Positions 1 through 64,000 of a stretch of 64,000 nt of DNA are shown here, piece by piece (the first letter of the stretch is position 1; every line of letters starts with the position of its first letter). The DNA comes from a virus. The DNA is taken from IMG/VR virus record IMGVR_UViG_3300017717_002521, positions 27,140 through 91,139 of that record; one strand, 5' to 3'. The notes under the pieces are model-generated. The model was given only the letters and a program-made list of their open reading frames with translations, searched no databases and was not told the origin of the DNA. The translations under genes were made by a program, and so were the position numbers.

Positions 1-221
1 TAGCCGAAGATGATCCTTTTAAAGAATCTTTTCTTAAAATGAATGAAGCAGGTGTAGCTCAAGTAAGAATAGTACCTGCTACAGGAGCTGAAAGATTTTC
101 TCAATTTATTTACGATAAAGTAAATCCCTTTATAAAAGAAGAAACTCAAGGTAGAGTAAAAATATCAAAAGTAGAATTTAGAGAACACGGTAAAAACTCA
201 GCAATATATGAGCCTAGGTAG
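1..221 (+). CDS. queD: 6-carboxytetrahydropterin synthase, C-terminal part (5'-truncated by window edge)
   Basis: Frame open from base 3 (AEDDPF...VPATGAERF...VEFREHGKNSAIY), typical of phage-type QueD C-termini; overlaps queE. Confidence 0.8.
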   Translation, partial: AEDDPFKESFLKMNEAGVAQVRIVPATGAERFSQFIYDKVNPFIKEETQGRVKISKVEFREHGKNSAIYEPR

Positions 222-984
222 AATAGAAGACTACAATAAAAATTTACCAATAGTAGAAGTATATACTGCAGTACAATCGGAAGGTTCAAGACAAGGTTTT
301 CCTACTATTGTTATTAGAACTACTGGTTGCACTCATAGGTGTTACTTCGGTGAAGGTGGCTGGTGTGATAGCTGGTATACAAGTATTCATCCAGAAAAAG
401 GTAAGTTTAATTTTAATGACATTATTAAAGCATATGATGATAATCCTCATATATCAGAAATGATGTTAACTGGTGGTTCTCCTACTATGCATGGTAAACT
501 TGTAAATGAACTTACACATTTTGCTAATGAAAGAGATATCTTTATTACAATAGAGAATGAAGGTAGTCATTTTTTACCTACTGACTATCCTATAGATTTA
601 CTTTCTATTAGTCCTAAGTTTAGTAACTCTATTCCTCAACTAGGAGTAGAAACTCCTCAAGGTAAGATTGTAGATGAAAAAATGATTAAACAGCATAATA
701 AGTTTAGACTTAATAAAGATGCTATAAAAAAGTCAATAGAGTATCATAAGGATTATCATATTAAACCTGTATTAGATAAAGATTTAAGGATTTATGGTGA
801 AGTTTATAAATTCTTAGAAGAGTTAGAGATACCTAATGAAAAAGTTTGGTGTATGCCTGCAGGTGATGATAGAGAATCTTTAATGGAAAGCTACCCAGTT
901 GTTATGGACTTTGTTAGAGATAAAGGATATAGATTTACTGGTAGAGCACATATTATGGCGTTTAATACTGAAAGAGAAGTATAA
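208..984 (+). CDS. queE: 7-carboxy-7-deazaguanine synthase (radical SAM)
   Basis: VQSEG..G, RTTGCTHRC..CDS (extended CxxxC..C), LTGGSP, SISPK motifs. Confidence 0.9.
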   Translation: MSLGRIEDYNKNLPIVEVYTAVQSEGSRQGFPTIVIRTTGCTHRCYFGEGGWCDSWYTSIHPEKGKFNFNDIIKAYDDNPHISEMMLTGGSPTMHGKLVNELTHFANERDIFITIENEGSHFLPTDYPIDLLSISPKFSNSIPQLGVETPQGKIVDEKMIKQHNKFRLNKDAIKKSIEYHKDYHIKPVLDKDLRIYGEVYKFLEELEIPNEKVWCMPAGDDRESLMESYPVVMDFVRDKGYRFTGRAHIMAFNTEREV

Positions 985-1155
985 ATGGAAGATACGTGGA
1001 ACGAAATAGAAGAGCATCTATCAGTTATACACGGTAATTTAGGTATATGCTGTCAGGAGTATTGCGATGCCCCTAATGCAATATACAGTTTAGAAAAATT
1101 AACAGAATTATTAATAAAAATTAGAGAAAAAGATGGCACAATACACGGTGATTAA
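985..1155 (+). CDS. small hypothetical protein (56 aa)
   Basis: ATG directly after queE stop; fills the gap; translated by hand. Confidence 0.55.
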   Translation: MEDTWNEIEEHLSVIHGNLGICCQEYCDAPNAIYSLEKLTELLIKIREKDGTIHGD

Positions 1156-1345
1156 AATGCTTAAGAAGGAATTCGAAGCAAACAGAGAAAAAGCTTTACT
1201 CACACTAGAGTTACTAACTCAACATCCTGCTGGTATTGGTGATCACTCTACAGAGGATTTCTATAAAAATGCAACTGAAGCTATTGTAGCTTTGGCCGAG
1301 GCTGAAGACGTATTAGAGACCATAGAAAGACATTTTGCAGAATGA
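1133..1345 (+). CDS. hypothetical phage protein
   Basis: ORF track; PAGIGDH motif. Confidence 0.6.
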   Translation: MAQYTVIKMLKKEFEANREKALLTLELLTQHPAGIGDHSTEDFYKNATEAIVALAEAEDVLETIERHFAE

Positions 1346-1584
1346 AACTACCAGTAATAAGAAAATTAAGTGAGTTCTCGTTAACTGAAATCAATAACTC
1401 AATTAAGTTATTAGAATCTATAACAGATTCAAGAGGAATTACTGAAAATGAGCTTGATGCATTAGGAGAAATTTTATCTAATCTTTATGGAGCTCAAAAC
1501 GTAAGAGAGTCTGTAATGAGAGGTTTAAAAAGAACTGATGCATTAAATAATTTTATGAAACGTGTAACATCAGTAGGTAAATGA
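1342..1584 (+). CDS. Bacteroidota-type conserved small protein
   Basis: MKLPVI...ELDALGEILSNLYGA...ALNNFMKRV resembles a small Flavobacteriia family. Confidence 0.6.
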   Translation: MKLPVIRKLSEFSLTEINNSIKLLESITDSRGITENELDALGEILSNLYGAQNVRESVMRGLKRTDALNNFMKRVTSVGK

Positions 1585-1889
1585 GTTATATTATAGGTAA
1601 ACCATGTGAAGCAACTTGTGATACTGCCTGTGTAGCAGTTTGCCCAGTTAACTGTATACATGGTCCTATAGATATTGATGGAGCAGGTCAAGAAGTATCA
1701 GGTATGGAAATAGGTCCTACCGATATGCTTTACATCAATCCAGACGAATGTATTGACTGTGGAGCTTGTTTGCCGGAATGTCCAGTTGAAGCTATTTATG
1801 ATAGTGAAGAAGAGGCTATTGAAAAAGATGGTACTGACACATACGTAAAGAGAAATTATAACTTTTTTGGCTTACAATATAATGTATAA
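1581..1889 (+). CDS. dicluster (7Fe/8Fe-type) ferredoxin
   Basis: ACVAVCPVNCI and ECIDCGACLPECP motifs. Confidence 0.9.
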   Translation: MSYIIGKPCEATCDTACVAVCPVNCIHGPIDIDGAGQEVSGMEIGPTDMLYINPDECIDCGACLPECPVEAIYDSEEEAIEKDGTDTYVKRNYNFFGLQYNV

Positions 1890-2247
1890 GTATAAAGCAA
1901 AATTAGTAAGGGTTGTAGACGGCGACACTGCCGATGTTATGATAGACCTTGGGTTTAACGTTTGGACTAAACAAAGATTAAGGTTCAAAGGAGTTGATAC
2001 TTGGGAAAAAAGAACTCGAGATAAAGAAGAAAAAATAAGAGGTCTAGCTGCTACTGCATTTACTACAGAATATTTAGAAAAAAATAATGGACTGTTTACT
2101 ATTCAATCATATGGAGTGGGTAAATATGGAAGAGTATTAGCAGAAATTTTTATAGAAGGAGAAAAGAAATCTCTAAATGAGTTATTATTAGAAAATGGCC
2201 ACGCTTATGTCTACGATGGTGGCAAGAAAAAAGTATTTCAAGGATGA
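1882..2247 (+). CDS. thermonuclease (SNase-like)
   Basis: RVVDGDT, RLRFKGVDT, KYGRVLA, LLENGHA; ATG at 1882 preferred. Confidence 0.85.
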   Translation: MYKYKAKLVRVVDGDTADVMIDLGFNVWTKQRLRFKGVDTWEKRTRDKEEKIRGLAATAFTTEYLEKNNGLFTIQSYGVGKYGRVLAEIFIEGEKKSLNELLLENGHAYVYDGGKKKVFQG

Positions 2248-2357
2248 CAAAACCAGAAATAGTTCAACTTATAGAAGAAAAGCTACAAAAAGTTGAATGT
2301 TCGAATTCATTTCCTTACATTATTGATGAAAGGATATGGACAACTACTGTAGCCTAA
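2244..2357 (+). CDS. small hypothetical protein (37 aa)
   Basis: ATGA overlap with nuclease stop; translated by hand. Confidence 0.4.
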   Translation: MTKPEIVQLIEEKLQKVECSNSFPYIIDERIWTTTVA

Positions 2358-2403
2358 AATGTTATGTTAATGTTTAACCTTAATTTAATCTAAATCAACG
2401 AAA

Positions 2404-4878
2404 ATGAGAAAACTCGTTACAGTGCTGTTAATGTTTTTAGCAGTTGGAGCTTACGCTCAAGAAACGAGTACTGATTCTAAGACCATCTTAGATGTAAACT
2501 TAGAAGAAGTTGTTGTATCGTCTAGAGTTATTGATGTCGCAAAAGAAAGAGAGACACCAATTGCAGTTAGTACGATCTCAGCACAAGAAGTACTCCTTAA
2601 AGTAGGAAACCAAGAGTTTCCAGAAATTATGAACAAGACACCTGGAGTGTATGCTACTAAACAAGGAGGAGGATACGGTGATAGTCGTATTTCTTTAAGA
2701 GGTTTCGATCAGCGTAATACTTCTTTCCTTATTAACGGTCAACCCGTTAATGATATGGAAAATGGTTGGGTTTATTGGTCAAACTGGCAAGGATTGACAG
2801 ACGTGACGTCTAGCATCCAAATCCAACGTGGTCTTGGTGCCACATCGTTAGCAGTTCCTTCAGTCGGTGGAACTGTTTCTATTTTCACTAAGAGTGCAGA
2901 GAAAGCTCAAGGTGGGTCTATTACTCAAATGGTAGGTAACGACGGTTACATTAAAACAACCGCTCTTTACAATACTGGAGTAAATGACAAAGGATGGTCT
3001 TCTTCTTATTTATTGACTAAATGGTCTGGTAACGGATATATTTACAATACTTCAGGAGCTGGTTGGACTTATTTTGCATCTGTTGGTTACACACCAGAAG
3101 GTTCAAAACATAGCCTAAACTTATCAGTTTTAGGTGCTGGACAATGGCATCATCAAAGAGATGTTTGGGTATCTATTAGAGATTACCAGAACTTTGGTAA
3201 AGCCGGTATTGATCAGAGATGGAATACTAACGGTGGAACGTTAAATGGTAGTGAGTATAACTTACGTAGAAACTTCTACAATAAACCTCTTGCTACTCTA
3301 AACTGGGATTGGGATATTTCAGAAAACGTTCAATTAAATACATCTGTATACGGTTCAGCCGGAAGAGGTGGAGGAACAGGTCCTAGAGGTAGAAACTATT
3401 ATGAAGGATCTATCGATATGTTACCTTTCCGTAAGGATCTAACAGAACACTACCTAGAAGATGGTAAAGGAACTAGAAATGCTGATGGTACTATTAACTA
3501 TGACGCAGTAGTTGCTCATAACTCACAATACGAAGTAGGGTCTCATAATGATAAAGATTACGCTAGAAACGTATTAGTACGAAGAGCATCTATGAACTCT
3601 CATAACTGGATTGGAGCTATCTCTAAGCTTAATATCCAGAAAGGTAGTATGAGATATTCATTAGGATTAGATCTTAGGGATTACACAGGTTATCACTACA
3701 GAGCAATGAATGATCTATTAGGTCTTAATCAATATGCTTCTACTGGTAACCAAAACTTAAGTACTCAACTATATAATTCATCTGATTTAATATCAGCTAA
3801 CCCATTTAGAGGTACTAATATTGGTGATAATGAAGCAAAGATTGCTTATTATAATATTGGATTTGTAAAATGGGCTGGATTTAACGGATTAGTAGAATAT
3901 GCTGGTGATAAGATTACTGCAGTACTACAAGCCGGAGCATCTAACCAACAGTTCCAAAGAGAAGATAGATTTGCAAACGTAGATAATCCTATTTCTGATA
4001 AAGCTAACTTAGGTGGTGGATATCTTAAAGGAGGATTAAACTATAACTTTACTGAAAAATCTAACGTATTTGTAAACGCTGGATTTATTGACCGTCAGCC
4101 TTTATTTGACGCAGTATTCCCTAACTTTGGAAATGACGTTAATCCAGACCTACAAAATGAACGTATCGAATCATTTGAGATTGGGTATGGTTATATAGGT
4201 AAGAGATTAAGACTAAATGTTAATGCATATAACACTAACTGGGGTAATAGATTTGTTTCTAGAAGTTTATCTAACCAACAAGGTGTAGATGGTACAGCTC
4301 AGTTTAGAAATATTGATGTAACACATAAAGGTTTCGAAGCTGAAGGTACTTACACAGTAGGAGGTACTAAGCTTAGAGGTATGCTATCTATTGGGGATTG
4401 GACTTATACTAAAGACTTTGAAGCAGAGTTATTTGATGAGAATCAACAATCTATCGGTACTGGTAAACTTTACTTAAAAGGAGCTAAAGTAGGAGATGCT
4501 GCACAAACTACAGCATTATTAGGTATTGATCAGAAGATTGGGTCGAACATTAGAGTTGATCTAGATTACAGATTTGTAGATAACCTATACGCTGACTATA
4601 GTATTACTGATTCAGCTTTTACTTCTCCTGATAATGATGGAGCGTTAAAACTACCTTCATTCGGTTTATTAGATTTAGGAGCTACATTTTATGCTAATAA
4701 TGGATGGTCGTTAAGAGCGAATATTAATAACTTATTAGATGAAACTTATATTGCAGAGTCTAATAGTAATATTCATACAGATGCTGATTCCACTACTTGG
4801 AACGGTGTTGATGTTAGAAATAGTGTTTGGTTCGGCTTCGGTAGAACTTGGAACGTTTCTCTCAAATATAAATTTTAA
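2404..4878 (+). CDS. TonB-dependent outer-membrane receptor
   Basis: Signal peptide AYA|Q, TonB box LEEVVV, plug (TPGV, LRGFD, INGQP, IQIQRG), C-terminal NNLLD...GRTWNVSLKYKF. Confidence 0.92.
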   Translation: MRKLVTVLLMFLAVGAYAQETSTDSKTILDVNLEEVVVSSRVIDVAKERETPIAVSTISAQEVLLKVGNQEFPEIMNKTPGVYATKQGGGYGDSRISLRGFDQRNTSFLINGQPVNDMENGWVYWSNWQGLTDVTSSIQIQRGLGATSLAVPSVGGTVSIFTKSAEKAQGGSITQMVGNDGYIKTTALYNTGVNDKGWSSSYLLTKWSGNGYIYNTSGAGWTYFASVGYTPEGSKHSLNLSVLGAGQWHHQRDVWVSIRDYQNFGKAGIDQRWNTNGGTLNGSEYNLRRNFYNKPLATLNWDWDISENVQLNTSVYGSAGRGGGTGPRGRNYYEGSIDMLPFRKDLTEHYLEDGKGTRNADGTINYDAVVAHNSQYEVGSHNDKDYARNVLVRRASMNSHNWIGAISKLNIQKGSMRYSLGLDLRDYTGYHYRAMNDLLGLNQYASTGNQNLSTQLYNSSDLISANPFRGTNIGDNEAKIAYYNIGFVKWAGFNGLVEYAGDKITAVLQAGASNQQFQREDRFANVDNPISDKANLGGGYLKGGLNYNFTEKSNVFVNAGFIDRQPLFDAVFPNFGNDVNPDLQNERIESFEIGYGYIGKRLRLNVNAYNTNWGNRFVSRSLSNQQGVDGTAQFRNIDVTHKGFEAEGTYTVGGTKLRGMLSIGDWTYTKDFEAELFDENQQSIGTGKLYLKGAKVGDAAQTTALLGIDQKIGSNIRVDLDYRFVDNLYADYSITDSAFTSPDNDGALKLPSFGLLDLGATFYANNGWSLRANINNLLDETYIAESNSNIHTDADSTTWNGVDVRNSVWFGFGRTWNVSLKYKF

Positions 4879-4880
4879 TT

Positions 4881-4907
4881 AAAGGGGGCTTCGGCCCCTT
4901 TTTTTTT
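4881..4907 (+). terminator. intrinsic terminator
   Basis: GGGGC-TTCG-GCCCC plus T9. Confidence 0.9.
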
Positions 4908-4912
4908 CTTAT

Positions 4913-5158
4913 ATGGATTGGGATATAGTATTTACGTTTATAATAGTAGGAACGGTTTTATTCTTCTATCAATTTGGACAAGATATTTTTGAGAAAAGTA
5001 AAATGTTCAAACGTCATAAAGCTAAAGGAGAAGATAGATGGAAATGGGCAACTACCCCGCCTTATTTTACTTTTAAAAAAATTTTATATTGGGTATTTCT
5101 AGCTATAGTTTTAACAGTTACCCTATACTTAGGGTTTAAAATAGAAACAGAATTTTAA
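4913..5158 (+). CDS. small two-TM membrane protein
   Basis: two hydrophobic segments. Confidence 0.55.
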   Translation: MDWDIVFTFIIVGTVLFFYQFGQDIFEKSKMFKRHKAKGEDRWKWATTPPYFTFKKILYWVFLAIVLTVTLYLGFKIETEF

Positions 5159-5950
5159 ATGAAAAAATTAAATTTTGCAGATTGGGTAGGAATGGGTTTT
5201 ATTATTATAATGATAATAGTATTTCTTCTTATACCTTCTCCCGCCAAAGCAGATTGGGGTAAAACAGGACATAGGGTTATAGGACAAATAGCACAAGATA
5301 ACTTAACTCCCAAAGCCCAAAAAGAAATATCAGATTTACTATACGGCGAAACATTAGCTACAGTTAGTACATGGGCAGACGAGATTAGATCTGACTCTTC
5401 TTATGACAGTTACAAAGTATGGCATTACGTTAATATGCCTTTAGATAAAAAATATGAAGAAGTAGAACATACTCAAGACAATGTAGTTATAGGTATTCAA
5501 AAATGTATAGCAGTTTTAAAAGATAATTCAGCAAGTAAAGAAGAAAAAATTTTTCATTTACGATTTTTAGTACATTTAGTTGGTGATATTCATCAACCTT
5601 TACACGTAGGTAGAGCAGAAGACTACGGCGGAAATAAAATATATGTAGAGTTTTTTAAAGACGGAACTAATATACATAGAGTATGGGATACCGATATGAT
5701 TGAAAACTTTAATATGAGTTATACTGAAATATCCGAATATCTACAGTCATATAAAAAACAAGATTTTGCTCAAGGAGACGCAATATGCTGGGCGAACGAA
5801 TCTCAACAAATAGTTAAGAAAGTTTATGAAATAGAAGTTGGAGAACAGCTTTCATATTCTTATATTTACAGTAACTTCTATATAGTAAAAGATAGGTTAT
5901 ATAGAGCAGGTATCAGATTAGCTAATTTATTAAACTCAATATATGTCTAA
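5159..5950 (+). CDS. S1/P1 nuclease, exported
   Basis: signal peptide then WGKTGH; WADEIR, WHYVN, HLVGDIHQPLH, HRVWD. Confidence 0.92.
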   Translation: MKKLNFADWVGMGFIIIMIIVFLLIPSPAKADWGKTGHRVIGQIAQDNLTPKAQKEISDLLYGETLATVSTWADEIRSDSSYDSYKVWHYVNMPLDKKYEEVEHTQDNVVIGIQKCIAVLKDNSASKEEKIFHLRFLVHLVGDIHQPLHVGRAEDYGGNKIYVEFFKDGTNIHRVWDTDMIENFNMSYTEISEYLQSYKKQDFAQGDAICWANESQQIVKKVYEIEVGEQLSYSYIYSNFYIVKDRLYRAGIRLANLLNSIYV

Positions 5951-6161
5951 AGAACTACTTTACAAGATTTTCGTTGTCTTCATCGGTACAGGTTGCATGA
6001 TGGTCGGACCATTTTTCGTTAACTTCCTACTAGGTAAAATATTATCTGTTATTGGGTTAGCATTACTAACAGTTCAAACTCAAAGAACTAAATCTTATAA
6101 TCTATCTCTACTTAATGTAGTAGGTATATGCGGTTACCTATATAGCATCTTTACTCAATGA
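5943..6161 (+). CDS. small membrane protein
   Basis: hydrophobic throughout. Confidence 0.55.
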   Translation: MSKELLYKIFVVFIGTGCMMVGPFFVNFLLGKILSVIGLALLTVQTQRTKSYNLSLLNVVGICGYLYSIFTQ

Positions 6162-6691
6162 GCAAGTTAATTAATTTATTTGGAGGCCCCGGAATAGGAA
6201 AAAGTGGAATTGCAGCAGGTTTAACATATGAATTAAAAAGGAAGCATATAAGTTGTAACAACCCTTATGAGTTCCCTAAAAAACTGGCATGGGATAAAAA
6301 CTATCCAGCTATACAAGATCAGTTATATGTATTTGCTAATCAACATAGAGGTATAGCAGAGTGTTACAATAAAGTAGACTATATTATCATTGACTCTCCC
6401 GTAATGTTTTCTACTATCTATCATAGCTACTATACAAAAGGATACCCAGCAGAAAACTATGGACAATCGTTTCATAATATGGTAGTTGATCTTCATAATA
6501 CTTACGATAATCTTAACATACTACTAAAGAGATCGAATACAGAGATTAATGAAGCAGAAAGATTTCAAGATCTTAAACAATCTATAGAGATTGATGAATT
6601 ATGTAAAGCTAAGTTAGAGGAACATAATTTACCGTACGTTGAAATAGAGGTAAATGATGATACAGTAAATGAAATATTAAAATTGTTATAA
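6158..6691 (+). CDS. P-loop NTPase / nucleotide kinase-like (AAA_28/NadR-like)
   Basis: GGPGIGKS Walker A; IIDSP. Confidence 0.75.
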   Translation: MSKLINLFGGPGIGKSGIAAGLTYELKRKHISCNNPYEFPKKLAWDKNYPAIQDQLYVFANQHRGIAECYNKVDYIIIDSPVMFSTIYHSYYTKGYPAENYGQSFHNMVVDLHNTYDNLNILLKRSNTEINEAERFQDLKQSIEIDELCKAKLEEHNLPYVEIEVNDDTVNEILKLL

Positions 6692-7110
6692 TGGAAAAAA
6701 ATAAGTTATATTTAAGTTGGAAATGGGTAGACGATCAAATTAATAAAATAGGAGATAAACTTGAAAGTATAGATTTAGAATTTGTATCTGGTATACCCAG
6801 AGGAGGATTAATACCTGCAGTTATGATGTCACATGCATACGGTATTAAGTATATTAGCTACTCTTCAGCTAAAATGCTACCATTAGAATTAAGAAAGAAA
6901 ACCATAGTAATAGATGATATATCAGATACTGGGTTGACTATGTCTGAAGCTGATAAATTAAAATTTATTACATCTAGTCTCACCACAAGAGTAGGTACTA
7001 AAACGTTGCCTAGGCTTACGGGTGAATTGATAAGTGACGATCGCTGGTTAGTATTTCCTTGGGAAACTTTAGATAGTATTCCTGTTCAAGATTATTTGAT
7101 GAATTCATAA
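6691..7110 (+). CDS. type I purine phosphoribosyltransferase-like
   Basis: GIPRGGL, VIDDISDTGLT, WLVFPWE as in Gpt-like enzymes. Confidence 0.85.
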   Translation: MEKNKLYLSWKWVDDQINKIGDKLESIDLEFVSGIPRGGLIPAVMMSHAYGIKYISYSSAKMLPLELRKKTIVIDDISDTGLTMSEADKLKFITSSLTTRVGTKTLPRLTGELISDDRWLVFPWETLDSIPVQDYLMNS

Positions 7111-7116
7111 TGAATA

Positions 7117-7836
7117 ATGAAAAATGCTGTAGTAGTTGTTGATATTAAACAGAAAGGCATACATTCTCTTTTACAGTATAACATAAATGCACTTAAACAA
7201 TATAGTCAACGAACCAGATCTGAATTAATTATTATCAGTTCTAAAATACTTGACCAGAAGTATAATCTTCATAAACAAGCTCCATATCCGTATCTTAGGT
7301 TTGAAAAAAATCAAATTTACCGTCTTTTCAAAGAATATGATCGAATATTAAGATTGGACAGTGATACTATGATAATGCAGAACTGCCCTAATTATTTTGA
7401 TTTAGATCCTAAGAATATGTATGTCACAAGAGAAGATGTTGGAAGTAGAAAAGAACCTAGGTTAAGACAAATAAAAACTATACAATCACAACTGGGTACT
7501 GTAGAAGGCTGGAATAGTTTCTACTTTAATAGCGGTGTCATATTAGCTTCTAGCATACATAAAGAAGCATTTAATTTAGATAATGTTGACCTGTCAAAAG
7601 TAAAAGGTGGACTTCAAGAACAAACGGTTCTTAACTGGCTTACTTTTAAATTAAAATTAAGTATCGTAGATTTAGGTCCTTATTTTAATTTTATTGAATT
7701 TTTTGAAACTGAAAATTTCGGTTTAAGAAAAAACTCCAATATAATACATTATGCTGGTAAAACAAACGATAAAAAAGTAAAAGATTTAAAAAGAGATATA
7801 ACCAACTTTAACAGTAAAAATAAAGAATTAATTTAA
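7117..7836 (+). CDS. glycosyltransferase, GT8-like
   Basis: LDSD, YFNSGV, EQTVLN, IIHYAG. Confidence 0.8.
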   Translation: MKNAVVVVDIKQKGIHSLLQYNINALKQYSQRTRSELIIISSKILDQKYNLHKQAPYPYLRFEKNQIYRLFKEYDRILRLDSDTMIMQNCPNYFDLDPKNMYVTREDVGSRKEPRLRQIKTIQSQLGTVEGWNSFYFNSGVILASSIHKEAFNLDNVDLSKVKGGLQEQTVLNWLTFKLKLSIVDLGPYFNFIEFFETENFGLRKNSNIIHYAGKTNDKKVKDLKRDITNFNSKNKELI

Positions 7837-7837
7837 A

Positions 7838-8530
7838 GTGGATAAAAAATCAATTCTTATTGTTGGCGTTCATAGATCCGGTACAACCTTTTTAGGTGGC
7901 AAACTTGGGAAACAAATAGGAAAGTTTATATCGGAACCTTGGAACTCTTGGGTTCATATTGATTCCTACAAAGCTAGTACCTATCCTATCGATAGTTATA
8001 TCAGTAAATCTGATACTGTTATTAAAACTTTTCCTGATCAATTACCTATTAATTATACAGGGAGTAAGTTAGATTGGTTATTAGAGGTAGTAGAGTATAT
8101 AGGGGTAAGTAGGACTATATTAATTAGTAGAAAAAACTTCAAGGAGCATCTAACAAGTTACACAAACCTAATGTACAGAGTATATAAGCATAGACAGTTT
8201 TATAAACATACTGGAATATTCGACTCCAGCCTAAAACTACCCGTTCATTCTGAATGGAGAGAAGAAGATATTCCAGAATGGTATTTAAATCTTAAGGACG
8301 AGGAGAAAAAAAATAAGAATGACCTTACTAAAAATAGAGATTTGCTATTTAATCTTTCTACTACAATTGATAAGAAAATAACTTGGTATGAGGATTTATT
8401 TGGTGGGGATCGAGAAAAATCTCTAGAGATTATCAAGTCGTGGAATTTTAATATTAACGAAAATAAACTTAATACTGACCTAAATCCTAAGTACAAAAAA
8501 AAGAAATCTAATCGAACTGAAATAATATGA
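7838..8530 (+). CDS. sulfotransferase-like protein
   Basis: GVHRSGTT PAPS loop, EPWN, WYEDL. Confidence 0.7.
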   Translation: MDKKSILIVGVHRSGTTFLGGKLGKQIGKFISEPWNSWVHIDSYKASTYPIDSYISKSDTVIKTFPDQLPINYTGSKLDWLLEVVEYIGVSRTILISRKNFKEHLTSYTNLMYRVYKHRQFYKHTGIFDSSLKLPVHSEWREEDIPEWYLNLKDEEKKNKNDLTKNRDLLFNLSTTIDKKITWYEDLFGGDREKSLEIIKSWNFNINENKLNTDLNPKYKKKKSNRTEII

Positions 8531-8558
8531 ATCAAAATATAAAAAAAATATTTTTAGT

Positions 8559-8588
8559 TTGTAGTTTTAAATTTTATTCTTATATTAA
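8559..8588 (+). promoter_or_regulatory. class 1 promoter (TTG-N19-TATATTAA) for folE
   Basis: matches motif repeated 16 times; spacing as in Bacteroidota -33/-7 promoters. Confidence 0.75.
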
Positions 8589-8594
8589 TAATAA

Positions 8595-8624
8595 TGAGTC
8601 GTAGAACCTCAATAAAAACAAAAG
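8595..8624 (+). ncRNA. candidate preQ1-I riboswitch aptamer in the folE leader
   Basis: TGAG-TCGTAGAAC-CTCA-ATAAAAACAAAAG: short P1, U-C-G-y-A-G loop ending in C, A-rich tail with AAAAC; directly upstream of a preQ pathway gene. Confidence 0.62.
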
Positions 8625-8627
8625 TAA

Positions 8628-9341
8628 ATGCCTAAAAAATTTATAGAAGGAACTGAATTAGTTCGTGCCGGTTTTGCTAACGGTATATCAAGTCAACTAG
8701 CAAAGAAACAACAAACTGAAGGACCTGAAGCAAGGTTAGATTCAGAAGAAAAACAAGTTATAATAGAAAATGCTGCTAAAGCATATGGAGACTTCTTAAC
8801 TGCTCTAGGATGTAATTATAAAGAAGATCCTAACTCTTCAGATACTCCAATGAGAGTAGCAAAAGCATACGTTAACGATTTATGGGCTGGAAGATATAGT
8901 CCACTAGACCGTATTACAGCATTTCCATCAGACGGTTATGACGGTATAGTTCAAGAGAGTAACATACCTGTAACGTCTATGTGTTCTCACCACCATCAAG
9001 CTATTAGAGGTACAGTAAGTATTGCTTATATAGCATCTCAAGATGGTAAAGTAGTAGGTTTATCTAAACTAAATAGAATAGTAGAGCAGTTCGGTAGAAG
9101 AGGTGCTATACAAGAACAGCTGACTGTAGCTATACATAATGCTGTAGATAAGATATGTGAAGGTAACTTAGGAGTAGCAGTACAAGTGAATGCAACTCAT
9201 GCATGTGTATCATGTAGAGGAGTAAAGCATCATAGTGCTTCAATGCAAACAGCTAAACTTACAGGTGCTTTCTTAGATGAAGATTCTGCTAAAGCAGAGT
9301 TCTACAAGAATATAGAATTAGCAAGTATATGCAAACATTAA
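8628..9341 (+). CDS. folE: GTP cyclohydrolase I
   Basis: TPMRVAK, SMCSHHH, GLSKLNR, IQEQLT, HACVSCRGV. Confidence 0.95.
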   Translation: MPKKFIEGTELVRAGFANGISSQLAKKQQTEGPEARLDSEEKQVIIENAAKAYGDFLTALGCNYKEDPNSSDTPMRVAKAYVNDLWAGRYSPLDRITAFPSDGYDGIVQESNIPVTSMCSHHHQAIRGTVSIAYIASQDGKVVGLSKLNRIVEQFGRRGAIQEQLTVAIHNAVDKICEGNLGVAVQVNATHACVSCRGVKHHSASMQTAKLTGAFLDEDSAKAEFYKNIELASICKH

Positions 9342-9345
9342 TATT

Positions 9346-9918
9346 ATGAAAGGTAAACAATTATCACTATTTCCAGAAGAAGCAGATAACGTATGGGTTA
9401 ACGATTACGTACCGTTTGTATCTGAAGTAGAAACATTTAACGAAACATTTAACAAACCGAACAACTATGAACCAACCATCCCATCTGAAAAAGAGTGGAA
9501 ATTCGTTTATAACTTTATCCTCGAAGAACTCGAAGAATATAGAGAAGCTTGCGAACGAGGCGACATTGTGGAAGTTCTGGACGCTTTGTGCGACATTGCT
9601 TATGTTTCCATTGGGAACGGGACTATGTTACATGGCCTTAAAAATAAGATATGGCCGGCATATCAAGAGGTACAAGCTTCAAATATGTCGAAAGCTTGTT
9701 CGACTGAAGAAGAGGCCATACAGAGTGTCAGCAAAAGAAGTAAGGAACAAGGTGAGGCCTGTCATTTTGAGAAGGTTGCGGAGGGACGGTACATTGTCTA
9801 TCGTACAAGAGACAGAAAAGTAATGAAGAGTAATAATTACTTTAGACCAGACTTACAGCAGTTCTTTAGCGGTGATGATATTGTAAGAACAAGACCCCAA
9901 CAACATTCAGGAATATGA
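9346..9918 (+). CDS. MazG-like / PRA-PH-like NTP pyrophosphohydrolase
   Basis: EELEEY, EVLDALCD, EVQASNMSK, KVMKS. Confidence 0.85.
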   Translation: MKGKQLSLFPEEADNVWVNDYVPFVSEVETFNETFNKPNNYEPTIPSEKEWKFVYNFILEELEEYREACERGDIVEVLDALCDIAYVSIGNGTMLHGLKNKIWPAYQEVQASNMSKACSTEEEAIQSVSKRSKEQGEACHFEKVAEGRYIVYRTRDRKVMKSNNYFRPDLQQFFSGDDIVRTRPQQHSGI

Positions 9919-10124
9919 TTAAAATAGAAGATTTTAAAAAAGAATTTAACGGAGAATTTTACGTACCCCTCTCTATCGCTAACCAAGCAGTTAAAGAAGC
10001 TTACCAAAGCAATAAAGAGTATAATCAAATGAACAATAAGTTAGAAGATCTTAATAAACAATTAAATGATGCTATGAAAGAAATAGGAGAAGGGTTTAAA
10101 GATATGAAAAATTTAAAGTTATAA
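9915..10124 (+). CDS. hypothetical coiled-coil protein
   Basis: ORF track, coupled overlap. Confidence 0.55.
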   Translation: MIKIEDFKKEFNGEFYVPLSIANQAVKEAYQSNKEYNQMNNKLEDLNKQLNDAMKEIGEGFKDMKNLKL

Positions 10125-10127
10125 TGT

Positions 10128-10922
10128 ATGATTAAAATAGCTCATGAAGCTCCTATAGATATTTTTGACGAAGTTCAAAGGTTAACTGATTACGATTACG
10201 CTTTAGTTCATTTATTAGAGCAAAATGGTAGATATAGAGATACGTTTGAAAGAGCAGTTAAAAGAGGTAGAGAAGTTATTTTAGATAACTCTATTTTTGA
10301 GTTAGAAGAAGCATTTGAAGCTGATAGATTTGCATTATGGGTTGAAAGATTAAAACCTACTTGGTATATAGTTCCAGATGCATTGGAGAATGCTGAAAAG
10401 ACTATGGAACAAGCACTTGATTGGGTTAAAAGTTATAAAAGTATACCTGGGAAAAAAATAGGTGTTGTTCAAGGTAAAAACTATCACGAGATTGTAGCTT
10501 GTTATAAGTTTATGGACACTAGAGATATTGATATGATAGCTATTTCATTCGATTATTCGTATTATAGTGATTCTATTCCTCATCCTAACAAGTATGTTAG
10601 CTGGATGCTAGGACGTGTTAAGCTACTAGGAGATTTAGAGAGAGACGGTATAATTAATAAAGATAAACCTCATCACTTACTAGGTTGTGGATTACCTCAA
10701 GAATTTAGTTTTTATAAAAATGCTAACTATAAATGGCTCTACTCTTTAGATACTTCTAACCCAGTAGTCCACGGTCTAAAAGGTATAGAGTATGACAGAG
10801 AAGGACTTTGGTCTAAAGAATCTCAAAAGTTACATGAATTAATTAATGTACCTATAGAAGAGATTGATATTGAGAAAGTAACTAGTAATATAGAGAAGTT
10901 TAGATGGCTAACAAATGGATAA
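10128..10922 (+). CDS. dpdA: TGT-fold deazaguanine transglycosylase-like protein (DpdA-like)
   Basis: ILDNS..E, IVPD, IGVVQG, HHLLG, SLDTS TGT-like motifs; que-gene context. Confidence 0.72.
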   Translation: MIKIAHEAPIDIFDEVQRLTDYDYALVHLLEQNGRYRDTFERAVKRGREVILDNSIFELEEAFEADRFALWVERLKPTWYIVPDALENAEKTMEQALDWVKSYKSIPGKKIGVVQGKNYHEIVACYKFMDTRDIDMIAISFDYSYYSDSIPHPNKYVSWMLGRVKLLGDLERDGIINKDKPHHLLGCGLPQEFSFYKNANYKWLYSLDTSNPVVHGLKGIEYDREGLWSKESQKLHELINVPIEEIDIEKVTSNIEKFRWLTNG

Positions 10923-11431
10923 CATTCTTCAGTCAAACTGGAGCTGAGATAGCTGATTTATCTGAAAATATTGGAAGATGGCCTGATATTATTATTACTA
11001 ATAGTAGACCAGACCACTTAAGAACTATAGATCCTAGAATAGTAGAATACGGTTATACTGAAGTACCTAATAAACCTACAGTAAGTGATTTAGATGCTGT
11101 ATTACAAGATAATGCTGTTATAACATTACATGGTTGGTTGAGGATAATGCCTGAAGTAATATGTAATAAGTATTTGATTTATAATGGTCATCCTGGACTT
11201 ATTACTAAATATCCTGAACTTAAGGGTAAAGATCCTCAAGTAAAAGCTCATAAACTTGGACATGAAGTAGCAGGTGCAGTTATACATAAAGTAACAGCAG
11301 GAGTAGATGAAGGTAGGATTATTATGGAGGAATATTTCAATGCTACTCAGTTGGATCTTGATAGTTTATTTCGTATATTAAGAGATAGATCATTGTATAT
11401 GTGGTCTAATCTACTTAAACAGGTTTTATGA
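10904..11431 (+). CDS. PurN-like formyltransferase (DpdN-like)
   Basis: GWLRIM, NGHPGL..YP, IHKV..GVDEG; coupled to the dpdA-like gene. Confidence 0.82.
   Translation: MANKWITFFSQTGAEIADLSENIGRWPDIIITNSRPDHLRTIDPRIVEYGYTEVPNKPTVSDLDAVLQDNAVITLHGWLRIMPEVICNKYLIYNGHPGLITKYPELKGKDPQVKAHKLGHEVAGAVIHKVTAGVDEGRIIMEEYFNATQLDLDSLFRILRDRSLYMWSNLLKQVL
11351..11381 (+). promoter_or_regulatory. class 1 promoter inside formyltransferase 3' end
   Basis: TTG-N20-TATATTAA. Confidence 0.6.
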
Positions 11432-11943
11432 TAAAAAGAATAGCTTTAGTTGGAGCAAGTAGTACTGGTAAGACTACTGTTTTTGAATTACTTAAGAATA
11501 AATTACCTAAGTATGAGTTCGTAAACGAATCTACTCGTAATGTAGCTAAGTACGGATTTCCTATTAATGAGTTTGGTACTGATGCTACTCAACTTGCTAT
11601 TAGTAGCTTTCATTTAGAAGCTTTACTTAAACCTTATAATCTTATTCTAGATAGATGTTATATGGATCTTATAGTCTATACTAATCATATGGATGTTGAT
11701 GATTCTACTAAAGATTATATAGAAGAGACTTGGCATAGAGTAAAAGGAGAGTATACTCATTATATTTATTTTCCTATTGAATTTTAATCTGTAGATGATG
11801 GAGTAAGAAGTGTTAATGAGGATTGGAGAAAAGATATAGATAATGAATTTAAAAAGTATCTTGAGACTGTAAGAAAGCCTTACTTAACTATAACTGGTTC
11901 TCCTATGCAAAGGGTTAACCAAATATTAGAGTTTATAAAATGA
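11428..11943 (+). pseudogene. P-loop kinase-like (AAA_28) gene interrupted by in-frame TAA at 11785-11787
   Basis: GASSTGKTT, LDRC..D; the same frame continues SVDDGVR...ITGSPMQRV to TGA 11941-11943, overlapping the next ATG. Confidence 0.75.
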
Positions 11944-12293
11944 GAGTATGTAATGTCTGTCATGAAGAAAAGAGAGATGTTAAATATAAACATGAAAGTA
12001 AAAAAACATGTATTAAATGCGAAACCAGATGGTGGAGAGTATTCCTCAGAGCTTTAGTTAAGGAACGTAGACTTACACCTATAGAGAGAATAGCTAATAG
12101 AGCAGGGTATATGGGATCAGCTTTTATTATGATGTCTCCTTACTTATTAAAATACGATAATATAGGAGCATACACATATGTTCTAGGAGCCTTACTTACC
12201 ATACCTCAAGTATGGATTGCAAAGCAATGGAATATAGTAGCATTGAATATTAACCTTTTAGTCGGGTATGGACTATACATAATTAATTCTTAA
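11940..12293 (+). CDS. zinc-ribbon plus membrane-domain hypothetical protein
   Basis: CxxC...CxxC followed by hydrophobic helices. Confidence 0.55.
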   Translation: MRVCNVCHEEKRDVKYKHESKKTCIKCETRWWRVFLRALVKERRLTPIERIANRAGYMGSAFIMMSPYLLKYDNIGAYTYVLGALLTIPQVWIAKQWNIVALNINLLVGYGLYIINS

Positions 12294-12295
12294 AT

Positions 12296-13201
12296 ATGAG
12301 TGAAGTTAAAAATTATGAAGCAGTAAAAGAAATTGCTTCTAAACATTTAGGTAAAGTAGGCGGTGATGGTTATAGTGATCAATACAACGCTGAATTATTA
12401 GTTAAAATACCTCGAGTATTAAATCGAGAGGGGTATGGATTAACCGGTAAAGAATTTAAAGGTGTTGATACCTGGAACGCCTATGAAGTATCAGCTATAA
12501 CTACTAAAGGTCAACCCGTTGCTGGGATGTTAAAAATAGTTTGTCCTTCTGATAGTGAATATCATGTAGAGTCAAAATCTATTAAACTATACCTTAATTC
12601 ATTTAATATGACTGAGATTGGAGATACAGCAGCTGATTGTATTACCGGCATAGAAGCTAGAGTAAAAAGAGATTTAGATGAGTTATTGGAAACTATTACT
12701 ACCATAAGCTTTTATGCTTCAGAATTTGAAACTGAACCTCTTTCTTTTGCTAATGATTATAAAGATCTAGGTGAGGAAGTTAACTTAGATTTGATAGACT
12801 TTACTGCATTTAAGTCAGATGCTACTCAATTAGAGGTAAAAGAAGAAGAAGGTGAAATAAAATTTAGATCTAATCTATTAAGGTCTAACTGTAGAGTAAC
12901 TAATCAGCCGGATTGGGGAGATGTATTTATTTATATGAAAGGAAGTAAATTACCTGTAGCTGATTCGTTAGCTAAATATATAGTAAGTCATAGGACAGTT
13001 AGTCATTTTCATGAGGAGATATGCGAAATGATATTTGCTCATCTAAGTGAAAGATTTGAACCTGAGCAATTAATGGTGTCGTGTTTGTATACTCGTAGAG
13101 GAGGAATAGATATTAATCCTATTAGAGCTACTCATAGTTATTTAATACCAGAGTTTTTTACTAACCCCGATTTTACTATTAGAAAAACTTTAAGACAGTA
13201 A
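12296..13201 (+). CDS. queF: NADPH-dependent preQ0 reductase, bimodular type
   Basis: VESKSIKLYLNSF, RSNCRVTNQPDWG, FHEEICE, YTRRGGIDINP. Confidence 0.95.
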   Translation: MSEVKNYEAVKEIASKHLGKVGGDGYSDQYNAELLVKIPRVLNREGYGLTGKEFKGVDTWNAYEVSAITTKGQPVAGMLKIVCPSDSEYHVESKSIKLYLNSFNMTEIGDTAADCITGIEARVKRDLDELLETITTISFYASEFETEPLSFANDYKDLGEEVNLDLIDFTAFKSDATQLEVKEEEGEIKFRSNLLRSNCRVTNQPDWGDVFIYMKGSKLPVADSLAKYIVSHRTVSHFHEEICEMIFAHLSERFEPEQLMVSCLYTRRGGIDINPIRATHSYLIPEFFTNPDFTIRKTLRQ

Positions 13202-13473
13202 TGAATAAGTTTACATCAACCTACATAGTTTCATTATTAGCTATAATTTTAATATGGAATATAAGCCCAGATATCGATAACGAACCTATGTTGATGGAAC
13301 AAATCTCAGAAAACGAAAGAGTTGCAGAATCTATAGTACAGTACATTCAAGCTCCAAAAGGATTTTTTGGATACATTAATGAGATACTTACAACTGTAAT
13401 AGGTGTAGTGAACATAATAACATTTGGTTATCAAATGAAAGATAGAAAAAGAAAAACATTAAGACAGTAATGA
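13181..13473 (+). repeat. 24-bp direct repeats (13181-13204, 13450-13473) flanking one ORF
   Basis: AGAAAAAC(T/A)TTAAGACAGTAATGA, 23/24 identical. Confidence 0.85.
13201..13470 (+). CDS. small membrane protein on a repeat-flanked insert
   Basis: two hydrophobic segments; ends RKTLRQ like QueF. Confidence 0.6.
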   Translation: MNKFTSTYIVSLLAIILIWNISPDIDNEPMLMEQISENERVAESIVQYIQAPKGFFGYINEILTTVIGVVNIITFGYQMKDRKRKTLRQ

Positions 13474-13619
13474 TAGAAAAAGTAGAAGCATACATAATAC
13501 AGCATTATAAAAGAATGTATGGTGATAAACCTCTAATTATTGAAGAATTCGATTCTCATTTTACAGTTAAGTCAAATAAGGATGAATCTCCTCTTATATT
13601 AGGCAAAAGTATAGTATAA
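13470..13619 (+). CDS. small hypothetical protein (49 aa)
   Basis: TAATG coupling at both ends. Confidence 0.55.
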   Translation: MIEKVEAYIIQHYKRMYGDKPLIIEEFDSHFTVKSNKDESPLILGKSIV

Positions 13620-13879
13620 TGGCTGAAAAAGAAATATTAGAACAAAACGAACTTATAGCAGAAAGAGTTCCTCCAGGAGACAATTGGAAGTTAGTTATAG
13701 ACCAAACTAATACTATCGAAGGGTTAGTAATGGCATTAACGATGTATATGCGTAAAACTAAATTTAAAGGTCACTATAGATTAGAACCTTTAAATGGTAA
13801 GTTATATGCTATTATAACTGAAGAAATTGAAATCGAAGAACCTGAACCAATGAAATTCGATTTATATGGAGAGTACTAA
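13619..13879 (+). CDS. hypothetical protein
   Basis: ORF track. Confidence 0.6.
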   Translation: MAEKEILEQNELIAERVPPGDNWKLVIDQTNTIEGLVMALTMYMRKTKFKGHYRLEPLNGKLYAIITEEIEIEEPEPMKFDLYGEY

Positions 13880-14451
13880 TGCAAATATCGCTCAAAAAAT
13901 ATGCGCATAAATACGAATATCTTAAATTAGAGTTGGAAGAAACTCAACAAAAGGTTACTGATTATACTAAGTTATGGAATACTGAAATAGGTAAGTTTTA
14001 TTTAGATCAAAAAATCACAGCCTGGGAAAATACAGATACTGGAGAAATAAGATTTAATAACCCTAAAAATAAGAGCAAAAAAATTAAACCTGAAAAGTTA
14101 AAAAAACTCTATAGAACTCTTTCATCTATTACTCACCCAGATAAAGGAGGTTCAGAAGAAGAATTTTATTTAGTAAAAACTGATTACGAATCAGGAGATT
14201 TTATAGGATTACTTAAACATGCTGATAGTAAGAATATTAATGTAGATTTAGACGAACAAGATATTTTTCTTTTTGAGGAAACCTGTAATGATATTGAAAG
14301 TGAAATTGAAGAAAATAAAAAATCTACTGTATGGAAATATTTTAACGGAGATCTACTTCAAAAAAAAGCTATTTTAAAAGGAATAGAAAAAGAATTTAAA
14401 TTTACTTTTGAACAAAAAGATTATGATAAAATACTTAATTTAGTAGGTTAA
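13879..14451 (+). CDS. J-domain-containing protein
   Basis: LKKLYR...THPDKGG. Confidence 0.7.
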   Translation: MQISLKKYAHKYEYLKLELEETQQKVTDYTKLWNTEIGKFYLDQKITAWENTDTGEIRFNNPKNKSKKIKPEKLKKLYRTLSSITHPDKGGSEEEFYLVKTDYESGDFIGLLKHADSKNINVDLDEQDIFLFEETCNDIESEIEENKKSTVWKYFNGDLLQKKAILKGIEKEFKFTFEQKDYDKILNLVG

Positions 14452-14474
14452 CAGAGAAAATATTCTTATATTTA
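14444..14474 (+). promoter_or_regulatory. class 1 promoter for DNA polymerase
   Basis: TAG-N20-TATATTTA. Confidence 0.6.
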
Positions 14475-14493
14475 TTTTTATAAAAGGTTATAT

Positions 14494-16866
14494 ATGCAGT
14501 TAGAAAAAAAGTACTATACCGTCCAAGACTCAGAGACGTTAAAGTTAATGTTCCAACACATTGAAGAGTCAGATACTCTAGCAGTCGATACTGAAACGAC
14601 TGGTCTTAACCCTCGTAAGGATAAAATTATTGGATGGTCTATATCAGGAGATGAAGGTATTGGCTTTTATCTACCTACTCTAGTATGGAACTTCGAGCAA
14701 GGTACTTTAGACTTACAGACTATTGATGGTACTTCAACTGAAGTATTATCTAAAAACTTACTTAAGATGTTATTAGGTAAGAAGCTAGTATTTCACAACG
14801 CTTCGTTTGATGTTCAGTTTATAAAAAACTATTTCGGAGTTAATCTACTACCTGATGTTTGGGTCGATACTGGACTACTTGTTCATACAGTTTATGAAGA
14901 AGGAGCATTTGGATTTGGTAATCCATTTGGTTTGAAATCTATTGCTATAATGAATCAAGAAGCATTAGGTTTAGATGTTGAGAAAGCTGCTAACGAAGAA
15001 CAAGTTGAACTAAAAGAAAGTATTAAACGAAATGGTGGAAGCGTTACTAAAGAGAGTTTTGAAATATATAAAGCAGATTTGGATATCCTTTCTAAATATG
15101 CTAGTGCTGATACTGACCTCACACTTCGCATTTGTAATCTATATCTGGCTAAACTTAAGGAAGAAGGATTAGAAGATTTCTTTTTCAAAGATGAAGTTAT
15201 GCCTATCTATCGTGAGGTTACCGTTCCTATGGAAGCTCATGGTGTAGACTTAGATACTGAATTAATAGAGAAGATACATGGAGAGATTGTAGAAGATCAG
15301 AAAAAGAATAAAGAGATAGTAATGAAGTCTCTCTTAGCTATACCTGAAGTTAAAGAATGGGTAGTAGCTACGTCTATTGAAGCATACCCTTTTTCCCATA
15401 AAGGTAATTGGGCTCAGAGATTAGTACAAAGGTATTCTTTACCTTTACCTAAATCTGAAAAAACTGGTAAGTATTCTCTTACTGCAAAGTATATTAATGA
15501 ACTAGAAGAATCAAACGTCAAGCAATTCCTACTAACCGGGGACCATACCCTTATTGAAGACGTTGAAAAATATAGAATCTCTATGTCTCTTTGGAAAGAA
15601 TCTAATGATGGAGATTATATCAATATACAATCTAAAAAGCACTTGGGTGAAATAGTCTTCGGTTACATGGGAATTCAACCTAAAGTATCAGGTGCTAATA
15701 CTAAGTCCGGTAGAGATAAGTTCGATATGAAAATGGTTGAAGAGTTAGCGAAAACGTATCCCTGGGCAGAGAATCTTAGAGTCTATAATAAGTTACTTAA
15801 GATTAAATCTACTTACGTAGACAGGTTTAGAGACCGTCAGGAAGATGGTAGATATTACTTCTACTTTAAACAAAATGGTACTGTATCTGGTAGATATGGT
15901 TCTGACGCTCAACAGCTACCTAAACCTCTTGAAGAAGGAGAAGATGCTCCTGTGATTATGAAGTACGTTAATATTGTTAGACGTTTCTTGGTTGCCGGAA
16001 ATGGTAGGAAGGTTATTGATGCAGATTACGAATCGTTAGAGCCTCACTGCTTTGCTTCAGTAACAGGAGATAAAAAACTACAAGAGATCTTTAATAATGG
16101 ATGGGACTTTTATTCTACTGTTGCTATACAGACTGAAAAGCTAGAAGGAGTATCAGCAGATAAAAAAGCTGATAACTATCTAAAGAAACTTGATCCTGTT
16201 AAACGTAATAAAGCTAAGGCATACTCATTAGGTATTGCTTATGGAATGGAAGCTTATGCTCTTAAAATGTCTCTTAACGTAGATCAAAAGACTGCTGAAG
16301 GATTAGTAAAAGGTTACTTAGATGGGTTTCCTCAACTCAAGGAATGGAGAGAAAGATCAAGAGAACAAGTCAAAGCTAATGGTAGAATACAGAACTATGT
16401 AGGACGTATTCGTCACTTACCTAAAGTTCAAAGACTCTATGATAAGTTTGAAGATCGTATGATGGATTGGAGATTTAGAAAAGAGTTAGAGACTAGGATA
16501 CCTCCTAAATATATTAAGAAAGACGGTGAGATAGTTAAGACTGTATCTCCTAGGGATCAAGTAACTCAAGCATATAGAGATTACCGTAACGGACTTAATA
16601 ACTGTCTTAACTTTCAGTTACAGTCATTAGCAGCAGCGGTAGTTAACAGGGCTGCATTAAAGATAAACTTGAAAGCTAAAGAGTTAGGTATAGATGCTCT
16701 ATGTCAAGCACAAGTACATGACCAGTTGATTATAAACGTAGATGAGAAAGATGCAGAAATGTTTGCTCCTTACGTACAAGAGATAATGGAGAATACTACT
16801 AAGTTACCTGGAGTAACTTTGAAAGCACCTCCTGAGATAGCTAATAACTGGGCAGAAGGACATTAA
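14494..16866 (+). CDS. polA: family A DNA polymerase with 3'-5' exonuclease
   Basis: DTETTG, FHNASFD, YASAD; GTVSGR, DADYESLE, RNKAKAYSLGIAYG, QVHDQ. Confidence 0.95.
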   Translation: MQLEKKYYTVQDSETLKLMFQHIEESDTLAVDTETTGLNPRKDKIIGWSISGDEGIGFYLPTLVWNFEQGTLDLQTIDGTSTEVLSKNLLKMLLGKKLVFHNASFDVQFIKNYFGVNLLPDVWVDTGLLVHTVYEEGAFGFGNPFGLKSIAIMNQEALGLDVEKAANEEQVELKESIKRNGGSVTKESFEIYKADLDILSKYASADTDLTLRICNLYLAKLKEEGLEDFFFKDEVMPIYREVTVPMEAHGVDLDTELIEKIHGEIVEDQKKNKEIVMKSLLAIPEVKEWVVATSIEAYPFSHKGNWAQRLVQRYSLPLPKSEKTGKYSLTAKYINELEESNVKQFLLTGDHTLIEDVEKYRISMSLWKESNDGDYINIQSKKHLGEIVFGYMGIQPKVSGANTKSGRDKFDMKMVEELAKTYPWAENLRVYNKLLKIKSTYVDRFRDRQEDGRYYFYFKQNGTVSGRYGSDAQQLPKPLEEGEDAPVIMKYVNIVRRFLVAGNGRKVIDADYESLEPHCFASVTGDKKLQEIFNNGWDFYSTVAIQTEKLEGVSADKKADNYLKKLDPVKRNKAKAYSLGIAYGMEAYALKMSLNVDQKTAEGLVKGYLDGFPQLKEWRERSREQVKANGRIQNYVGRIRHLPKVQRLYDKFEDRMMDWRFRKELETRIPPKYIKKDGEIVKTVSPRDQVTQAYRDYRNGLNNCLNFQLQSLAAAVVNRAALKINLKAKELGIDALCQAQVHDQLIINVDEKDAEMFAPYVQEIMENTTKLPGVTLKAPPEIANNWAEGH

Positions 16867-16874
16867 CTTTAAAA

Positions 16875-17573
16875 ATGAATATAAAATTAATTTGTTGCAT
16901 AGGGCTAGATTATGACTTAAATTTAGTTCCTCATTTTAGTAAACATTATTCTCAATATAATATAGATTCGTTTCATTTTATATTAAATAAAAAAGATGAA
17001 TTTAATACTACTGATTATAAAAAGTACTTCACCAACTTAATTTCAAATGGAGTAACGTTTCATAGCTGGGTAGGAGAATTTAATACTGTAGATAAGATTA
17101 ATAAATTTAATAAAGTAATAGAAAGCTCCTCTGAATCTCATATTCTATTAGCAGATGTTGACGAATTTCAAATACATAAAGGAGGAATTTATAAGGACTA
17201 TGTATGGGGAAATTTAATTGATAGAGTACCTAATAATAACTTAACAAAAAAAGTAACTAATAGAGATTTAAATAAACAGTTTCCTTTAAAAAGTAATTTA
17301 ACTAATTGGGATAATACTATTAAACCTTGTGTATTTCCTTCTTCGGAAAGATTGCAAACATCCCATTATATTACCACCCCGTATAATAATGAAGATACTA
17401 TAGAAGTTAACCATTACCGATGGACTAACACAAGATTACAAAAATCTAAAGATAGATATCGTATTTATTCTAGACTTAATAAAGAAGGTAAACGATGGCC
17501 ATCTGGTCATAAATTTGACTCACAAGACAGTTTACATGTTATTAGTAAACTACAACCTAAGTCTATTATATGA
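16875..17573 (+). CDS. GT2-like glycosyltransferase
   Basis: LADVDEF, NHYRW. Confidence 0.6.
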   Translation: MNIKLICCIGLDYDLNLVPHFSKHYSQYNIDSFHFILNKKDEFNTTDYKKYFTNLISNGVTFHSWVGEFNTVDKINKFNKVIESSSESHILLADVDEFQIHKGGIYKDYVWGNLIDRVPNNNLTKKVTNRDLNKQFPLKSNLTNWDNTIKPCVFPSSERLQTSHYITTPYNNEDTIEVNHYRWTNTRLQKSKDRYRIYSRLNKEGKRWPSGHKFDSQDSLHVISKLQPKSII

Positions 17574-18298
17574 ATCAAATAACCTCTGTACTTACCGTAG
17601 TTGAAAGACCCGAATACTTAAATACTCAAATAGACTGTATAAAAAATCAAAGTATAAACTCAGATATATTCATAGTTTGGAGGAATAAACAGCAATATGA
17701 TCTTAAATACCCAGCTATACTATATTTTAATGAATCTAGTCATTTTAATTCATTATATGGTAGATTTTATAATTCTTTACATATTAAAACTCCTTATGTG
17801 TTTATTTGCGACGACGATTTATTACCCGGCAAAAAATATTTAGAAAGATGTATAGAATTTAGTAAATCTAAAAACGATAAAGTAGTTATATCTTCATATG
17901 GTATGAAATTTAAAGAAGGAGAAAAAAAATATAATGTTAATAAAAGAATAAATCATAATACCTTTCCAAAAGTTCCTGTTAAAGTTGATATGGGAGGTCA
18001 AGGATGGTTTATGAAAACCGAATTACTTAAACTCTTTACTTCTTACCCTTATCTTTTAGATGATTCAGGAGAAGATATACATTTTTCATTTTGTTTGTTT
18101 AAAAATAGTATAGATATTTTTGTATTGGATAAAGATATTGATAATAAAGATACATGGCAAGATACTTGCAGAGGATCAAGAGGTAATGATGAAAAAGCTC
18201 AATGGAAAAATACTACTCATAAAATAGTAAGAGATAAACTTATAGATAAGTATACGTCTTTAGGTTGGAAATTTAACATAAATAAGTCTTTTTTGTAG
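17570..18298 (+). CDS. GT2-like glycosyltransferase
   Basis: ICDDD, GEDIHFS. Confidence 0.7.
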   Translation: MNQITSVLTVVERPEYLNTQIDCIKNQSINSDIFIVWRNKQQYDLKYPAILYFNESSHFNSLYGRFYNSLHIKTPYVFICDDDLLPGKKYLERCIEFSKSKNDKVVISSYGMKFKEGEKKYNVNKRINHNTFPKVPVKVDMGGQGWFMKTELLKLFTSYPYLLDDSGEDIHFSFCLFKNSIDIFVLDKDIDNKDTWQDTCRGSRGNDEKAQWKNTTHKIVRDKLIDKYTSLGWKFNINKSFL

Positions 18299-18329
18299 TT
18301 GTCTATTAATTATTTTTTTCGTATATTTA
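18299..18329 (+). promoter_or_regulatory. class 1 promoter for hsp20
   Basis: TTG-N20-TATATTTA. Confidence 0.7.
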
Positions 18330-18407
18330 TAATAAAGAAGATCGACCTCAGAGCGAACTTAATTTTTTTTAACCCGAGTAGCTTAGGCACTCACAAATAT
18401 AAATGAT

Positions 18408-18818
18408 ATGAATACATTTTTAACAGAACGTAATCCGTTCGACATTTTAGTAAGGAATTTCTTCCAAGACGCAGGAGCATACAGACCTCTTGCAGAATCC
18501 AAATTACCCCACCCAGTAGATATTTACGAAAGAGACAACGGTCTAGGACTAGACATAGCTTGTACCGGAATCTCAAAAGAAGATATTGAAATTCTTATTG
18601 AGGGTAATATAATCAGAGTTAATTACGATAAACCTAAAGAGGATGATTTAGGCGAATATATCCATAGAGGTATCGCTAAAAGATCATTTAACCTAGGTTG
18701 GAAAATTGATAGTAGATTTAATCTATCTAAAGCAACAGCCGAATTTAAAAACGGACTGTTACAAATAGTTATACCTTTTGCTAAAGGGTTAGAACCAAAA
18801 ACTTTAACAATTAGCTAA
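18408..18818 (+). CDS. small heat shock protein Hsp20
   Basis: PVDIYE, YIHRGIAKRSF, AEFKNGLLQI. Confidence 0.92.
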   Translation: MNTFLTERNPFDILVRNFFQDAGAYRPLAESKLPHPVDIYERDNGLGLDIACTGISKEDIEILIEGNIIRVNYDKPKEDDLGEYIHRGIAKRSFNLGWKIDSRFNLSKATAEFKNGLLQIVIPFAKGLEPKTLTIS

Positions 18819-18836
18819 ATAAACCAGCTCTGAGGT

Positions 18837-18866
18837 TTGCTCTTCTATTAATTTATCTTATATTAA
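18837..18866 (+). promoter_or_regulatory. class 1 promoter for groES-groEL
   Basis: TTG-N19-TATATTAA. Confidence 0.7.
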
Positions 18867-18883
18867 TTAAAAACGTTATATAA

Positions 18884-20928
<2,045 letters not shown>

Positions 20929-20936
<8 letters not shown>

Positions 20937-21099
20937 ACAAGAATTATTTGAAGCAATCGCAACACAGTTTGCAATCTTAGAAGAAAACAATGAAGGAGCT
21001 ACTAAAGCTTCACAAGCAAGAGCTCGTAAAGCAGCAGGAGAGATTAAGAAATTAATTACTCCCTACAAGAAAGCGAACATGGACGCTGTGAAGGGGTAG
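20929..21099 (+). CDS. histone H1-like (Hc1-type) small basic protein (56 aa)
   Basis: KASQARARKAAGEIKKL matches the Hc1-like pattern; translated by hand. Confidence 0.7.
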
Positions 21100-21136
21100 G
21101 GCGTTTCCTCCTCTCACGAAGTGCCACGCGCATTTT
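21088..21136 (+). ncRNA. candidate two-hairpin kissing-loop RNA element over the Hc1-like stop codon
   Basis: hairpin 21088-21117 (loop GCGTTT) and hairpin 21118-21136 (loop CACGC) have complementary loops. Confidence 0.45.
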
Positions 21137-21142
21137 CAACTA

Positions 21143-21171
21143 AGCCCTGCCGGAAACGGTGGGGTTTTTTT
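21143..21171 (+). terminator. intrinsic terminator
   Basis: CCCTGCCG-GAAA-CGGTGGGG plus T7. Confidence 0.88.
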
Positions 21172-21208
21172 ATATATTTATATTTACATTACAGATATAA
21201 GAGAAAAA

Positions 21209-22021
21209 ATGAAGATAACTCATAGATTTAACCACTATACAGCTCATGAAGCTAATAAGACTCTTAAATGGGTACCTAACGATTTAGAAGAACTTTTTAA
21301 AGAAAGGCTAAAAAATGAACCTACAAATCCTAGTCTTAATTATTATTTAAAAAATCCTATAATTTATAAACTAAATAATTATGGATTTAGAAGTCCTGTT
21401 GATTATGTTGAAGGAATAGAAGGTAATGTATTTTTAGGGTGCAGCCATACTTTTGGTATAGGGCATCATCTGGAGAATACTTGGTCTTGGAAGCTTAATG
21501 AGTATGTTGGGGGTAATTTTATAAATTTATCAGTCGGTGGTACCGGTATCGGAACTGGGTTTCGCTTATTATATGGGATGAAGGATATAGTAAAGCCAAA
21601 AAATGTTTTTCTATTCTACCCTCATGTATATAGATATGAATATTTTGATCAGCGTTATCAAACTTGGGCTAATGTGTGTATCACTCAACTTTATAAAATA
21701 GAAACGAGAAATAAAAAATTTCTTTTAGAACAGAACAATGCTGAGATGTTTTATTATTTACATTATACTGCTATTAAAAATTTATGTTATGAATTAGACA
21801 TTCCTCTCTATAATGTTACCGAGTTTAATAAGTTCTGGGAAGATCCAGATGAAAATTCTCCTTTACCGCTTTGTGCAAGAGATGATCACCCTAATCCCAA
21901 GTTTCATGTTAATGTTTTTGAAAAATTTAAACAAATTTATGATAATAAAATAAACATTTATAAAAGACCTGAAGAATTATGTGATTTAAAATATAACAAA
22001 GGACTAAAGCCAATTTTGTAA
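21209..22021 (+). CDS. SGNH-like hypothetical (GCSHT family)
   Basis: NNYGFRS, LGCSHTFG, INL..GG, DDHP. Confidence 0.6.
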   Translation: MKITHRFNHYTAHEANKTLKWVPNDLEELFKERLKNEPTNPSLNYYLKNPIIYKLNNYGFRSPVDYVEGIEGNVFLGCSHTFGIGHHLENTWSWKLNEYVGGNFINLSVGGTGIGTGFRLLYGMKDIVKPKNVFLFYPHVYRYEYFDQRYQTWANVCITQLYKIETRNKKFLLEQNNAEMFYYLHYTAIKNLCYELDIPLYNVTEFNKFWEDPDENSPLPLCARDDHPNPKFHVNVFEKFKQIYDNKINIYKRPEELCDLKYNKGLKPIL

Positions 22022-22093
22022 TTCATTTAAAAGTTCGTATATTAATAGAACATTAAGGCAAGTTCAAGAGAACATTAAGAACTACCTATTTAT
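22016..22093 (+). promoter_or_regulatory. class 1 promoter, three 11-bp-period repeats and a CTATTTAT motif
   Basis: TTG-N19-TATATTAA; GAACATTAAG at 22048 and 22070; CTATTTAT at 22086. Confidence 0.6.
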
Positions 22094-22112
22094 TAATATA
22101 AAAACATCCAAT

Positions 22113-22322
22113 ATGAAGAGAGCGCTAATACTAGGCTTGCTGTTATTCGGGATGAATGCACAAGCCCATATCGGTAAAAGCGATAACAAACTGGAGCTAC
22201 AAAAGAAAGCAGTTTATTTCGAGATTAAAGCTCAACTCGCGGCCGGTGTGATTACATTAGAAGAGGCACAACGCCTCTGGAAGATTAAAGTTAAACATTT
22301 AAGGAAAGAAGAGGCTATTTAA
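22113..22322 (+). CDS. small exported protein
   Basis: signal peptide ending AQA. Confidence 0.6.
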   Translation: MKRALILGLLLFGMNAQAHIGKSDNKLELQKKAVYFEIKAQLAAGVITLEEAQRLWKIKVKHLRKEEAI

Positions 22323-22336
22323 GCCTCTTTTTTTTT
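22306..22336 (+). terminator. intrinsic terminator
   Basis: AAGAGGCT-ATTTA-AGCCTCTT plus T run. Confidence 0.75.
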
Positions 22337-22358
22337 CTCATATTTATTATAAAGAGTT

Positions 22359-23426
22359 ATGGGTATTCTAGAGGACTTAAGGTGGATAGATATACCACCT
22401 AGTAATCTGTTTATTATTTCCGGTATAATTGACTTTTCTCGTCCATCAGATCATTGGTATAAAGAGTTTCAAAAGAATAAGTCTTCAATAAGAAGTAGTA
22501 AATATATAAATAATTTAAAGCAACTTATATTACAAGGTACAAAAATTATTCTAGATTGTACAATGGAGGGTTCTTTAATCAAAGATGATATAAGAGAGTA
22601 TATAGGAATACTCACCAAACACAGAGTTGACTTTAATAGTATTTTTTTAGCATTTAATAATTCATATTTATCTTCTAGTAATATTATTTCATACAGTGGA
22701 TACAATATTAAATGTGTTTACTTTCCTCATTTTTTTATTTCTACTTTATTTGAATTTCAAAAACATATTAAACCTATGTCTTCAGATAATCCTTCATATG
22801 ACTTTTTATGTCTTAATCGTAGAATGAGAATAGGAAAGTATTTACTACTTAAAGAACTTAAAGAAAGAAATTTGTTGGAAAAAACACTTTATACTTATGT
22901 AAAGACTCTTGTAGAATCTGATGTTGATGGTTCAGTTTCTAAAAATCAATTGGAAGGAGATAAAGAATATGGAGAGCATATTTCTGAAGACGATGAAAAT
23001 TTTTTATATTGGCTTAATACAGACTGGTATTCTGATACAAAAGTAGATATAGTTAACGAAACATATTATTTAGAAGATGACCAATGTCATTTAACTGAAA
23101 AGATATTCAAACCTATGATGTTAGAAAAACCTTTTGTAGTTAATGGTACTAAAGGGTATTTGAAAGAACTTAAAAGATTAGGGTTTAAAACTTTTTCTGA
23201 CGTTATCGATGAATCATATGATGATGCTAGTAATGAAATAAGATATAAATTAGTAGTAGACGCTGCAATTGAACTTGCTGGTAAATATAATACTGATAAA
23301 GTTAAACAGATATGTAAATACAATAAAAAACTTTTTTTCAATATTTCTCATAAAAAAGATATAGTAAAAAAATTATTTATTTCTCAATTAAAAACTGATG
23401 GACTACTTCAACCTAAACAGATATAA
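22359..23426 (+). CDS. glycosyltransferase-like protein (GT-B, GT10-like C-terminus)
   Basis: FLCLNRR, IVNET, LTEKIFKP, LGFKTF..IDESYD. Confidence 0.6.
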   Translation: MGILEDLRWIDIPPSNLFIISGIIDFSRPSDHWYKEFQKNKSSIRSSKYINNLKQLILQGTKIILDCTMEGSLIKDDIREYIGILTKHRVDFNSIFLAFNNSYLSSSNIISYSGYNIKCVYFPHFFISTLFEFQKHIKPMSSDNPSYDFLCLNRRMRIGKYLLLKELKERNLLEKTLYTYVKTLVESDVDGSVSKNQLEGDKEYGEHISEDDENFLYWLNTDWYSDTKVDIVNETYYLEDDQCHLTEKIFKPMMLEKPFVVNGTKGYLKELKRLGFKTFSDVIDESYDDASNEIRYKLVVDAAIELAGKYNTDKVKQICKYNKKLFFNISHKKDIVKKLFISQLKTDGLLQPKQI

Positions 23427-23428
23427 GT

Positions 23429-23458
23429 TTGTATATTGATTTTTTTTTCCTATATTAA
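23429..23458 (+). promoter_or_regulatory. class 1 promoter (near-leaderless transcript)
   Basis: TTG-N19-TATATTAA ending 3 nt before ATG. Confidence 0.65.
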
Positions 23459-23461
23459 GAT

Positions 23462-24031
23462 ATGGACGTTATAGAATATGGTGGGCTGTTAAATAAAGCA
23501 TTTTGTGATTTACTTATAGAAAAAGCTAAACCTAAAATGTTCCAAGCCGATGTAATCGGTGAAACAAAAGATAATAGAATAGCTTCTAACTGTTGGTTTG
23601 ATAATAATGAATTCCCAGAACTGCATCACCTTAAAGAATGGATTGCTGGTACAACTTCAACACCAATTGAAAATCAAGAAAACGGGACAGTTGTAAGGTA
23701 TGATGTAGGAGGTAAATATGAAGCTCATTTTGATTACTTTGATAGTAGTGTTCCTGCTCAAGCTGAAGAATTTAAAAACGGCGGCAATAGAGTGTGGTCC
23801 TTTTTAGTATATTTAAATGATGACTATGAAGGGGGTAGTACTTTTTTTCCTGAACATGATTTAAATGTACAACCTGATATGGGGAAAGGAGTATTATGGA
23901 GAAATACTTTAGACGGAGCTTTATTAGAAGAATCAATACATGCAGGTAATCCTGTAACTAAAGGAACTAAATGGATTTTTATCACTTGGATACGAGAAAG
24001 TAAATTTTATAATGAAACCGAAAATCCCTAA
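23462..24031 (+). CDS. prolyl 4-hydroxylase-like 2OG-Fe(II) oxygenase
   Basis: HFD, RVWSFLVYLND, GGSTFF, HAG.PV..G.KW. Confidence 0.9.
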   Translation: MDVIEYGGLLNKAFCDLLIEKAKPKMFQADVIGETKDNRIASNCWFDNNEFPELHHLKEWIAGTTSTPIENQENGTVVRYDVGGKYEAHFDYFDSSVPAQAEEFKNGGNRVWSFLVYLNDDYEGGSTFFPEHDLNVQPDMGKGVLWRNTLDGALLEESIHAGNPVTKGTKWIFITWIRESKFYNETENP

Positions 24032-24137
24032 ATTATCGAATGAAGTATTACGTTCCATATGGGAAGCATCTAGGCATACAGTAGAAAAAAATAAGAAGAA
24101 ATATACACGCAAAAATAAACATAAAAAAAATGAGTGA
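24012..24137 (+). CDS. small basic protein (41 aa), ArfA-like KKKYTRKNKHK motif
   Basis: translated by hand; overlaps both neighbours. Confidence 0.5.
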   Translation: MKPKIPKLSNEVLRSIWEASRHTVEKNKKKYTRKNKHKKNE

Positions 24138-24282
24138 TTCAATTAAAAAGTGGCATGAAATGCAAGAGGATAAACACTTAAGAGAGAAAGCAGAAATTAA
24201 AAAGAAAGCATATAGATTGCTAACTGAGTATGATGCTGAAACTATTCGAGTAGCTTCTAGAATTTTAAATGAAAAAGAATAA
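24130..24282 (+). CDS. small hypothetical protein (50 aa)
   Basis: MSDSIKKWHEMQE...; fills the gap. Confidence 0.55.
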   Translation: MSDSIKKWHEMQEDKHLREKAEIKKKAYRLLTEYDAETIRVASRILNEKE

Positions 24283-24940
24283 ATATTGGCCTTTATCATC
24301 TAGAGTTAATAAATCGTTTAAAACATCCGGCTCAGACGATACAGGAATAAATACATATACTTATAATGAGTTAGGGTATCGAGGGGATTCTATATCTAAA
24401 AATATAGATATCTTATCTGTAGGTTGTTCTCATACTGAAGGCATAGGAGTTAATGATAATGAGACTTGGCCGCATTATGTAGCTGAAGCATTAAACATGA
24501 CTCATATTAATATGGGCTTTACTGGTCGTTCTAATGACTATATTTCAAGAACAGTAACCTCTTATGTAAGACAGTTTAATCCTAAATATGTATTCGTTAT
24601 GTACACATACCCCAGCCGTAGAGAGTACTGGACTGACGAAGGTCCTCAACCCTATGCTAGTCAACAGTGGGGATACTTTGAAGATAATCCCGATAAGTGG
24701 GATGCTTTTACAAAATTAAGTTCTGTTGAAAGTGACAAACATAACTTTATTAAGAATCATTTGATGGTTATGATGGCTTGTGAGTTAGCTAGTACTACTC
24801 TTATATGGAATGGTTCTTTTACTGGGTATGAATATAAAGATAGTAAAAGGTTTGACGGAGAGTATAATGTAGAATACGGTAAACATGCAACTGCAGAACA
24901 AAATAAAAAATACGCTACTAATCTAGTTGGATACCTGTAA
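24269..24940 (+). CDS. SGNH-like hypothetical (GCSHT family)
   Basis: NELGYRG, VGCSHTEG, NMG..G.SND. Confidence 0.6.
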   Translation: MKKNKYWPLSSRVNKSFKTSGSDDTGINTYTYNELGYRGDSISKNIDILSVGCSHTEGIGVNDNETWPHYVAEALNMTHINMGFTGRSNDYISRTVTSYVRQFNPKYVFVMYTYPSRREYWTDEGPQPYASQQWGYFEDNPDKWDAFTKLSSVESDKHNFIKNHLMVMMACELASTTLIWNGSFTGYEYKDSKRFDGEYNVEYGKHATAEQNKKYATNLVGYL

Positions 24941-24957
24941 GATTTTTCTTATATTTA
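24927..24957 (+). promoter_or_regulatory. class 1 promoter
   Basis: TTG-N20-TATATTTA. Confidence 0.65.
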
Positions 24958-24962
24958 ATTAT

Positions 24963-25487
24963 ATGAATAAACTTCCTTACATTCCTAAAGAATCTCGTAA
25001 GTCGATAGAAAAAGAACTTAAGAAGAGGTATTTTAAAAAACCTTATGATAGGTTTATGTGGTGGAGAAGCTATACTCTTAAGAATAAACCTTTAAATAAA
25101 AAATCACCTTTCAGAGATAAAATACTAAATGGTGATTTCGATCATGGTCCTTACTTATGGGAAATAGAATTAGCTAAACATACTATCAACGAAAAATATT
25201 TAAATAGTATTACAAGTAATGGAGAACCTGATCATGGAGTCTTTACTGCTGAAACCTCAGTAGATAGAGCCAGAATAAAAAGGCTTAACGAGGATTATGA
25301 AAAAGATGAAAGAGGCAAATTAGAAGAGATAAAGAAAGGTTTTTTGTTAAATATAAAAATTAATTCTAAACAGTATGAAAAAGAAGTTACCAATACTGGA
25401 GCAAAAGATTTGATCACTTTCTACGATAGAATGTGCGATAGGTACGGTACATACTGGAAACCTTTATCTACTGTTAGTAAAACATAG
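24963..25487 (+). CDS. hypothetical protein
   Basis: ATG at 24963 downstream of the promoter preferred. Confidence 0.6.
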   Translation: MNKLPYIPKESRKSIEKELKKRYFKKPYDRFMWWRSYTLKNKPLNKKSPFRDKILNGDFDHGPYLWEIELAKHTINEKYLNSITSNGEPDHGVFTAETSVDRARIKRLNEDYEKDERGKLEEIKKGFLLNIKINSKQYEKEVTNTGAKDLITFYDRMCDRYGTYWKPLSTVSKT

Positions 25488-25527
25488 ATATTTATATATA
25501 TTAACGTTAATTAAAAACAAATTTTAA

Positions 25528-25818
25528 ATGAAGACAATTCTAATTATTGTACTGGTTTTAGCAGCGATTGCTGGAGCAGTATGGGTAGGTACGAAGTTTT
25601 TCGGACTTGCTAAAGATGACGACAAAGATGGTATTCCTGACGAGGTTGAGGATACTGTTAAAGAAGTCAAAAGAAGAGCTAAAAGAGTAAAAGAAGAGCT
25701 CGGAGATATTGCTGATGCAGCTAAAGATGTTATAGATCAAGCAGGCGATATAGGTGAAGCCGTAAAAGGTAAACCAAGAAAAGGACGTAAACCAAGAGCT
25801 AAAAAAGCTTCTAAGTAA
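25528..25818 (+). CDS. membrane-anchored protein with DxDxDG motif and basic tail
   Basis: N-terminal TM; DDDKDGIPD. Confidence 0.6.
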   Translation: MKTILIIVLVLAAIAGAVWVGTKFFGLAKDDDKDGIPDEVEDTVKEVKRRAKRVKEELGDIADAAKDVIDQAGDIGEAVKGKPRKGRKPRAKKASK

Positions 25819-26039
25819 TGCAGGGTAATCCAAATGTCGATATATCACAAACTACTGCGGTTTTATGCGAAGAGTGCAACGGAACCTTCTTTGAACAAGC
25901 ACTTGTTCTTAGGAGAGTCTCAGCCATTCTTACCGGAACAAGTAAGCCGGGATTTATTCCAATCCCAGTCTTTAAATGTTCTGAATGCGGACACGTCAAC
26001 GGAGAATTTATCCCAAAGGAAGTTCAATCCCTTGACTGA
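25818..26039 (+). CDS. zinc-ribbon protein
   Basis: CEEC...CSECG. Confidence 0.65.
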   Translation: MQGNPNVDISQTTAVLCEECNGTFFEQALVLRRVSAILTGTSKPGFIPIPVFKCSECGHVNGEFIPKEVQSLD

Positions 26040-26068
26040 TACTCATTCAGGTTTACATGATTATGAAT

Positions 26069-26097
26069 AACGGGGTCCAAGTGACCCTGTTTTTTTT
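26069..26097 (+). terminator. intrinsic terminator
   Basis: ACGGGGTC-CAAGT-GACCCTGT plus T7. Confidence 0.85.
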
Positions 26098-26165
26098 GCC
26101 TATTTATTAAATGCAATTGCCAAAGTTCGGACAGTTTTCTTATGTCTAATTAAACTTTAAATCAC

Positions 26166-26405
26166 ATGAACATTTTGGAAACCGTTAGCTCTTGGGCTAA
26201 CAAATTAACAGAAGTAGGAGTAAGTGTCATTGCTCTCGGTATAGTACTTGAAGTACTTTTCAAAGGAGCAGTAATTCCATTCTGGCCTGAAGTTTCAGTA
26301 ATTGACAATGTAATGGGAATCATAGGTTCCCTAAGTAATGAAGGACTACTAGGTTTAGTAGGTGCTTTTGTACTTTATCATATTTTAAAGAAAAAAGCAG
26401 TTTAA
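26166..26405 (+). CDS. small membrane protein, probably monocistronic
   Basis: two TM segments; CTATTTAT at 26100 and its own terminator. Confidence 0.65.
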   Translation: MNILETVSSWANKLTEVGVSVIALGIVLEVLFKGAVIPFWPEVSVIDNVMGIIGSLSNEGLLGLVGAFVLYHILKKKAV

Positions 26406-26411
26406 TAAATT

Positions 26412-26437
26412 AAGGGGCCTTCGGGCCCTTTTTTTTT
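26412..26437 (+). terminator. intrinsic terminator
   Basis: GGGGCC-TTCG-GGCCCT plus T run. Confidence 0.88.
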
Positions 26438-26554
26438 GTTTCTTACTGTATTTTTTTACTTTTAATACCATATTTATTTACGAAGGTTTTATATAACTGT
26501 TTTACAATCGTCTTGTAAATGTTAACATAACGGTTGCGCAATAAATCGCAGTAT

Positions 26555-27025
26555 ATGAAACTTTTACTCTTTTTGTATAGTCTCCTATTAAGCTTAACTC
26601 TAGTAGCACAAGAAGTTAAGATAGGAAATGTAGAAAATAAGATCTTACTTGGCAACTTAGCCGGTAACAGAGATCTTGCGTTTGGAGTACAGAATGTACT
26701 TGAAGAAGTAATTCAAGACGCAGGATATGATCTTAATCCAAAGAGTTCTACTGAAATTACTGTCGATCTATTATTTTTTGACGTTAAAAAAAGTAACGTT
26801 CAACTAGCTGTATATAGTAAAAATACTGACGTATATACTATTATAGCAAGAGCTACTTTATTAAAAAAAGGTAAAAAGAAAAAACAGGTTACTGCTAAAG
26901 GCCAAGCTAAGTCTGTTTCGACTGCAACCTTAGTAGTAGATAAAGGAGGAAAATTTTCTCAAGCAAATGTTTCAACAGCAATAAAGAAATTATGTGAGCA
27001 ATTGGTCACAAAATTAAAAATATGA
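26555..27025 (+). CDS. exported protein, possibly CsgG-fold related
   Basis: signal peptide LVA|Q; alpha/beta pattern and C-terminal helix like 30163. Confidence 0.5.
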   Translation: MKLLLFLYSLLLSLTLVAQEVKIGNVENKILLGNLAGNRDLAFGVQNVLEEVIQDAGYDLNPKSSTEITVDLLFFDVKKSNVQLAVYSKNTDVYTIIARATLLKKGKKKKQVTAKGQAKSVSTATLVVDKGGKFSQANVSTAIKKLCEQLVTKLKI

Positions 27026-28752
27026 ATAGAATAAAACAATTTTTTCAAAAGATAGAAGACTTCTTAATGGAGCTCTACGGTATGGATAAGCATATGAAAA
27101 AAATCATATTGATTATTCTAATACCTTTCATTTCTTTTGGCCAAGATCTAGTATCATCTGAGGATGGTATTGATATTGATCTTGACTTTATAGGTACTAC
27201 AGCAGGAAATGATAATTTATCTAAAGTACAAGTAAACGATACTATAATGGTAGGTATAGATTTGAATAACCTATCAGATTATGAAATAACTTATATACAT
27301 GTAGATATAGAATACAATACAGCAGCATTTTCATTAGTAGATCAAGAATGGGATATACCAGATGGTGCTCAAGAATCATTATTTTCATGGACTAATACTA
27401 AATGGACCCCAGACCCAGACCACCCTGAAAGTAATTTATGGGCTCAGTGGAGCAATGGGGGAGGAAGTTATGGTCAGACAGATGGATGGAATGTAGATCA
27501 CTGGCAGGCAGTATCTACCTCAGGGTTTGATGGTACTTATGTTACTATGTACTTTAAAGTTAAAGATGCAGACGTAGCAAATTTTGAAGAAGCCATAAAT
27601 ATAACAATGGCAAGAGCAGCTGATAATACTGGAGACCAAGAATACGTTTACCCTGTTGGATCAGTTTTAGCATATCCTAATCAATATATAGAATTTGAAC
27701 CTCTAGAAGATTTAGATAGTAATATTTACGTTAGAGTTGATTTTAATGAAAATATAGATCCTACTAAAGTAAAATTAGTAGTAAAAGAAATAGTAGAAGA
27801 AGACGAAACTATAGTAGGTACTATGGTATTAGATCAAAACGGTGATGCTAATATTACAGAGTTCATTACAAAAAGCGATGTAGATTATGCATACGAGTTT
27901 GTATGGAATGGTACTGAGGAAGAATTACAAGACCTAAAAGATCAAATAGTAACTATATCAGATGTAGTAATAACATTAGAGGAAGCAGGAGAATTTGAGC
28001 ATGGAGGAGTAGGAGAAGTATTTGGACCTATTCAATATATAACTGCTGATGTAGATCAGAATCAAGAAATAACTGGTCAAGATGCCTTTATGTTATTAGC
28101 TCATGTATTAGAAGAAAGTAATTTATATTCTGAATATGATACCTTCGACGAATTTGCAGCAGTAATACCTGCTAAATTTTATGATAGTGTTAGTGTAGAG
28201 ACTTTATTTGATGATAACTTTGGAGAAGACGAAGAGGAACCTGATATCGATTTTAGTGAATCAACAATTGAATTAGAATTTAGATCAGCTATGTTCGGGG
28301 ATGCTAACTTATCTCATTCAGTAGAACAAGATGATCAAGAAAATTTATCTTTATCTGCTAAAGGATATCAATACGGATTATCAGCTAGAGGTGAATCATT
28401 TATAGATGCTAACTATTCAGTTGCATTAGAGAGTGGTAATGTTGTTGCTACGTTGGAAGTACTATCTGACGATACATCAGCACTACAATTAAAATTAGAT
28501 TATGATAATACTAGAATATTATTTAAAGAAGTAGTATTCGATACTGGCAATACAACTACTAATTTTGGTTCTGCTAAAAATGGTAGAGTAAATTTAGGTA
28601 GTATAAATTCAAATAGAGAAGCTATTCCTCGAAACTCTACTATAAAAGTAGTATTTGAAGGTAACGTTAGCTCTACAGTTGGATTAGTAAACATTTTTAA
28701 CACTGACGCAGCAAGCATATCAGGATTACAACAAATATTAAGACTAAAATAA
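27022..28752 (+). CDS. exported acidic protein with cohesin-like and dockerin-like segments (start possibly 27094)
   Basis: SFG|Q signal; DIEYN and LQLKLDYD cohesin-like strands; ADVDQNQEITGQDA and GDANL Ca-loops. Confidence 0.55.
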   Translation: MNRIKQFFQKIEDFLMELYGMDKHMKKIILIILIPFISFGQDLVSSEDGIDIDLDFIGTTAGNDNLSKVQVNDTIMVGIDLNNLSDYEITYIHVDIEYNTAAFSLVDQEWDIPDGAQESLFSWTNTKWTPDPDHPESNLWAQWSNGGGSYGQTDGWNVDHWQAVSTSGFDGTYVTMYFKVKDADVANFEEAINITMARAADNTGDQEYVYPVGSVLAYPNQYIEFEPLEDLDSNIYVRVDFNENIDPTKVKLVVKEIVEEDETIVGTMVLDQNGDANITEFITKSDVDYAYEFVWNGTEEELQDLKDQIVTISDVVITLEEAGEFEHGGVGEVFGPIQYITADVDQNQEITGQDAFMLLAHVLEESNLYSEYDTFDEFAAVIPAKFYDSVSVETLFDDNFGEDEEEPDIDFSESTIELEFRSAMFGDANLSHSVEQDDQENLSLSAKGYQYGLSARGESFIDANYSVALESGNVVATLEVLSDDTSALQLKLDYDNTRILFKEVVFDTGNTTTNFGSAKNGRVNLGSINSNREAIPRNSTIKVVFEGNVSSTVGLVNIFNTDAASISGLQQILRLK

Positions 28753-29129
28753 TGAGCTATAATTTTCAGAAATGGTATTACTTTTGGTTGTTCGTTCTAT
28801 TTTTAGCATGTGCTCGAGATGACGAATATATTACTTATAGTACTAATTACGATACAAGACTTGAGATAGCTGATCTCGAAGGATTACAATTTAAAAATAG
28901 TAACATTACTGATGGTACTAAATTTAATTTTAAGACTCAAACAGCTGGAGACTATACTTTAGAAATAAGAGATCATTTTAAAACTCTCATATCTAAAAGT
29001 ATTATTACCGCACAAGTAGGAGATAACGTATTAAATTTTTATACGAAGGCGCTTCAAGACGGAGATTATTATATATCGATTCACAGTAAATTCAAAAAAG
29101 TCCAAGAGACTAAAATGACAATCCAATGA
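28752..29129 (+). CDS. putative lipoprotein with Ig-like C-terminal domain
   Basis: FLAC lipobox; LQDGDYYISI. Confidence 0.55.
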   Translation: MSYNFQKWYYFWLFVLFLACARDDEYITYSTNYDTRLEIADLEGLQFKNSNITDGTKFNFKTQTAGDYTLEIRDHFKTLISKSIITAQVGDNVLNFYTKALQDGDYYISIHSKFKKVQETKMTIQ

Positions 29130-29605
29130 AAAAACTTATATTCGCAGTATTAAGTTTTATTTTAGTTGCGTGTTCTAATCAATCTATTGAAGACGGATTA
29201 GATGATTTAAATGCTAGACTAGTAGAACTAGAGCAAGAAATAGTCGCTTTTGATGCACAATCTTTACTAAGTGACATTAGTGAAATTGCTGATCAAGTAG
29301 CAGCTTTTGAAGCTCAAAATGAAGAAAACCAAGCTACTATTGCTGAAGTAATGGCTACGTTAGATTCGTTAAACTTACAGTTAGCTGAGATAAATGAAGC
29401 AATCGAGGCAGCTGGTACCATGGAGCAAATTCAAGCTATCAAAGTAAAATTGCAGGAAGTAAACGAAGGAATCGCTTTACTAGTATTTGCTTCAGATTAT
29501 GATCTAGATGGGATTATAAATGGGTTAGATCAATGCCCTAATACTCCTATAACTGAAATAAGTCTGATAGATACTAACGGATGTGGTCCATCTGAAATAG
29601 ACTAA
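29126..29605 (+). CDS. coiled-coil lipoprotein with thrombospondin type-3-like repeat
   Basis: LVAC lipobox; DYDLDGI...DQCPNTP...NGC. Confidence 0.65.
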   Translation: MKKLIFAVLSFILVACSNQSIEDGLDDLNARLVELEQEIVAFDAQSLLSDISEIADQVAAFEAQNEENQATIAEVMATLDSLNLQLAEINEAIEAAGTMEQIQAIKVKLQEVNEGIALLVFASDYDLDGIINGLDQCPNTPITEISLIDTNGCGPSEID

Positions 29606-29607
29606 TT

Positions 29608-29865
29608 ATGAATGACATTAAAAAAGCAATTATTGGAGTTATCACTCTAGCTATCACAACAGGAGGGGGATTATTGATTAAGAGCCTTTTTGAAGGAGAT
29701 AAAGAAGAAGTAGTGAAAGAAGTAACTACCCCAGCTCCAACTAATGTCATTATTAATATACCTCAGCAAGAAGTAAAAAAAGATACCATAGTAAAGAAGG
29801 TATATGTTAAACCTAAACCCAAACTATCTGAAACTGAAAAAAGAAAGAAGAAGATAGATTGGTAG
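29608..29865 (+). CDS. single-TM hypothetical protein
   Basis: N-terminal TM. Confidence 0.55.
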   Translation: MNDIKKAIIGVITLAITTGGGLLIKSLFEGDKEEVVKEVTTPAPTNVIINIPQQEVKKDTIVKKVYVKPKPKLSETEKRKKKIDW

Positions 29866-29877
29866 TTATATCGCAGT

Positions 29878-29913
29878 AAAAAAAAGAGACCGAAGGCGGC
29901 AACCCTCGATCTC
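29878..29913 (-). terminator. minus-strand intrinsic terminator
   Basis: reverse strand GAGATCGAGGG-TTGCCG-CCTTCGGTCTC-T8; fully paired only on this strand (two G-U). Confidence 0.7.
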
Positions 29914-29954
29914 CGGTAAATAAAATGAATTTAGTAACTTTTAAAACAAAAACA

Positions 29955-30170
29955 ATGAACAATTACATTAACCCATTTCTTATAATTAAAGAAGAATTAT
30001 CCGAAGCGACAACTATTTCGCAAAAAAGTTTAGTAATTTTTGTATCTTTATGGGCAGCAATGCTTTCTACATTAGTAGTTAGCGGTGTTACCTTTATAAT
30101 TTATGAATTAATTACTAGTCCTTCAACATTTTCTAACGCAACTTGGGGTATTTTCGATACCCTTGGGTAA
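29955..30170 (+). CDS. small membrane protein
   Basis: one long hydrophobic helix; ATG 29955 after an A-rich leader. Confidence 0.55.
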   Translation: MNNYINPFLIIKEELSEATTISQKSLVIFVSLWAAMLSTLVVSGVTFIIYELITSPSTFSNATWGIFDTLG

Positions 30171-30879
30171 AAAAGTATTAGCTCTACTATTATTAGTAAG
30201 TAGCTATACCTCAGCTCAAGTTATTGGTAAGACAACCACAGAGGATTATCAAGCGGATTTCGAGAAAAGAACCTCAATTCTTTCGATCCCTGAATACAAT
30301 GGTGATCCTGTACCAGTTGCATTACTCAATATAGGTGTTACAGAAGATGTATTAACTCAATACCCAGAACTCAGAGATAATAGAGTAGGCTTAGGTCTAA
30401 CTAATATAACTGTAGCTTTCTTAGACGAAACATGGAGATTTGAGTTTGTAGAGACTAGAGATGCTATTAAAGACCGTATGGTAAAACAATACGAAGCATC
30501 TCAAAAAGGTTTTACAGCTAATCAGACAGATATCATGGGCAAGATTACTCTTGCTAAATACTTCATTTATGTAGAAGTGTATGACTATTCTGTATCTGAA
30601 GATGAAACGGTAAACTTAAAAGATGGAGTAAAAAATACTTTAGTAACTCGATTAGGTTTACAAATTAGAGCAGTAGATGCCGAATCAGGACTTTATATGA
30701 CAGGTTCTGGATTAGGTAAAGCTGTTACTACTAGAGAACTTACCTTATCAAACTCAGACAACTTAGACGAAGTAAAGTTTAACGGATCTTCAATTGGTGT
30801 AACTACTAGAAAGGCTTTAGAGACTGCTGTAGCTAAGATTGTCAAAAGAATGATACGAAAGGGTATATTTGATCATTAA
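30163..30879 (+). CDS. CsgG-like (curli assembly/transport family) protein
   Basis: signal TSA|Q; RFEFVE.R, LQIRAVDAESG, ALETAV. Confidence 0.7.
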   Translation: MGKKVLALLLLVSSYTSAQVIGKTTTEDYQADFEKRTSILSIPEYNGDPVPVALLNIGVTEDVLTQYPELRDNRVGLGLTNITVAFLDETWRFEFVETRDAIKDRMVKQYEASQKGFTANQTDIMGKITLAKYFIYVEVYDYSVSEDETVNLKDGVKNTLVTRLGLQIRAVDAESGLYMTGSGLGKAVTTRELTLSNSDNLDEVKFNGSSIGVTTRKALETAVAKIVKRMIRKGIFDH

Positions 30880-30886
30880 GTAGGTT

Positions 30887-32716
30887 ATGAAAAAGTTACT
30901 ACTAGTTTTATTTTTTACTGCGATGGGGATGTTCGAGGGTCATTCACAGGCCCTCGTTCAAACCTATGTTGATAGATGCACTGGGCAAGTAAGTGTCTTT
31001 AGTGTGCCTATGAACGGCAGTACTGTAGTAGCTTTTTACAATAGGTCTAGAGTATTTACTTCTCAAGATTTCCAAAATGGAACTCTTCAGGCTTGGTTGG
31101 AAGAGACCTATTTATGGTGGATAAGTCTTAGTCCTTGCTCCTCAACAACAACTGGAGCTCAAGCTACTCAACAGACTACTCAACAAACCACGCAACAGGC
31201 AACTCAGGCAGCTACTAATGCTGCCTCAACTGCTGCTGCTAATACGACAACTAATGTTCCATCTACCCCTGTTAGTCCTCCCCCAACTACTCAAACACCT
31301 CAACCTACTACTACAGCTCCAGATACTTCGAGTACGAATACTGCTGCTCAAAATACGACTGCTACCGGAGGAAATACTACTAGCCAAGGAAACAATACGT
31401 CAACATCCGCAGGATCTACAAACAGCCAAGGTAGTAACGAACCGAATACGAGCTCAAATAACTCTTCGTCTGGAACAGAAAATACAAGTACAGAAGCAAC
31501 TACTGAAGCTTCTTCAACCGAAACATCAAACACTGAATCAGGATCTTCAGGAAGTGAGGGATCTACAACTGAAGAATCAACAACAGAATCAACTCAAGAA
31601 AGCTCATCAGAGTCAACATCAGAAGAATCCTCTACTGAAGAAGTAAGTACTGAGGAAAGTTCTACTGAAGAGACTACTACCGAAGAATCAACTGAAGAAA
31701 CTTCTACCGAAGAATCTACAGAAGAATCTAGTTCAGAAGAAAGTACTGAAGAAAGTACTGAAGAAAGCTCTGAAGAAACTACTGAAGAAACTACCGAAGA
31801 AGAGTCTACAGAAGAATCAACTGAGGAGGAGTCTACAGAAGAAGAAACTGAAACAGAAGAAGCAGATGAAGAATCAAGTGAAGAAGAATCTGACGAGAGC
31901 TCAGAGGAGGAATCAGAAGAAGAGGATACTGAAGAAGAATCAGAATCCGATGAAGAGGAAGAAACTGAAGAAGAAGAGTCAGAAGAGGAAAGCAGCAACG
32001 AGGATGAAGAGGAAGACGATAAGAAGAAAAAGAAAAAGCGAAACCTTGCTCCTCCTATCGTTACAGCCAATGTACTATCTCAAGAAATGCCTACAGGAGG
32101 ATTCTCTCAGGCAGCAATGTTTGGTGTAAGTCAATCTTCCTTAATGGGGACTGAAACTTATGGACTTAATGTTATGGTATATGATAACTTAAAGCAGTTT
32201 ATGTTAAATGCTAACTACTCAAAAGTTCATATAAACAAAGAAGGAAGAGTGAGTAGAGTATATTCAGCATCATTAGGAGCTATGAAAATGTTTACTACCT
32301 ATATGGGTATGATGAATCATAGCTGGACTTTCTTAGGACAAAAAGGATCAGTAGCAGGTATAGCAGTAGGTTCTAGTGTTACTATGTTAGATATTGATTC
32401 AATTAAAGGACAGTTGTATTTAGATACTATTCTATTAGGTTTTTCTTTAACTAGTTTTTATACTAAACCTTTACAGTATAGTCCTAAGCTTACTATAAGT
32501 CCTATGGTAGCAGTATCTTCTCCTTTTGTTCAATATGAAATGTTTACCAAAGAATCTATATGGAATAAGGACTTAATGGTAATAGCAGGAGCATCTTTTA
32601 GTTACAAACTTACTCAAAGGTTTGGTATTAACGTTGGAGCTAATATAATAGAATCTACAGCTCCTAATTTTCCTACTATGAAAACATTTACGATTGGCGG
32701 TAGATTAAGTTTCTGA
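30887..32716 (+). CDS. exported protein with Thr/Ser/Glu-rich stalk and C-terminal beta-barrel-like domain
   Basis: GHS|Q signal; long STEE repeats; amphipathic strands ending GGRLSF. Confidence 0.7.
   Translation: MKKLLLVLFFTAMGMFEGHSQALVQTYVDRCTGQVSVFSVPMNGSTVVAFYNRSRVFTSQDFQNGTLQAWLEETYLWWISLSPCSSTTTGAQATQQTTQQTTQQATQAATNAASTAAANTTTNVPSTPVSPPPTTQTPQPTTTAPDTSSTNTAAQNTTATGGNTTSQGNNTSTSAGSTNSQGSNEPNTSSNNSSSGTENTSTEATTEASSTETSNTESGSSGSEGSTTEESTTESTQESSSESTSEESSTEEVSTEESSTEETTTEESTEETSTEESTEESSSEESTEESTEESSEETTEETTEEESTEESTEEESTEEETETEEADEESSEEESDESSEEESEEEDTEEESESDEEEETEEEESEEESSNEDEEEDDKKKKKKRNLAPPIVTANVLSQEMPTGGFSQAAMFGVSQSSLMGTETYGLNVMVYDNLKQFMLNANYSKVHINKEGRVSRVYSASLGAMKMFTTYMGMMNHSWTFLGQKGSVAGIAVGSSVTMLDIDSIKGQLYLDTILLGFSLTSFYTKPLQYSPKLTISPMVAVSSPFVQYEMFTKESIWNKDLMVIAGASFSYKLTQRFGINVGANIIESTAPNFPTMKTFTIGGRLSF
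31555..32020 (+). repeat. low-complexity (S/T)(S/T)EE coding repeats
   Basis: repeated ACTGAAGAA/TCAGAAGAA-type units. Confidence 0.85.
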
Positions 32717-32724
32717 CTATTTAT
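32717..32724 (+). promoter_or_regulatory. class 2 (CTATTTAT) motif before the lysis cassette
   Basis: same 8-mer at 22086, 26100, 36838, 51505, 54318, 59617, all intergenic. Confidence 0.55.
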
Positions 32725-32743
32725 ATGAATATAACTACTTATT

Positions 32744-33070
32744 ATGGCAATAGAAGATCGTAAACTACAAAAACAAAAAAATACTAGCAGAAATAGATTT
32801 GTAATCACTTCTGTAGTATTATTAACTTTTCTACTAATAATGTTAGGCATAGGTTCAGCTATCTTAAAAGGAGGTGAACAACCAAACATTAATCAAGAGT
32901 GGAAAGAAATATTATTATTAGTACTAGGAGCATTTTTAGGTTCTTATTCTCGTATTATTGATTTCTGGTTTAACGGAAACGATATGAATATGGATGGAGT
33001 ACCAGATGCAGCACCAGCTGAACCGTGTGACTGTGACGAACCAGATGACGAACTAGATAACTTATACTAA
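32744..33070 (+). CDS. holin-like two-TM protein
   Basis: two TMs, IIDFWF; precedes the amidase. Confidence 0.55.
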   Translation: MAIEDRKLQKQKNTSRNRFVITSVVLLTFLLIMLGIGSAILKGGEQPNINQEWKEILLLVLGAFLGSYSRIIDFWFNGNDMNMDGVPDAAPAEPCDCDEPDDELDNLY

Positions 33071-33071
33071 T

Positions 33072-33563
33072 ATGCCTATCAGACCAAAAGGAATAATAGT
33101 ACACTCTATGAGTGAGTACTTAATGTGGAAAGGTAAGAAGCTATATGCTAAAGACTTTCTTAAAGAGTTAGGATTGAGTGTACATGGGTTTATTAAACCT
33201 GACGGTACATACGATAAAATGATCTCATCTCCAGGAAAAGCATTTCATGCAGGAAAATCTCTTCATGAAGGTGTATCTGGATTAAATTCTCACTATCTTG
33301 GTATAGAGTTATTAGTACCAGGAGTAAATGACTACGGATCTTTTAGTAAGAAAATCAATCAAAAAGGAACTTACTCTAAAGCTCAGTTTGATACAACAGT
33401 AGAGGTATTTAAGTATTGGATGAAACAGTATAACATACCTGTATCTAAAGTAGTTAGACATTCTGATTGCTCTGGTGATCATGTTAGGGGTAAAGGCAAA
33501 GGTAAAACTGATCCTGGCAGTGCTTTTAACTGGAAAGCTTTTCAACTAGCTTTAGTTGCGTAA
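33072..33563 (+). CDS. N-acetylmuramoyl-L-alanine amidase (endolysin)
   Basis: IIVHS, AFHAG, GIEL, RHSD, KTDPG (Amidase_2). Confidence 0.88.
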   Translation: MPIRPKGIIVHSMSEYLMWKGKKLYAKDFLKELGLSVHGFIKPDGTYDKMISSPGKAFHAGKSLHEGVSGLNSHYLGIELLVPGVNDYGSFSKKINQKGTYSKAQFDTTVEVFKYWMKQYNIPVSKVVRHSDCSGDHVRGKGKGKTDPGSAFNWKAFQLALVA

Positions 33564-33590
33564 TAAATATTAAATTACTATATTAGTTAG

Positions 33591-33944
33591 ATGAAACAAT
33601 TTATCCCATATATAATAATAATAATACTTATATCAGTAATATATTGGGTATTTATAACACCTTCTATTAAGACTGATGTAGGAAAATACGAAGATCTTAT
33701 AGATCAATTAGAAAAGAAAGTAGATTCGTTACATACTAAAAATAACTTTTTAATTGACGAAGCTGACTCCTTACAGACGAGAATAGAAGAATATGACCAA
33801 AAAATAGTAAAATTAAATTCTAGAATATATGTTATTAAAAAGCAGACTCAAAAACAGCTTGATGCTGTTGACCTTTTCGGTGATGATGAGTTGGAACAGT
33901 TTTTCGCAGACCGCTACAGACAGTACGCAGATTCAATTAATTAA
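33591..33944 (+). CDS. TM plus coiled-coil protein, i-spanin-like
   Basis: N-terminal TM, coiled coil, follows the endolysin. Confidence 0.55.
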   Translation: MKQFIPYIIIIILISVIYWVFITPSIKTDVGKYEDLIDQLEKKVDSLHTKNNFLIDEADSLQTRIEEYDQKIVKLNSRIYVIKKQTQKQLDAVDLFGDDELEQFFADRYRQYADSIN

Positions 33945-34257
33945 ACCTATAGCTAGGTTAGTTATAAAAGATCTAATACAGTTTGATGGTTTATCTAAAG
34001 AGATGCAAACCATGCAGACAATCTTAACTGAGACTAATAACAAACTTCTCACTCAAGGTACGTTAGTTACAAACTTAAAAACTCAGGTAGAAAACTACCA
34101 GAAAATTATTGATAAACAGGAAACTCAATTAGATACATCTGAAGAACTATCAGATCAGTTGCAGAAAGAGCTTAAAAGACAAGCTAGGACTCAAAAACTT
34201 TATAAAGTAGGTTCTATTGTTGGTGCAGCAGCACTAGGTTTATTAATTGTAAAATGA
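33829..34257 (+). CDS. exported coiled-coil protein overlapping the previous gene (spanin-partner-like)
   Basis: SFS|Q signal, C-terminal hydrophobic helix, 116-nt overlap. Confidence 0.5.
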   Translation: MLLKSRLKNSLMLLTFSVMMSWNSFSQTATDSTQIQLIKPIARLVIKDLIQFDGLSKEMQTMQTILTETNNKLLTQGTLVTNLKTQVENYQKIIDKQETQLDTSEELSDQLQKELKRQARTQKLYKVGSIVGAAALGLLIVK

Positions 34258-35357
34258 TCAATAGAATAAAAAGAAATCTATTTCCGTTTATTATTGCACT
34301 CTCTGCATTATCAGTTAGTGCATCAGCTGCTTTCTATTCAGTAAGCGGGCTATCCAAACTGTTTGCTGGAGCTAGCTTTGAAGTTATAATAATGGCTGGT
34401 TCATTAGAGGTAGCTAAATTAGTTATAGCTTCTCTTCTTTATCAATACTGGGATACTATTAATAAGCTTCTCAGAGCGTATCTCTCTATTGCTGCCGTAG
34501 TATTAGTATTGATTACTAGTATGGGTATATACGGATTTTTAAGTGCAGCATATCAAGATACTTATAGACAGTTAACAGTAAAGAATAATCAAGTAGCATT
34601 TCTAGAACAAAAGACAGATTTTTATGGAAAGGATGTGGCAAGGTATGATGAGGAACTTGAAAGAATCTCTAATAACATTTCTACTCTATCTGGTGCGAAA
34701 GCGACCTCGATTCAAGTACGAGACACGACATCATCTACAGGCTTTAGATCAACAGTTAGTACTGCCGAACTTAGATTATCCCAAAGTCGTATTAATGTTG
34801 AAGAAGAAAATAGAGCATCTATTCAAGCAAAAAGAGAGCAAGTAGCTGATAGCCTTCAGAAATATCAGTTAGCTATATTAGATTTAGAAAACAATACAGA
34901 TGTGGCAGGAGAGTTAGGGCCATTAGAGTATCTATCAGGCTTAACTGGAACTCCAATGGATAAGATAATAAATATTCTTTTATTAGTAATCATATTTGTA
35001 TTTGATCCTTTAGCTATTTCATTAGTAGTCGCTGCAAACTTTGCTTTTGATCAGGCTAATAAGAAAAACTTGTACGGTGAAGTAGTATCTAAAAAAGATA
35101 TTTTCGATGAACTTGATGAAGAAGATTATCCTCCTATATTTACTCCTCCTGTTACAGGCTCAGTTCCTGATGGAAAGGAATTCAACGTTGAGTATGATAT
35201 AGTAGAACCAGAAGAAGACTGGAAGGTTGTAGATAGTGAAATTGATCCCAAACCAGTTAAGATAATTCAAAAAGGTCCATCAAGACATAGAGTCTTATTT
35301 GATGATGGACAGCAAAGAAGAGTAGATAAAGACGACAATATTATAAAATATTTGTAG
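34254..35357 (+). CDS. multi-TM coiled-coil membrane protein
   Basis: three N-terminal TMs (LEVAKLV, GIYGFLS), coiled coil, IFVFDPLA. Confidence 0.7.
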   Translation: MINRIKRNLFPFIIALSALSVSASAAFYSVSGLSKLFAGASFEVIIMAGSLEVAKLVIASLLYQYWDTINKLLRAYLSIAAVVLVLITSMGIYGFLSAAYQDTYRQLTVKNNQVAFLEQKTDFYGKDVARYDEELERISNNISTLSGAKATSIQVRDTTSSTGFRSTVSTAELRLSQSRINVEEENRASIQAKREQVADSLQKYQLAILDLENNTDVAGELGPLEYLSGLTGTPMDKIINILLLVIIFVFDPLAISLVVAANFAFDQANKKNLYGEVVSKKDIFDELDEEDYPPIFTPPVTGSVPDGKEFNVEYDIVEPEEDWKVVDSEIDPKPVKIIQKGPSRHRVLFDDGQQRRVDKDDNIIKYL

Positions 35358-35385
35358 GTAATCTCAGATATTTTTCGTATCTTTA
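35355..35385 (+). promoter_or_regulatory. class 1 promoter
   Basis: TAG-N20-TATCTTTA. Confidence 0.6.
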
Positions 35386-35402
35386 TTTAAATAAGTTATG
35401 CT

Positions 35403-35738
35403 ATGAGTGCTAAAGAAATACTTAAAAAAGAATACCCTACAATATATAACGCCTACAAAGAGATAGTAGATGAACAGTTAGAACTGTTTGCAAAGAAGCA
35501 TCTTGACTACGGTATGGGTAATGTAGCAGCTGGTACACAATTAGTAAATGAGGAAGAGAAAGAATTTGCTATGACAGGGTTATGGTATAGGTTATCAGAT
35601 AAGATTAATAGGTGGAAAAATATTATACTTACTGGCCGAAAAACTCAAAACGAAACTCTCATTGATACTTTTCAAGATATTACTAATTATGGTATTATTA
35701 GTCAAATAGTATATAAAGATAAATGGAAAGACAATTGA
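35403..35738 (+). CDS. DUF1599-like nucleotide-modification-associated alpha-helical protein
   Basis: KHLDYG, RLSDKINR, ETLIDTFQDITNYGII. Confidence 0.75.
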   Translation: MSAKEILKKEYPTIYNAYKEIVDEQLELFAKKHLDYGMGNVAAGTQLVNEEEKEFAMTGLWYRLSDKINRWKNIILTGRKTQNETLIDTFQDITNYGIISQIVYKDKWKDN

Positions 35739-35739
35739 T

Positions 35740-35937
35740 GTGGGCAGAAAAATCATCATGTGCAGCCAATGCAATGAGGAGTTTGAAAACGGTTATGATT
35801 ACCGCATGCACTGGGAGAAAAAACACTTTTATCCTTATATAGGACCAGCATCATTTGATTACGAAAGAGCAAAAAAAGACTTAAAAAGAGATTATGCCAA
35901 AGAAGATTTACCCAGAAGGTCAGAAGAAAAAAACTAA
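35740..35937 (+). CDS. C2H2 zinc-finger small protein
   Basis: CSQC...HWEKKH. Confidence 0.55.
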   Translation: MGRKIIMCSQCNEEFENGYDYRMHWEKKHFYPYIGPASFDYERAKKDLKRDYAKEDLPRRSEEKN

Positions 35938-36829
35938 TCCTTTAGTAAAGAATGTCTGGGAGAGTAAGATCAAACAATCTCCTAAGAATAATAAACATAT
36001 TTCATATAGCTCTATCAGTACATTTAATAAATGTCCTAAGTTATGGGAGATGCAATACTTAAGAGGTCTAGTTCCTTTTAAGCAGAATATCTATACTTGC
36101 TTTGGTACTGCTATGCATGAGACTATGCAAACTTGGTTGGAAGTTATGTATCATGATAAAGTTAAAAATGCTAATGAACTTGATAAGCACAAATTATTAT
36201 ATGTAAATATGATTAAAGCTTATAAGCAAGGTAAAGCTCAAAATGGTCATAAGCATTTTTCTACTCAAGATGAACTTACTAAGTTTTGGATCGAAGGTAA
36301 ACATATTTTAGACTTTTTGGAAAAGAAAAGAGGAGGTTACTTTAGTACTAAGTCTATGCAATTGGCTGGTATAGAGACGCTCTTATACCAAGAGATACGA
36401 CCTGGCGTTATGTTTAAAGGACTTGTTGATTTAGTATTTTATCATCCTAATACTGATAGATGGACTATAATGGACATAAAGACTTCCACTTCAGGTTGGA
36501 GAGATAATCAAAAAAAGAATCCTAACTTAACTGCTCAGGTTATACTGTATAGAGAGTTTTTTGCAAAGCAATTTAATATTGATAAAGATAAAATAGATGT
36601 AGAGTTTTTTATTGTTAAGAGAAGAGTACCAGCTGATGCTGAATTTGCTTCTATGCAAAAAAGAGTTCAGCAGTTTAGCCCATCATCAGGACCTAGAAAA
36701 ACTAAACAAGTTATGGAGTCTATGAACAGTATGATATCTGAGGTTTTAGATGAAGATGGAAACTATTTAGATAAAGATTATAAATGCTCTAATCCTTTTG
36801 GAAAATGTCAATACTGTTCTAGTTTTTAA
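35894..36829 (+). CDS. PD-(D/E)XK exonuclease (RecB/Cas4-like)
   Basis: SYSS...CP, GTAMHE, GLVDL, DIKTS, C-terminal Cys cluster. Confidence 0.85.
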   Translation: MPKKIYPEGQKKKTNPLVKNVWESKIKQSPKNNKHISYSSISTFNKCPKLWEMQYLRGLVPFKQNIYTCFGTAMHETMQTWLEVMYHDKVKNANELDKHKLLYVNMIKAYKQGKAQNGHKHFSTQDELTKFWIEGKHILDFLEKKRGGYFSTKSMQLAGIETLLYQEIRPGVMFKGLVDLVFYHPNTDRWTIMDIKTSTSGWRDNQKKNPNLTAQVILYREFFAKQFNIDKDKIDVEFFIVKRRVPADAEFASMQKRVQQFSPSSGPRKTKQVMESMNSMISEVLDEDGNYLDKDYKCSNPFGKCQYCSSF

Positions 36830-36871
36830 ATTAAAGCCTATTTATATATAAATATATAAGTATATATAGTT

Positions 36872-37063
36872 ATGATAGTAAAACATGAAAAGCTTACTTC
36901 GGTTAAAATTACTCAACCTCTTTTCGATAAATTTAAAATGGCAGCTTTAGAAGATAATTTTTCTTTTAAAAAACTTGCTGATCGTGCCATTTTTCTTTAT
37001 CTTACAGATATAGAGTTTAGAAAAAGAATCCATAACCAAAGTAATATTAAGATTAGAAAATGA
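36872..37063 (+). CDS. ribbon-helix-helix-like small protein
   Basis: LTSVKI strand then two helices; heads the glycosylation operon after CTATTTAT at 36838. Confidence 0.55.
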   Translation: MIVKHEKLTSVKITQPLFDKFKMAALEDNFSFKKLADRAIFLYLTDIEFRKRIHNQSNIKIRK

Positions 37064-38499
37064 GTAAATTAAAAGGTTATATCAAAAAGGAAAATAGAAA
37101 AAGAATCTTATTCCTTTGCGACGATATTAGAGTTCATTCAGGCATAGCTACTATGGCAAGAGAAATAGTATGCAATTCTGCTCATCACTTCAACTGGTTT
37201 AATTTAGGAGCTGCTATTCAACATCCTGATTTAGGTAAATTAATAGACATATCAGATGATATGAATAAAAGGTTAGATATTACCGATGCAGAGGTTAGAA
37301 TACTACCTAATAATGGTTACGGTGATACTACTATAGTTCGTAGAATATTAAAAGAACAAGATATCGATGCAATATTAATTTTTACTGATCCTCGTTATTG
37401 GGTGTGGTTATTCGAAATAGAAAGAGAAATTAGAAGTAAAGTTCCTATTATTTGGTATAATATATGGGACGATTATCCTGCTCCTTTATACAATAAAGAT
37501 TACTACAGATCAGTAGATACTTTGCTAGCTATATCTAAAGTAACAGAGAACATAAATAAGTTAGTTTTAAATGAATATGCTGATGATAAACTTATTAAGT
37601 ATGTTCCTCATGGTATAGATGAAAAAGTATTTTATCCTATTAATTCTGAAGATAAAAACTTTAAGCAATTTAGAAAAGATACTCTTAAAGGTAACGATTA
37701 CGAATTCGTAGCTTTTTTTAATTCAAGAAATATAAGTAGAAAACATCCTCATGATTTAGTATTAGGATATAGATTATTTTGTGATAAGATTGGGAAAGAA
37801 AAAGCTAAAAACTGTGGTTTAATAATGCACACCTCAGTTGTAGACCAACACGGTACTGATTTAAAAGCTCTTAAAGAGGCTTTGTGTGATCCTTCTTATG
37901 TTAATTTATTATTTTCTAGTTCTAAATTATCTGCTGCTCAACTAAACTGCTTGTATAATATTGCTGACGTAACAGTTCTTCCTTCATCTAACGAAGGATG
38001 GGGGTTATCACTTACTGAGTCAATGTTAGCAGGTACTATGATAGCAGCTAACGTTACAGGGGGTATGCAAGATCAGATGAGATTTAAAAACGATAAAGGA
38101 GAATGGATAGATTTCGATGCAGATTTTCCTTCTAATCATAAAGGTACATATAAAAAATGTGGGGAGTGGGCGATACCTATTTTTCCTTCTAATATAAGTT
38201 TACAAGGTTCTCCTAAGACTCCTTATATTTTTGACGATAGATGTACTCCAGAAGACATAGCAGAAGCTCTTTTTAAAAGCTATAGTATGAAACCATCAGA
38301 TAGAAAACAAAAAGGTTTAAAAGGTAGAGAATGGGCTTTATCTAAAGAAGCTGGTTTTACTTCATCTAAAATGACTCAAGGTATAGTAGATGGAATAAAC
38401 GAAACGATAGATAACTTTAATCCTAGATCTCCTTTTGATCTTATAGAAGCAACTGAAACTAAACCTAGGTACGTAGAGCATAAATTAACAGATTATTAA
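37060..38499 (+). CDS. GT4-like glycosyltransferase
   Basis: VPHGID, RNISRK, SSNEGWGLSLTE. Confidence 0.88.
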   Translation: MSKLKGYIKKENRKRILFLCDDIRVHSGIATMAREIVCNSAHHFNWFNLGAAIQHPDLGKLIDISDDMNKRLDITDAEVRILPNNGYGDTTIVRRILKEQDIDAILIFTDPRYWVWLFEIEREIRSKVPIIWYNIWDDYPAPLYNKDYYRSVDTLLAISKVTENINKLVLNEYADDKLIKYVPHGIDEKVFYPINSEDKNFKQFRKDTLKGNDYEFVAFFNSRNISRKHPHDLVLGYRLFCDKIGKEKAKNCGLIMHTSVVDQHGTDLKALKEALCDPSYVNLLFSSSKLSAAQLNCLYNIADVTVLPSSNEGWGLSLTESMLAGTMIAANVTGGMQDQMRFKNDKGEWIDFDADFPSNHKGTYKKCGEWAIPIFPSNISLQGSPKTPYIFDDRCTPEDIAEALFKSYSMKPSDRKQKGLKGREWALSKEAGFTSSKMTQGIVDGINETIDNFNPRSPFDLIEATETKPRYVEHKLTDY

Positions 38500-38500
38500 A

Positions 38501-39298
38501 ATGAATTTAGTTTTTAACGGTTGTAGCTTTGTTAAAGGTAATGCTCTCAGGACGCATCACGATACTGGAGGACATGAAAATCTTTCTTGGGAAGAAAAAG
38601 AGCCATTTAACTTTACTACTTTATTATCTAATAAGTTAAATGGTAAACAAATTAATATTGCATCTGCAGGAGGATCAAATGATAGAATAATAAGATCAAC
38701 GTATGAATGGATTAAGCAAAATCCTAATGAAGTTAAAGATAGTATATTTGTTATAGGTTTAACTGAAATATTAAGAAGCGAAAAGTTTTGTGCTAATACA
38801 AAAACTTATGTAAAATGGAGGTATACTACTTTTGCTAATAATGCTAGAAATTTTAAGAAAGAAGCATTAATGTTATTAGATACTAAATTTTATGAGTTTG
38901 TTAAGAAAAATTATTTAGAAGAAAAGGTATTAGAGTATGCTAAAATGGATCTACTTTTATTCTCTGATTTTGAAAATGAGTATAAAAAACTTAATCAACA
39001 GTTAGATATGCTTCAAGGTTATATAGATAATTTAGGAGGTAAACTATTAGTTTTTGCAGCTATGTTAGAACTTGAAAATACTTACTACAATAGAAATGAA
39101 GACTTTGCTACTGAAGGAGCATCTTTAGATACTTCTAACTTTAATTTTCTTACGTTTCCCGAACAAGGTTCTAATTGTTGGAGATCATATATTAAAAGTT
39201 ATAATGCTAATTATCATGCTTATGATCACCCTGCAATAGATGATCAACCTGTATTAGTTGATATACTATTAAATTATATAAATAAAAATTTTAAATGA
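38501..39298 (+). CDS. SGNH-like hypothetical
   Basis: NGCSF, NIA..GGSNDRIIR, DHP. Confidence 0.6.
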   Translation: MNLVFNGCSFVKGNALRTHHDTGGHENLSWEEKEPFNFTTLLSNKLNGKQINIASAGGSNDRIIRSTYEWIKQNPNEVKDSIFVIGLTEILRSEKFCANTKTYVKWRYTTFANNARNFKKEALMLLDTKFYEFVKKNYLEEKVLEYAKMDLLLFSDFENEYKKLNQQLDMLQGYIDNLGGKLLVFAAMLELENTYYNRNEDFATEGASLDTSNFNFLTFPEQGSNCWRSYIKSYNANYHAYDHPAIDDQPVLVDILLNYINKNFK

Positions 39299-40584
39299 AT
39301 AAAGATATAATGGTTATTAGCGCTCCTGTAGATACCTACTCAGGGTATGGAGCTAGAGCTAGAGATTTAATCAAAGCTATAATTAATTTAGACAGGTATG
39401 AGATAAAGATACTTTCTCAAAGATGGGGTAATACTAGATTCGGGTACTTAAAAGATCATAATGATACTGAGTTAAGTTCTAGAATAGTAGATAAGTTACA
39501 ATCAAAACCAGATATATGGATACAAATTACTGTTCCTAATGAATTTCAACCTATGGGAAAATATAACATAGGAGTAACTGCTGGTATAGAAACTACTATA
39601 TGTCATGGTAGTTGGTTAGAGGGTTGTAATAGAATGAATCTTGTAATTACTTCTTCACAACACAGCAAAAACGTATTCGAAAAAACTGTATTTGAAAAAA
39701 TAAATAATCAAACTAAACAAAAAGAAGGAGATTTAAAAGTTACTACTCCTGTAGAAGTATTATTAGAAGGAGCTGATTTATCTAAATACTTTGTTACTAA
39801 AGTAAATTCTAATACAGAAATAGTTAAGTCAGTAGATTCTATTAAAGAATCATTTTGTTATCTATCTGTAGGACATTGGATGCAAGGCAATTTCGGGGAG
39901 GATAGAAAAAATATAGGTTATTTAATTAAAGCTTTTACTGAAGTATTTAAAAATAAAATGAAGAAACCTGCTTTAATACTTAAAACTCAAAAAGTAGGAA
40001 GCTCAATAATCGATCAAGAATATTTACTTAGACAGATAAATGCTATTAGAAGAGAGACTAAAGGAACATTACCTAAAATTTATATACTTCACGGAGAAAT
40101 ATCAGACTATGAAATGAATCAATTATATAATCATCCTAAAGTTAAAGCGATGGTTAGCTTTACAAAAGGAGAAGGTTTTGGAAGGCCATTACTTGAATTT
40201 AGTTTAACCGGTAAACCAATAGTAGCATCAGGATGGTCAGGACAAGTTGATTTTTTAGATAAAGATAAAGCTATTCTCATAGGAGGTTCATTAGAAAACG
40301 TTCATGAGTCAGCAAGTATGAAAGATATGATACTTACTGAAGCGAAATGGTTTAAACCTGATGATAATCAAGTAGGGCATGCTTTTAAAGAAACTTATAA
40401 GAATTATAAAAATTATATTCAACCTGCAAAATCTTTAGCTCATAGAAATAAAAAACTATTTAGCTTTGAAGCTATGGAAGAAATTATAAAGAGTTTATTT
40501 GATAAATATATCCCTGAATTTCCAAAGCAAGTGGAACTGAAACTTCCTTCTCTAAAATTACCTAAATTAGTAAAAAATGGATAA
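39295..40584 (+). CDS. GT4-like glycosyltransferase
   Basis: SGYG, DRKN, KGEGFGRPLLE. Confidence 0.88.
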   Translation: MNKDIMVISAPVDTYSGYGARARDLIKAIINLDRYEIKILSQRWGNTRFGYLKDHNDTELSSRIVDKLQSKPDIWIQITVPNEFQPMGKYNIGVTAGIETTICHGSWLEGCNRMNLVITSSQHSKNVFEKTVFEKINNQTKQKEGDLKVTTPVEVLLEGADLSKYFVTKVNSNTEIVKSVDSIKESFCYLSVGHWMQGNFGEDRKNIGYLIKAFTEVFKNKMKKPALILKTQKVGSSIIDQEYLLRQINAIRRETKGTLPKIYILHGEISDYEMNQLYNHPKVKAMVSFTKGEGFGRPLLEFSLTGKPIVASGWSGQVDFLDKDKAILIGGSLENVHESASMKDMILTEAKWFKPDDNQVGHAFKETYKNYKNYIQPAKSLAHRNKKLFSFEAMEEIIKSLFDKYIPEFPKQVELKLPSLKLPKLVKNG

Positions 40585-41047
40585 CTTAATACAAAGCCCA
40601 GTCAGTGATAGTAATGCTTGTTATGTTACTGAACTAAACGATGGAATTACTTCTTATTTAGATTTCGGGAGTGGTTTTACTACTACTACTTTAATGATTG
40701 AAAAATCGCAACAAGTAGCTAATGCAATAGAATCATCACCAGAACTTTTTAAAGATATTAGGAAGATTGATAAAGATGGGTTAATATGGTTTCCTGCTAC
40801 TATATCTATTCCTAATTCCGGAATGGTTTTTGCTGATGGTACTTCTAAAGATGACTGGAAATGGTCGGCTGTTAAATCTATTTCTCTTACAGAAGATGAA
40901 ATTCAATCTGGTAAGTTTCCTGCTGGTCAGGCTACTAAAATGGATATGAATAATGCAAAAAGTTTTCCAAGAGAAAAAGGATTTATAGATGCTTTAGAGG
41001 AAATAGGATTCTTTGGTATTGATTTTACTAAACCAACAGTTAAATGA
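40577..41047 (+). CDS. hypothetical protein
   Basis: ORF track. Confidence 0.6.
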   Translation: MDNLIQSPVSDSNACYVTELNDGITSYLDFGSGFTTTTLMIEKSQQVANAIESSPELFKDIRKIDKDGLIWFPATISIPNSGMVFADGTSKDDWKWSAVKSISLTEDEIQSGKFPAGQATKMDMNNAKSFPREKGFIDALEEIGFFGIDFTKPTVK

Positions 41048-41673
41048 AAATAACCTTCGCTATAACAGTATGTAACGAACAATTTGAGATAATCAGGTTA
41101 GTTGAAATGATTTTAGCTAATAAAAGGACACAAGACGACATAGTGGTGTTGTATGATCAAACTAACGGTAATTCTGAAATACCTACTTGGTTAACAAAAA
41201 AATCTAATCTTCCTGGTTTTCAATTTTGGAGAGGAGCTTTTAAAGGTAACTTTGCTGATTGGAAAAATAAATTAACTGAGTACTGTTCTGGGGATTATAT
41301 ATTTCAGATAGATGCTGATGAATATCCTAATAAAGAATTATTTACTTATCTTCCTATGATATTAGAATCTAATCCTAACAATGAAGTTTATTTAGTTCCT
41401 AGAGTAAATACTGTAGAAGGTCTTACTGAAGGTCATACTAAAAAATGGGGATGGAATGTAAGTAATAAAGGTTGGATAAACTGGCCGGACTATCAATGGC
41501 GTATATGGAAAAATAAACCTGAGATCAAATGGAAAAATAAAGTACATGAAGTACTTACTGGTTTTAAAGCTTACGCTCCATTACCAGCGGAAGAAAAATT
41601 AGCATTGTATCATCCAAAGACGATTGACCGTCAAGAAATACAGAATAAATATTATGAATCTCTCATTAATTAA
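41044..41673 (+). CDS. GT2 glycosyltransferase
   Basis: AITVCNE, QIDADE, VHE. Confidence 0.85.
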   Translation: MKITFAITVCNEQFEIIRLVEMILANKRTQDDIVVLYDQTNGNSEIPTWLTKKSNLPGFQFWRGAFKGNFADWKNKLTEYCSGDYIFQIDADEYPNKELFTYLPMILESNPNNEVYLVPRVNTVEGLTEGHTKKWGWNVSNKGWINWPDYQWRIWKNKPEIKWKNKVHEVLTGFKAYAPLPAEEKLALYHPKTIDRQEIQNKYYESLIN

Positions 41674-42256
41674 TAACTATTTTGATCCTAAAACAGTATT
41701 AGATATAGGAGCGAATGTAGGGCAGTTTCATTCTAATGCTAAAAGCATTTGGCCAGAAAGCTATATTTTTTCTATAGAAGCTTCAGATGCTTGTGAACCA
41801 TATTTAAATGAAATTACTAATGACTATCTTATTTGCCTATTGACTAAAGATGATACTAAGTATGAATTTTTTAGTCGCAAAAATGATCCAACCTGTACTG
41901 GTAATTCAATATATAGAGAACTAACTGAATTTTACTCTGACGATCAATTAGATGTAATTAAAAAGGACGGTATTAAACTTGACGATTTATTTACTAAAGA
42001 TTCGATGTTTGATCTAATAAAAATTGACACCCAGGGATCAGAGCTAGATATTTTAGAAGGAGGAAAAGAATTATGCAAAAAAGCAAAAGGTATTCTGTTA
42101 GAAGTTTCGTTTAATGAATATAATTTAAATGCTCCTTTGGTAGATCAAGTACTTAAATATATGGATAATTTTAAGTTTAAACCTGCTATAGTTTTGGACA
42201 TTCAGACTAATCATGGTTCACACCAAGAAGATATTTTATTTTTAAATGAAAGATAA
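41654..42256 (+). CDS. FkbM-family methyltransferase
   Basis: LDIGANVG, KIDTQGSELDIL.G. Confidence 0.9.
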   Translation: MNLSLINNYFDPKTVLDIGANVGQFHSNAKSIWPESYIFSIEASDACEPYLNEITNDYLICLLTKDDTKYEFFSRKNDPTCTGNSIYRELTEFYSDDQLDVIKKDGIKLDDLFTKDSMFDLIKIDTQGSELDILEGGKELCKKAKGILLEVSFNEYNLNAPLVDQVLKYMDNFKFKPAIVLDIQTNHGSHQEDILFLNER

Positions 42257-43016
42257 TTTACTTATAGGAGCTGTAAGCGGAAATTACGGTGTAGAAGATA
42301 TTAAAACTTGGGTAGATACCTCAGAGTATGGCTTTAGTAGAACTCTTATAGTATTTAATGCTAAAGACAACAATGAATTACTTCCATATTTAGAATCTAA
42401 AAATATAAAATACATTCTTCCTACTTTCGATTTTTGGGGTAACGAAAAAGATTTTTTTGAACATCACACAGGTAAAATGAATTTGCAGAATAGCTTTGAT
42501 CTTATACATAATATGAGATTTATGTATATTCATAAGTATCTACAAGAACAGAAGTATAATAAAGTATTAGTAACTGACGTAAAAGACGTTAAGTTTAATA
42601 GTGATCCTTTTACTATGCTTCCATCCGACAAGTTAGTAGCTACAGGAGAAGTTATAAAGTATAAAGATGATGAATGGAATATGCAGCATTTAATTTATAA
42701 TATCGGTATATTTGGATTTGATTTTAAAGAAGAAGAAGTACTTAACGTAGGAGTTTTTGGAGGTTCAGCTGATTTAGTTAGAGATTTAAGCAGAGATATA
42801 TTTTTACTATCCGCTGGTAAACCTAAAGTAGCTGATCAAACTTCATTTAATTACTTAGCTAGAACATTATATAAAGATAAGTTTATTTTTACCAGCATAC
42901 ATGATAAGATCGCTGTTCATCTTCAGGTTATAGTAAATGGGTTAGTTGAATTTGATTATAGTACTATTCCGTACTACCCAATAGTTCATCAATACGATAG
43001 AATAAAAGATGTATAG
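42246..43016 (+). CDS. GT-A-fold glycosyltransferase-like
   Basis: TDVKDV, LNVGVFGG, DQ..FN, VHQYDR. Confidence 0.65.
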   Translation: MKDNLLIGAVSGNYGVEDIKTWVDTSEYGFSRTLIVFNAKDNNELLPYLESKNIKYILPTFDFWGNEKDFFEHHTGKMNLQNSFDLIHNMRFMYIHKYLQEQKYNKVLVTDVKDVKFNSDPFTMLPSDKLVATGEVIKYKDDEWNMQHLIYNIGIFGFDFKEEEVLNVGVFGGSADLVRDLSRDIFLLSAGKPKVADQTSFNYLARTLYKDKFIFTSIHDKIAVHLQVIVNGLVEFDYSTIPYYPIVHQYDRIKDV

Positions 43017-43719
43017 TATTATAATATCATATAGAGATAGAGAGTCACATTTAGAAATGCTTCTTCCTAGACTAGAAGAACTTTTTGATAGTAAAGACTA
43101 TGAAATTATTATAGCTGAACAAGATAATAATGAAAAGTTTCAGAAGAATAGTTTATACAATTTAGCCGCAGTAAGAGCTAAAGGAGATATTTTTATATTT
43201 CATGATGTTGATTACTACCCTGTTGAAGATATTTCTTATGATACTAAAGTCGATGTTCCATTTTACCCAGTTGGTAAAGTTTTATTTTTAAATGAAAATA
43301 ATCAACCGAGAAAAATTGAAGATATTCCTGCTGGGTATAGAAATTTTCACGTTACAGTAGGAGATCATTCAGGAGGGGTATTTGTTCTTTCAAAAGAATT
43401 ATTTTTTAAAACTAATGGACTAAATCCTTTTTTCAAAGGTTGGGGTAAGGAAGATGATGCAACTAGAGATAGATTAAGATTTTTAGGATATAATTGGAAA
43501 AGAAATAACAAAGCTTTATTTTATGCTCTATACCATAAGGATAGTAAACCTGATGATAACGATAATGACTTTGTAAATAATAATAAACTCTATATGAATC
43601 TTACCTCAGATACTGAAGTAGGTTTAAATAATGTTAACGGTAAGGTAGAAGAGTTTGATATGCCTGATCATTCTAATGTAAGATGGTTAAAAATAAAAGA
43701 TTTTGAATATAAAAGTTAA
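43009..43719 (+). CDS. GT7-like galactosyltransferase
   Basis: YRDR, FHDVD, GG, GWGKEDD. Confidence 0.8.
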   Translation: MYSIIISYRDRESHLEMLLPRLEELFDSKDYEIIIAEQDNNEKFQKNSLYNLAAVRAKGDIFIFHDVDYYPVEDISYDTKVDVPFYPVGKVLFLNENNQPRKIEDIPAGYRNFHVTVGDHSGGVFVLSKELFFKTNGLNPFFKGWGKEDDATRDRLRFLGYNWKRNNKALFYALYHKDSKPDDNDNDFVNNNKLYMNLTSDTEVGLNNVNGKVEEFDMPDHSNVRWLKIKDFEYKS

Positions 43720-44092
43720 TATTTCACCAGGAGAGTTATTAGATAAAATTTCTATTATAGAACTCAAACTTCTTAAAATAAACGATACAGCTAAACTTAA
43801 TAATATTATGATTGAGTTTGAAGCTCTAAACCCTCAAGTAGTAGAATTATTAGAAAAATTTAAAGAACCTCTTAAACAAAAGTATTTGCATCTTTCAGAA
43901 GTTAATGAAACGTTATGGGATATAGAGGATGCTATTAGAGTAAAGGAAAAGAATAAAGAGTTTGATAGTAAATTTATAGAGCTTGCAAGATCAGTTTATA
44001 GACAAAATGATAAAAGAAGTATTATTAAAAAGTTTATAAATCAAATGACTGACTCTAGTTTAACAGAAGAAAAATCATATGAAGAATACTAA
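43703..44092 (+). CDS. DUF6165-like protein
   Basis: ISPGELLDKISI, LWDIED.IR, ARSVY.ND.R, EEKSY. Confidence 0.75.
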   Translation: MNIKVNISPGELLDKISIIELKLLKINDTAKLNNIMIEFEALNPQVVELLEKFKEPLKQKYLHLSEVNETLWDIEDAIRVKEKNKEFDSKFIELARSVYRQNDKRSIIKKFINQMTDSSLTEEKSYEEY

Positions 44093-44963
44093 AGTTCTAG
44101 TAATTACTTATGGTTACTTTGGGGATATAGCTTTTGCGTCTTCTTTAGCTGAGTTTCTAAAAAAAGAATACGATACTGTTGATTACCTGATAGGGTTTCC
44201 TCAAATGAGAAAATTAATAAATAATAATCCTTTTATAAACAAAGTATTCGTACCTCCTAATCCAGGTCCAGCTCCTTCAACTAGCGTTGAATTTCAGTTA
44301 ACGTATTCGAAAGTTATACAATTAGGTCCTTTATCGTTTACTAAACCTCCAGTGGTAGAATATAAACAGCAAGCAGGAATAAAGGATAAAAGCCCTGAAT
44401 ATAAACTTTATACCGATCCTGATTTGGATTCAGCTGTTCAGACTTTATTTACTGATTTGCCTAAAAATAAAAAAGTTATAGCTGTTATGAATAATTGGAA
44501 GGAGAAAACTTTTACTTTTACAGAAGAGCAATATAAAGCAGGAATAGATGTTCCAAATTTAGGTTATGGTGGGGCTCATAGAGATACAGATAAAATTATT
44601 TCGGTACTCTCAGATTATTTTACTATATTAACAGTAGGAGTAGATGGAAGCAATCAACATCAAACTGTTAATACTGATGATTACGATTCAAAATCTATTT
44701 TATTTGAAACTTCTATTATGAAATACTGTAATGCTTTTGTAGGTGCTGAAGGAGGTTTATGTAATTTAGCTGCAGGAGTTGGCACCAGTACCATTATTAC
44801 AGGAGATTTTATACATCAACTGTATGGATGGAATGGAGTAATAAAAAAAATTAATGAGCCTAAATTAGGACCCGAAAATTATTTTAAAGAGGGTAAGCAT
44901 AAAACATTAGACCCTTACCTATCAGATGAACAAGTTGTTGAACAAATAAAATTATTACTATGA
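44079..44963 (+). CDS. GT9-like glycosyltransferase
   Basis: GDI, NNPFI, FVGAEGG..NLAAGVG. Confidence 0.7.
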   Translation: MKNTKVLVITYGYFGDIAFASSLAEFLKKEYDTVDYLIGFPQMRKLINNNPFINKVFVPPNPGPAPSTSVEFQLTYSKVIQLGPLSFTKPPVVEYKQQAGIKDKSPEYKLYTDPDLDSAVQTLFTDLPKNKKVIAVMNNWKEKTFTFTEEQYKAGIDVPNLGYGGAHRDTDKIISVLSDYFTILTVGVDGSNQHQTVNTDDYDSKSILFETSIMKYCNAFVGAEGGLCNLAAGVGTSTIITGDFIHQLYGWNGVIKKINEPKLGPENYFKEGKHKTLDPYLSDEQVVEQIKLLL

Positions 44964-45676
44964 CTAAAAAATTAAATATACTTATTCCAATGGCTGGAGC
45001 TGGAAGTAGATTCCAAGAGGCAGGATATAATCTTCCTAAGCCATTGATAGATGTTAAAGGTAAACCTATGATTCAACACGTGGTCGAAAATATTGCTTTA
45101 GAAGGTAGATATATTTTTATAGTCCAAAAAGAACATTACGAAAAATATTCTTTAAAATATATTCTTAAATTAATTAAACCAGACTGTGAAATTATTATTA
45201 CGGATGGATTAACTGAAGGAGCAGCATCAACTACTTTACTTGCTAAAGATTTAATAAATACAGATGATGCTTTATTGATAGCTAATTCTGATCAATGGAT
45301 AGATTGGGCTCCTAATCATTTTTATGATTACGTTAACAGAAGAAATGCTGATGGAGCTATACTTTCTTTTATATCTAATTCTCCTAAACATAGTTACTCT
45401 AAAATAGAGAATGGTTATATAACTGAAGTAGCAGAAAAAAAAGTTATTAGTAATCATGCAACAGTAGGAATATACTATTGGAAAAAAGGAAGAGACTATA
45501 TAGACTGTACTAATAATATGATAGAAAAAAACATAAGGTATAATAATGAATTTTATGTCTGCCCAGTTTATAATCAACTGATAGAAAAAGGTGGGATGGT
45601 TCTTCCATACGCTATACCACAGATGCACGGTATGGGAACTCCTGAAGAATTAAATAAATTTCTTAGTATAAATTAA
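44960..45676 (+). CDS. sugar-phosphate nucleotidyltransferase-like
   Basis: IPMAGAGSRF...PKPLI, AEK, GTPEEL. Confidence 0.85.
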   Translation: MTKKLNILIPMAGAGSRFQEAGYNLPKPLIDVKGKPMIQHVVENIALEGRYIFIVQKEHYEKYSLKYILKLIKPDCEIIITDGLTEGAASTTLLAKDLINTDDALLIANSDQWIDWAPNHFYDYVNRRNADGAILSFISNSPKHSYSKIENGYITEVAEKKVISNHATVGIYYWKKGRDYIDCTNNMIEKNIRYNNEFYVCPVYNQLIEKGGMVLPYAIPQMHGMGTPEELNKFLSIN

Positions 45677-46860
45677 TGAATATATTTAAATTAGAATCTC
45701 AGATAAATAAAGATGAATATTTTATAGTGGAATACTATCTAGGTTCCTCTATTAATCTTAGAGAAGCATCATGGCAACTTGCTATAGGTCAAAGTGTCGG
45801 TAATCCTAACGTTCGTAATAGATGGGAAACTGATGAATTATTCGAAAAGTATTCATGTTTAATATTAGATACTGAAAAGAACTTAAGTCAAAAAAAAGAA
45901 GGTAAGGTTAAAATAGCTTTTCCTGTAATTAATATAGATTTTAAAACTGATGGTATTGCTCATTTGTTAGTTAACATTATGGGAGGTCAAATGGATATAG
46001 AATCAATTGATGTATGTCAAGTATTAAATATATACTTTCCTCAATCGGTTCATGATCTATTTTTAGGACCTAAATTTGGAATAGAAGGCATAAGAAAATT
46101 TACAGGAGTAAATAATAAACCTTTACTAGGTGCTATAGTTAAACCTAAAACTGGTATAAGTGCTAGTCTGCTCTTACAGATGGTAAAAGAATTAGTAGAA
46201 GGAGGAGTTAATTTTATTAAAGAGGATGAAATTATGTCTAACCCTTCTTTCTGTACTATAGAAGAAAGAGTTCCATTAATAATGGATTACTTGAAAGATA
46301 AAAATGTTATTTATTCTGTCTCTATCCATGCTGATCCTCATCAAGTACTAGAGAGAGTAAAACTTGTTCATAAGCTAGGAGGTAATAGCGTTCACGTTAA
46401 TTTCTGGTGTGGAATGGGTATATATAAATCTATAAGAGAACTTGATCTTCCATTATTTGTACATTTTCAAAAAAGTGGAGATAAAATACTTACTAACCGT
46501 AAACATAATTACTATATTGAATGGAAAGTTATTAGTAAACTAGCAGGTATGATGGGAGTAGACTTTATTCATGCAGGTATGATAGGAGGGTACTATAAAT
46601 GGGACGAAGACGAAGTATTAGATTCAGTAGACGAACTACATAAATATGGAGTAATGCCAGCTTTAAGTTGCGGGTTTCATCCTGGGCTAACTGATTTGGT
46701 TTGTAAAAAAGTTGGTAATGATTTTATGGCTAATGTTGGAGGAGCTATTCATGGACATCCCGAAGGTACTTTAGCAGGAGCTAAAGCAATGAGACAAAGC
46801 TTAGATAAAAAGTATGGAGTAGAATATTTTCAAGCTATATCTAAATGGGGTAAAGCATAA
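45676..46860 (+). CDS. RuBisCO-like protein (form IV-type)
   Basis: GPKFG, IVKPKTG, FIKEDE, DFIHAG, GGAIHGHP.G...GA.AMRQ; lacks E60, N123 and K334 equivalents. Confidence 0.9.
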   Translation: MNIFKLESQINKDEYFIVEYYLGSSINLREASWQLAIGQSVGNPNVRNRWETDELFEKYSCLILDTEKNLSQKKEGKVKIAFPVINIDFKTDGIAHLLVNIMGGQMDIESIDVCQVLNIYFPQSVHDLFLGPKFGIEGIRKFTGVNNKPLLGAIVKPKTGISASLLLQMVKELVEGGVNFIKEDEIMSNPSFCTIEERVPLIMDYLKDKNVIYSVSIHADPHQVLERVKLVHKLGGNSVHVNFWCGMGIYKSIRELDLPLFVHFQKSGDKILTNRKHNYYIEWKVISKLAGMMGVDFIHAGMIGGYYKWDEDEVLDSVDELHKYGVMPALSCGFHPGLTDLVCKKVGNDFMANVGGAIHGHPEGTLAGAKAMRQSLDKKYGVEYFQAISKWGKA

Positions 46861-46862
46861 TT

Positions 46863-47549
46863 ATGAAAAAAATAGCATTATGCATCTCAGGACAGCCTAG
46901 ATTTGTTGAGGAAGGTTATGAAAAAGTTTTAAAGCCATTTGTTTTAGATGGAAATGATGTAGATGTATTTATTCATAGTTGGATACCTGACGAAGAGCAA
47001 ATAGGTAAACCTTATATTAATGCTGGAGGACATCCTATGGGAAAAGAAGTTGAAGAAGGTATATTTGATACTGTATCTAAACTTTATAATCCTACTCGAA
47101 CTTTTTATGAGAAGCAAAGATTTTTTGAGTTCGGTAAATATGCTGAAAGAACTCTTCCTCATATAAGAAGTGATTACCTTTTTAGTATGTTTTATTCTAT
47201 CTGGAAGTCTAATAATATTCTAAATGATTATATAATAGAAACTGGTATAGAATACGATTGGGTAGTTAGATCTAGATTTGATGTTCAGCTAAATAAGAAA
47301 ATTGATTTTAATCTTAACGCTTCTTCTATCTTAGTTCCTTATGGGTGTTGGAGTGATGAAGGATTAGTAGATTGTTTTGCATATTCAAATAAATCTAATA
47401 TGGATATATACTGCAATCTTTATAATAATATTGATTATATAATGCATTCTTCTGACATTGGTTTTTGTTGTGAATTTATTCTTAAACAATATTTAGATAC
47501 TATGAAAATAGACGTTCAAGAACTATTCTGGCATTCTCTTTATAGATGA
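46863..47549 (+). CDS. glycan-cluster hypothetical (ALCISGQPR family)
   Basis: IALCISGQPR, FIHSW, YDWVVRSRFD. Confidence 0.6.
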   Translation: MKKIALCISGQPRFVEEGYEKVLKPFVLDGNDVDVFIHSWIPDEEQIGKPYINAGGHPMGKEVEEGIFDTVSKLYNPTRTFYEKQRFFEFGKYAERTLPHIRSDYLFSMFYSIWKSNNILNDYIIETGIEYDWVVRSRFDVQLNKKIDFNLNASSILVPYGCWSDEGLVDCFAYSNKSNMDIYCNLYNNIDYIMHSSDIGFCCEFILKQYLDTMKIDVQELFWHSLYR

Positions 47550-48004
47550 AAATAATATCACATAGAGGAAATTTATCAGGGCCTGATCCTAAACAAGAAA
47601 ACAAACCATCTCAAATTATAAGTGCTATTGAAAAAGGATATGAAGTTGAAATAGATGTATGGTTTAAAGATAAAAAGTTTTATTTAGGACATGATGAACC
47701 TCAGTACGATTTTCCGTTTGAATTATTAGAAAAGTTTTATACTAAATTATGGGTTCATGCTAAATCTTTTGATACTTTAAATAAACTAAAAGATATAGAT
47801 TATGATGGTAATTATTTAAATTATTTTTGGCATCAATCTGATGATTATGTTTTAACTTCTAAAGGATATATTTGGACTTTCCCTAATAAATTCTTATCTT
47901 ATAATAGTATTTGTGTCAAACCAGAAATACAGACAGAAAAAGTTTTTTTAGACTGTGCAGGTATATGTACGGATTTTCCTATTAAGTATGAAAATAATTT
48001 ATAG
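47546..48004 (+). CDS. GDPD/PI-PLC-like phosphodiesterase fold, short form
   Basis: ISHRGN, EN, VEIDVW, LGHD, GICTDF. Confidence 0.7.
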   Translation: MKIISHRGNLSGPDPKQENKPSQIISAIEKGYEVEIDVWFKDKKFYLGHDEPQYDFPFELLEKFYTKLWVHAKSFDTLNKLKDIDYDGNYLNYFWHQSDDYVLTSKGYIWTFPNKFLSYNSICVKPEIQTEKVFLDCAGICTDFPIKYENNL

Positions 48005-48680
48005 AATATCGGACGCAGGTTATAATAAAGTCAAACCCGATTTTATTACTAACGAAATATGTTTAAGGAATTTTGTAGATGTATTTCTTCCTAACGATTT
48101 TACTGTTATAGCTGATAATATATCTGAGGATACTAAAAAAATGATACTTGAGTATATTCCTGAAGATTGTATTGAATATGTAAAAGTAGGTCATGGAGCA
48201 GGTACTTTTAATCTAGCATTAGATAAAGCATTAACTTATAGTGATGAAGAAATAATTTACTTTATTGAGAATGATTATCTGCACACCCCAGATGCTAAAA
48301 AAATATTAAAAGAAGGTTTCGATATTGGAGCTTCTTTCGTATCTTTATATGATCATCCTGATAAGTATCTTTCTCCAGATAGAGGAGGTAATCCATACTG
48401 TCAAGGTGGAGCAGAAGATACTAGAGTGTATTTAACTAGTAACTCTCATTGGAAAATAACTAATAGTACTACTATGACTTTTGCCGCTAAGGTTAAAACT
48501 TTGAAAGAGACTGAAAGAACTTTAAGAGAATTTACTAATGGAACTCACCCTCATGATTTCCAAATGTTTCTTAAGCTAAGAGAGCAAAATCAATTATTAA
48601 TAACCCCTATACCAGGTAAGTCTACTCATGGAGAAACTGCTTGGTTGTCACCACTAATAGATTGGAATAAATATGCATAA
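47988..48680 (+). CDS. GT2-like glycosyltransferase
   Basis: YFIENDYLH. Confidence 0.65.
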   Translation: MKIIYRISDAGYNKVKPDFITNEICLRNFVDVFLPNDFTVIADNISEDTKKMILEYIPEDCIEYVKVGHGAGTFNLALDKALTYSDEEIIYFIENDYLHTPDAKKILKEGFDIGASFVSLYDHPDKYLSPDRGGNPYCQGGAEDTRVYLTSNSHWKITNSTTMTFAAKVKTLKETERTLREFTNGTHPHDFQMFLKLREQNQLLITPIPGKSTHGETAWLSPLIDWNKYA

Positions 48681-49758
48681 CAAAACAATTTTAATTACCG
48701 GAGTAGCTGGATTATTAGGAAGCAGATTAGCCGAATATATAATCGAAAAGAAACCTGGTAATACCGTTATAGGTATAGATGACCTTTCAGGAGGATATAA
48801 AAGTAATATACCTAAAGAGGTCAAATTTTACAAAGCAAATACTTTTGATGATAAGATTAAAGATATATTTGAATTAGAGCAACCTGATATAGTATATCAT
48901 TTTGCTGCTTATGCTGCTGAAGGTTTATCTCCCTTCATTCGTACTTTTAACTACGATAATAATTTAAAGAGTACTGCTTCTATAGTTAACGAATGTATTA
49001 AACATAACGTAGAAAGGTTAGTATTTACTTCTACTATGGCCGTTTACGGTAATGGATGGCAAGGTAAAAGACCTTTTGAAGAAATAGACCCTCCTCGTCC
49101 GATAGATCCATACGGTATTGCTAAGTATGCCTGCGAAATGGATATACAATGTGCCGGTGAACAGCATGAATTAGATTGGTGTATACTCAGACCTCACAAC
49201 GTTTACGGACGTAATCAAAATATATGGGATAAATATAGGAACGTTTTAGGTATTTGGATGTATCAATATATGAATAATATACCTCTAACTATCTTTGGTG
49301 ATGGTTCTCAAAGAAGAGCTTGGAGTAGTATAGATGATTGTTTAGAGCCAATGTGGAAGGCTGCATTTATTCCTAAAGCATCTAAAGAAATAATTAACCT
49401 AGGAGGTCCTGAGTTCACAACTATTAATGAAGCTTGTAGAGTAGTAAGAAATGTTATAGGTGGAGGAGATAAAGCTCTTATAGAAAAGATTGAGGTAGTA
49501 TATGAAGAAGCTAGACATGAAGTCAAAAATGCTTACCCAACATGGAAGAAGTCTGAATTAATATTAGGTTTTGAACATACTACTTCTTTAGAAGACGGAT
49601 TGACTGAGATGTGGAAATGGGCTCAGACTCAACCTAACAGAGAAAGATTTGTCTGGAAAAAATATGAATTAGAAAAAGGAATATATAATTTTTGGAAAAA
49701 TGATAAGTCTAATAATACCAACTTACCGCAACCCGAAGTATCTGGATATTTGTCTTAA
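48673..49758 (+). CDS. NAD-dependent sugar epimerase/dehydratase
   Basis: TGVAGLLG, YGIAK, RPHNVYG, GDGSQRR. Confidence 0.9.
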   Translation: MHNKTILITGVAGLLGSRLAEYIIEKKPGNTVIGIDDLSGGYKSNIPKEVKFYKANTFDDKIKDIFELEQPDIVYHFAAYAAEGLSPFIRTFNYDNNLKSTASIVNECIKHNVERLVFTSTMAVYGNGWQGKRPFEEIDPPRPIDPYGIAKYACEMDIQCAGEQHELDWCILRPHNVYGRNQNIWDKYRNVLGIWMYQYMNNIPLTIFGDGSQRRAWSSIDDCLEPMWKAAFIPKASKEIINLGGPEFTTINEACRVVRNVIGGGDKALIEKIEVVYEEARHEVKNAYPTWKKSELILGFEHTTSLEDGLTEMWKWAQTQPNRERFVWKKYELEKGIYNFWKNDKSNNTNLPQPEVSGYLS

Positions 49759-50497
49759 ATCTGCCGTAGAAGGTCAGATTAACTATAAGGATAAGAACGA
49801 AATAATAGTAGTTGTAGATGGCTTTGTAGAAGAAAGCAAAGATGTCTTAGAGAAATACAAGGGAAAAGTTCAAGTACTTCCTCTAGAAGGTAATCTTGGT
49901 ATGCAAATGGCTCTTAATTTAGGAGTTATGAATGCTACCAATGAACGAATAATGATTATTAATGATGATAATGTTCTATGTGTAGGTTGGGATTCTATAT
50001 GGGCAGATATGTCTGAAGGAGAAGTAATAACTATAAATCAAATTGAACCTACAGGACCAGGTATATTTAATTTTCCTGTGAAAGATCTTGGAAAGACCCC
50101 AGAGGAGTTTGACTATGATGATTTTGTTCTTTATGAAACCAGTATAAGTTCTAACGAAGTATCAGATGATGGAGGTATATTTCCTTTTGCCATATTTAAA
50201 AAGAATTATATGATGGTAGGGGGATTTGATACTGTTTACCAATCACCTTTTATTTGTGACTGGGATTTCTTTCTTAAGTTAGAATTAGCTGGGTGTACTT
50301 TTACTAGAACACATAGTCAACATTTTTACCACTTTGGTTCTACTGCTACTAAGAACGGCAAAGAGGGAGAAGCTTTCAAAGCTACTGAAGCACCAGCTGC
50401 TGAAACTTATATTTATAAATGGGGAACACCTCCAGGTATTTATGAAAATAATTCTCATATACCTAAAGGTAAATTAATTAAAGGAATACAATTTTAA
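49700..50497 (+). CDS. GT2 glycosyltransferase
   Basis: IIPTY, VVVDG, INDD, GGFD. Confidence 0.85.
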   Translation: MISLIIPTYRNPKYLDICLKSAVEGQINYKDKNEIIVVVDGFVEESKDVLEKYKGKVQVLPLEGNLGMQMALNLGVMNATNERIMIINDDNVLCVGWDSIWADMSEGEVITINQIEPTGPGIFNFPVKDLGKTPEEFDYDDFVLYETSISSNEVSDDGGIFPFAIFKKNYMMVGGFDTVYQSPFICDWDFFLKLELAGCTFTRTHSQHFYHFGSTATKNGKEGEAFKATEAPAAETYIYKWGTPPGIYENNSHIPKGKLIKGIQF

Positions 50498-50674
50498 ATG
50501 GAAAAGAAATACTTAATAGAATTTACTCATGCAGATGGGACTAAAGAAGAAGTAGAATTAGTTACTGATAGATTAAAATGGTCTATTGATCAGTGGTCTA
50601 GACATAGAGCTGTAGTAAGTCATAAAATTTTAGAAGAAGGAAGTTCTAACGCTAAAAATATGTTACTTGGATGA
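50498..50674 (+). CDS. small hypothetical protein (58 aa)
   Basis: fills the gap exactly; ATGA overlap downstream. Confidence 0.55.
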   Translation: MEKKYLIEFTHADGTKEEVELVTDRLKWSIDQWSRHRAVVSHKILEEGSSNAKNMLLG

Positions 50675-51504
50675 TAGGAATAATAGGTCAAGGTTTTGTT
50701 GGTAATGCAGTATATCAAAAGTTTAAAAATTTCTATGAAGTTTTAACTTACGATTTAGATAAAGAAAAATCTAATTCAACTTTAGATGATTTAATATTTA
50801 GAAGTGAAACTATATTCGTATGTCTTCCAACTCCTATGAATAAGAATGGGTCTTGCGATACTACTATACTTGAACAATCTTTATATAACTTAGATCTAGT
50901 TGCAGACAATTTAGAGACTAAAAGAACTATTATAATTAAATCTACTATACCTCCAGGAACAACAGATAAATTTAATAAACAATACCCAGCTCTAAATATA
51001 GTATTTAATCCTGAATTTTTAACTGAAAGGAATGCTGTAAAAGATTTTGAAAATCAAAATAGGATAATAATTGGAGGACCAAGACCTGTAACTACAGAGG
51101 TTAAGACTATTTTTAGTAAAGTTTTTCCTAAATCACATATTATTAAGACTGATTCTTCTCATGCAGAAATGATAAAGTATATGACTAATACATTCTTAGC
51201 AACTAAAATATCTTTTGCTAATGAAATATATCAGCTATGTAGTAAATTAAATATAGATTACGATAAGGTAGTAGAGTACGCAACTTTAGACGATAGATTA
51301 GGTGAATCACATTGGGGAGTTCCAGGTCATGATGGAGACTTGGGATTTGGTGGCCATTGTTTCCCTAAGGATTTGGCAGCGTTACTCTACTTATCTTATC
51401 AATATAATACAACTAACGGAGTACTTAAAGCTACACAAGAAACAAACAATAAAGTTAGAAGCGATAGAGATTGGGAAAGAATGAAAGGAAGAGCTGTCTC
51501 CTAG
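50671..51504 (+). CDS. UDP-glucose/GDP-mannose dehydrogenase family (short phage form)
   Basis: GQGFVG, CLPTP, KSTIPPG, NPEFL, GFGGHCFPKD. Confidence 0.9.
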   Translation: MIGIIGQGFVGNAVYQKFKNFYEVLTYDLDKEKSNSTLDDLIFRSETIFVCLPTPMNKNGSCDTTILEQSLYNLDLVADNLETKRTIIIKSTIPPGTTDKFNKQYPALNIVFNPEFLTERNAVKDFENQNRIIIGGPRPVTTEVKTIFSKVFPKSHIIKTDSSHAEMIKYMTNTFLATKISFANEIYQLCSKLNIDYDKVVEYATLDDRLGESHWGVPGHDGDLGFGGHCFPKDLAALLYLSYQYNTTNGVLKATQETNNKVRSDRDWERMKGRAVS

Positions 51505-51542
51505 CTATTTATAATGTAGTACCTATATTCTAATATACAATT

Positions 51543-51932
51543 ATGAGTAATAAAATCGAACAATACGTAAAAAAGTTAATAAGCGAAGCTGCTAGAATTA
51601 AATTTGCTGGTCACACGTTTGTATTAAAAGTGGATACTAACGAAGATCCACAGAAGAAAGGAGTAAAGGTTCAGTTTCTCCCTACTCAATTCGGCTCTAT
51701 TACTTCTACAGAGCAAAATGACATTGCTATAGAATTAGAAAAAAGACTATCGAAAGGATTAGAGCAATTCGATATGAAAGTTGAAAGAGATAGAAATCTC
51801 AAAGATAAGACTATTATAGGTTTCTTTATTTATATAGAATACTTTGATCGAATTATAAGAAAAGCTTTATCAGGAACTAATCCTGAATCTGAGTATCAAC
51901 CTAACGATGCTAATGATAACAAAGAGGTATAA
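51543..51932 (+). CDS. hypothetical protein
   Basis: ORF after CTATTTAT at 51505. Confidence 0.6.
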   Translation: MSNKIEQYVKKLISEAARIKFAGHTFVLKVDTNEDPQKKGVKVQFLPTQFGSITSTEQNDIAIELEKRLSKGLEQFDMKVERDRNLKDKTIIGFFIYIEYFDRIIRKALSGTNPESEYQPNDANDNKEV

Positions 51933-51935
51933 TAA

Positions 51936-52790
51936 ATGGCTTTATACGGTCTCTATTTCAAAGAAAAAAGTGAACGAGTATTTAAACGTACTAACATAGT
52001 TCCTGATGATCCTGAGGATAGAATTGAAGCTAATAGTCCAGTTGTAGCTCGTTTAAATTTTATTCGTAAGCTTAAATTACCTTTTAAACAATTTCAAAAA
52101 CTTTATTCAGTAAGAAAAATAGCCTCTTTAGATTCTTTAGATATTAAGCAAAAAGATAATATACTTTTAGCTGCTGCTATAGAAGAAGCTACTGTTGTTG
52201 CTTCTTATGAGGATAGAAGGAAAATAAGAACTGAAGAAGCAGTAAATCGAAATAAAGGTTTAGCTACACAATTAGTAGTTAAGGATTTTAATCCTCATAT
52301 GATGTATGATCCTGAGACTAGTGAAGGGATAATGGTTAAGACCTACGAAGATCATGTTAAATATAATGAACTTGGGTACACTCATGATAAACCAGTTATA
52401 AAAAGAATCCCAGAAGAAACAACGACAGTAAATTTGACTCCTATATCTGATGAAAAATTATCTAGAGATCAAGAATTAGAACGAAAGAGAATTGCTAATA
52501 GGAGTCCTAATAAAGATAAATTTAGAACTAAAGAAGATCAAAGAAAAAGAGCAGAGGAAAAGAAAAATGCCTTTTCCAAAGATACTAAATTTGGTCCTAG
52601 AAAAAGAATTAAATCTACAACAAGAACTATTCGACCTGATAAGCAAGAAGGACAACAAGAAGTAGATATAGTTCAAGAAGTCAGTACTGAAACTGTGGTA
52701 GAAGATCCAGGTAGAATATCTTACCCTTCAACAGGAGGTGGTTCAGTATCTGGAGGAGGATCCAGCGGCGGAGGCGGCGGTGGTTATTAG
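51936..52790 (+). CDS. hypothetical protein with HMMYDP motif and Gly/Ser tail
   Basis: ORF track. Confidence 0.6.
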   Translation: MALYGLYFKEKSERVFKRTNIVPDDPEDRIEANSPVVARLNFIRKLKLPFKQFQKLYSVRKIASLDSLDIKQKDNILLAAAIEEATVVASYEDRRKIRTEEAVNRNKGLATQLVVKDFNPHMMYDPETSEGIMVKTYEDHVKYNELGYTHDKPVIKRIPEETTTVNLTPISDEKLSRDQELERKRIANRSPNKDKFRTKEDQRKRAEEKKNAFSKDTKFGPRKRIKSTTRTIRPDKQEGQQEVDIVQEVSTETVVEDPGRISYPSTGGGSVSGGGSSGGGGGGY

Positions 52791-52821
52791 TTTTTTTTCT
52801 GAATAATTTTTCGTATATTTA
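52789..52821 (+). promoter_or_regulatory. class 1 promoter, near-duplicate of 53233-53265
   Basis: TTTTTCTGAATAATTTTTC(G/T)TATATTTATA shared. Confidence 0.65.
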
Positions 52822-52826
52822 TAGAT

Positions 52827-53234
52827 ATGAAGCATAAAAATACAGTTAGAAGGGTATTTAATAATTACTTTAACCTTAGGGTTAGAATTAGTGCTAAGGA
52901 AGTAGATCAATCTATTATGAAAAAAAGTTTGTTTTTAAATATAATCAAAAAACTTAAAGAGATAGAAGAAAGAAGAGATTTTATGCAAGATGAAATTGGC
53001 ATGGATATGACTACTTATGAAGATAAGTTTTTTCAAGTTATAGAAGATCTTTTTAAATTAAATTTTAATAAACCTCAGATAAGTTTAATCCAAGCATATA
53101 TTTATGAGGCTACTAGACCTGATGATTGGGATGGTACTGTAACTTTAGAAGTAAGTAAGAGTAGTACTAAAACTTATGATCTTAAAACTCCAGAACAGCT
53201 TTGGTCTGTAGTACAACTTTTAGGTAAAGAATAG
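52827..53234 (+). CDS. hypothetical protein
   Basis: ORF track. Confidence 0.6.
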   Translation: MKHKNTVRRVFNNYFNLRVRISAKEVDQSIMKKSLFLNIIKKLKEIEERRDFMQDEIGMDMTTYEDKFFQVIEDLFKLNFNKPQISLIQAYIYEATRPDDWDGTVTLEVSKSSTKTYDLKTPEQLWSVVQLLGKE

Positions 53235-53265
53235 TTGTTTTTCTGAATAATTTTTCTTATATTTA
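53235..53265 (+). promoter_or_regulatory. class 1 promoter
   Basis: TTG-N20-TATATTTA. Confidence 0.7.
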
Positions 53266-53287
53266 TATCTAATTAAAAAACGGTTAT

Positions 53288-53686
53288 ATGACTCAAACTA
53301 TGCAAAGTATTCAAATGTTAAAATGTCCATCATGCGGTGAAATGACTCTACATCCTAAGAGAAAGGAAATGGGCTATCACGTATGTGTTCATTGTTCAAC
53401 AGCTAAACCTGTAGTAGGTATAACTACTGTAGAAGGTTCTGGTGATCATACATACAACGATATTATTATTATGGATCAAGATAGAGCTAGGAAAATAGCA
53501 CAAAAACAAGCTGAGCTATCAGGTAGAGTAGTGCACTTGGAAATGTTAGACTTAGATGTAGACGAAACTGCTGTATCTCAGTCAGTAAAAGAAAAAGTTA
53601 ATAATGTATTAGAAGATGAAGAAACTCCTTTTAATACTTTTGATCCCAACGAAGAAAAACAAGGTATAGAAGGAATTGATTATTAA
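53288..53686 (+). CDS. C4 zinc-finger protein (DksA/TraR-like finger)
   Basis: CPSC...R......CVHC. Confidence 0.55.
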   Translation: MTQTMQSIQMLKCPSCGEMTLHPKRKEMGYHVCVHCSTAKPVVGITTVEGSGDHTYNDIIIMDQDRARKIAQKQAELSGRVVHLEMLDLDVDETAVSQSVKEKVNNVLEDEETPFNTFDPNEEKQGIEGIDY

Positions 53687-54315
53687 TGCCTCGCCCTACT
53701 AAAATATTAACTAAAGAAGATATTATTAGAGCTCAAAAAGTAACGAGATCTAATATGGCTGCTGCTAGGTATCTGCATGTATCTTATAATCATTATAAGA
53801 AGTATGCTAAAATGTATAAGAATGATGAAGGTAAAACTTTATTACAGTCTCATATGAATCAAGCAGGAGAAGGAATTCCTAAATTTACTGTTGCAGGTGA
53901 TAAAGAAGTACCGTTAGTAGATTTATTAGAAGGAAGAGTCCCAATTGAGCATTTCGATCCTAGAAAGATTAAAGCTAGATTATTAAGTGAAGGTAAATTA
54001 GTCGAAGTTTGTGATAAATGTGGCTTTGCTGAACGAAGAGTAGTTGATCAAAAAATACCTGTTATTCTTAATTTTAAAGATGGAAATAAAAAAAATTGGC
54101 ATTTAGATAATCTCGAGTTTCTCTGCTATAATTGTTCGTTTTTGTATGCAGCATCACCTATTGAAGAAAAACGTGCAGAGGCAATGGAAGACTACGTGAG
54201 AACAAAAGATCAAGAACCTGATTGGGAATTGGATGAACATCATATTGAGCATCTTAAAGAACTAGGCTTATATAACGAGGAAAATCCTGGAGATGAATAC
54301 ATCTCTAGACTCTAA
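53686..54315 (+). CDS. HTH plus degenerate HNH-like protein
   Basis: AAARYLHVSY; CDKC...DGNKKN...NLEFLCYNC. Confidence 0.65.
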   Translation: MPRPTKILTKEDIIRAQKVTRSNMAAARYLHVSYNHYKKYAKMYKNDEGKTLLQSHMNQAGEGIPKFTVAGDKEVPLVDLLEGRVPIEHFDPRKIKARLLSEGKLVEVCDKCGFAERRVVDQKIPVILNFKDGNKKNWHLDNLEFLCYNCSFLYAASPIEEKRAEAMEDYVRTKDQEPDWELDEHHIEHLKELGLYNEENPGDEYISRL

Positions 54316-54329
54316 ACCTATTTATACAC

Positions 54330-54479
54330 ATGGCAAAGAAAAAATTCGATAAATTTTCTACCTGGAAAAAGAAAAAGCCATTAGAAAGAAAGGTTGCAGA
54401 CGATCTAGTTAAGCAGTCAGAGCTCAATGATAAATTAAGAGAAAAAAATATAGGTAAAGGTTTCCTAGACTTATTTTAA
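54330..54479 (+). CDS. small basic protein (49 aa)
   Basis: ATG right after CTATTTAT at 54318. Confidence 0.55.
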   Translation: MAKKKFDKFSTWKKKKPLERKVADDLVKQSELNDKLREKNIGKGFLDLF

Positions 54480-54494
54480 TCAAAACATTTTTTT

Positions 54495-55085
54495 ATGAGA
54501 AACTTATTATTAACTGTTGCAGTGTCTTTGCTATCTACTGTTGTGATGGCATTTACAATGTATAGTCGACAACAAGTAGAACCAATAGAAGAACCTCCGT
54601 CGAGGCCCTTGGCCTTGATAGATAATACCCCAAAGATAGAAGCACCAAAAGTAGTGCTTGTTATAAAAAATCACAATCAATTTTTAGAAGACTTAGGAAT
54701 GAGAGAGTCTTCCGGAAAGTATAAAGCAGTCAATCAATTCGGTTACTTAGGTAAGTATCAGTTTGGTAGAAAGACTCTTAACGCATTAGGATATGATAAC
54801 GTATCTAATAGAGAGTTTTTAGCTAATGCTTCTATTCAAGAAGAAGCTATGTATGCTTTATTAAGTCACAATAAACATATATTAAGAAAACAGATTGAAA
54901 AATTTCATGGGGAAACTATCAATGGAATATTTATAACTGAATCAGGTATATTAGCAGCAGCTCATTTAGCTGGTGCTGGTAACGTAAAGAAATTTTTTAG
55001 AAAAGGTTACGAATTCAAAGACGGTAACGGTACTAAAATGACTTCTTATATGATTAAATTTAGTGACTATAAGTTAGAGTTTTAA
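54495..55085 (+). CDS. membrane-anchored lysozyme-like/lytic transglycosylase
   Basis: RESSG.Y...N..GYLGKYQFG, AAAHLAG. Confidence 0.75.
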   Translation: MRNLLLTVAVSLLSTVVMAFTMYSRQQVEPIEEPPSRPLALIDNTPKIEAPKVVLVIKNHNQFLEDLGMRESSGKYKAVNQFGYLGKYQFGRKTLNALGYDNVSNREFLANASIQEEAMYALLSHNKHILRKQIEKFHGETINGIFITESGILAAAHLAGAGNVKKFFRKGYEFKDGNGTKMTSYMIKFSDYKLEF

Positions 55086-55095
55086 GTAATAGTAA

Positions 55096-55836
55096 ATGAT
55101 TATAAATCACAAGTATAAGTTTATTTTTTTTAAGAGTAAAAAAGTTGGCGGAACTAGTATGGAACTAGCTCTTGGTAAATTTACTACTGATAGTGATATA
55201 GTCACAAGAATAAGAAGTGAGGAAGAAGAAGCATTGAGAGATAATTTAGGTATTAATAATAAAAATGCTGGTAGTCTAGTAAATCATAGTACAGCTGCAG
55301 ATTTATTAAAGTTTCTAGAAGCACCTCAATACAGAGATAAGGATATATTTAATTCTTATTTTAAATTTACTATTATTAGAGAACCAGTTGACCTTTTTAT
55401 TAGTAAATACTTTTTTCAAAAGAACTCAGGCCCTAAAAATCCACCCCCAGACCATATTAATGAATGGGTTAAATTATTAAAGGAACGAAGATTATACGGT
55501 AAGAAAAATGTAAGTGATGAAAACTGGAATATATATTCTTTAGATAATAAACTCATTACTGACGATTATATTACATACAGTAAGGATTCAGGACCAGGAT
55601 CTAAAATGTATGAAGACTGTTCAAGAATATCAGAAAAACTAAACTTTCCTGAAAATTTAGCAGATTTATTTTACAATACCAGAGCAAAAACTCAATATAG
55701 AGAAAAGGTCAAAGTAACTCTTTCTAAAGAATCTATAGATTTTATAGAAGAAGTTTCTAAACCTGAAAGAGAAGTTACTGGAATGAAAATAGCTCGCAAA
55801 GAATATGAGGGTACAATAACAAGGCCGTTTATATAA
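55096..55836 (+). CDS. sulfotransferase family 2-like
   Basis: KFIFF...KVGGTS, IREPVD.FIS. Confidence 0.75.
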   Translation: MIINHKYKFIFFKSKKVGGTSMELALGKFTTDSDIVTRIRSEEEEALRDNLGINNKNAGSLVNHSTAADLLKFLEAPQYRDKDIFNSYFKFTIIREPVDLFISKYFFQKNSGPKNPPPDHINEWVKLLKERRLYGKKNVSDENWNIYSLDNKLITDDYITYSKDSGPGSKMYEDCSRISEKLNFPENLADLFYNTRAKTQYREKVKVTLSKESIDFIEEVSKPEREVTGMKIARKEYEGTITRPFI

Positions 55837-55837
55837 A

Positions 55838-56539
55838 ATGAAAATAGATAGAGCTTTAATTATAAGAAGACTCCAAGTTCCTATTTCAATTGAGTATGCT
55901 GAAATGTGTGCTGCTTCATGCGAAGAGAATAATCTTCCTTATGAGTTTATAGATGCAGTTGAATTTCTATCTTGTGATGAAGCATTTAAATCTGTGGGTA
56001 CATTTAGACAGAAGAAGTATGTAAATAAGGATGGGCATTGTAATGTGCATGCATCTCATATAAAATGCTGGAAACGTATTATAGAGTTAGATAAAGCTTG
56101 CATTATATTAGAACATGATGCTATTGTAAAAGGTGATGTAACAGATGTAGATATATTAGATAATACCATTACTACTTTTGGACATAGAGTAACAGAGTTA
56201 GATGAATATACTCCTCCTTCTCCTGCTATCGGGTTAATCGAAATAGAACGTTCATTCGGAGTACATGCTTGTGGACTTACTCCTACTACAGCTAATACTT
56301 TATGGCAAGCTACAAAAGATAAAGGTATATTTACAGGAGTAGATAACCTATTAATGATTCATAAATCTTCAGGCTTACCTCTCTTTGTATGTGAACCTCC
56401 TCAAGTTGTATGTTGGACTAGAGTCTCTACTATAGAGATTGAAAAAGGTAACTTTAAATCCAACACTACTAACTTTAATGAATCTTTTACAGACGGTTGG
56501 TTAAAAGGTTCTAATAAAAACGTAAAACAAATTATTTAG
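55838..56539 (+). CDS. GT25-like glycosyltransferase
   Basis: FIDAV, SH..CW, IILEHDA. Confidence 0.7.
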   Translation: MKIDRALIIRRLQVPISIEYAEMCAASCEENNLPYEFIDAVEFLSCDEAFKSVGTFRQKKYVNKDGHCNVHASHIKCWKRIIELDKACIILEHDAIVKGDVTDVDILDNTITTFGHRVTELDEYTPPSPAIGLIEIERSFGVHACGLTPTTANTLWQATKDKGIFTGVDNLLMIHKSSGLPLFVCEPPQVVCWTRVSTIEIEKGNFKSNTTNFNESFTDGWLKGSNKNVKQII

Positions 56540-56550
56540 TAAAGTTTAAG

Positions 56551-56581
56551 TTGGAATTCTGATATTTTATTCTTATATTTA
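56551..56581 (+). promoter_or_regulatory. class 1 promoter
   Basis: TTG-N20-TATATTTA. Confidence 0.7.
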
Positions 56582-56602
56582 TAGTATATAAAAATAAAGG
56601 TT

Positions 56603-56920
56603 ATGGCAGAAAAAGGTGGACTAGAACAACAGAATCTTATTAACGAATATAACGTTGCAGGTTCTTTAGAAATTTTTATGGAAGGTGAATGGCGGAGAGT
56701 TACTTCGAAAGACTTTAGGTCATTTAATGGACCTCGTAAGATAACTCAACCTCAATATACTGAGTTAGGTAACGTAGATGTTCCCATGATGACTTATGAA
56801 TACTTTGGCCCAGTTTATGCTTGGGGTACTAATAACGTAATAGATTATTCAGATACTGGCTCATTAGAGAAAGGTAAGGTATGGGATAAAGCTAGAAAAA
56901 TATCTGAAAGCCGTGGTTAA
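56603..56920 (+). CDS. hypothetical protein
   Basis: ORF track. Confidence 0.6.
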   Translation: MAEKGGLEQQNLINEYNVAGSLEIFMEGEWRRVTSKDFRSFNGPRKITQPQYTELGNVDVPMMTYEYFGPVYAWGTNNVIDYSDTGSLEKGKVWDKARKISESRG

Positions 56921-57209
56921 ATTACATTTTAAAAACCCAGAAGAATTTGAATCTCTTTTTAAATCTAGAGATATTAGAATTACTAATTCAGTTGTAAAAG
57001 GTATTAAAGAAGCTATGCAAAAAAATGCTCGTTCTGCAAAACTATTTGAATTAAGTTTTGAAGGAGCTGAATTGGCTTATGAAATAGCTCTTCCTCAAAA
57101 GGAATGGTTAGGAGCTTTAAAAACAAGTTTAGATCATTATCATAAAAATAATTTAGTTAATGAGCAGATTGATACTTGGGAATTATTAGAAGTAGTTAAA
57201 ACTTGGTAA
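56913..57209 (+). CDS. hypothetical protein
   Basis: ORF track. Confidence 0.55.
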   Translation: MVKLHFKNPEEFESLFKSRDIRITNSVVKGIKEAMQKNARSAKLFELSFEGAELAYEIALPQKEWLGALKTSLDHYHKNNLVNEQIDTWELLEVVKTW

Positions 57210-57226
57210 AAAACTAAGAGATATAG

Positions 57227-57257
57227 TTGCTAGTTACAATTTTTATTCTTATATTTA
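57227..57257 (+). promoter_or_regulatory. class 1 promoter
   Basis: TTG-N20-TATATTTA. Confidence 0.7.
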
Positions 57258-57285
57258 TATTATATAAATTAAAAAGGTTATAATT

Positions 57286-58113
57286 ATGAAAGATGTTATG
57301 TTAAGTTTTGGTAAAGGTTTAGATGGGTACCTAACCAAAGATCAGATTAGAAACTCCTCTCCATTAGTATTTGCAGATGCACCTACTAACCCAGATGTTA
57401 GTAGTAAATACTTGTTTGTTAACACTGAAACTATTATTGATGATCTAGATAAGTTAGGATGGTTACCAGTTCAAGCTGCTCAAAGAAAGAGCAGAAAAGA
57501 AGGAGGTACTATCTTTTCAAAGCATATGGTTGCTTTCCAGAATCCAGATATTAAGATTACTTCAGCTGATGGTGATGATGCTTACCCTAGAATACTTCTT
57601 ACTAACTCTCATGATGGTATGCAATCGTTTAAATTCTCAGTAGGTATATTTAGACTAGTATGTAGTAACGGTTTAGTTGTTGCTGATGAGAAATTTAGTG
57701 ACTTTAATATTAAGCATAAGGGGTATACTTTTACTGAACTTAGAAATGTAGTTAAGCAAGCAGTAGAAGATCTTCCTAATAGAGTTCAGGTAATGAATGA
57801 TATGAAGAATAGAATCTTAACTGAAGAAGAGAAGAGAAAATTAGCTTTAGATGCTATGCTTATTAGAGCTGGAGTTAAAGAGCTTCAGTATGATGAAGAG
57901 ACTATTACTGATATTTTAGATCCTAAAAGAGATGCTGATAAAGGAAATGACCTTTGGAGAGTCTTCAATGTTGTTCAAGAGAAGATTACTCAAGGAGACT
58001 TTCATGCTGCTTTAACTGGAGCTAAAGTACGTAAGGTACGTAAGATTAAATCCTTTGAGAAGGATATGAAAGTTAATAAAGAGTTGTTTAAGTTAGCTAC
58101 AGCATTAGTTTAA
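57286..58113 (+). CDS. DUF932/DUF945-family protein
   Basis: NSHDG, FRLVCSNG, LWRVFNVVQE. Confidence 0.85.
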   Translation: MKDVMLSFGKGLDGYLTKDQIRNSSPLVFADAPTNPDVSSKYLFVNTETIIDDLDKLGWLPVQAAQRKSRKEGGTIFSKHMVAFQNPDIKITSADGDDAYPRILLTNSHDGMQSFKFSVGIFRLVCSNGLVVADEKFSDFNIKHKGYTFTELRNVVKQAVEDLPNRVQVMNDMKNRILTEEEKRKLALDAMLIRAGVKELQYDEETITDILDPKRDADKGNDLWRVFNVVQEKITQGDFHAALTGAKVRKVRKIKSFEKDMKVNKELFKLATALV

Positions 58114-58116
58114 AAG

Positions 58117-58147
58117 TTGGTAGTTACAAAGTTTTTTACTATATTAT
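58117..58147 (+). promoter_or_regulatory. class 1 promoter
   Basis: TTG-N20-TATATTAT. Confidence 0.65.
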
Positions 58148-58178
58148 AGAATATTAATTATTAAAAATAGGTTATATT

Positions 58179-58586
58179 ATGTATTCAATTGCAAACAAAC
58201 TACCTAGTGTAGAATTTTTAAAAGAAAGATATGAAGTTGATCCTTCATCACCTTCAGGGTTAAGACACAAATTTGATGTTAGAAATCGTTCTGCATTAGC
58301 AGGAGACCGTGCTGGTTCTAGAAACGGTAATGGTTATTACCATATCAGGGTTAATGGTTCTTATACTAATACTTCTAGAATTATTTGGAAAATAATTAAA
58401 GGTAAAGACCCAGATCAAGTTATAGATCATATAGATGGTAATCCGGCAAACAATAGAATCTCTAACTTAAGAGATGTTACTCAAAGAGAGAATTCGTTAA
58501 ACCGAAGAGATTTTAAATTAAGAAATACAAATGATAGAAGTTTTAAAACATATTTTAGGAATTTGTGGAGAGCATTGGCATCCTAA
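58179..58586 (+). CDS. free-standing HNH endonuclease
   Basis: IDHIDGNPANNRISNLR...EN. Confidence 0.85.
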   Translation: MYSIANKLPSVEFLKERYEVDPSSPSGLRHKFDVRNRSALAGDRAGSRNGNGYYHIRVNGSYTNTSRIIWKIIKGKDPDQVIDHIDGNPANNRISNLRDVTQRENSLNRRDFKLRNTNDRSFKTYFRNLWRALAS

Positions 58587-58701
58587 TATTTGGACTGCCG
58601 CTGCTGCTTCACCTTTTATAGCAACTACTACTTACTGGATTAAATGTAAGTGTGGAGGATGGTTTAATCATAAAATAAATTGTAATGAAAGAAAAAGCTA
58701 A
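58531..58701 (+). CDS. small His/Cys-rich protein (56 aa)
   Basis: MIEVLKHILGICGEHWHPN...; translated by hand; overlaps the HNH tail. Confidence 0.5.
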   Translation: MIEVLKHILGICGEHWHPNIWTAAAASPFIATTTYWIKCKCGGWFNHKINCNERKS

Positions 58702-58870
58702 AGATTTTTTATTAAAATGGAATGCTATTATTATAGCATTTATTTGTCTTCTTTATTCGGTTGGGCTAGGCCTTTCCGGAAATACAGAAGAAGCTCAGTA
58801 TTCGGCTCATTGGCCTGGTACTATTTTACTATTTAGTATAGCAATTAATCAGGTAATAAGACGGAGATGA
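58685..58870 (+). CDS. small membrane protein
   Basis: two hydrophobic segments. Confidence 0.55.
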   Translation: MKEKAKDFLLKWNAIIIAFICLLYSVGLGLSGNTEEAQYSAHWPGTILLFSIAINQVIRRR

Positions 58871-59133
58871 GTTTTGCATTTTTTATAGTAGGTGCAGCTA
58901 TTTTTAGTTTGTACGTATGGTTTACTCTTTGGATGATATTTGATCAAAATAAGAAGCAAAGAGAAGAGGGTAATGGTACTCAAGGCTATTATGAGCGTCA
59001 TCAACCAGACTCGATAGATTTGGATGGTATGGGTGATCAAGGAAGAATCCCTTATCGTCCTCGAGTAAAGGCTGTAAAGAGAAAGAAAGGTAGCCAGAGT
59101 AGAATGAAGAACTATAATTGGAAGGATAAATAA
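58867..59133 (+). CDS. single-TM hypothetical protein
   Basis: N-terminal TM; DLDGMG. Confidence 0.55.
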   Translation: MSFAFFIVGAAIFSLYVWFTLWMIFDQNKKQREEGNGTQGYYERHQPDSIDLDGMGDQGRIPYRPRVKAVKRKKGSQSRMKNYNWKDK

Positions 59134-59134
59134 A

Positions 59135-59326
59135 ATGTGCTTAAGCGGAGCAATGTATGAACAAGATATGGAAGAAGAATTTAACGAAGAAGAATTCGAT
59201 AGATGCGTAGTAACTGGTGAGTTAACCCCTTACCGTAAAACAGATCATATTGACTATAGAATGTTTTATGTTGAAGGTGTGGGTCAACTGTCAGAGAAAG
59301 CGTGGAGAGATATTTACGATAAATAA
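59135..59326 (+). CDS. hypothetical protein
   Basis: HIDYR.FYVEGVGQL motif. Confidence 0.6.
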   Translation: MCLSGAMYEQDMEEEFNEEEFDRCVVTGELTPYRKTDHIDYRMFYVEGVGQLSEKAWRDIYDK

Positions 59327-59333
59327 ATTTTAT

Positions 59334-59606
59334 ATGAGTTTTTTAGCAGGTATATCATTTATGATACCTTTAGCGTTATTCACTGTTATACTTTTTTACT
59401 TAAGTAAATTTATACCTAAAGAAGGAGTTCAACTACCAGTATTTTTAATGATTGCAGGGGATGGAATATTAGTAGCGTTGTGGTATTTTGGATTAAAAGA
59501 AATAGTAGATACTTTAAAGGAATTTAGATTAGGCATAGGGCTATCTTTTGTATCAGCATCGTTTGGTAGATCGATTTATTTCATGCTTCAGAATAAGGAA
59601 GTATAG
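59334..59606 (+). CDS. small membrane protein
   Basis: three hydrophobic segments; ATG 59334 preferred. Confidence 0.55.
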   Translation: MSFLAGISFMIPLALFTVILFYLSKFIPKEGVQLPVFLMIAGDGILVALWYFGLKEIVDTLKEFRLGIGLSFVSASFGRSIYFMLQNKEV

Positions 59607-59638
59607 TTATTCTGAGCTATTTATAATAAAATTATATA

Positions 59639-61468
59639 ATGAAAGGAACATTATTTTCAGCAGATTTTGTATTCGATTCGTCGAATAATGCTAGGTTATT
59701 AGAAATTAATACTGATACTTCTTTAACTACCCCCGGTAATGAAAATTTAGATTTTACAGATTTTGGCACTGTTTTATCAGATAGCTCTCTGGATACTCTT
59801 CATATTATCTTTAAGCCTTTTCACCAACTAATAGTAGATAAATTAGTAGATTTTGTAAATAATAATGTTTCAAACATTACTACAATAACATTTCAAGAAG
59901 AAGAAACATGTTCGCTTTATGTAGGTGCAGTTGAAGATGCTAGTAATAAGTTTATACTTAGAATGGCTTACGATGAAGCAGCTATATTAGATTCTGAATA
60001 CGCTAAATCTGAAATAAAATTATATAGTTTATTCAATACTAATAGTGATTTAGATTCTTTACCTCCCTCTTATCATTCTTCTTCTGTTCACGGTATAATA
60101 GATACTATTTCTCAATCGTTTAATGACCCTAATATTCCTGACTTTGTTAAAAAAACTGAAAACGCATCTGGAGCTACTTTATTATCTATAGGATTCTTAA
60201 AAGCAGGTCTTCCGGAAACAGGATCAGATTATAGACTTAATACTTTAATAGAAGAACAAAAAAAAGAAGATGTATTAATATCTAATTTTTTACCCAACCT
60301 ATCAGGTTCTTATACTACTTCAGTAAGATCTATGCAAATAGTATATGGTAATGATTTAGATTTATGTTTTGTTGGTGAACATCAACAAGTTTCTTTATTT
60401 GATATTCCTTCTTCTATTACTACTGGGAGTCTTGACGGTTCTGACAAAGTCTCTCACGAGGTCCATCAAAAACACAGACACGAATTTACAACGAATCATC
60501 CTAAGTATAAGGGAGGTTTAATTAAAACTACTAATATTCTCAGCTCATCAGGTGATGCGTTTAATATTCAAACACTTAACTCTGGATCTGATTACTTTTA
60601 CCAATCTTACTTTGTATCTGGTTCTCCGGATACTGATGCTGTAACTGAACTTAACGATTGGTTTTACTCAGGATCTAACTTTCCTTCAGGTTCCTATTTG
60701 ACTTCTTCTAATGTAATTTTAGTAGAAGAAAACCTTAATCCTGATTTAGACATATACAAATTAGAATTAGAATCTGGTGATACTTTCTTATTAGGAAGTG
60801 TATCTTTATTACCGGTATTAGATACTGGCTCTAATGTAATTACTTGGAAATCTACTGAAAAAGTTTTACCCGGTAATAAAGTATTTGACGAGAATAATAC
60901 TTCCTATTCAGTAGTTTCTAATACTTATCAAATTTCTGATACTAATGGGGAATATGATCTTTATCAACCTAATATGGAAGTAATAGATACTTATATACTT
61001 AAAGGCTCTAGTATGAATTTATTAGTTCATAACCCCTTTGGAGCGGGTAGAGGAGGATGCTTTATTAAAGGTACTGAAATTACTTTACCTAACGGTGATA
61101 ATAAAGCTATAGAAGATATAACTCAAGGTGAGGAAATATTAACTCACAATCATGATTCCGGATTAGACGAAGTAGGTGTAGTAGGTTTTATAGAAACTCT
61201 AGAAGCAAATAAAATAATTAAGATAACTACGGATGGTAAACATACAAAGGAAATTACCTGCACCCTTGAACATCCTTTTTATGCTAATGGTAAGTATATC
61301 CAAGCAGAATATTTAGAAGTTATGGATCTATTGCATACAAATTATGGTGAGGATGTATTTATAAGCAAAGTAGAAATTTTAGACGAAACTCATACAGTCT
61401 ATAATTTAAGAGACGTATCTGATAACCATAACTTTTATGCTAACAACATATTAGTTCATAATAAATAA
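59639..61468 (+). CDS. ATP-grasp-like N-terminal domain fused to two tandem Hint domains
   Basis: ADF...LLEINTD; Hint1 GLIKTTNI...LLVHN; linker PFGAGRGG; Hint2 CFIKGT...TLEHPF...VYNL...NFYANNILVHNK. Confidence 0.75.
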   Translation: MKGTLFSADFVFDSSNNARLLEINTDTSLTTPGNENLDFTDFGTVLSDSSLDTLHIIFKPFHQLIVDKLVDFVNNNVSNITTITFQEEETCSLYVGAVEDASNKFILRMAYDEAAILDSEYAKSEIKLYSLFNTNSDLDSLPPSYHSSSVHGIIDTISQSFNDPNIPDFVKKTENASGATLLSIGFLKAGLPETGSDYRLNTLIEEQKKEDVLISNFLPNLSGSYTTSVRSMQIVYGNDLDLCFVGEHQQVSLFDIPSSITTGSLDGSDKVSHEVHQKHRHEFTTNHPKYKGGLIKTTNILSSSGDAFNIQTLNSGSDYFYQSYFVSGSPDTDAVTELNDWFYSGSNFPSGSYLTSSNVILVEENLNPDLDIYKLELESGDTFLLGSVSLLPVLDTGSNVITWKSTEKVLPGNKVFDENNTSYSVVSNTYQISDTNGEYDLYQPNMEVIDTYILKGSSMNLLVHNPFGAGRGGCFIKGTEITLPNGDNKAIEDITQGEEILTHNHDSGLDEVGVVGFIETLEANKIIKITTDGKHTKEITCTLEHPFYANGKYIQAEYLEVMDLLHTNYGEDVFISKVEILDETHTVYNLRDVSDNHNFYANNILVHNK

Positions 61469-61471
61469 ACT

Positions 61472-61603
61472 ATGGCAATTTATAGAGAAAAAACTTCATT
61501 TGAAGTACAAAATAAACCAGTTCATCCTATTACTGCTGACCAGAAGACTAAAGTTCGTGCAATTGTTACAAATTTTATTACATACTTGAAAGCTTCTATT
61601 TAA
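61472..61603 (+). CDS. small hypothetical protein (43 aa)
   Basis: MAIYREK...LKASI; fills the gap between the Hint gene and the oxygenase. Confidence 0.55.
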   Translation: MAIYREKTSFEVQNKPVHPITADQKTKVRAIVTNFITYLKASI

Positions 61604-61607
61604 TTAA

Positions 61608-62105
61608 ATGTTAAAGGTTATAGATAATTTTCTTTCAGAAGAAATTTGTAATAAAATTATAAAAGATAATTTATCCAATTTTAAACCTATTCCTGAACTA
61701 CCTCATGTTAGAAGATGTACTTCTAAGTTTATAGAGGCCCCTAAAATTAGAGAAGAACTTATATTTATAGTTAACGAAATAAGAAAAGATCTTACTGTAG
61801 ATTCTACTTTCGAATTTATTCAATACAGTAAAGATGACCATTTTGAATGGCATAACGACGTTAGATTAAATAATCCTAAAACCGAAACTATTTCAGCTAT
61901 TATATTATTAAACAATAATTTTAAGGGGGGTGATTTGCTATATAGAGAAAATTTAAAGATAACTAAATCTAACATTAATGTTGGTTCTTTAATTATTTTT
62001 CCTTCTAAATTGCAACACAAAGTTAATAAAATTACAGAAGGTTTTAGATATAGTTTATGCTGCTGGTTCTATAAAGACAATACTAAATTTAAATCAATAA
62101 TATAG
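61608..62105 (+). CDS. 2OG-Fe(II) oxygenase
   Basis: WHND, FKGGDL, FPS..QHKV, G.RYSL. Confidence 0.9.
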   Translation: MLKVIDNFLSEEICNKIIKDNLSNFKPIPELPHVRRCTSKFIEAPKIREELIFIVNEIRKDLTVDSTFEFIQYSKDDHFEWHNDVRLNNPKTETISAIILLNNNFKGGDLLYRENLKITKSNINVGSLIIFPSKLQHKVNKITEGFRYSLCCWFYKDNTKFKSII

Positions 62106-62119
62106 CTTATAGGTTTCAT

Positions 62120-62908
62120 ATGAACGTCGCTATTATAGTTTGGGGGTTTTATAGACAGTTTGATGCTGCTGTAGAATTCTGGGATGAGAGTTATTCTGAA
62201 TATAACCCTGATTATTTTTTTTCTATATGGGAGGATAGTATGGAAAAATGTACTCTAACTGGTTTTAACTTTGATATTAGAAAAAAAGCTACTAGAAAAG
62301 ACATTACTAAACACTACCCAGATGCTAATATAAATATATTTAAAAATAAAGCTTGTAAATTAGTTGCTGCTGAAAGAATATGGTTTTTATTAGAAAAAGC
62401 AGTCGACTCTATTCTTGAAAGTAATAAGAAATATGACGTTATTATAGTTAAACGAGCTGATGCATTTGAATGGAGAGATTACAAAATAACTGACAATTTA
62501 AAAAATAATACAATCTATACTTACCAAGGTAGACAGAGAGATTCTTATGGGAACCCACATTACGATTTTGGGGATATTTTCTTTTATGGTCGTAGTGATA
62601 GTATGGTTAAATTTATTAAAGGTTTTGTTAACTCTAAATATCTTAAACTAAAAGATGAATTTTGCCCACACAAAAGCCCAGATCAGTTCTTATGGGAATC
62701 AGATTTAGATATAGAGATATTTCCTGGCAATCATCATGAGCAATTAGTTCGCCCTATACACTTATTTATGTTTCCTTCTAATAAACCTATTAAAGAGTTT
62801 TTAGATGAGAATGCATGGATGTTTAATGGGTTAGAAGGACTATGGCATTATATTAGAACAAATAGAAGACAGTACTACTTTATTAGTGAGGACGAAATAG
62901 GAGAATAA
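62120..62908 (+). CDS. glycan-modification-associated hypothetical (related to 46863)
   Basis: VAIIVWG..R, FSIW, YDVIIVKRAD, DIFFYG. Confidence 0.55.
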   Translation: MNVAIIVWGFYRQFDAAVEFWDESYSEYNPDYFFSIWEDSMEKCTLTGFNFDIRKKATRKDITKHYPDANINIFKNKACKLVAAERIWFLLEKAVDSILESNKKYDVIIVKRADAFEWRDYKITDNLKNNTIYTYQGRQRDSYGNPHYDFGDIFFYGRSDSMVKFIKGFVNSKYLKLKDEFCPHKSPDQFLWESDLDIEIFPGNHHEQLVRPIHLFMFPSNKPIKEFLDENAWMFNGLEGLWHYIRTNRRQYYFISEDEIGE

Positions 62909-62909
62909 G

Positions 62910-62940
62910 TAGATAGTCTGAAATATTTTTCGTATATTAT
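62910..62940 (+). promoter_or_regulatory. class 1 promoter
   Basis: TAG-N20-TATATTAT. Confidence 0.6.
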
Positions 62941-62956
62941 AATAAACATAAAAATT

Positions 62957-63145
62957 ATGAATGAGTTATATTACATTGCCGAATCAAAAATGAATTCAAG
63001 AATTTCAGCTACTATTATGGAAGGGGAACCTATAAGAGTAGATAATATCGTTTACGAGAGACTATGGAAGCGACCAGTTTATCGTAGTGAGAAACAAAGA
63101 TTAGTTAATACTGATCAAACTGAAAGGATAATTCTTTTCAATTAA
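62957..63145 (+). CDS. hypothetical protein
   Basis: ORF track. Confidence 0.5.
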   Translation: MNELYYIAESKMNSRISATIMEGEPIRVDNIVYERLWKRPVYRSEKQRLVNTDQTERIILFN

Positions 63146-63148
63146 AAG

Positions 63149-63179
63149 TTGGCTTACTGAGATATATTTCGTATATTAA
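63149..63179 (+). promoter_or_regulatory. class 1 promoter
   Basis: TTG-N20-TATATTAA. Confidence 0.7.
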
Positions 63180-63208
63180 GGTATAATAAAAAAGTAAAAA
63201 TAAAGGTT

Positions 63209-64000
63209 ATGACAAAATTAGAAATTATTACTCAAAAAGTTAAACAACTTGAAGATCAATTAGATGCTATTGACTACAGGTATGATAATTTACGTTTTAG
63301 ACGTAAACAAGAAACTATTAGAACTTTTAAAAAGTATATGACTCCTGATATTGAAGATATTACTGCTAAAAGAATAGATGATAGAAGAATGGAATTTAGA
63401 TTACTTTCAGATGAATATGCTTCTGTTACTATCGAAAGAATTAATGTTGAAGATATAGAAAGATCTTCTTGGGATGATACTTTAGTTGATTTTAAAGCTT
63501 ACTCTAATGGACTTTCATTGAAAAATGTAGAAGATCTTAAAAAAAGATCAGAATTGCAAGTTAAATTAGCTGAGCAGTTTGAAGACTTTAAAGATGATAT
63601 GATTGCTGAAGTTAATACTTTGCAAGAGAAATATGATGGATGGAAAAAGTCTGTTAGTGATTTAAGAAAACCTATTACTGATGTACTTAGACCTATGCAA
63701 TCTGAAATGAGTAAATTGCAACAAGAAGCTTTAGAAAATCAGTTGTTGAAAGGTATTACTCTTAAAAAAGAAACTTCTAGATGGCATGGAGCTAAATATC
63801 CTAGCGTAAGAGTTAAGTTTGATCATGAGATTAATAACGTAAAGAAAATTAAAGTATTAAGATTTTCTTCTACTAAAAAATCTGCTGACCTTGAATTAAC
63901 TCGAGAATGGAAAGGATACGAAGGAGATGTAATGGAAGATATTCAAACTATCGATAGAGTTAGAGTAGATAACTTTAGATCAGATATAAAACGTAACTTA
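63209..64000 (+). CDS. coiled-coil hypothetical protein, 3'-truncated by window edge
   Basis: ATG after AGGTT; frame open to the window end. Confidence 0.65.
   Translation, partial: MTKLEIITQKVKQLEDQLDAIDYRYDNLRFRRKQETIRTFKKYMTPDIEDITAKRIDDRRMEFRLLSDEYASVTIERINVEDIERSSWDDTLVDFKAYSNGLSLKNVEDLKKRSELQVKLAEQFEDFKDDMIAEVNTLQEKYDGWKKSVSDLRKPITDVLRPMQSEMSKLQQEALENQLLKGITLKKETSRWHGAKYPSVRVKFDHEINNVKKIKVLRFSSTKKSADLELTREWKGYEGDVMEDIQTIDRVRVDNFRSDIKRNL

Follow-up and report, generated by a model that had tools for sequence, protein, structure and literature searches.

The locus considered here raises the question of what is made by a phage gene that encodes two domains of the Hint fold, only eight residues apart, behind a domain resembling ATP-grasp ligases. 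It lies in a stretch of 64,000 nucleotides (the window) of the IMG/VR virus record IMGVR_UViG_3300017717_002521, for which a preliminary description, made from the letters of the DNA, had proposed that the octapeptide between the Hints is excised in activated form. That interpretation is partly supported by our analysis. The gene comes from an uncultured marine phage, and its product is likely an ATP-driven amide-bond ligase with a half-disabled Hint. The reading that we propose, to which as a whole we give about an even chance of being correct, is that the protein belongs to an undescribed, self-processing enzyme family: a ligase with an integral degenerate Hint (dHint) and a lysine-bearing tail, the latter interrupted by an exchanged and self-removing canonical Hint (Hint2), would work together with a partner protein of 43 residues. 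A ligase with a dHint and a Lys-bearing tail interrupted by an intact Hint was not found in the literature or in the family libraries searched.

Gene layout and extent of the family

The open reading frame begins with the ATG at 59639 and ends with the stop codon at 61466–61468 (609 amino acids); the start given before, 59617, falls within the spacer upstream and out of frame. The domain order is confirmed as ATP-grasp (residues 1–292), dHint (293–465), PFGAGRGG (466–473) and canonical Hint (474–608) (Table 1). The three domains recognized in the preliminary description were thus recovered, by AlphaFold2 models of residues 1–292 and 286–473 and by family matches of Hint2. There are at least 480 full-length homologues, and those collected here are found solely on phage contigs. 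A profile search with the N-domain yielded 354 clusters at 50% identity, in which the ATP-grasp domain always starts at residue 1; nearly all full-length members among the 150 listed have 460 residues or more, i.e., room for a dHint.

Table 1. Features of the ligase-Hint gene and of the genes that follow it (positions in the window)
Feature	Position	Strand	Basis
Whole gene: permuted ATP-grasp, degenerate Hint, spacer, canonical Hint, Lys	59639..61468	+	ORF list
Circularly permuted ATP-grasp ligase domain, GspS/YgiC/eukaryotic GSH-synthetase class, residues 1–292	59639..60514	+	AF2, Foldseek, VIA
Candidate metal/nucleotide-site motif D-F-V-F-D-x5-R-L-L-E-I-N-T-D-T, residues 9–27	59663..59719	+	Analogy with the Mg2+/ATP site of ATP-grasp enzymes
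dHint, residues 293–465, Gly293 for Cys1	60515..61033	+	hhalign, AF2, VIA
His464-Asn465, terminal His-Asn of dHint (block G), candidate Asn-cyclisation cleavage site	61028..61033	+	Family alignments
Spacer/tail segment PFGAGRGG between the Hints, residues 466–473	61034..61057	+	Clade motif
Canonical mini-Hint (Hint2), type-A-BIL kind, residues 474–608	61058..61462	+	Pfam, NCBIfam, identity comparison
Lys609, lone residue after the last His-Asn ("C-extein")	61463..61465	+	Family comparison
43-aa ORF, conserved small partner protein	61472..61603	+	Synteny
2OG-Fe(II) oxygenase ending KSII	61608..62105	+	PF13640, 3.9e-11
262-aa ORF, earlier called "glycan-type enzyme"	62120..62908		Family searches without support

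The permuted ATP-grasp domain

Residues 1–292 have no sequence match in Pfam or the PDB: PF03738 (GSP_synth) gave none at E ≤ 10 and is absent from the whole record too, and the family profile found no ligase in the PDB. The fold is nevertheless modelled with confidence (AlphaFold2 pLDDT 92.7, pTM 0.88), and its top structural matches are permuted ligases only. Best in Foldseek were 5oeu, 7uk8, 3kak and 3o98 (E 2.5e-5 to 3e-4; about 1e-5 to 1e-4 for structures of the GspS/YgiC/GSS class), and best in VIA the GSS-like 5oeu (Z 9.5), YgiC (7uka, Z 9.0) and GspS (2io7, Z 8.8), where 205–214 residues are aligned over model residues 1–290. The closest known enzymes are therefore YgiC/YjfC (peptide-spermidine ligases), the synthetase half of GspS and the eukaryotic glutathione/homoglutathione synthetases (Z 8.6–9.5), with which the domain shares the permuted strand order. 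Classical ATP-grasps such as TTLL, RimK and LysX/ArgX align to the model only from residue ∼50, as the permutation predicts.

The motif at residues 9–27 has the same spacing as residues 102–120 of Escherichia coli YgiC (D-L-A-W-D-x5-K-L-L-E-N-N-A-D-T; in common D-x3-D-x5-[KR]-LLE-x-N-x-DT), and the offset of +93 is also that of the structural alignment: D9, D13, E22, N24 and D26 match D102, D106, E115, N117 and D119 of YgiC. In the family alignments no exchange occurs at D9, E22 or D26, and conservation at D13 and N24 is at least 90%. The motif had been written ADF(x7)LLEINTDT; it is present (A8-D9-F10, L20 to T27) with a gap of nine residues rather than seven, and the assignment to GspS-like ATP-grasps that was based on it holds in view of the structural matches and the YgiC spacing. 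The FVKK also mentioned is F169-V-K-K172. Lysines K59, K172 and K188 are fully or almost fully conserved, and in a weak profile alignment, without residue-level superposition, K171/K172 falls near the Lys of the YgiC VVKP motif. At the position of YgiC Arg100 the phage family has an invariant Ser7.

It should be noted, however, that the similarity to GspS, YgiC and GSS has limits: the phage protein is fused to Hints, is seen on phage contigs only and has no GSP_synth profile match. Moreover, it begins at the motif and does not have the N-terminal substrate-binding part (∼100 residues) of GspS-type enzymes, so that the substrate class is not readable from homology. With the motif DxxxD…LLExNxDT intact, residues 1–292 are predicted from the model, as part of the proposed reading, to be a minimal permuted amide ligase joining a carboxylate to an amine.

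The degenerate Hint

That positions 60515–61033 encode a Hint fold, as the preliminary description held, is evident from the model of residues 286–473 (pLDDT 92.7). Its closest VIA match is the BIL of Clostridium thermocellum (2lwy; Z 18.8, rmsd 1.4 Å, 138/138 residues; model residue 8 aligns near residue 1 of 2lwy, residue 180 near residue 135), the second-best neighbour is BIL2 of the Tetrahymena BUBL protein (6y75/6tmm), and all 32 matches with Z ≥ 5 are intein, BIL, Hedgehog or Vint domains. Foldseek gave E 1.4e-7, and hhalign aligned the profiles of dHint and Hint2 end to end (96% probability, E 4.3e-9).

The catalytic set of dHint is incomplete. The Cys, Ser or Thr at position 1 is absent, Gly293 (the codon at 60515) being invariant in 94 homologues, and block-B T-x-x-H is missing: the profile alignment sets LGSVSLLPV opposite, with no conserved His. 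Block-F Asp450 is retained, as is the terminal LLVHN, which ends at Asn465. His464-Asn465 is invariant in three family alignments, including that of the most divergent clade, and the pair is found in 311 of 329 family members regardless of the segment that follows. A conserved insertion of about 25 residues (SGSPDTD..FPSGS..TSS) is also present. From these residues, dHint could at most cut the bond after Asn465. Its identity between homologues tracks that of the ligase domain, and within the proposed reading dHint is taken to be an ancient domain integral to the enzyme.

Does dHint then release what follows it? Cyclisation of Asn465 could free the spacer, Hint2 and Lys as a cargo replacing the six-cysteine peptide found in other clades (see below). 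This is favoured by the invariance of His-Asn, be it followed by Hints, a six-Cys peptide, an S74-like domain or just a short tail, and by the retained Asp450. The PT-HINT domains of bacterial polymorphic toxins probably set free the modules C-terminal to them in such a manner, and the idea fits dHint with the six-Cys tails; PT-HINT (PF07591) is also the best Pfam match of Hint2. However, neither phage Hint is followed by a toxin domain, Hint2 being followed by Lys and stop, and the upstream module is an enzyme rather than a secretion or filament region. Furthermore, we know of no activity of a free Hint, the +1 residue is Pro here and highly variable in the family, and in the relative P0191 the tail is a single Lys, which is implausible as a cargo. 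We regard it as distinctly unlikely that such a release is the main event.

The segment between the two Hints

PFGAGRGG was found at 61034–61057 as described. In 311 relatives the segment after the His-Asn of dHint ranges from 0 to over 60 residues, and in 165 of the 228 Hint-capped ones only 0–3 residues separate the Hints. In the protein's own clade of 36 members the spacer usually has 12 residues, PFGAGRGG being the shortest, and follows the motif x-[FY]-G-[AG]-[GA]-R with 2–9 variable residues thereafter; near-invariant are only Gly3 and Arg6. The ending RGG, which had been compared with ubiquitin, is unique to this one protein, and there is no ubiquitin-like domain. The residue after Asn465 is Pro466 and thus no Cys, Ser or Thr nucleophile; family-wide this position is highly variable (A 95, C 49, P 38, S 37). 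Before the first canonical Cys1, where the present protein has Gly, Pro is commonest (88/228). In intein expression systems Pro before Cys1 disfavours thioester formation, so self-removal of the Hints may not be general.

In some relatives the two Hints bracket a peptide of 27–35 residues with six cysteines. The six-Cys tails of relatives are fast-changing, and 51 out of 53 contain one Lys only; most of the six-Cys relatives are without the second Hint (54 uncapped vs 11 capped), and a thioester is therefore not required for the role of this cargo.

These data bear on the excision originally proposed, in which Asn465 cyclisation and a Cys474 thioester would set free an activated peptide to be cyclised or ligated and tailored by neighbours. 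The order dHint(HN)-peptide-(Cys1)Hint does exist, a six-Cys peptide is bracketed likewise, and x[FY]G[AG][GA]R is conserved in the clade. The check on homologues suggested at the time came out in part as foreseen: the peptide is variable, and Gly293, His-Asn and the canonical Cys1 are conserved. The segment is, however, mostly 0–3 residues long, which with only two conserved positions in the clade speaks against a conserved octapeptide product; it begins with Pro rather than with a Cys, Ser or Thr for ligation; the six-Cys relatives mostly do without the second Hint; and the Lys conserved after the Hints is left unexplained. Excision of the peptide is consequently highly improbable, and in the reading preferred here the octapeptide would be a tail or linker segment.

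The analogy with engineered cyclisation (SICLOPPS) goes no further than the order of a C-terminal-cutting unit, a peptide and an N-terminal-thioester unit, and an inactive Npu construct (5ol6) ranks 31st in the structural matches of dHint. It fails because there are two whole Hints of unrelated history, not halves of one split intein, and the peptide starts with Pro, not with Cys or Ser; in most relatives the spacer is absent. The BUBL protein is similar in that Hint-type domains naturally flank a short polypeptide, and differs in that the phage protein has eight residues between the Hints, no ubiquitin-like domain, a non-conserved RGG, an upstream Hint that cannot form a thioester and an ATP-grasp ligase fused in front. 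In borosin-type "self-sacrificing" RiPP precursors (e.g., OphMA) the modifying enzyme and its core peptide form a single fusion protein, and the phage protein likewise has an enzyme and a short C-terminal peptide in one chain; its enzyme is, however, an ATP-grasp and not a methyltransferase, and release is proposed via a Hint Asn and not by a separate protease.

The canonical Hint and the lysine behind it

Hint2 is intact, as had been seen: Cys474, T542-L-E-H545 (T-x-x-H) and H607-N608, in the terminal VHNK, make up a complete catalytic set. It matches PT-HINT in Pfam (3e-12, 47.4 bits, above the cut-off), Intein_splicing as well, and intein_Nterm in NCBIfam (26.6 bits vs a cut-off of 24.5). 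The +1 Cys, Ser or Thr of class-1 inteins is absent, Hint2 being followed by Lys609 and the stop codon. In these features it resembles type A BILs, which have Cys1 and His-Asn but no nucleophile at +1; cleavage is their main reaction, with ligation via the freed amine also possible (PMC4031507). It differs from them in that the enzyme of the phage family carries one to three units in tandem at its extreme C-terminus, that a lone Lys, almost invariant, stands in as "C-extein" and that an extra dHint lies upstream.

The history of Hint2 is a mosaic. The present protein (P0001) is 64% identical to P0004 in the N-domain, 61% in dHint and 91% in Hint2, and the respective values are 82, 71 and 51% for P0002 and 70, 64 and 28% for P0010; Hint unit subtypes recombine across positions 1 to 3 (cassette shuffling). 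Canonical units keep Cys1, T-x-x-H and His-Asn in every one of the family's copies, and in the larger clade 217 of 241 members by class counts have canonical Hints, with all catalytic residues kept. That both Hints are structural remnants in an intact 609-residue multidomain enzyme is in accordance with the loss of half of the catalytic set in dHint, but hardly with this conservation or with the invariant His-Asn of dHint, and the existence of natural Hint-less forms shows that the body can do without the caps; we consider it very unlikely that no processing occurs.

Lys directly follows the last canonical Hint in 196 of 205 Hint-capped proteins. Its counterpart in uncapped tails is the one conserved Lys close to their end; all 74 such tails carry a Lys (72/74 within the last four residues). 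Natural Hint-less relatives end with HN plus 1–10 residues, and deleting the Hints on paper gives the cargo plus K, the same layout as in uncapped relatives. Because uncapped tails carry Lys, Lys follows the last Hint and the paper deletion recreates the uncapped layout, the best reading of Hint2 is that of an intervening element, type-A-BIL-like and exchanged laterally, directly before the lysine of the tail. A few relatives appear to have a Peptidase_S74-like self-cleaving module in place of the canonical Hint, judged by a PF13884 match starting at the S-D-x-R-x-K site; the matches in P0247 (2.7e-4), P0208 (3.5e-3) and P0242 (6.5e-3) span profile positions 1 to 49–50 and are all just under the 22-bit cut-off.

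Proposed maturation

The folds, the motif conservation, the synteny, the mosaicism of Hint2 and the recurrence of Lys were computed; every chemical step and the interaction with the partner we infer. Hint2, which has been swapped between phages as a cassette, would be inserted directly before the Lys of a tail that without it would read PFGAGRGG-K, and would most likely remove itself post-translationally. A thioester would form at Gly473-Cys474, Asn608 would cyclise, and Lys609 would either be re-joined to Gly473 in a BIL-type ligation, possibly via its amine, or be lost. The end product would be a ∼52-kDa ligase-dHint with a tail of 8–9 residues, the layout of natural Hint-less relatives. The ligase would then act with the 43-residue protein, and perhaps on its own Lys-bearing tail.

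The same thioester could also be resolved by an outside nucleophile, Hedgehog- or BUBL-like, whereby the ligase body would become covalently attached without ATP to a lysine (in the 43-residue partner, a virion protein or a host protein), to a polyamine or to a lipid. Hint2 has retained all residues for thioester formation, and BUBL BIL2, which is among the best structural neighbours, is reported to make a Lys isopeptide from the thioester and to conjugate the upstream domain to lysines (PMC8616854). Catalytically intact canonical Hints are near-universal in the larger clade, which argues for a function beyond harmless self-removal. Natural Hint-less members, however, retain the partner and the whole body, and transfer can therefore not be the core function; the cassettes are freely swapped among distant bodies; and the near-invariant +1 Lys is easier to reconcile with an acceptor inside the protein than with one outside it. 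Such a transfer is in our opinion unlikely.

Neighbouring genes

The partner invoked for the ligase is the product of an ORF that begins 3 nt past the ligase stop. A homologous ORF of 43–55 residues lies 1–37 nt downstream in most of 157 related loci, in Hint and six-Cys clades alike; its only near-invariant residue is Tyr4, and searches of family libraries gave no match. In the closest loci the gene of the 2OG-Fe(II) oxygenase comes third, but in others it stands at varying places, often in several copies, so it is only loosely linked to the ligase gene. The 262-residue ORF occurs in none of the 77 related loci retrieved first and is not linked. Of the self-contained system once envisaged, the partner in nearly every related locus thus remains, whereas the oxygenase is loosely linked and the 262-residue ORF unlinked; likewise, the 43-residue ORF and the oxygenase with KSII were correctly noted as neighbours, and the glycan-type enzyme has no family support. 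The KSII of the oxygenase is one instance of a C-terminal ending K-x-[LI]-[ILFM] that recurs in this phage (six observed vs 0.48 expected).

An ATP-Grasp-Like Ligase Domain Fused to Hint Domains

The protein of the window (P0001, 609 aa) consists of an N-terminal ligase domain (residues 1–292), a degenerate Hint domain (dHint; residues 293–465), the spacer PFGAGRGG (residues 466–473), a canonical Hint domain (Hint2; residues 474–608) and Lys609. The start at 59617 given in the preliminary description lies within the upstream spacer, the ORF beginning at 59639; the motifs listed there were all found in the ORF, only that ADF and LLEINTDT are separated by nine residues and not by seven.

Residues 1–292 are predicted to adopt a fold (pLDDT 92.7) for which each of two independent structure searches ranked circularly permuted ATP-grasp ligases, and no others, at the top: glutathione synthetases from nematodes, plants and humans, YgiC and YjfC, GspS, trypanothione synthetase, and fungal Cp1B (Z 7.7–9.5; best Foldseek E 2.5e-5). 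Classical ATP-grasps (TTLL, RimK, LysX/ArgX) align to the domain only from residue ~50 on, as expected for circular permutation. The motif D102-x3-D106-x5-K-L-L-E115-N-N117-A-D119-T of YgiC from Escherichia coli has its counterpart in D9-x3-D13-x5-R-L-L-E22-I-N24-T-D26-T of the phage protein, with an offset of +93 that is equal to that of the structural alignment (model 1–287 to chain 94–380), Arg100 of YgiC being replaced by Ser7. With hhalign in local mode the similarity to YgiC was weak overall (13% probability) and confident only at the motif, over the same range as in the structural alignment; in global mode the comparison of the N-domain profile with the single YgiC sequence gave a meaningless result.

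It should be noted that the relationship is below HMMER-level detection. No ligase match to the N-domain was obtained in Pfam at E ≤ 10, in the PDB with phmmer or a 45-sequence N-domain profile, or in PHROGs, NCBIfam and PADLOC, and PF03738 found no match across the whole virus record. The viral structure library BFVD contained no match at E ≤ 0.001, the best being a tubulin-tyrosine ligase from Marseillevirus (E 0.043), and the ESM Atlas yielded, as a lead only, unnamed clusters of ~300 aa together with ATP-grasp families at 0.90–0.93. On the basis of predicted structure and one motif, the N-domain is probably an ATP-grasp.

Word-indexed and exhaustive searches revealed at least 480 homologues (354 clusters at 50% identity), which are labelled by metagenome samples only or not at all, and the 157 related loci that were fetched belong to viral contigs of IMG/VR with lengths of up to 333 kb. 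The ligase domain starts at Met1 in every homologue, and in the best 150 clusters listed nearly all full-length members have at least 460 aa and are thus long enough to contain dHint. When the whole protein was compared with cultured phages by tblastn, only a Hint match was found, in a Ruminococcus phage, and none to the ligase body.

The Degenerate Hint Domain

In Pfam the C-terminal Hint alone is recognised (PT-HINT, 3e-12, residues 474–608), on which the intein N-terminal model of NCBIfam also scores above its cut-off, and there is no match to residues 293–465. A profile of residues 293–465 aligned end to end with that of Hint2 in hhalign (96%, E 4.3e-9), the alignment showing a conserved insertion of ~25 residues in dHint, located at residues ~327–357. 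The AlphaFold2 model of residues 286–473 (pLDDT 92.7) was superposed with all 138 residues on the bacterial intein-like domain (BIL) 2lwy from Clostridium thermocellum (Z 18.8, rmsd 1.4 Å), the next structural neighbours being BIL2 of the Tetrahymena BUBL protein, mini-inteins and the Hedgehog autoprocessing domain. Residues 293–465 therefore have a Hint fold, as had been proposed from the sequence, and the refuting condition named in the preliminary description, the lack of such a fold, does not apply.

In dHint, intein position 1 is occupied by Gly293 and the place of the C-terminal Asn by Asn465; a nucleophile at position 1 and a His in block B are missing, and block-F Asp450 and the invariant His-Asn are kept. 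The domain would be able to cut only after Asn465, maybe as a regulated or terminal step. In a rival reading, dHint would serve to release the module downstream of it.

Across the relatives the identity of dHint tracks that of the ligase and that of Hint2 does not. For example, P0001 shares 64% (ligase), 61% (dHint) and 91% (Hint2) identity with relative P0004, the corresponding values being 82, 71 and 51% for P0002 and 70, 64 and 28% for P0010. This suggests that dHint is an integral part of the enzyme, unlike the exchangeable Hint2.

Canonical Hints and the Lysine-Bearing Tail

The His-Asn of dHint was located in 311 of 329 members, which were classified by what follows it; the other 18 were left out.

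Sequences following the His-Asn of dHint
Downstream part	Members
Canonical Hint(s) after 0–3 aa	165
Canonical Hint(s) after 4–20 aa	52
Canonical Hint(s) after Cys-rich peptide	11
Uncapped Cys-rich tail	54
Uncapped short tail, 4–20 aa	19
Long uncapped tail without Cys	6
Uncapped tail, 0–3 aa	1
Peptidase_S74-like self-cleaving domain	3

The canonical Hints, which with only ~135–165 aa each have no homing endonuclease inside, are of several subtypes, each found at any position and in many combinations, and thus behave as exchangeable cassettes; none, one, two and three of them are present in 11, 47, 73 and 12 proteins, respectively (n = 143). There is a third type of cap, in which the last Hint lacks His-Asn and has the ending ...SGLGDN..LN.KYQRQ....(I/T)KHL(G) (relatives P0020, P0031, P0032, P0093, P0138, P0145, P0153 and P0179). 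In a few relatives (P0208, P0242, P0247 and P0255; loci L076 and L130) the canonical Hint is replaced by a Peptidase_S74-like "intramolecular chaperone" self-cleaving domain (S-D-x-R-L-K-x-N-I...), whose Pfam scores are just under the cut-off (E 2.7e-4 to 6.5e-3) and which consistently matches from profile position 1.

The sequence HN-x-C-W-C-P-W-N-Y-C-G-H-W-C-N-S-x-Y-C-P-x-C-(Gly/Pro-rich)-K-x is typical of the uncapped Cys-rich tails. Such a six-Cys, one-Lys tail of 23–40 aa immediately follows the His-Asn of dHint in a large sister clade (e.g., P0223, P0229, P0241 and P0262; loci L078–L157, e.g., L078:5001-6503), and its consensus x-CWCPWNYCGHWCNSxYCPxC-(G/P-rich)-K-x has 266 matching stretches in IMG/VR.

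Lysine is present in all 74 uncapped tails, within the last four residues in 72 of them, and 51 of 53 six-Cys tails have exactly one. Of 205 proteins, 196 have a Lys immediately behind their last canonical Hint, and in 138 the whole "C-extein" consists of a single K. Where Hints stand in tandem, Arg or Lys is the first residue of 93 of the 130 linkers. Deletion of the Hints on paper leaves tails of the uncapped kind. For example, P0226 without its Hints ends in ...C-S-T-C-Y-G-G-K-K, to be compared with the uncapped ...C-I-G-C-G-F-G-S-G-G-Q-K, and the window's protein without Hint2 ends in PFGAGRGG-K, which resembles the natural short tails HN-AKIEPPK and HN-K. The simplest reading of these sequences is that the canonical Hints would be intervening elements in a Lys-bearing tail, located directly before the lysine. 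They have Cys1 and His-Asn and lack a nucleophile at +1, which is the signature of type A BILs, domains that cleave or ligate via a freed amine (PMC4031507); BIL2 of BUBL has been reported to make a lysine isopeptide (PMC8616854).

The Octapeptide Spacer

In a tree of the ligase-dHint body (FastTree, midpoint-rooted, 311 sequences) the window's protein falls into a clade of 36 members (support 0.995) with a spacer of the form x-[FY]-G-[AG]-[GA]-R followed by 2–9 residues that vary and are rich in aromatics, the whole spacer having 12 residues in most cases. PFGAGRGG is the shortest spacer among the 36. Because the RGG ending is found in the window's sequence alone and the nearest outgroups have spacers of 2–3 aa, the octapeptide is a clade-specific tail or linker segment and not a conserved excised product. 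A clade-specific role is possible. The rival reading, put forward in the preliminary description, that the inter-Hint peptide is cut out has its model in the engineered split-intein cycliser, from which the phage protein differs in having two whole Hints with separate histories and a peptide that begins with Pro466, a residue without a side-chain nucleophile.

It was also considered that the spacer is a remnant of the six-Cys cargo, since MAFFT puts PFGA under PCGN. However, the window's clade nests in the body tree among forms with spacers of 2–3 aa, which makes a secondary origin of the spacer appear at least as likely.

The Small Partner Protein and a Possible Function

Only 3 nt past the stop of the ligase gene begins an ORF of 43 aa, and in both major clades most of the related loci have a homologous ORF of 43–55 aa at a distance of 1–37 nt downstream; the loci of the six-Cys clade carry the same 45-aa partner gene. 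The small partner has a conserved (I/V)-Y/I-K/R near its N-terminus and a C-terminal helix ending in ...K-x-K-H-(L/S), in the window's clade in ...L-K-A-S-I. The C-terminus of the third cap type resembles the ...K-x-K-H-L(S) end. Family matches to the partner were absent from Pfam, PHROGs, NCBIfam and PADLOC, and scores in the ESM Atlas (≤0.76) were uninformative.

Next in the closest loci is a 2OG-Fe(II) oxygenase, the position and copy number of which vary elsewhere. A role as dedicated tailoring enzyme was considered for it, since in the fungal E-64 pathway the related ligase Cp1B is paired with a 2OG oxygenase (PMC12568646). The parallel was rejected as evidence, given that 2OG genes are numerous in these phages and vary in position. 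The presumed glycan-type enzyme, an ORF of 262 aa, lacks conservation across the 77 related loci that were fetched first, and no family match supports it.

Our tentative proposal, which we consider possible rather than probable, is that of a phage peptide- or protein-modification device, in which an ATP-grasp ligase would have its own Lys-bearing substrate tail (the six-Cys peptide in relatives, PFGAGRGG-K here), a dHint of the Asn-lyase type would free this tail, and the 45-aa partner would take part. The canonical Hints would form a new class of intervening elements with the near-invariant +1 Lys as acceptor in a peptide- or isopeptide-forming "lysine splicing". In the less far-reaching main reading, the ligase would join a carboxylate and an amine, with the partner and/or the tail lysine, and Hint2 would remove itself via a thioester at Gly473-Cys474 and cyclisation of Asn608, Lys609 being re-joined or lost. 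Against simple self-removal stand the Pro before Cys1 in 88 of 228 relatives (the window's protein has Gly) and the almost universal retention of active Hints in the larger clade; further rival readings are a transfer to an outside nucleophile in the manner of Hedgehog and BUBL proteins, and the absence of any processing.

Full-text searches of the literature gave no description of an ATP-grasp-Hint fusion, and no curated family in Pfam, PHROGs, NCBIfam or PADLOC covers the ligase-dHint body. The individual folds are already known; new are the way in which they are combined, the tail logic and the presence of a conserved partner, and likewise the near-invariant Lys after the last canonical Hint, the equivalence of tails from which the Hints are deleted to those uncapped by nature, the S74-like domain as an alternative cap and the clade history of the spacer. 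If the proposal is true, it would provide a natural instance of Hint chemistry joined to an ATP-dependent ligase and, after the ciliate BUBL proteins, a second natural system with stacked Hints flanking a short polypeptide. The near-invariant Lys would then predict a splicing or cleavage variant that uses a lysine acceptor, which would be of relevance to intein chemists and to protein engineers seeking traceless or isopeptide ligation without Cys. The family is large, with its 354 clusters and hundreds of viral contigs, and because the Cys-rich tails of the relatives change fast, it may point to a so far unrecognised way in which small peptides are made or attached by large aquatic phages.

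Genome Setting

The IMG/VR record (91 kb, of which the window is bases 27140–91139) has an estimated completeness of 55%. The window has a G+C content of ~31%, all gene-sized ORFs on the + strand, and codes for a DNA polymerase, GroEL and many glycosyltransferases.

Positions of features in the window
Feature	Position	Strand	Remark
Gene under study	59639–61468	+	ORF, 609 aa
GroEL	19195–20832		
Other 609-aa ORF	30887–32716		
Sulfotransferase and GT25 glycosyltransferase	55096–56539		3 kb upstream of ligase gene
DUF932 protein	57286–58113		upstream of ligase gene
HNH endonuclease, free-standing	58179–58586		1 kb upstream of ligase gene
ORFs ending in K-x-[LI]-[ILFM]-stop	7117–7836, 16875–17573, 21209–22021, 44079–44963, 55838–56539, 61608–62105	+	
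Looser fits to the same ending	10904–11431, 13470–13619, 17570–18298		

GroEL shares 67% identity with its counterpart in the Flavobacterium phage vB_FspM_immuto (160 kb), a likeness that hints at a Bacteroidota host. The second ORF of 609 aa was ruled out as a paralogue (BLASTP E 0.62) and has no match in PHROGs. Upstream of the ligase gene, the HNH endonuclease gene (PF13392, 3e-13) is found in just 2 of the 77 otherwise syntenic loci first fetched and is therefore probably a mobile insertion; in the same 77 loci the DUF932 protein (PF06067, 2.4e-31) is kept in 14, and no counterparts of the sulfotransferase (PF03567, 1.6e-10) and the GT25 glycosyltransferase were found.

Six ORFs of the window have K-x-[LI]-[ILFM]-stop at the C-terminus, versus 0.48 expected (P about 1e-5). 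They encode unrelated enzymes, including GT8, GT25 and GT64 glycosyltransferases, a formyltransferase and the 2OG oxygenase, and their genes are scattered over 55 kb with no clustering round the ligase gene.
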